A DNA stretch of 32,000 nucleotides from Geobacter metallireducens GS-15 (GTDB lineage Bacteria > Desulfobacterota > Desulfuromonadia > Geobacterales > Geobacteraceae): positions 1,560,001-1,592,000 of the forward strand of contig NC_007517.1 of assembly GCF_000012925.1 (NCBI RefSeq). The letters run 5' to 3'. The position numbers were made by a program, and so were the translations under genes. Under the pieces are notes generated by a model, which was not told where the DNA came from, searched no databases, and was given only the letters and a program-made list of their open reading frames with translations. Shown here piece by piece: positions 1 to 32,000 of the stretch (positions are counted from its first letter, which is position 1; each line of letters opens with the position of its first letter).

Positions 1-9996: not shown

Positions 9997-10862
9997 AGCG
10001 TGTGCTGCTGGCTCTTGTGCTGGCCGCTGCATTTTTTGTGGTAAATTTCTCCCTTGACCGACAGATGGCTAATCGGCCGGTGGTGGTCAAACTGGGCTAT
10101 TCCCCCAGTGGGCAAGTGCTGAAGCTTGTCGCCGGGGATTTGAAACCGCTTGTGGCAGAATTTAATGTGCTCAGAGTGGTGATCTACTTCGGTTCATTGG
10201 TAGAAAAATGGAAAAGTCGTATTCAACTTCCCCCTGAATATCCCAATATGTTTCGCACAATCGAAACCGCTGTTCGTCTCGACCCTTACAATATGGATGC
10301 TTATTATTTCGCACAAGCTGCTTTTACCTGGCAGGTGGGCCATGCCTCCGATGTCAATTATTTACTTGACTATGGCATGAAGTATCGCACCAGGGATTGG
10401 CAACTGCCGTATTTTGCCGGATTTAATGCAGCTTATTTCTTGCATGAGTATGATTCTGCCGCTACCTATATGCAGCGGGCAGCCAGGCTTTCAGGTCACG
10501 ATCTGTTGACTAATTTGACTGCGCGCTATTTTTACGAATCGGGCCGCGAAGATTTGGGAATTGCATTCCTGCGCGATATGATCGCACGAACTACCGACAA
10601 AAAAGAGCGAACTATTTACGAATTAAGGTTGAAAGCACTTATCGCTGTACAGAAACTGAACAGCGCGGTTCGACGCTATCGGGCTGAGCACGGTGCATTG
10701 CCGGAGAACTTGCAGGCTCTTGTTAAAATCGGCTATCTCCTCAGGATTCCCGATGATCCCTATGGTGGTGAGTTCTTTCTGGACAAACGTGGCATGGTCC
10801 GTACCAGCAGTCAGATGGCTATGGCCCGTTCAACGGGCAAAAGTGGTGGGGAAAATGACTGA
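9993..10862 (+). CDS. Membrane-anchored periplasmic helical-repeat (TPR-like) protein with a GspG-pseudopilin-like C-terminal motif
   Basis: The ATG at 9993 overlaps the upstream stop (ATGA). A single N-terminal TM is present (MKRVLLALVLAAAFFVV). The C-terminus LPENLQALVKIGYLLRIPDDPYGGEFFLDKRG resembles the GYL..(I/L)P.DPWG..Y motif of T2SS major pseudopilins. There is no prepilin leader. Confidence 0.6.
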   Translation: MKRVLLALVLAAAFFVVNFSLDRQMANRPVVVKLGYSPSGQVLKLVAGDLKPLVAEFNVLRVVIYFGSLVEKWKSRIQLPPEYPNMFRTIETAVRLDPYNMDAYYFAQAAFTWQVGHASDVNYLLDYGMKYRTRDWQLPYFAGFNAAYFLHEYDSAATYMQRAARLSGHDLLTNLTARYFYESGREDLGIAFLRDMIARTTDKKERTIYELRLKALIAVQKLNSAVRRYRAEHGALPENLQALVKIGYLLRIPDDPYGGEFFLDKRGMVRTSSQMAMARSTGKSGGEND

Positions 10863-11745
10863 TAACATTGAAATTGACATTGCCAATTTAGGTAAAACCT
10901 ATCGTGGCAAGAAACACACTATCGTGCAAGCCTTGAAGGGGTTGAATATTGCAATCCGTAAAGGTGAGGTGTTCGGCTTTCTCGGCCCTAACGGGGCAGG
11001 GAAAAGCACCACTATCAAGATACTGACGGGGCAGATCAAAGGGTCTGAAGGTAGCGCGACTATTCAGGGGGTGCCTGTTGAAGATCCGACCAGCCGTAAG
11101 AAGCTGGGATACCTGCCTGAAAATCCCTCGTTCTATGATTTTTTGACCGCCAGGGAATATTTGCGATTGGTTGGGAATGCCTATGGGATGTCTCCTAATG
11201 CCATCTCTTGTTCAACAGGAGAGGTTCTTGCAAAACTGGAACTTGAGCATGCCGCCGATCGACCCATTCGTGGTTACAGCAAAGGGATGGTGCAGCGGCT
11301 TGGCTTGGCTCAGGCAATGCTTGCCGACCCAGAGTTACTGATTCTTGACGAGCCGATGAGCGGCCTCGACCCACTTGGTCGGGCACTGGTTAAAGATTTG
11401 ATTAAAGAACTGAAACAGGCTGGGAAAACCATTTTTTTCAGCACACACATCACTGCCGATGTTGAGATAGTTTGCGACCGGGTTGGAATTTTAGTGGGTG
11501 GTGAACTAAAGGCACTGGACAGGGTGGAAAGTATTCTAGACCAGGGTATTGATGGGTATCGTTTGTCATTTGCCGCAGCAGAGGAAAGGACCATTGAGCA
11601 ATTAGTTGCTGTTGATGAGCTCAAGGCAACACTGGAACACATTCTTGCGCAAGGAGGGCGAATTGAGCGAATCGAACCATTGCGTCGAGACCTGGAGCGT
11701 TATTTCCTTGATGTGGTAAAAGGCACAAACCATGAACATTCGTAA
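10855..11745 (+). CDS. ABC transporter ATP-binding protein (ABC-2 / NosF-CcmA-like)
   Basis: The ATG at 10855 (MTDNIEIDIANLGKTY...) overlaps the upstream gene by 8 nt. Walker A is GPNGAGKST, the signature is YSKGMVQRLGLA and Walker B is LLILDEP. The ORF-track start at 10693 is an out-of-context extension. Confidence 0.88.
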   Translation: MTDNIEIDIANLGKTYRGKKHTIVQALKGLNIAIRKGEVFGFLGPNGAGKSTTIKILTGQIKGSEGSATIQGVPVEDPTSRKKLGYLPENPSFYDFLTAREYLRLVGNAYGMSPNAISCSTGEVLAKLELEHAADRPIRGYSKGMVQRLGLAQAMLADPELLILDEPMSGLDPLGRALVKDLIKELKQAGKTIFFSTHITADVEIVCDRVGILVGGELKALDRVESILDQGIDGYRLSFAAAEERTIEQLVAVDELKATLEHILAQGGRIERIEPLRRDLERYFLDVVKGTNHEHS

Positions 11746-13447
11746 ATCTTTTCAGGTAATGCTGCTTTGGATGATAGTGCTGGGCATCTTTTATCCGGCT
11801 ATATTTGCCGGGTTAAATTCGGTGGATGACCAGAAGATGCTTTATGCCTTGGGAGAATTGCCGAATAGAGCTTTACTGGACTGGTTCCGACCTGGACAAA
11901 GTTTTTATTATCGACCGTTGTTGTCGTTCACTTTTCGTCTCGATTATCTGCTTTGGGGGCAGGAAGTCAGTTTCTATCATCTGGAAAACATTTTAATTCA
12001 TGGTGCCAGCGCCACCTTGATTTTTTTCATCCTCCGGCAACTTGTTTCTCTCCAAATTCCGCAACAAAAGGACACCGAATGGCCCCTGATTGGGGCATTG
12101 CTGTTTGCGCTGCATCCGATAGTAACTGAATCGGTTAACTGGATATCTGGACGAACCGATTTGCTCGGTACTTTTTTTGTCTTGTCTGCCACTTTAGTTT
12201 TATTGCAGTCCGCTTTGCGTCGTCGGTTGATATTGGTAATTGCCGCAGCTATTTTGTTGTTTTGTGCCATCTTTTCCAAAGAAGTTATGGTGTTTTCTAT
12301 CCCTGCAGCCGCATTTTTGCTTTGGCGATGGAGTGTTGACGCGCCGACTTCTTGGCGGATTAAATCACTTACAGTACTTCTTATGCCGTTTTTTTTCGGA
12401 GGTTCGGCTTTCATCGCGCTTCGCTGGTTGTTTTATGGTGCGAGTGCGGACTTGGATCGTCTAATTTTCAAATATTATTACAGTGCCTACGACACGGTAC
12501 GAGTCTTTTTCAAGGTGTTGGGGTTCTATGGGAAAAAGATTGTTGCACCGTTACCGCTCAATTTTGCAATTATGCAGGTTAGTGATCACTATGTCTGGCT
12601 GGGAATTGTGATTTTTATTTTAGCTGTTTTGCTGTTTTTTCTACGCCGGTCCGCCACCGACTTGATTCTGGTGGGGTGGTATTTGATCTTGCCCGGCATT
12701 CTCATCGCATTGATTGGCTTGGCCTGGACGCCGTTGGCTGAACGCTATGTTTATCTCCCGAGTGCTTTTGTTGTCATGGGGATAGCTCTTTATGGCTCAA
12801 GCGTTCCATCGCAGCGATTACAAAAAATAATGTTAATTGGTTTGTCGCTGTTTTTATTGCCAATCAGTATGGCAACAGTAAATCGTAATTTTATATGGCA
12901 AGATAATACCAAGTTATATGCAGATAGTCTGAGTAAGTCCCCTGAATTTGCTGCGATGAGCAATGAATTGGGTATTGCTTTAATTGATGAAGGCAAGCTT
13001 GCTCAGGCAACCCAAATTTTGCAAAAAGGGAAACAACTAAAAACAGCATCGGTGCTCCTTTATATCAATCAGGCTCGTATTTTTATGGCCCAGGGGGACC
13101 TGGCCGGTGCTAGGTCTGAAATGATGAAGGTTTGTTTCGATAAAAATGCTGCCGACACGGAGGCTCTAAAAATGTTGGCAACAATTGATGAACAACGTTT
13201 GCATAATGGTGGGCAAAGCGAAAGCATTATGCTCGAATTGCTAGATACTTACCAAGTATTAATAACAAAAACAAAAAACCCTTACCTTGAGTACCGAGTT
13301 GGTCAAATATTTTTGTCTACGGGTAAACATCAAGACGCTGCTGATTATTTTAGCAGGGCTTATGTACATGCACCTAAAAATGCTTATTACCGAGAAGCTG
13401 CTGGAAAGTTGGTTCGTAAATTGAAGAACAGTGATAAGGAGGGCTGA
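11732..13447 (+). CDS. GT-C fold membrane glycosyltransferase (PMT/TMTC/DUF1736-like) with a C-terminal TPR domain
   Basis: There are about 11 TM helices. An acidic DD motif (LNSVDDQKM) follows directly after TM1. The pattern YYRPLLSFTFRLDYLLWG...FYHLENILIHG is typical of TMTC-like proteins. The C-terminal ~180 aa are TPR-like. The gene overlaps the upstream gene by 14 nt. Confidence 0.7.
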   Translation: MNIRKSFQVMLLWMIVLGIFYPAIFAGLNSVDDQKMLYALGELPNRALLDWFRPGQSFYYRPLLSFTFRLDYLLWGQEVSFYHLENILIHGASATLIFFILRQLVSLQIPQQKDTEWPLIGALLFALHPIVTESVNWISGRTDLLGTFFVLSATLVLLQSALRRRLILVIAAAILLFCAIFSKEVMVFSIPAAAFLLWRWSVDAPTSWRIKSLTVLLMPFFFGGSAFIALRWLFYGASADLDRLIFKYYYSAYDTVRVFFKVLGFYGKKIVAPLPLNFAIMQVSDHYVWLGIVIFILAVLLFFLRRSATDLILVGWYLILPGILIALIGLAWTPLAERYVYLPSAFVVMGIALYGSSVPSQRLQKIMLIGLSLFLLPISMATVNRNFIWQDNTKLYADSLSKSPEFAAMSNELGIALIDEGKLAQATQILQKGKQLKTASVLLYINQARIFMAQGDLAGARSEMMKVCFDKNAADTEALKMLATIDEQRLHNGGQSESIMLELLDTYQVLITKTKNPYLEYRVGQIFLSTGKHQDAADYFSRAYVHAPKNAYYREAAGKLVRKLKNSDKEG

Positions 13448-13448
13448 T

Positions 13449-14291
13449 TTGCTCGCTTTTCTCCAGCTTGCACGTCCTCATCAGTGGTTGAAAAATATTA
13501 TTCTCTTCTTTCCGCCATTTCTAGGAGGGGTTCTGCTTCTGCCTGGAGAATGGCAAAAGGGTGTTGCCCCCTTTGTGGCTTTTTCCCTCACCTCAAGTGC
13601 TACCTATGTATTCAATGATCTACGCGATCGAGATAATGACCGAGTTCACCCACGCAAAAAACATCGTCCATTGGCAGCTGGATTGATCTCAATCCCTGCC
13701 GCTATTTGTTTTGCGCTGGTGATGTTGATTGGCTCATTCGCCATCGGTTATACGGTTTCATTTGTTTTTTGTGGATGGTTGCTTGCGTATTTGGGGGTAT
13801 CCTTCGCGTATTCTCTCGTTTTAAAGGATCAGCCGGTCTTCGATATTTTCTGCATCGCCTCGGGATTTGTTTTTCGGGTTTTTGCCGGAGGCGCGGCCTT
13901 TGGCGTCAAGGTGTCTGATTGGCTCTTTCTAAGCGTACTACTGCTGGCCGTCTTCCTGAGTTGCGGCAAACGTCTGAGTGAAAAGAAACTGCTTGGCTCT
14001 GCTTCTTGTGACCATCGCAAAGTGTTGGAGACGTACCCCGCCGGAGCGTTAGAGGGGTTTATGTATATCTCAGGCGCGGCGGTGCTGGTCACTTACACTC
14101 TCTATGCCATTACCCAACACCGCTTGATATATACTGTTCCACTTTGCTGTTTTGGCTTATTTCGCTACCTTCTTATCGTTGAGCGAGGGCAAAGTGGTGA
14201 TCCAACCGATATGCTGATGAAAGATCCGGTGCTTTTTTTGACAGGTTTAACGTGGACCTTGTTTGTAGGTTGGGGAATTTATGGGTTCTAA
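13449..14291 (+). CDS. UbiA-superfamily polyprenyl-phosphate phosphoribosyltransferase-like enzyme (DPPR synthase family)
   Basis: It has the N-terminal box ARPHQWLKN and the Asp-rich motif NDLRDRDNDRVHPRKKHRPLAAG, with about 8 TM helices. The TTG at 13449 has AGGAGG 6 nt upstream. The GTG at 13431 is the ORF-track alternative. Confidence 0.7.
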   Translation: MLAFLQLARPHQWLKNIILFFPPFLGGVLLLPGEWQKGVAPFVAFSLTSSATYVFNDLRDRDNDRVHPRKKHRPLAAGLISIPAAICFALVMLIGSFAIGYTVSFVFCGWLLAYLGVSFAYSLVLKDQPVFDIFCIASGFVFRVFAGGAAFGVKVSDWLFLSVLLLAVFLSCGKRLSEKKLLGSASCDHRKVLETYPAGALEGFMYISGAAVLVTYTLYAITQHRLIYTVPLCCFGLFRYLLIVERGQSGDPTDMLMKDPVLFLTGLTWTLFVGWGIYGF

Positions 14292-15111
14292 TACTTTTTC
14301 GCCAAGTGCATTGCAGGTCGTACTGAGTCGTATAAGCTACTTTCGGCGAATATGGGAATTTAGGGATCTTTTCTTGGTTTTTGTGTGGCGCGAATTTTCT
14401 GTGCGTTACAAACATACACTGATTGGTGCGGCTTGGGCTGTAATTCAACCATTGTCAATGATGCTGCTGTTTACTTTTGTCTTTAGCTTTGTGTTAAAAA
14501 TGAAAGTTTCCAACTACCCCTATGCGGTTTTCTTTTATTCAGGCCTTCTCCCCTGGATGTTTTTCGATTCTGCCATAAAGTACTCTGTCCCAAGTTTTAC
14601 GGCCCATTATGGGCTGATTACTAAAATCTATTTCCCTCGTGAAATTATTCCTTTTTCTTGCATATCTGTGGCAGTAGTCGACTTTTTGATATCATTTGTT
14701 GTTTATCTGTTTTTGTTGTTGTTTTTTGACATTCCGTTGACGGTAAATATTTTTTATCTGTTACCGTTGCTGTTTTGTATGATTTTGTTTATTGCTTCGG
14801 CTTCACTGATTCTCGCCTGTTTAAATGTCTTTTACCGCGACGTACGACTTGCTATCAATTTCATCATGCAACTCTGGTTTTTTGCAACACCGGTGTTTTA
14901 CAGCACAACACAAATTAAAGGAACGTTGAAATACGTTCTGTACCTTAATCCCATGACTTTTTTTATTGAAGGCTTTCGAAGTTGTACTCTGTACGGTCAG
15001 CCCGTAGATCTTGGTACTTTGACTCTTTTTACAGTTTTGACTTTTACCGCGTTGTTGATAACTTTAAAGCTTTTTGTTCGGGTTGAGAGGTTATTTGCTG
15101 ATGTCCTCTGA
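14281..15111 (+). CDS. Polysaccharide ABC exporter permease (Wzm/TagG/KpsM, ABC-2 type)
   Basis: The N-terminus has the characteristic pattern RRIWEFRDLFLVFVWREFSVRYKHTLIGAAWAVIQPL. There are 6 TM helices. It is followed by its cognate ATPase. Confidence 0.88.
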   Translation: MGSNTFSPSALQVVLSRISYFRRIWEFRDLFLVFVWREFSVRYKHTLIGAAWAVIQPLSMMLLFTFVFSFVLKMKVSNYPYAVFFYSGLLPWMFFDSAIKYSVPSFTAHYGLITKIYFPREIIPFSCISVAVVDFLISFVVYLFLLLFFDIPLTVNIFYLLPLLFCMILFIASASLILACLNVFYRDVRLAINFIMQLWFFATPVFYSTTQIKGTLKYVLYLNPMTFFIEGFRSCTLYGQPVDLGTLTLFTVLTFTALLITLKLFVRVERLFADVL

Positions 15112-15802
15112 TGCCTTGTTGATATTTTCTGATGTTTGGAAAAAATACTCTCGTGCAGAAGCATTCCATCGTTCAATCCGCGAAGACCTAAGCTGTTTTC
15201 TCCGGTCTGATCTTAATCTTCGAAATAAGGACGAATTCTGGGCATTAAAAGGGGCGAATTTTTCATTGCATCCAGGGGAATGTGTCGGCTTGACCGGCCC
15301 TAACGGAGCAGGGAAAAGTACAATTTTGAAACTTGTTGCGCGTGTAACGTCTCCGAGTTCCGGAGATATTCGACAAACGGCGAAAGTTGCACCTCTGATT
15401 GAGGTTGGGGCGGGTTTTCATCCTGATTTGACCGGTAGACAAAATATCTATATGAACGGGACAATTATAGGGCTGTCTCTTTCTGATATTCGCAAACAGA
15501 TGACAAGCATTATCGATTTTTCTGAATTGGCTGAATTCATTGATACGCCTGTAAAAAAATACTCTTCTGGAATGTATCTAAAGCTTGCAGTTGCTATCGC
15601 ATTCCATAGTCCGGCAAAAATTCTATTAGTTGACGAGATCCTTTCGGTGGCGGATGAGTTGTTCCGGAATAAATGTCTGGAGAGGATTAGACGTTTCTGT
15701 GAAGCTGGCGGGGGAGTTGTGCTCGTTTCGCATGATCAAAGGATACTCAATTCAGTAACTGACCGGACGATCAGGCTGGTTAGTGGCGAAATTGTGTCAT
15801 AA
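15101..15802 (+). CDS. Polysaccharide ABC exporter ATP-binding protein (Wzt/TagH-type, short form without a C-terminal glycan-binding domain)
   Basis: The ATG at 15101 overlaps the wzm stop by 11 nt. Walker A is GPNGAGKST, the signature is YSSGMYLKLAVAIA and Walker B is ILLVDEILSVAD. The TTG at 15074 is an alternative start. Confidence 0.88.
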   Translation: MSSDALLIFSDVWKKYSRAEAFHRSIREDLSCFLRSDLNLRNKDEFWALKGANFSLHPGECVGLTGPNGAGKSTILKLVARVTSPSSGDIRQTAKVAPLIEVGAGFHPDLTGRQNIYMNGTIIGLSLSDIRKQMTSIIDFSELAEFIDTPVKKYSSGMYLKLAVAIAFHSPAKILLVDEILSVADELFRNKCLERIRRFCEAGGGVVLVSHDQRILNSVTDRTIRLVSGEIVS

Positions 15803-16847
15803 ACCATTGCATATCTTATTTTTTCGTCATAGCCTTCTTGGGCGCGGTGGGGACAAGATGGTCGTTTGCCAGGCGAATGCCCTTGCTCGGCGCGGCCATC
15901 AAGTAACTATCCGTACCGCAACTTTAGCCACTCCCTTTTCTTTGGATGATCGGATTGAAATTAACCTTACGGGGAGCAGTTCAGTTGCTGCTACCTTGAT
16001 GGATTTGTTTAAGGGGAGGTTTAGCTTCGACCTGTTGATCGTTGATATAATTCCCCTGGCAGTATTGGCTGGGATTCGCTTTGGCCGAACAAAGGTAATA
16101 TATTACGTTCAAGATTGGGATGTTAGTTATTATCGTTCGCTTGCTTTTCGTTCGTTGATTCGCTTGCTGTATTTCGTTGAGAGATCTTTTTTGCGGATTC
16201 CGGTCATTGTGGTTTCAGAGCACTTGCTCGGTAAGATTGGTCGTACTGGAATAGGTGCCACTTATGTTGTAGAAAACGGCATTGATTTAACTCTCTTCAA
16301 TAGTAAAGGTCGTCTTCACCCTGCGTTCGCTCCTGGTCATATCCCGACATTTCTGCTGTTCATCAGAAATGATTGGCGCAAAGGTTCTGATTTAGCTTTG
16401 AAAGTTGTGAAAAAGCTGGCGGATAGATACCCGCATGCTTTTGGAGTGGTTGCTGTTGGGAATCGACCAGCCATTAGGCCTTCGCAGATCGATTGGATTG
16501 ACAAGGGTTTTATGGACGAGCGACAGATTGCGGACCTGATGAAACAGTGCGATCTTTTTCTCTATCCGTCCCGACATGAGGGGTTTGGCCTTATGGCTTT
16601 AGAAGCTTTTGCTTGTGGTTGTCTGGTGGTGACAACCACGGCAGTAGGCTTTGCTCACGATATTGAAAATTCCCTGGTTGCCGAAGTAGATGATGAACAG
16701 GGACTTTATTCCCGCCTCTGTTGTTTGTTGGAAAAGCAAATTGAAATTGCACCGTTGGTAAAAAAAGCCGAAGAATTTGCTTCTGAGCACCCGCTGGAAC
16801 TGTGTATGGACAGGTTCTGTTCAGTGATTGAAGAACTGAATCAATGA
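15783..16847 (+). CDS. Glycosyltransferase, GT-B fold, family 4-like
   Basis: The N-terminus has ILFF..SLLGRGGD...ANALARRGHQV. The C-terminus has the EX7E-type motif SRHEGFGLMALEAFACGCLVV. The start is uncertain: GTG 15783 or TTG 15807. Confidence 0.8.
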   Translation: MAKLCHKPLHILFFRHSLLGRGGDKMVVCQANALARRGHQVTIRTATLATPFSLDDRIEINLTGSSSVAATLMDLFKGRFSFDLLIVDIIPLAVLAGIRFGRTKVIYYVQDWDVSYYRSLAFRSLIRLLYFVERSFLRIPVIVVSEHLLGKIGRTGIGATYVVENGIDLTLFNSKGRLHPAFAPGHIPTFLLFIRNDWRKGSDLALKVVKKLADRYPHAFGVVAVGNRPAIRPSQIDWIDKGFMDERQIADLMKQCDLFLYPSRHEGFGLMALEAFACGCLVVTTTAVGFAHDIENSLVAEVDDEQGLYSRLCCLLEKQIEIAPLVKKAEEFASEHPLELCMDRFCSVIEELNQ

Positions 16848-18118
16848 ATTACGAGAACTTCGCACAGTTATTAGAAGACCGTTACAGCGACTTTTGCCAA
16901 CGTTGGCCATTGTCGAGCTTTGTGCTGGACCATTACCTTCGCGCGAATTTGTTGCAACGGCCTGCCATTATCAACCAGCACAGGAATTATTTACAGCAAA
17001 CCATCCGTTACGGGAAAATAGTTGATTTACTGTCGCGTGGTTTTCCTAAAATCATCAAGAATTCAGATGACAAGCCCTCCGTTTTGCTTGCAGCACCGTT
17101 AATTTTTAGTTTTCCGTGGTTGGCAAAAGAGGTTAGGGACCACAATTCTTCAAAACTCTTTACTCTGAATTTTTTTGGACTTGCAAAATACTATCGGCAA
17201 CTTAGGCGTATGGGTTATTCCTATGCGTCCTTATTTGACCCATTGTTTAAAGTTGAGTGGAGCAAGGCTCTAGGTCAAGGTATGAAAACTTTGACCGAAA
17301 CAGACCGTATGTTGAGTTGGTCTGGCTGGGATAACCTTGAGTTATTGACGGAGCAAACAGTTTCCGGATTAACTACACGGTTATCGCGACTTAATTGTGT
17401 TTCAGTTGTTATGTTGCGAGATTTTTTTTGGTATGAGGCGGCTTTGATCCTTGCCTGTAAAAGAGCTGCTATTCCCTGCCATGTAGTTGCCCATGGTTAT
17501 CCACATTGCGACCCTGAAAATAGTGAATGTTTTGGTTATCTGCCTTTTCGCGGGGATACGCTGTATTGCATGAGCGAAGAATCCTATCACCAGCTTTCAC
17601 CTTGGGTTGAAGACAAGCATTGCTACTCAGTAAGGTTGTTTTCCAATACACAGAAAGTTAATGGTGAGGGAATTTTATTTATTTCATCTTCAGTGGAAGA
17701 AGTTGGTCTTTTAGATGATAAGTATCGGTTAGCTGTTTATAAAGGTTTACAGGCGGCTGCGAACAAACTCAACTGTCGCGTTACAGTCCGATTTCGCGAT
17801 GACGAGCAACTTGACAAAAAAATCAAGCAAGCTGAATCTTTCAATTTCAGATGGACTGTCAAGAATAATATCTCATTGGACGAAGACTTGAAAAATAACA
17901 GATATGTTTTTGGCTTTGGTTCAACAGCACTTTTTTTAAGTCATATGCTTGGGCATCCTACGTATAATGTGAGCAGCTATGGATCGATTGATGGTGTTGA
18001 AAATATAGTTCCAGAAAAGATCCCTGATGTTGTTTCTCATGTGCCTGTGTCTTTAGGATTTGTAGACAATAGAACAACTTTTGCCGATATTTTCTGGAAA
18101 TCCCTTCTCCATGGATGA
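16844..18118 (+). CDS. Hypothetical protein (424 aa, cytoplasmic, no motif I can assign); possibly a sugar- or phospho-transferase from context
   Basis: It is a long ORF in the operon frame with an ATGA overlap to the GT4 gene. Its codon usage is AT-rich, like its neighbours. No TM segment or signal peptide is present. Confidence 0.6.
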   Translation: MNYENFAQLLEDRYSDFCQRWPLSSFVLDHYLRANLLQRPAIINQHRNYLQQTIRYGKIVDLLSRGFPKIIKNSDDKPSVLLAAPLIFSFPWLAKEVRDHNSSKLFTLNFFGLAKYYRQLRRMGYSYASLFDPLFKVEWSKALGQGMKTLTETDRMLSWSGWDNLELLTEQTVSGLTTRLSRLNCVSVVMLRDFFWYEAALILACKRAAIPCHVVAHGYPHCDPENSECFGYLPFRGDTLYCMSEESYHQLSPWVEDKHCYSVRLFSNTQKVNGEGILFISSSVEEVGLLDDKYRLAVYKGLQAAANKLNCRVTVRFRDDEQLDKKIKQAESFNFRWTVKNNISLDEDLKNNRYVFGFGSTALFLSHMLGHPTYNVSSYGSIDGVENIVPEKIPDVVSHVPVSLGFVDNRTTFADIFWKSLLHG

Positions 18119-18139
18119 ACTCTGGTCACTAAGACTTTT

Positions 18140-19243
18140 ATGAACCTTCGACTGATTAAAGCTGCGGATGCCATTCTCGGACGGGTAGCGACAGTCTTGC
18201 TTCCGGCGCCGGTTGTTGGTTGCTATGGGACTTCAATCCGATCGGTCCTTTTTATTCGTCCCGGTGGGATTGGAGATGCTGTGCTCCTGATCCCAGCGAT
18301 TCTTTCCTTCAGGAACAAGTATCCTAAAGCACGGATAACGGTTCTTGCTGAGAAGAGAAATGGTGCGGTTTTTACTCTATGTTCAGTTATCGATGAGATT
18401 TTGCTCTACGACAATAATGGCGAACTGTTTATGGCACTTCGCGGCAGCTACGATGCGGTAATAGATACCGAGCAGTGGCATCGGTTGTCGGCCGTAGTGG
18501 CGCGTATGACTTGGGCGCAGATTTTGATAGGTTTCGGCACAAATGTGCGTTCTCGTCTTTTTACGCATCAGCTTGACTATGAGCAGAGTGATTACGAAGA
18601 GACTAGTTTTTTGCGTCTTTTGACCTCGCTTGGAATTGCCGTAACGCAAACCTCTGTGCCGTTTCTGACGGTTCCTACTCCTGCGGCGTCTGTTGCTGAG
18701 GTGCTTCTTGGTGAACTTGCTGACAGAACCTTTGTTGTGATTTTTCCTGGAGCCAGTATTCCGGAACGTCGGTGGGGGGCGGATAAGTTTCGGCAGGTTG
18801 CGAAACGGTTATCAGCCAAAGGTGTCAGTGGGGTAGTTGTCGGGGGGGAGGATGACAGGGGGGAGGGGGAGCGCATTGTCGCTGATACCGGATGGCTGAA
18901 TCTGATGGGGGAGACGTCGTTACAGGAAACTACGGCAATCATCGAAAGAAGCTCCCTCCTCGTCAGCGGCGATTCCGGCATCCTCCACATCGCCGTAGGC
19001 CTCGGCATTCCCACGGTCTCCCTCTTTGGTCCGGGGAGGGAAAAGAAATGGGCGCCCCGTGGCGACAATCATATTGTCATCAACAAGCATCTCCCCTGTT
19101 CTCCTTGCACCACCTTCGGCTATACGCCAAAATGTCCCATTAACGCTCGCTGCATGGCGGAAATATCCGTTGACGAGGTTGAGCAAGCGGTATTGACGCT
19201 TCTGGACCGGAAAAATTTTGACAAGCACCAACAAAAACCTTGA
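18140..19243 (+). CDS. Glycosyltransferase family 9 (heptosyltransferase-like)
   Basis: GT9 hallmarks are present: IRPGGIGDAVLLIPAILSFRNKYPKARITVLAEK, PGASIPERRW and GDSGILHIAVGLGIPTVSLFGP. Base composition switches from AT-rich to GC-rich inside the gene. Confidence 0.85.
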   Translation: MNLRLIKAADAILGRVATVLLPAPVVGCYGTSIRSVLFIRPGGIGDAVLLIPAILSFRNKYPKARITVLAEKRNGAVFTLCSVIDEILLYDNNGELFMALRGSYDAVIDTEQWHRLSAVVARMTWAQILIGFGTNVRSRLFTHQLDYEQSDYEETSFLRLLTSLGIAVTQTSVPFLTVPTPAASVAEVLLGELADRTFVVIFPGASIPERRWGADKFRQVAKRLSAKGVSGVVVGGEDDRGEGERIVADTGWLNLMGETSLQETTAIIERSSLLVSGDSGILHIAVGLGIPTVSLFGPGREKKWAPRGDNHIVINKHLPCSPCTTFGYTPKCPINARCMAEISVDEVEQAVLTLLDRKNFDKHQQKP

Positions 19244-19268
19244 CTTCTCCTGGAGTAGTTGGTATCTA
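19240..19268 (+). promoter_or_regulatory. Sigma70-type promoter for tRNA-Val
   Basis: The -35 TTGACT (19240-19245) overlaps the GT9 stop. A 17-nt spacer follows. The extended -10 is TGgTATCTA, with the hexamer at 19263-19268, about 20 nt upstream of the tRNA. Confidence 0.5.
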
Positions 19269-19287
19269 GAGAATCCGTTTTGCTTGT

Positions 19288-19362
19288 AGGCGCGTAGCTC
19301 AGGGGGAGAGCGCTACCTTGACACGGTAGAGGTCGGCGGTTCGAGACCGCCCGCGCCTACCA
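19288..19362 (+). tRNA. tRNA-Val (anticodon GAC)
   Basis: A 75-nt cloverleaf was folded by hand. The acceptor stem is aggcgcg/cgcgcct, the D stem is gctc/gagc, the anticodon stem is ctacc/ggtag with loop ttGACac, and the T arm is ggcgg-ttcgaga-ccgcc. CCA is encoded. Confidence 0.92.
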
Positions 19363-19392
19363 TTCAAAGAACTCGCAGCTAGGGCTGTGGAA

Positions 19393-19415
19393 GGGGCATC
19401 GAAGTTCGATGCCTC
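19393..19415 (+). promoter_or_regulatory. Stem-loop between tRNA-Val and thrS (terminator or thrS leader operator)
   Basis: The sequence is ggggcatcg-aagtt-cgatgcctc, followed by ttcgtgtt. It ends 9 nt before the thrS SD (aaggggg). Confidence 0.5.
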
Positions 19416-19435
19416 TTCGTGTTAAGGGGGCAGCG

Positions 19436-21346
19436 ATGGGTGACATCAAGGTTGCACTGCCGGATGGTTCGGAAAGGGTTCTTGCCGAGGGGGCAACGGT
19501 GCGCGATCTGGCCGCCTCTATCGGCGCTGGGCTTGCAAAGGCCGCCATTGCCGGCAAAATCAACGGTGTTGCCGTCGATCTGACGGCGCCTCTTGTGGAT
19601 GGCGTCAAGGTCGAGATCATAACCGAGAAGTCCCCTGAGGCCCTGGAGATTATCCGCCACTCCACCTCCCACCTCATGGCCCAGGCGGTCAAGGAGCTTT
19701 TCCCGCAGGCGAAGGTCACCATCGGACCCGCTGTCGAGAATGGTTTTTATTACGACTTTGATGTCGATCATGCCTTTACTCCCGAAGACCTTGAAAAAAT
19801 AGAGACCCGAATGAGGGAGCTCGCCAAGTCTGACCTTAAGCTGGAGCGTCAGGTTCTCTCTAAGGATGAGGCTATCAAGCTCTTCCGGGATATGGGGGAG
19901 AACTACAAGGTCGAGTTGATTGAGGCCATTGGCGATAATACTGTATCTCTCTATCGTCAGGGGGATTTCGTCGATCTTTGTCGCGGCCCCCATCTCCCAT
20001 CAACGGCCAACTGTCGTGCTTTCAAGCTTACTTCTCTTGCAGGCGCCTACTGGCGCGGCGACGAGAAGAATAAAATGCTCCAGCGGGTCTACGGAACCGC
20101 CTTTGCCGACAAGAAGGAACTCGATGCATATCTGGAGAGGATCGAAGAGGCCAAGCGCCGCGACCATCGCAAGCTGGGCAGGGAGCTCGATCTTTTCTCG
20201 TTTTCCGATGAGGTTGGGGCGGGGTTTGTAATCTGGCATCCTAACGGAGCCATGCTGCGGACCATTCTTGAAGATTTCGAGCGCAAGGAGCACCTGAAGC
20301 GCGGTTACGACATCGTTGTGGGGCCACAGATACTTAAGACTGATCTTTGGCAGCGTTCAGGCCACTACGATAACTACCGCGAAAACATGTATTTCACCGA
20401 AGTGGAGGAGCAGAGCTTCGGCATCAAGCCGATGAACTGTCTCAGTCACATGATGATATACAAGTCGCATCTGCGCAGTTATCGGGATCTGCCGCTCCGC
20501 TTCTTTGAACTCGGCACCGTGCACCGCCATGAGCGGGCCGGCGTCCTCCACGGGCTTCTGCGTGTTCGTTGCTTTACTCAGGACGATGCCCATATCCTCT
20601 GTACCCCGGAACAGCTCGATGACGAGATCAAGGGTGTCATTTCCTTTGTCAACGATGTCATGGGTATTTTCGGGTTCGAGTTCGAGATGGAACTCTCCAC
20701 CCGGCCAGAAAAGTCCATCGGTTCCGATGAGGATTGGGAGCGGGCTACCAATGCGCTTCTCGGGGCGCTGAAGGATTCCGGACGTCCCTACGAGATTAAT
20801 GAGGGGGACGGTGCATTTTATGGGCCGAAGATCGATATCAAACTGCGCGATTCTCTTGACAGAAGGTGGCAGTGTGCTACAATCCAGTGCGATTTTACGC
20901 TTCCTGAGCGGTTTGATTTAACCTATGTCGACGCAGATGGTGAAAGGAAGCGCCCTGTGATGGTTCACCGGGTGATTCTTGGTTCCATCGAGCGCTTCAT
21001 AGGTGTTCTTATTGAACATTTTGCTGGTAATTTCCCCGTGTGGCTCTCGCCGGTTCAGGCAATCGTGATGACCGTCACGGACAATCAGCAGTCCTATGCC
21101 GCCCAGGTTTTCGAGGCGCTTCGCTCGAGCGGGATTCGGGTGCGGAAGGACTTCCGCAACGAAAAACTCGGGTTCAAGATCCGCGAAGCGCAGCTCCAGA
21201 AGATTCCGTACATGCTCGTCATTGGCGACAAGGAAGTGGAGTCCGGGACGGTGACTCCGCGGTTCCGTGATGGTTCGAACCTCGCGGCCATGAAGCCCGA
21301 GGAGTTTGTTGTGTTCATTAACGAAGACGTCAAGCGCTTCAAATAG
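19436..21346 (+). CDS. thrS: Threonyl-tRNA synthetase
   Basis: The N-terminal TGS domain begins [12 protein letters not shown]. The editing domain has [11 protein letters not shown]. The class II core has FHRHE-type motif 2 ([10 protein letters not shown]) and the anticodon-binding domain follows. The ATG at 19436 has a G-rich SD. The ORF-track ATG at 19409 lies inside the hairpin. Confidence 0.95.
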
Positions 21347-21357
21347 GAGGTGGCGCC

Positions 21358-21876
21358 ATAGCCAAGCCGACCGTAAATGTAAACCAAGCTATCAGAGCCC
21401 GTGAGATACGGGTTGTTGGAGCCAATAGCGAGCAGCTTGGTATTATGCCATTAAATGAGGCTCTCGCACTTGCGGAGAGTCAGCAGCTTGATCTTGTCGA
21501 GGTTTCTCCCACGGCCGTTCCTCCTGTCTGCCGGATCATGGACTATGGTAAGTTCAAGTATCAGCAGAGCAAGAAGCTGCAGGAAGCCAAGAAGAAGCAA
21601 TCACACGTCGTGGTTAAGGAAGTAAAGCTTCGCCCCAAGACCGATGAGCATGATCTCCAGTTCAAGATCAAACACGTGCGTCGCTTCATCGAAGAGGGGA
21701 ACAAGGCAAAGGTGACTCTCGTATTTCGTGGCCGTGAAATTACGCATATGGAATTCGGGGTTCGCGCCCTTGAGCGGGTTGCCAGTGAGATTGAAGATAT
21801 CGCTGTCATCGAGATGAAGCCGAAGATGGAAGGGCGGAGTATGTTCATGATAGTCGCCCCCAAAGTAAAAAAATAG
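21358..21876 (+). CDS. infC: Translation initiation factor IF-3, with non-canonical ATA start
   Basis: The conserved IF3 N-terminus (AKPTVNVNQAIRAREIRVVGANSEQLGIMPLNEAL) is in frame upstream of the first ATG at 21445. AGGAGG (21345-21350) lies 7 nt before ATA 21358. No in-frame ATG, GTG or TTG lies between the SD and that conserved region. Confidence 0.85.
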   Translation: MAKPTVNVNQAIRAREIRVVGANSEQLGIMPLNEALALAESQQLDLVEVSPTAVPPVCRIMDYGKFKYQQSKKLQEAKKKQSHVVVKEVKLRPKTDEHDLQFKIKHVRRFIEEGNKAKVTLVFRGREITHMEFGVRALERVASEIEDIAVIEMKPKMEGRSMFMIVAPKVKK

Positions 21877-21909
21877 ATTTTGTTACACTTATAGAAAAGG
21901 AGAAAAGTA

Positions 21910-22107
21910 ATGCCCAAGATCAAGACAAACCGTGGCGCAGCCAAGCGTTTCAGGAAGACTGCCAGCGGTAAAATCAAGAGAAATAGCGCTTTTACCAGCC
22001 ATATTCTTACGTCGAAGACCCGCAAGCGCAAGCGTCAGCTCCGTTCGAGCTCCATCGTTGCTGCTGTCGATCAGAAGAATATCGCCAGATTGATCCCCTA
22101 TAAGTAA
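21910..22107 (+). CDS. rpmI: 50S ribosomal protein L35
   Basis: The N-terminus is [24 protein letters not shown]. The protein is 65 aa and basic. Synteny is infC-rpmI-rplT. Confidence 0.95.
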
Positions 22108-22259
22108 AAACTGGGCCAGGAGCCATGGCTGATATCGGGCCGGAGTTATTCGTTGGTTCGTGTAGCTGTCTCCTGTATCCGTTTTTATAAGTCCGTGAAC
22201 CGTGAGGAAGCGCCTCCCCTTGCGGATCCGGCAAAATTCATCAGTAAAAGGAGTAGGTA

Positions 22260-22613
22260 ATGCCAAGGGTAAAAAGAGGTTTCAAAGCGAGACGCAGAAG
22301 AAACAAGGTGCTCAAACTCGCCAAGGGATACCGGGGCGCACGGAGCAAGTTGTTCCGGAGCGCGACCGAGGCCGTGGATCGCGCACTTAACTACGCTTTT
22401 AGGGACCGCAAAGTCAAGAAGCGTGATTTCCGTGCTCTCTGGATCACCCGGATCAACGCGGCTTCCCGTCTCAATGGGCTTTCGTACAGCAAGCTCATCC
22501 ATGGGCTGAAAAAAGCGAGCGTCGAGATTGACCGCAAGGTGCTTGCGGATCTGGCCGTGTCGGATCCCCAAGGCTTCTCCGAGATCGCTTCTGTCGCCAA
22601 AACACAGATTTAG
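22260..22613 (+). CDS. rplT: 50S ribosomal protein L20
   Basis: The N-terminus is [33 protein letters not shown]. The SD AAGGAG is present. Confidence 0.95.
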
Positions 22614-22631
22614 TGGAAATTTCAGCCGGAT

Positions 22632-22672
22632 AAAAAAAGAAATGGGATGCTCAGCGTTCCATTTCTTTTTTT
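22632..22672 (+). terminator. Rho-independent terminator after rplT
   Basis: An A-run, then the stem agaaatgggatgc-tca-gcgttccatttct, then T7. It is potentially bidirectional. Confidence 0.8.
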
Positions 22673-22688
22673 GTAAAGGGTTCCCGTT

Positions 22689-23705
22689 ATGAAAGAACAA
22701 CTCGACGGACTTCTTCAGTCCGCCCTTAAAGAGATTGATGGGGCTGGGAGCGAAGAGGCTCTCCAGGAGCTGCGGATAAAATATCTTGGCAAGAAGGGCG
22801 CCTTGACAGCCGTCATGAAGGGACTTGGTGCTCTCTCCGCCGAAGAGCGGCCTGTGGTGGGACAATTGGCCAATACGGTTAAAGACCAACTCGAGGCACA
22901 CCTTGATGAGACTCTTGCCCAGGTACGCGACGCCAGCAAGCGCGAGCGGCTTCAGCGCGAGCGTCTTGATGTCACGCTGCCAGGTCGAAGGCTCCCCCAT
23001 GGCACGAAACACCCCATTACGCTGGTCATCGAGGAGATATCGGAGATTTTTGCCGGTCTCGGTTTCCGGGTGGCCGAGGGGCCTGAGGTTGAACTCGATT
23101 TCTATAATTTTGAAGCCCTCAACTTCCCCAAGGACCACCCCGCCAGGGATATGCAGGACACGTTCTTCGTGGATGATTCCATCCTGCTGAGAACCCATAC
23201 GTCGCCGGTTCAGGTGCGAACTATGCTCAAACATGCTCCGCCGGTGAGGATCATTTCTCCGGGGACGGTTTATCGCTGCGACTCCGATGCGACCCATTCC
23301 CCCATGTTCCACCAGATCGAGGGATTGATGGTCGATACTGGCGTGACCTTCGGTGATCTCAAGGGGATTCTGACTAACTTCGTGAATCAGTATTTCGGCA
23401 AGGGAATAGGGGTCCGTTTGCGGCCGAGCTTTTTCCCCTTCACGGAGCCCAGCGCCGAGGTCGACATTGCCTGCGTTATGTGCAAGGGGAAAGGCTGTCG
23501 CGTCTGCAAAGAGAGCGGATGGCTGGAGATTCTCGGCGCCGGCATGATCGATCCCGAGGTGTACCGTCATGTGGGGTATGACCCGGAAACCATTTCCGGT
23601 TTCGCTTTCGGCATGGGGGTTGAGCGGGTCGCCATGCTCAAGTACGGCATCGGTGATCTGCGTCTTTTCTTTGATAACGATGTCCGTTTCCTGCAGCAAT
23701 TCTGA
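22689..23705 (+). CDS. pheS: Phenylalanyl-tRNA synthetase alpha subunit
   Basis: The N-terminal coiled coil is present. The class II motifs are [29 protein letters not shown]-like and [18 protein letters not shown]. Confidence 0.95.
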
Positions 23706-23775
23706 AATTACAGTGCATCGGGATTATTCGTTCCAGGTAGAGCAATACTGATTATGTCCCGGATAGGGTGAGAAT

Positions 23776-26181
23776 ATGATCGTTACGTACAACTGGCTCA
23801 AGGAATTCGTTGATTTCGACCTTTCGCCGCAGGAGCTTTCGGATCTTCTGACCATGCTTGGTCTCGAAGTGGAAGGAGTTCGCCATGTTGGGGGCGGACT
23901 TGATGAGGTCGTCGTTGCCGTTGTGGAGGAGAGGTCCCAGCATCCCAACGCGGATAAACTTTCCCTCTGCAGGGTGAACAACGGTAAAGAGACGCTTGCC
24001 ATCGTGTGTGGCGCCCAGAACTTCAAGGCCGGAGATAAAGTTGCCCTGGCCCAGATAGGTGCAGTTCTGCCGGGCGATTTCAAAATCAAGCGTTCCAAGA
24101 TCAGGGGCGAGGAGTCCTGCGGGATGCTTTGCTCCGAGAAGGAACTTGGTCTGGCCGCTGAGTCCGAGGGGATCATCATTCTTCCGACAGACCTTCCCCT
24201 TGGCGTTCCGGTATTTGATGCCCTTGGCCTCAAAGATACCATATTCGAGATTGGACTAACGCCTAACAGAGCTGATTGTCTGAGCGTTGTGGGTATTGCT
24301 CGTGAGATTGCCGCGAAGCTCGGCACCACCGTCAAGTATGCCCGTCCCTCGGTGAAGGAATCTGTCGTCCCTATCAGTGAGCGCGCTCAGGTGATTGTGG
24401 AAGACTCCGATCTGTGCCCGCGCTATACGGCCCGTTACATTGCCGGCTGCTCCATCGGGCCGTCACCGGCGTGGCTTGTAAGGCGCCTTGAGGCAGTGGG
24501 AATGCGTTCCATCAATAATGTGGTGGATGTCACCAACTATGTCCTCATGGAGTACGGCCATCCCCTCCACGCGTTCGATGCCGATCTCCTTGCCGGCGGT
24601 AAGATTGTTGTGCGTCGTGCCGCAGCAGGGGAGCGCTTCACCACCCTTGACGGCCAGGAGCGTGTTCTGACGGAGTCCGACCTGACGATTCGGGACGGCG
24701 AGAAAGGGGTTGCCCTGGCCGGGATCATGGGGGGAGAGAACTCGGAGATTCGTCAGGAGACCTCCAACATCCTTCTGGAGAGCGCTTATTTCAATCCGTC
24801 TGCGATCCGTAGAACCTCGAAGCGTCTCGGTCTCCACACAGAGTCATCCCACCGTTTCGAGCGCGGTGCTGATGTCGACATCCTTGTTACGGCCCTTGAC
24901 CGTGCCGCCTCGTTGATTGCTGAGCTTGCGGGGGGGAGAGTTGCCACGGGGACCATTGATGTCTATCCCCGTCCTTTGCCCCGCCGCACCGTCAGGTTTC
25001 GCGTCGACCAGTGCAACAGGTTGCTGGGCATTCAGTTAACTGCCGATGAGATGGCAGCTATCTTTAATCGCCTTGAGTTTAAAGTTAACGTGGTTGAACC
25101 GGAGCTCTTTGACATCGACGTTCCCTCCTGCCGGGTCGATATCGAGCGGGAGATCGATCTTGTTGAGGAGGTGGCACGGCTTAACGGCTATAACAACATT
25201 CCGGTCACCATGCCCAAGGCCCGGGTCTTTTCCGACCGTCCCACACGCCACCAGCGCCTCGAAAAACAGCTGAGGAATGTCATGGTGGGGCAAGGCTTCA
25301 GCGAGGTGATCACCTTTAGCTTCATGGCTCCCGGGATACTTGACAAGCTTCTCTTGGCCCATGACGACCCCAGGCGCTCCGTTGTGCGGTTGCGCAACCC
25401 CCTTGTGGAAGAGCAGTCGGTGATGCGCACGACGCTTCTTCCCGGACTTCTCGATGTAGCTGCAAGAAACATCAATTATCGCATGCTCACGCTTCGGCTC
25501 TTTGAGTTGCGGCGCGTCTATCTGCCGGCCGAGGGGCAGGAGTTGCCCCGGGAGCCCCTCCACCTTGCAGGAATCATGACCGGCGTTCGCTATCGTGAGG
25601 GGTGGAATCAGGAGCGGCATCAGGTTGATTTCTATGACGTAAAGGGTGTTATCGAACATATCCTTGACGAGTTTGCCATCGGATCTGTTGTGTTTGTCCA
25701 GGATCGTCTCGATCCTTATTTTCACCCGGGCAAGGCATGCTCGATCCTCTGTGGCAACGAACTGCTCGGCTCGTTTGGTGAGCTCCATCCCGATATTCAT
25801 GACAATTTCGGCATTGATCAGTCCGTCTACTATCTTGACCTCGATTTTGAGAAGCTCGCTATGGTGAGTTCGGACAACGTTGCCATTAAGCCGCCCTCCC
25901 GGTTCCCTGATACGTTCCGCGACATTGCCATGCTTATCAAAGATGAAACTCCGGCATCGACGATCGTGGAGTGCATCAGTGGACTGAGAATACGTGAGGT
26001 GGAATGCGCCGAGATATTTGACCACTATAAGGGATCTCATGTTCCTGAGGGATTCAAGAGCATTGCGGTTAGAATCAGGTACCGTTCCCATGAAAGAACA
26101 CTTGTCGACAACGAGGTTACACCGCTGCATCAACGTATTGTCGATACTCTGGTTAAAAAGTTAGCGGTCACGATACGTTAA
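23776..26181 (+). CDS. pheT: Phenylalanyl-tRNA synthetase beta subunit
   Basis: The 801-aa protein begins MIVTYNWLKEFVDF. It has the tRNA-binding (EMAP-like) domain, B3/4, B5 and the C-terminal FDX-ACB domain. It follows pheS. Confidence 0.95.
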   Translation: MIVTYNWLKEFVDFDLSPQELSDLLTMLGLEVEGVRHVGGGLDEVVVAVVEERSQHPNADKLSLCRVNNGKETLAIVCGAQNFKAGDKVALAQIGAVLPGDFKIKRSKIRGEESCGMLCSEKELGLAAESEGIIILPTDLPLGVPVFDALGLKDTIFEIGLTPNRADCLSVVGIAREIAAKLGTTVKYARPSVKESVVPISERAQVIVEDSDLCPRYTARYIAGCSIGPSPAWLVRRLEAVGMRSINNVVDVTNYVLMEYGHPLHAFDADLLAGGKIVVRRAAAGERFTTLDGQERVLTESDLTIRDGEKGVALAGIMGGENSEIRQETSNILLESAYFNPSAIRRTSKRLGLHTESSHRFERGADVDILVTALDRAASLIAELAGGRVATGTIDVYPRPLPRRTVRFRVDQCNRLLGIQLTADEMAAIFNRLEFKVNVVEPELFDIDVPSCRVDIEREIDLVEEVARLNGYNNIPVTMPKARVFSDRPTRHQRLEKQLRNVMVGQGFSEVITFSFMAPGILDKLLLAHDDPRRSVVRLRNPLVEEQSVMRTTLLPGLLDVAARNINYRMLTLRLFELRRVYLPAEGQELPREPLHLAGIMTGVRYREGWNQERHQVDFYDVKGVIEHILDEFAIGSVVFVQDRLDPYFHPGKACSILCGNELLGSFGELHPDIHDNFGIDQSVYYLDLDFEKLAMVSSDNVAIKPPSRFPDTFRDIAMLIKDETPASTIVECISGLRIREVECAEIFDHYKGSHVPEGFKSIAVRIRYRSHERTLVDNEVTPLHQRIVDTLVKKLAVTIR

Positions 26182-26188
26182 AAACAGG

Positions 26189-26217
26189 TTGATTATCTGG
26201 AACTGCTGTGTTATAAA
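26189..26217 (+). promoter_or_regulatory. Sigma70-type promoter upstream of ihfA
   Basis: TTGATT (26189-26194), a 17-nt spacer, then TATAAA (26212-26217). Confidence 0.45.
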
Positions 26218-26275
26218 TCCTGTCGCCTTCGGTGGACGCGATATATTTGATAACGTATTGATTTTGAGGGAGTAT

Positions 26276-26551
26276 ATGACCAAGGCAGATATTGTCGAGC
26301 AGATCTACGAGAAGGTGGGTTTTTCAAAAAAAGAATCCGCTGAACTTGTTGAGCGGGTCTTTGGTCTGATCAAAGAAACCCTTGAAAATGGTGAAAAGAT
26401 AAAGATCGCCGGTTTCGGTAACTTTGTCGTGAAGGAAAAAGCTGACCGGCGTGGCCGCAATCCCCAGACAGGCGATGAGATTATCATTTCCGCCCGCAGG
26501 ATTCTCACGTTCAAGCCCAGTCAGGTTCTCAAGTCCTCGATCAATTCCTGA
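26276..26551 (+). CDS. ihfA: Integration host factor alpha subunit (HU/IHF family)
   Basis: The sequence MTKADIVEQIYEKVGFSKKESAELVE...GFGNFVVKEKADRRGRNPQTGDEIIISARRILTFKPS is IHF-like. The ATG at 26276 has GAGGGAG upstream. It occupies the classical position after pheT. Confidence 0.88.
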   Translation: MTKADIVEQIYEKVGFSKKESAELVERVFGLIKETLENGEKIKIAGFGNFVVKEKADRRGRNPQTGDEIIISARRILTFKPSQVLKSSINS

Positions 26552-26573
26552 GAGGTTCTTCCCAGGAGGGAAG

Positions 26574-26924
26574 GTGGAAGCGAAGCTTCCTGATAAACAG
26601 TATTTTAGGATCGGTGAGGTTGCGCGATTGACAGCGCTCAAGACCTCAGTGCTCCGGTTCTGGGAGACTGAGTTCAAGGATTTGAGCCCGCCCAAGAGCA
26701 GAACCGGTCAACGTCTTTACAGTAGGCAGGATATTGGGCTCCTCTTGGAGATAAAGCGCCTGCTCTATGTTGAGAAACTTACCATAGAAGGTGCTCGCAA
26801 GAAGCTGAAGACAACATCAAGAAGTGGCGAAACAATACTGACTGAATCAAATGATGTACATAGGCTGTTAAGTTTAGTGAAGGAAGTGCGGGACGAGTTG
26901 GAAACAATTCGCCTTATGTTGTAG
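26574..26924 (+). CDS. MerR-family transcriptional regulator
   Basis: The HTH is YFRIGEVARLTALKTSVLRFWETEF...GQRLYSRQDI, followed by a C-terminal coiled coil. The start is probably GTG 26574, 3-4 nt after AGGAGGG. The ORF-track start at 26451 overlaps ihfA and is unlikely. Confidence 0.75.
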   Translation: MEAKLPDKQYFRIGEVARLTALKTSVLRFWETEFKDLSPPKSRTGQRLYSRQDIGLLLEIKRLLYVEKLTIEGARKKLKTTSRSGETILTESNDVHRLLSLVKEVRDELETIRLML

Positions 26925-26937
26925 TAGTAACAGATAT

Positions 26938-27014
26938 CGGGGCGTAGCGCAGCCTGGTAGCGCACCAGACTGGGGGTCTGGTGGTCGCTGGTTCGAATCC
27001 AGTCGCCCCGACCA
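26938..27014 (+). tRNA. tRNA-Pro (anticodon GGG)
   Basis: A 77-nt cloverleaf. The acceptor stem is cggggcg/cgccccg, the anticodon stem is ccaga/tctgg with loop ctGGGgg, and the T arm is gctgg-ttcgaat-ccagt. CCA is encoded. Confidence 0.92.
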
Positions 27015-27025
27015 TTTTCACCGTA

Positions 27026-27060
27026 GACGGTTTCGGACTCCGAAACCGTCTTTTTTTTTT
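27026..27060 (+). terminator. Rho-independent terminator after tRNA-Pro
   Basis: A perfect 11-bp stem gacggtttcgg-act-ccgaaaccgtc is followed by T10. Confidence 0.9.
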
Positions 27061-27091
27061 CGGCTTTCCGGGTGAACATTTTGAGGAAACT

Positions 27092-27850
27092 ATGAAAATT
27101 CTTGTTACGAATGACGACGGAGTTCGCGCTCCGGGGATACGGTCGCTTGCAGAGGCATTGCGGAACATCGGTGATGTGGTTGTTGTTGCGCCCGACCGCG
27201 AACGGAGTGCCGTTGGGCACGCCTTGACACTGCACCATCCTTTACGGGCCTCTGAGATACGCCCTGCGGTTTTTGCCGTGGATGGAACCCCTACAGATTG
27301 CGTTAACCTCGGCATCCATACGCTCCTCGGTTCAAGACCCGATATAGTCGTATCGGGGGTCAACTGCGGTGGCAACATGGGAGATGATATCACCTATTCG
27401 GGGACGGTTTCCGCTGCCATGGAAGCAACGCTCATGGGGATCCCCGCGCTGGCGGTCTCGCTCGCCACCTCTGGCCGCGGGGATAACTATGCGGTTGCCT
27501 CCGCTTTCGCTGCCAGGCTTGTTCGGATTGTGTCCGAAAGGGGGCTCCCCCCGGATACCCTGTTAAATGTCAATGTGCCAGACCTCCCCCTGGAAAAGCT
27601 CGGAGGAGCTGTTGTGACCATTCAAGGGAAAAGGGACTACGAGGGGAAAATTGTTACAAAAACTGATCCCCGCGGTCGCAACTATTATTGGATCGGGAAT
27701 GGTTCATTGCAGTTCCGCGATCTGGAGGGTACCGATTATTACGCTGTGAAGCGCGGTTTGGTCTCGATAACGCCACTGCACCTCGACCTCACCAATTATG
27801 CTTCCCTCACCACGCTGAAAACATGGGATTTTGCAGAAATGACTTTGTGA
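27092..27850 (+). CDS. surE: 5'/3'-nucleotidase SurE
   Basis: The N-terminus is MKILVTNDDGVRAPGI, with SGVNCGGNMGDDITYSGTVSAAMEA further in. The ORF-track start at 26981 would overlap tRNA-Pro and its terminator. Confidence 0.93.
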   Translation: MKILVTNDDGVRAPGIRSLAEALRNIGDVVVVAPDRERSAVGHALTLHHPLRASEIRPAVFAVDGTPTDCVNLGIHTLLGSRPDIVVSGVNCGGNMGDDITYSGTVSAAMEATLMGIPALAVSLATSGRGDNYAVASAFAARLVRIVSERGLPPDTLLNVNVPDLPLEKLGGAVVTIQGKRDYEGKIVTKTDPRGRNYYWIGNGSLQFRDLEGTDYYAVKRGLVSITPLHLDLTNYASLTTLKTWDFAEMTL

Positions 27851-27965
27851 GGGATTGAGGCAATATGTCAACCGACGTTGCGCCCGGATGAGCCCTTGTC
27901 CTAACGCTGGACAGGACTGAGGTGGTCTGTTATAGTCTGCATTTCAGCTAAAACAGGGGATTTGG

Positions 27966-28616
27966 ATGAATTTTGACATCGCACGAAAACGGATGGTTGA
28001 AACGCAAATTATCTCTCGCGGCGTGAAAGACCGGCGCCTTATAGAGGCGATGCTAAAGGTCCCCCGTCACGTTTTTGTCGAAGAGGCGATGGCAGCCCAA
28101 GCTTACAGCGACACCCCGCTTCCAATCGGGGAGAAGCAAACCATCTCGCAGCCTTACATGGTTGCTCTCATGACCGAATTGCTTGAGCTTTCGGGCCGGG
28201 AGAAGGTGCTAGAGATCGGCACTGGCTCAGGGTATCAAGCGGCAATACTTGCAACCCTCGCAGATCGCGTTTACACCGTTGAGCGGATCCGGCCCTTGGC
28301 ACTCAAGGCTCGTAGGGCACTTGACCGTCTCGGCCTCCTGAATGTGAACATAAAAATTTCTGATGGGACCATCGGTTGGGAGGAAGAAGCCCCCTTTGAC
28401 GCCATCATCGTTACGGCTGGAGCGCCGGATGTCCCGGATAAACTGGCTGAACAGCTTGCTGTTGGTGGAAGGCTTGTTATTCCTGTAGGGAATCAGTTCG
28501 ATCAGGTTCTTGTCAGGATTACCAAGCAGGAAGATGGTTCTCTCATCAGAGAAAATGTAACAGGATGCAGATTCGTTAAACTGGTGGGCAAATACGGATG
28601 GGGTACTGAAGAGTAA
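27966..28616 (+). CDS. pcm: Protein-L-isoaspartate O-methyltransferase
   Basis: Motifs are [15 protein letters not shown] and the SAM motif [16 protein letters not shown], ending in VPVG-type PVGNQ. Synteny is surE-pcm. Confidence 0.93.
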
Positions 28617-28650
28617 GCGGCTAAATCTGCTTTGCTGAACGGGGAAGAAC

Positions 28651-29631
28651 ATGGATGATTTTCTCGAAAAGGAAGCCGTTGAACCTGAAGAACATGCCGA
28701 GCGGCAACCTGACGATTTTCTGGAGCCGGAACCGACTTCTTTTGAATATGAGGAAGCGGAGGAAGAGGAAGAACAGGAGGAAGAGATAAAAGTCGTCGAG
28801 GTGGAACACTTTGACGACGCGATCAAGCTTTACCTCCGGGAGATACAGAGAACAACCCTTCTTACGGCCGATGAAGAAAAGGTTCTTGCCAGCCGGATTG
28901 CAAAGGGCGACAAAGCCGCCCGCGATAAGATGATAGAGTCCAATCTGCGTCTCGTGGTCAAGATAGCCAAGCGGTATATCAATCGCGGGCTCCCGTTCCT
29001 TGATCTCATCGAAGAGGGGAACATGGGGCTCATCAAGGCAGTCGAGCGCTTCAAACTGTCCAAAGAGTGTCGTTTTTCCACCTATGCCACCTGGTGGATA
29101 CGCCAGTCCATTGAGCGGGCACTGGTGAATCAGTCGCGTACCATAAGGCTTCCGGTACACGTCTCCGATGACATCAACAAGATGCTCAAAATCACCCGCG
29201 AGTTAGTCAATCGGTTCAACCGTGAACCGACGGTCAAAGAAGTGGCAACCGAGATGAATGTCAACTCGGCATACATTCGGCGACTCATGGTTCTACTCAA
29301 AAAAACCTATTCTATTGAACGGCCCATGGGAGAGAACAGCGATTATTTCCTTATCGACACCATTGAGGATACCTCGTCGGTTTCACCGGCGGTGCTGCTT
29401 GAAGATCTGAACAAGTATGAGATTGTCTCCAAATGGTTTGCGTCGCTCTCAGAGAACGAGCAGAAGATTCTTACCCTGCGTTTCGGGCTTGAAGACAAGG
29501 AACCTCAGACCCTTGACACGATCGGGCGGAGCTTTGGGGTTACCCGTGAGCGAATTCGCCAGATAGAGGCGAAATCTCTCGAAAAGCTCAGAAAATACAT
29601 CGATAACAGTGATGGAAGTGCAATCGAGTGA
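28651..29631 (+). CDS. rpoS: Group 2 sigma-70 family factor, RpoS-type (stationary-phase sigma)
   Basis: The N-terminus is acidic. Region 1.2/2 has [16 protein letters not shown]...[10 protein letters not shown] and [15 protein letters not shown]. Region 4.2 has [20 protein letters not shown]. Synteny is surE-pcm-rpoS. The assignment as RpoS rather than another group 2 sigma rests on synteny. Confidence 0.8.
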
Positions 29632-29660
29632 TTGATTTTGAATTCTGTGGAGGGTAGGGA

Positions 29661-30176
29661 ATGGATGAACTCAAAAATATAATACGTGACATACCCGATT
29701 TCCCCAAAAAAGGGATTGTCTTTAAGGATATCACGACGCTTCTCGCAGATGCGAAGTCGTTTCAGCGTATGGTTGATCTGCTGGCGCACCGCTACGTGGG
29801 GGAGAAGATAGACAAGGTGGTGGGGGTTGAGGCCCGGGGGTTCATCCTGGGTGCAGCCCTTGCGTACAAGCTTGGGGCTGGAGTGGTTCTTGTGCGCAAA
29901 CCGGGGAAACTTCCTTCCGAAACCTTCAGTAAAACATATCAGCTTGAATATGGCACTGACTCCCTGGAAATTCATACTGACGCCATCCGAAAGGGAGAGA
30001 AAGTGCTCATTGCCGACGACGTTCTTGCTACTGGAGGGACTATGTCCGCTGTTGTTGAGATGGTCAGGGACCTTGGCGGTGAAATTGTAGAATGCTGCTT
30101 TTTGGCAGAACTCGATTTTCTTGGTGGAAGAAAGAAACTGCCGGACGGGAAGGTCTTTTCACTCCTTACGTTTTGA
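29661..30176 (+). CDS. apt: Adenine phosphoribosyltransferase
   Basis: Motifs are [15 protein letters not shown] and the PRPP-binding motif [13 protein letters not shown]. The protein is 171 aa. Confidence 0.93.
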
Positions 30177-30221
30177 ACGACTAGCTGCGGCTTGAATCCC
30201 GTGTGATCATAGGGAAAAGGG

Positions 30222-30250
30222 TTGCAAAGCGAAGTGCGGTGGGCTATAAA
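30222..30250 (+). promoter_or_regulatory. Sigma70-type promoter for tRNA-Arg
   Basis: TTGCAA (30222-30227), a 17-nt spacer, then TATAAA (30245-30250), 10 nt before the tRNA 5' end. Confidence 0.55.
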
Positions 30251-30260
30251 CAAGCTTCTT

Positions 30261-30337
30261 GTCCCCGTAGCTCAGCTGGATAGAGCACTTCCCTCCTAAG
30301 GAAGGGGTCGGACGTTCGAATCGTCTCGGGGACGCCA
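30261..30337 (+). tRNA. tRNA-Arg (anticodon CCT)
   Basis: A 77-nt cloverleaf. The acceptor stem is gtccccg/cggggac, the anticodon stem is cttcc/ggaag with loop ctCCTaa, and the T arm is ggacg-ttcgaat-cgtct. CCA is encoded. Confidence 0.92.
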
Positions 30338-30423
30338 CTTCAATAAGTAGCTGTAATAGCAGCAGAAAAACAGAGCCTCTTAGCTCTGGGTATACAACTA
30401 GGTATACTAAGGAGCGAGAGGCT

Positions 30424-30797
30424 TTGTCATATCCAACACACCTCAAAGGGTCGGTAGTCGCTTTTACCACAAAATAAAGGTGCCTGCCGACCTGTCCCAT
30501 CTTCTCCCAACCCAGTTCATCAAGAAGTCTTTGCAGACTAGTGAGCTACATCGAAGCGAGCATGCTGTCGAGGGAATGCTCATGGACATCCATGGCTGGC
30601 ACAACGATGAACCAATAAGAGACAGTCGCTACCTCCAAAACAAAAAGCTGACCATCGGGTCGGCTTTATTGTTCGTGAACTGCAAGCCCACTTTCGTTGC
30701 GGGTTTTGGTTTTGCAAGGTGCGTCAGTTTCTGCTACGATACCTTCCCAATTCCTTCAACACCAAGGCTTTACCGATGTCAGAACTCACCCCGATGA
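30424..30797 (+). pseudogene. Remnant of a tyrosine-recombinase (phage/island integrase) gene, frameshifted and truncated
   Basis: The SD AAGGAG (30410-30415) precedes TTG 30424. That frame reads SYPTHLKG and then stops at 30475. The adjacent frame reads RVGSRFYHKIKVPADLSHLLPTQFIKKSLQTSEL, which fits the integrase N-terminal pattern G.YYFR..VP.DL....EI..SL.T.D. After about 45 codons nothing looks integrase-like, and the frame runs into mutS. The gene lies directly 3' of a tRNA gene. Confidence 0.5.
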
Positions 30798-32000
30798 TGC
30801 GCCAGTATCTGGAGATTAAGGCCGACCATCCGGACTCGATCCTCTTCTTCAGGCTCGGCGATTTCTATGAGATGTTTCTCGATGATGCCGTCAAGGCTTC
30901 GCGCATCCTTGACATAACCCTCACTTCCCGCGGCAAGGGGGGAGACGGTGCCGATGTCCCCCTGTGCGGCGTTCCGTACCACTCGGCTGCTCCCTACATT
31001 GCCAAGCTCATCGAAGCGGGGGAGAAGGTGGCAATCTGCGAGCAGGTTGAGGATCCAAAGACCACCAAGGGGATCGTGAAACGTCAGGTAGTCAAGGTTG
31101 TCACCCCCGGCCTTGTCGTGGAGTCCGAAAGTCTTTCCCCCAAAGAGAACAATTTTCTCCTCTCCCTCTTTGATGGCAATAATGGGCGCTGGGGAGTGGC
31201 GTATCTGGATATATCAACTGGCGAGTTTCGGCTGACCGAGGTGGAGGGCCACGATGCGGCCTGGGGTGAGGTGGCCTGCGCCAATCCCCGGGAAATCCTC
31301 GTGCCCGCGTCTTTTCGCGAGAATATGCGAGGTGAGGGGCGGGGAGACCTGGCTGCAGGCCGGACGTTCACCTACGTGGATGACTGGGTTTATGACCGTG
31401 ACTACACTGAGAGGCTCATCAAAAACCATTTTGGTGTTGCATCGCCCGGTGCCTTGGGTTGTGACGGATATGCCGAAGGTCTCCAGGCGGCAGCTGCTGT
31501 CCTCCACTATCTCCAGGAAACCCAGAAGGGAAGGGTGGACCACATCAGGGAACTCCGCGCCTACCGGACCCAAGAGTTCCTTGTCCTGGATGAAGCCACC
31601 CGACGCAATCTGGAACTGACCGCCACCCTTTCTGAGGGGAAACGGCGTGGGTCGCTTCTCGGCCTGCTGGACCGTACGGCCACTGCCATGGGGGGGAGAA
31701 AGCTCAGGCAGTGGATAAACTATCCCTTGGTAATTGTCGAAAAAATAAAAGAACGCCAGGATGCAGTCGGTGAGCTTGCCAATGATCCCGCGTTGCGTGC
31801 TGGCATTCGGGAGGCCCTTGAGGGGGTCTATGATCTTGAGCGCCTCAACGGGAGGATCAGCCTGGCCAGTTCAGGTGCCAAGGATCTTGTTGCCCTCAAG
31901 GCATCGCTCCAGAGAATTCCACCTCTGTTGAGCCTGCTTGAAAGCACGGGCACGGCACTTCTGGGTGAGTTATGCAAGGGCATTGACCCGATGGATGAAG
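30776..32000 (+). CDS. mutS: DNA mismatch repair protein MutS, 3'-truncated by the window edge
   Basis: The N-terminus is [38 protein letters not shown], the canonical mismatch-binding domain. The frame is open to the window end. This ORF is absent from the supplied track because no stop codon is reached. Confidence 0.93.

Follow-up and report, generated by a model that had tools for sequence, protein, structure and literature searches.

Within the pil locus of Geobacter metallireducens lies an operon that has so far been read solely as a polysaccharide export cluster, and two adjacent genes in it raise the question of whether the locus encodes a system like the one that glycosylates Pseudomonas pili. 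We analyzed the pair and its neighbors in one stretch of 32,000 nucleotides (the window), where the following features were placed:

8483..8698, + strand: pilA-N, short type IV pilin; GFTLIEL prepilin motif, PF07963 (N_methyl) on other assemblies
8751..9092, + strand: pilA-C, separately encoded globular pilin half; signal peptide, 25% Ser+Thr
9178..9996, + strand: ABC-2 type membrane permease; weak PF12679 match, 6-7 hydrophobic segments in a hydropathy scan
9993..10862, + strand: membrane-anchored TPR protein; weak GspG-like C-terminal region
10855..11745, + strand: ABC ATPase; PF00005 at 105 bits, closest NCBIfam families DrrA-/GldA-like
11732..13447, + strand: predicted GT-C gene; 571-aa product with GT-C fold, DD motif, and C-terminal TPR
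13449..14291, + strand: predicted UbiA-fold PPPRS (DPPR synthase) gene; 280-aa product, assigned from NCBIfam, PDB match, and motifs
14281..15111, + strand: Wzm, polysaccharide-type ABC exporter; PF01061 match
15101..15802, + strand: Wzt, polysaccharide-type ABC exporter; PF00005 match
15783..16847, + strand: GT4, in the variable distal part of the operon (15783..19243)
16844..18118, + strand: 424-aa protein without assigned function, in the same distal part
18140..19243, + strand: GT9, heptosyltransferase-like, in the same distal part

Both genes of the pair are genuine and belong to the G. metallireducens pil locus. An ORF scan places both on the + strand at these coordinates, independent gene calls on other assemblies of the species give identical 571-aa and 280-aa products, and homolog matches reach E = 0 (GT-C) and 2.7e-177 (UbiA), so the pair is not a product of chance. 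The UbiA gene starts with TTG at 13449; since AAGGAGG (13434-13440) lies just before it, this start, the one given in the preliminary description, is preferred over the GTG at 13431. For pilA-N, calls on other assemblies place the start at 8489.

The preliminary description had proposed, in hedged terms, a lipid-linked pentose glycosylation system; every testable element of that reading held up, and corrections were needed on four points, the acceptor among them. The genes of the operon overlap tightly from 9178 to 19243, and pilA-C ends at 9092, 85 bp upstream. We found no terminator-like site in the 85-bp gap between pilA-C and the permease gene, and one weak sigma-70-like match at 9154-9182; co-transcription of the operon with pilA is plausible. 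The GT-C gene lies 2.6 kb from pilA-C and shares its operon with Wzm/Wzt, GT4, and GT9.

The UbiA-fold protein resembles DPPR synthases

The 280-aa protein matches PF01040 (90 bits) and exceeds the NCBIfam cut-off for NF008978 (220.9 bits vs 207). DPPR-synthase models score 221, 217, and 169 bits, whereas other prenyltransferase models reach at most 52 (heme O synthase 45, UbiA 34.5). The best full-length PDB match is 8j8j, the DPPR synthase of M. tuberculosis (E = 6e-38), and RefSeq names close homologs decaprenyl-phosphate phosphoribosyltransferase. The motifs read earlier from the sequence are in place (RPHQWLKN at residue 9, NDLRDRDND at 56). In addition, the protein carries both NDxxDxxxD and KRxxE, whose residues are essential in C. 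youngae ORF15 and Rv3806c (PMC11127046). Its predicted identity as a polyprenyl-phosphate phosphoribosyltransferase of the Rv3806c family is thus well supported, and the preliminary grouping with DPPR synthases stands. It does not group with quinone or heme prenyltransferases, as the lower NCBIfam scores and the 8j8j match show.

The GT-C protein combines a membrane domain with TPR repeats

Structure models of the 571-aa protein are confident (pLDDT 91.8 and 89.7), and the AlphaFold2 model, at 91.8, predicts a helical repeat domain (392-570) after some 11-12 membrane helices. The earlier count of about 11 helices agrees with this model, but a plain hydropathy scan gives 9-10 strong segments. 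In Foldseek searches with the membrane domain, every one of the best 27 matches has a GT-C fold, and almost all are glycosyltransferases; they include PglB, STT3, ArnT, Pmt4, Emb, and AftA. TPR_2 is matched at 29.6 bits (cut-off 27). The model, the Foldseek matches, and TPR_2 concur with the preliminary call of a GT-C enzyme with a TPR domain, and the predicted assignment to a GT-C fold glycosyltransferase of TfpW-like architecture is well supported. The noted motifs are present (LNSVDDQKM at residues 28-36, YRPL at 60, FYHLEN at 81). Across 41 homologs, D32, D33, Y59-Y60-R61-P62, H128-P129, E133, R141, D143, K183, and W332-T-P-x-A-E-R-Y are invariant; the D32-D33 pair lies in the first periplasmic loop.

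The label "PMT/TMTC-type" was apt only in part. The protein shares with PMT/TMTC (GT39, GT105) and ArnT (GT83) enzymes the GT-C_A fold and an acidic pair after TM1, and with TMTC proteins the C-terminal TPR repeats; PMT_2, a PMT-like trait, is matched by 19 of the 41 homologs, some of which NCBI names "glycosyltransferase family 39". However, the window protein itself falls below the PMT_2 reporting threshold, with Pfam matches to TPR families only; none of the 41 homologs matches DUF1736, and there is no MIR domain. The linked donor synthase also differs, being a predicted phosphoribosyltransferase rather than the Dpm1/ArnC-type GT2 of PMT/ArnT systems.

A proposed pathway from PRPP to pilin

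We propose, with a probability of roughly 0.5, that the gene pair supplies the core enzymes for glycosylation in the periplasm, in a pilus-locus system of the TfpW, or three-component pentofuranose, type, with type IV pilin as the acceptor. In the first step, which is well supported, the UbiA-fold enzyme would act at the cytoplasmic face, using PRPP to attach 5-phosphoribose to a polyprenyl phosphate, which is probably undecaprenyl phosphate. The product would then be dephosphorylated by an enzyme encoded elsewhere. Profile searches bore out the earlier observation that the window holds no DprE1/DprE2 genes, and no phosphatase, epimerase, or GtrA/MATE-type flippase was found in cis. Given the lack of an epimerase in cis, the transferred sugar is most likely ribofuranose, remaining in that form throughout. 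The ABC-2 permease, TPR protein, and ATPase conserved alongside the pair may flip the donor to the periplasmic face, with the ATPase (10855..11745) energizing the step. There, the GT-C enzyme, whose fold and motifs are described above, would use its DD loop to take the pentofuranose off the lipid carrier and attach it to an acceptor that is bound by its periplasmic TPR domain. Gene context makes it an even bet that this acceptor is pilin, most likely Ser/Thr residues of PilA-C; pilA-N is also a candidate acceptor and marks the locus. Several points weigh against this reading: the 2.6 kb between the GT-C gene and pilA-C, within an operon shared with Wzm/Wzt, GT4, and GT9, and the missing cis phosphatase, epimerase, and flippase. 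In the literature searched, too, the only reported modification of G. sulfurreducens PilA is glycerophosphate on Tyr32, and the texts consulted do not mention glycan density on PilA-N/PilA-C filaments.

The five-gene module is conserved beside pilin genes

The new element here is the comparative genomics of the module, across 40 related loci. The five genes (ABC permease, TPR protein, ABC ATPase, GT-C, and UbiA) are conserved beside pilA-N and pilA-C: pilA-N lies within 2.5 kb in 25 of the 27 close loci with enough upstream sequence, and in 29 related loci the module is separated from pilA-N by a Ser/Thr-rich ORF of about 118 aa, equivalent to pilA-C. The permease is kept in about 32 loci and the TPR protein gene, between permease and ATPase, in about 34; the ATPase is also retained. 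Two gene orders occur, pilA-ABC-TPR-ATPase-GTC-UbiA and pilA-GTC-ABC-TPR-ATPase-UbiA, with a minimal pilA-GTC-UbiA in one locus (L034). The layout is unchanged when loci are selected by UbiA instead. Farther afield, L067 and L070 read pilin-GTC-pilin-UbiA, and full-length pilin genes directly adjoin more distant GT-C homologs in Nitrospirota-like genomes. GT4 and GT9 accompany the GT-C and UbiA genes again in some distant loci (L067, L070, L042, and L052). In a neighbor-joining tree, the pilin- or UbiA-linked GT-Cs group apart from the many unlinked paralogs, L084 being one exception, and GT41 OGT-like protein glycosyltransferases occupy the same spot in L048, L049, and L060. Conservation through rearrangements and in distant taxa thus makes the link to pilA far stronger than the window alone could reveal. 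Since the entire pilR-to-Wzt stretch is syntenic in Desulfuromonadales, part of this linkage could be inherited gene order.

Such synteny is how pilA adjacency would be explained by the main rival to a pilin acceptor, which we regard as possible if somewhat doubtful: the same chemistry would add periplasmic pentofuranose side chains to a glycan, as a Kelly-type post-polymerization modification. GT4, GT9, and the 424-aa protein would build this glycan and the adjacent Wzm/Wzt would export it; it would correspond to an O-antigen-like polymer or to the extracellular anchoring polysaccharide known in Geobacter as "Xap". Consistent with this, Wzm overlaps the UbiA gene in the shared operon, most Desulfuromonadales loci have Wzm/Wzt after the module, and UbiA, GT9, and GT-C occur in L042 and L052 with no pilin nearby. 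Against it, the module keeps its place beside pilA when the polysaccharide genes do not: L046 (pilA, pilA-C, GTC, and the ABC trio, with metG as the boundary) has none, and L085, L086, and L049 carry unrelated gene sets in place of Wzm/Wzt and the glycosyltransferases. Moreover, about half of the close loci have GT-C relocated to directly after pilA-C, the distant homologs in L041 and L084 accompany pilin without polysaccharide genes, and the distal operon genes are poorly conserved, the 424-aa protein having no homolog in any fetched locus. The C-terminal domain of the GT-C is TPR, not a carbohydrate-binding module as on the glycan-modifying GT136 and Emb enzymes.

A very improbable alternative would uncouple the two enzymes, with UbiA prenylating an aromatic or other acceptor and GT-C using an unrelated polyprenyl-P-hexose. 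In L041 (pilSR, then pilin-GTC-GT2, then housekeeping genes) a related GT-C is paired with a GT2 instead of UbiA, and L046 also has no UbiA gene, so the GT-C lineage can draw on other donor sources. The NCBIfam scores, PDB match, and catalytic motifs nevertheless point to the phosphoribosyltransferase family, and about 30 loci have GT-C and UbiA as neighbors or in one module, as do the distant L067 and L070.

We also think it unlikely that the GT-C O-glycosylates a wider range of surface proteins in the periplasm, for example multiheme cytochrome filaments such as OmcE, minor pilins, or lipoproteins, with the major pilin as at most one substrate among several. Densities on G. sulfurreducens OmcE have been interpreted as glycosylation, GT39 and TPR genes adjoin omcE in Geobacter genomes, TPR domains can recruit varied protein clients, and many unlinked TPR GT-C paralogs exist. 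OmcE, however, already has its own adjacent glycosylation cluster, and the clade of the window GT-C is almost always beside pilA.

Comparison with known systems

Pilin arabinosylation in P. aeruginosa group IV strains was reportedly described by Kus in 2008 and Harvey in 2011. That system comprises TfpW and PsPA7_6245-6251; TfpW, encoded downstream of pilA and dependent on a PPPRS, has 11 TM helices, a DDX motif in loop 1, a C-terminal TPR, and an ArnT-like model (Villela et al., bioRxiv 10.1101/2020.04.19.049825). By published description rather than by sequence, the Geobacter GT-C is alike in its roughly 11 TM helices, DD(x) in the first periplasmic loop, and periplasmic C-terminal TPR. Both systems encode the GT-C with pilA, and in both an Rv3806c-type polyprenyl-phosphate phosphoribosyltransferase would open the donor pathway. 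Of the TfpW/Emb proline motif, Y-x6-P-F-x7-P, the opening Y-x6-P is invariant in the Geobacter GT-C (Y266...P273), but the motif is not complete. Unlike the TfpW system, the Geobacter locus has no cis DprE1/DprE2 pair, Rv3807c-like phosphatase, or GtrA-like protein; its sugar is probably ribofuranose rather than arabinofuranose, the pair comes with a conserved ABC-2 transporter and TPR protein, and two genes, pilA-N and pilA-C, encode the pilin halves. In G. metallireducens, the GT-C is also not immediately downstream of pilA.

The mycobacterial arabinan pathway runs through Rv3806c, Rv3807c, DprE1/E2, Rv3789, and the Emb/Aft GT-C enzymes. Geobacter would share its first committed enzyme family, with 8j8j as best structural relative, and the use of a lipid-linked pentose by a GT-C enzyme; the adjacent Wzm/Wzt are likewise of galactan-exporter type, although their nearest NCBIfam matches (galactan and teichoic-acid exporters) are all below cut-off. 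It differs in having no epimerases and a Gram-negative host that presumably uses undecaprenyl phosphate, and the GT-C membrane domain resembles Emb/AftA at the fold level only (TM-score 0.41-0.48, E 0.06-0.5).

Missed by the preliminary description were the systems of PPPRS, flippase, and GT-C that add pentofuranose to O antigens outside the cytoplasm, described as three-component in 2024 (Kelly et al., PMC11127046). In C. youngae O1/O2, the components are ORF15 (PPPRS-PRP), ORF14 (MATE), and ORF12 (GT136) (PMC11127046). Geobacter would have in common a PRPP-derived polyprenyl-P-ribofuranose donor, a UbiA-fold PPPRS sharing the catalytic motifs, final transfer by a GT-C (GT-C_A type), and a Wzm/Wzt exporter in the locus; this combination of Wzm/Wzt, PPPRS, and GT-C in C. 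youngae O-antigen loci favors a glycan acceptor. In contrast, the Geobacter PPPRS has no fused HAD phosphatase domain, the ABC-2 system is the sole transporter candidate in place of a MATE flippase, the GT-C ends in TPR rather than a carbohydrate-binding module, and the locus is anchored to pilin genes instead of an O-antigen locus.

Also overlooked was a positional match to the G. sulfurreducens xap cluster (GSU1498-GSU1508; xapD = GSU1501), published as exporting extracellular anchoring polysaccharide (PMC3495685, PMC9070056). By position, not sequence, the window operon corresponds to xap, and the ABC ATPase (10855..11745), by position only, to XapD/GSU1501; an ABC ATPase and polysaccharide-type genes are common to both. 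The description of GSU1498-1508 as an anchoring-polysaccharide cluster, in which the ABC ATPase is required for polysaccharide production, again favors a glycan acceptor. The literature searched makes no mention of a GT-C, a phosphoribosyltransferase, or a pilin-modification link in xap. For the window operon, xap is the sole published functional label.

Genomic setting of the gene pair

The window carries, in order, a partial pilB, pilT, pilC, pilS, pilR, an ISL3 transposase gene, the pilin genes pilA-N and pilA-C, then a run of ten overlapping or almost abutting genes (9178-19243), beyond which lie thrS, infC, pheST, and further housekeeping genes. The features referred to most often below are as follows (positions on the forward strand).

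8483-8698: pilA-N, one half of the split type IV pilin
8751-9092: pilA-C, the other, separately encoded half
9178-9996: ABC-2 permease
9993-10862: TPR protein
10855-11745: ABC ATPase, which completes the ABC trio
11732-13447: GT-C glycosyltransferase with a C-terminal TPR domain
13449-14291: UbiA homologue

Both open reading frames of the pair (11732-13447 and 13449-14291) and every motif quoted for them in the preliminary description were confirmed in the sequence. The UbiA homologue starts at 13449 with a TTG codon and a strong AAGGAGG ribosome-binding site, and gene calls made independently agree on this position. The pair had also been placed in one overlapping-gene operon with pilA. Its membership of such an operon stands; however, the overlap starts at 9178, 85 bp past pilA-C, and does not include pilA. 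Co-transcription of pilA with the 9178-19243 operon is possible. A terminator was sought in the 85-bp gap with a simple scan, too crude to settle operon structure, and none was found.

The GC content is 41-48% at 8000-18000, compared with 54-61% in the flanks, and the low-GC island spans pilA-N, pilA-C, and the entire downstream operon, a pattern to be expected of surface-structure loci that vary or are exchanged horizontally. The ISL3-family transposase gene (6967-8262; PF01610, 264 bits) lies between pilR and pilA-N and leaves approximately 220 bp upstream of the latter. Short-read assemblies of the same organism end approximately 250 bp upstream of pilA, a break that a repeated IS element is expected to cause.

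The UbiA homologue is a predicted polyprenyl-phosphate phosphoribosyltransferase

The UbiA homologue (280 aa, with no extra domain) scores 90.1 bits against PF01040 and 220.9 bits against NF008978 (decaprenyl-phosphate phosphoribosyltransferase, or DPPR synthase), over the cut-off of 207. It reaches 216.8 bits against NF008977, under that model's own cut-off of 234, and 169 bits against a third DPPR-synthase model. All NCBIfam models of quinone, heme, chlorophyll, and archaeal-lipid prenyltransferases score 52 bits or less, and a quinone or heme prenyltransferase identity was rejected on these scores. Against the 482-aa UbiA-family model NF006088 (PRK08238), only the C-terminal part (191-459) is matched. 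Among solved structures, the top match is the Mycobacterium tuberculosis DPPR synthase (8j8j_D, E = 6.1e-38), aligned end to end (10-282 against 17-298), and the second best is an archaeal UbiA (4e-08).

Both active-site loops align with 8j8j. The loop II motif N-D-x-x-D-x-x-x-D is present as NDLRDRDND (56-64; NDVRDVEAD in 8j8j), and the loop IV motif R-x-x-E lies within GKRLSE (173-178; GKRYAE in 8j8j). Mutants of Citrobacter youngae ORF15 showed that the loop II residues are needed for normal activity, whereas mutants of the loop IV R and E stayed active (PMC11127046). For Rv3806c, the equivalents of both motifs were required in vitro, according to earlier work as cited in that paper. Given the NCBIfam scores, the 8j8j match, and the loop motifs, the protein does not cluster with quinone or heme O enzymes, in agreement with the preliminary description. 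Therefore, its assignment from sequence to the Rv3806c family of polyprenyl-phosphate phosphoribosyltransferases (PPPRS), with a predicted PRPP-dependent activity, is solid.

The GT-C protein combines a predicted membrane transferase with a TPR domain

The GT-C protein has 571 aa and shares 100% identity with a protein of Geobacter metallireducens. Its proposed C-terminal TPR domain is borne out by Pfam TPR matches at 395-560 and by helical repeats at 392-570 in the AlphaFold2 model (pLDDT of 91.8 over the full length and 89.7 over residues 1-392). Sequence and profile searches against the PDB matched only TPR proteins, and the full-length Foldseek search was dominated by the same domain (OGT and consensus-TPR CTPR structures). 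Residues 1-392 were re-modelled alone so that Foldseek could see the membrane domain. The top 27 matches of this model all have the GT-C fold, nearly all are glycosyltransferases, and they include PglB, STT3, ArnT, Pmt4, PIG-M, EmbA/B, AftA, and ALG3, with TM-scores of about 0.5 (up to 0.54) and modest E-values (best, 1e-3).

The placement among PMT/TMTC-type enzymes proved only partly right. PMT_2 matches 19 of 41 homologues (best, 1e-8), but the window protein itself matches no PMT family, and none of the 41 matches DUF1736, so that TMTC/DUF1736 membership was dropped. No MIR domain was matched in the 41 homologues either, and the protein thus differs from the PMT/TMTC families (GT39/GT105) on each of these points. 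The N-terminus is positively charged. Residues D32 and D33, directly after TM1, are invariant in 41 sequences, and so are YYRP (59-62), HP..E (128-133), R141/D143, K183, WTPxAERY (332-339), and Y266-x6-P273 together with P275. After P273 comes L instead of F, and a P seven residues further along is missing. Altogether, the identification as a GT-C fold glycosyltransferase with a TPR domain is solid, with the activity predicted from the modeled fold.

A protein of similar build is TfpW (646 aa), which arabinosylates pilin in Pseudomonas aeruginosa and for which 11 TM helices, a DDX motif in loop 1, an ArnT-like model, and a TPR domain at the C-terminus are described; tfpW is reported to be linked to pilA in several gammaproteobacteria and betaproteobacteria. 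By this published description, the window protein shares the GT-C fold, the DD in loop 1, and the C-terminal TPR domain, but it has only the Y-x6-P half of the TfpW motif Y-x6-P-F-x7-P.

The gene pair is conserved beside pilin genes

Species-representative genomes were scanned with a GT-C alignment, which yielded at least 80 loci (numbered with the prefix L), annotated using the window's own proteins. Among the matches listed, 40 loci carry close homologues, found in Desulfuromonadales/Geobacterales and in some MAGs of Desulfobulbaceae and Desulfobacterales. Across these 40 loci, the ABC-2 permease, TPR protein, ABC ATPase, GT-C, and UbiA genes form a five-gene module beside pilA-N, and loci picked via the UbiA protein have the same layout. 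Among the matches listed, upstream sequence extended for 1.5 kb or more in 27 loci, and pilA-N lay within 2.5 kb in 25 of them. The gap between pilA-N and the module typically measures 400-480 bp, and in it lies an ORF of approximately 118 aa, rich in Ser/Thr and with a signal peptide, which is the PilA-C equivalent.

Two gene orders occur at roughly equal frequency, with the GT-C gene either after the ABC trio, as in the window, or straight after pilA-C. The window gene sits 2.6 kb downstream of pilA with three module genes between. In roughly half the close loci (40 among the matches listed), as well as in L041, L067, L070, and L084, it directly follows pilA or pilA-C. In L034, the set is reduced to pilA, GT-C, and UbiA. 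In the Nitrospirota-like L067 and L070, which carry distant homologues, the GT-C gene has a pilin gene on either side, and a UbiA homologue comes next; in L041, also Nitrospirota-like, pilSR, a full-length pilin gene, GT-C, and a GT2 precede housekeeping genes. This synteny, conserved yet rearranged in at least two phyla, makes a functional tie of the gene pair to the pilus locus well supported.

One locus bears on whether the two enzymes act together. L046 (8920-16569) comprises two copies of pilA, pilA-C, GT-C, and the ABC trio. A metG in convergent orientation comes directly after these, and there is neither a UbiA nor a polysaccharide gene; thus, the GT-C gene and the ABC trio remain with the pilin genes even though the donor synthase is elsewhere. 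This layout is what uncoupled GT-C and UbiA functions might look like, but with the GT-C and UbiA genes adjacent or in one module in about 30 loci, and again in L067 and L070, we consider such uncoupling very improbable.

In a rough neighbour-joining tree without support values, the pilin- and UbiA-linked GT-Cs group together, and the many unlinked, often tandem, TPR GT-C paralogues fall elsewhere; L084 is the one exception. Tandem arrays that contain as many as seven such paralogues, and have neither a pilin nor a UbiA gene in their vicinity, occur in MAGs of Proteobacteria, Nitrospirae, and Bacteroidetes (L050, 2120-16910; L053; L065; L079). The TPR GT-Cs form a large uncharacterised family, and the pilin-linked clade is a single branch of it.

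The donor is most simply polyprenyl-phosphate ribofuranose

The D-arabinofuranose donor pathway consists of PPPRS, a phosphatase, DprE1, and DprE2. Pfam and NCBIfam annotation upheld the earlier observation that the 32-kb window encodes no DprE1 or DprE2; likewise, no ORF13-type epimerase and no 5-phosphatase, whether of the Rv3807c or the HAD type, is encoded in it alongside the synthase. Clustering of the 233 unassigned ORFs of the 40 close loci gave no recurrent family besides GT2s and pilB/T/C. With no epimerase in cis, the donor would most simply remain polyprenyl-P-ribofuranose, dephosphorylated in trans.

No MATE, SMR, or GtrA-type flippase was found in the window or the related loci, where the only transporters present are the ABC-2 permease/ATPase and Wzm/Wzt. 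The co-conserved ABC system, as the sole candidate, would then move the donor across the membrane.

Pilin is the leading candidate acceptor

Altogether, the linkage to pilin genes points to pilin, and PilA-C first, as the acceptor, with a probability of about one half. The main competing acceptor is a glycan exported by Wzm/Wzt. In C. youngae, it is established that PPPRS, a flippase, and a GT-C add pentofuranose to O antigens, and Wzm/Wzt belong to that locus too (PMC11127046, PMC11194591). Furthermore, L042 and L052 are counter-examples to pilin linkage, carrying UbiA, GT9, methyltransferase, and GT-C genes with no pilin. On the other hand, L046 keeps the GT-C gene and the ABC trio with the pilin genes and has no polysaccharide gene, and the genes downstream of the module are diverse, comprising Wzm/Wzt with assorted GT2s, TagF/TagD-like genes (L085), toxin-antitoxin insertions (L086), or giant TPR-GT41 OGT-like genes (L048, L049, L060). 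We regard the exported glycan as a tentative and rather doubtful alternative. Other proteins are a still weaker prospect as acceptors: OmcE filaments are reported to be glycosylated, but with their own GT2/4/39 and TPR cluster.

A bolder version of the pilin reading, which we think unlikely, takes the five genes (ABC-2 permease, TPR protein with a pseudopilin-like end, XapD-type ATPase, TPR GT-C, and PPPRS) as a dedicated pilin-modification machine misread as a polysaccharide exporter. The ABC system would flip polyprenyl-P-ribose, or perhaps even its 5-phosphoribose precursor as it is, and the GT-C would then ribosylate or phosphoribosylate PilA-C. If so, part of the published xapD phenotype (lost cytochrome anchoring, biofilm, and current) would stem from unmodified pili instead of absent exopolysaccharide.

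The TPR protein of the module (9993-10862) ends in an invariant P-x-D-P-Y-G-G-x-F with a weak likeness to the GspG pseudopilin's globular domain (T2SSG, 17 bits; T2SSG in 4 of 25 homologues; PDB GspG chains, E = 0.02). With matches this weak, it was dropped as a confident pseudopilin-domain protein, and the GspG-like end hints that the ABC trio may contact pilus or pseudopilus components.

Relation to known systems and to the xap cluster

The gene pair is a variation on known TfpW-like systems and not a new kind of system. Compared with the TfpW system, it has no epimerase, has an ABC transporter, and stands beside a split pilin. Compared with the three-component systems of C. youngae, the GT-C ends in a TPR domain, the UbiA homologue lacks the fused HAD phosphatase domain of ORF15, and there is no MATE, SMR, or GtrA flippase in cis. 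If the pilin reading is right, TfpW-type pilin pentofuranosylation reaches Desulfuromonadales and Nitrospirota, beyond a few gammaproteobacteria and betaproteobacteria, and an epimerase-free, ABC-transporter-containing variant joins the PRPP-derived extracytoplasmic glycosylation systems.

Geobacter type IV pili are at the centre of a long dispute on extracellular electron transfer, in which mutants in this chromosomal region have served to deduce how pili function, how cytochromes are secreted and anchored, and how biofilms conduct. Should the gene pair glycosylate PilA-C or PilA-N, the surface chemistry of pili, their recognition by antibodies and phages, and the contacts of filaments with one another or with minerals would hinge on a modification that no one has sought. 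The phenotypes of xap mutants would then call for reinterpretation, and heterologous "e-pilin" expression experiments would lack the native modification.

According to secondary citations (PMC3495685, PMC9070056), the genes downstream of pilA in Geobacter sulfurreducens are known as xap, a cluster for an extracellular anchoring polysaccharide (GSU1498-1508) whose ABC ATPase gene is xapD (GSU1501). The correspondence with the window is one of position and annotation. Because G. sulfurreducens was not among the matches listed by protein searches or by the scan of genomes, orthology to GSU1501-1503 stays positional. The literature searched contains no mention of this locus's GT-C or phosphoribosyltransferase, nor of Geobacter pilin glycosylation.

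Variable genes of the operon and of related loci

An ORF of the operon encoding a 424-aa protein (16844-18118) has no Pfam or NCBIfam match and no homologue in 86 fetched loci. A TagF-like glycerophosphotransferase was considered for it and rejected, given no similarity to the TagF-like protein of L085. In that locus, downstream of the module (12011-15581), lie genes for a TagF-like protein (PF04464), a TagD-like cytidylyltransferase (PF01467), and a CDP-alcohol phosphatidyltransferase. We set this glycerophosphate chemistry beside the glycerophosphate on Tyr32, the only G. sulfurreducens PilA modification reported, by secondary citation, in the literature searched.

In L086 (4223-7725), two tandem GT-C genes (587 and 579 aa) lie between the ATPase and UbiA genes, with two pilA-N copies upstream, and these doublets suggest that transferase and acceptor were duplicated and diverged together. 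In the Oryzomonas-type loci L049 (2970-9042), L060 (11761-17915), and L048 (1506-5318), genes for giant TPR proteins with GT41 domains (up to 341 bits), one of them fused to GT2, adjoin pilA-N, pilA-C, and GT-C; GT41 is a protein glycosyltransferase family. Lastly, the Wzt of the window (15101-15802) is short, with 233 aa compared with approximately 429 aa in most relatives (e.g., L014, 14289-15575). The extra C-terminal region of the relatives may be a carbohydrate-binding module, and the short form suggests another exported glycan or another termination mode in this species.
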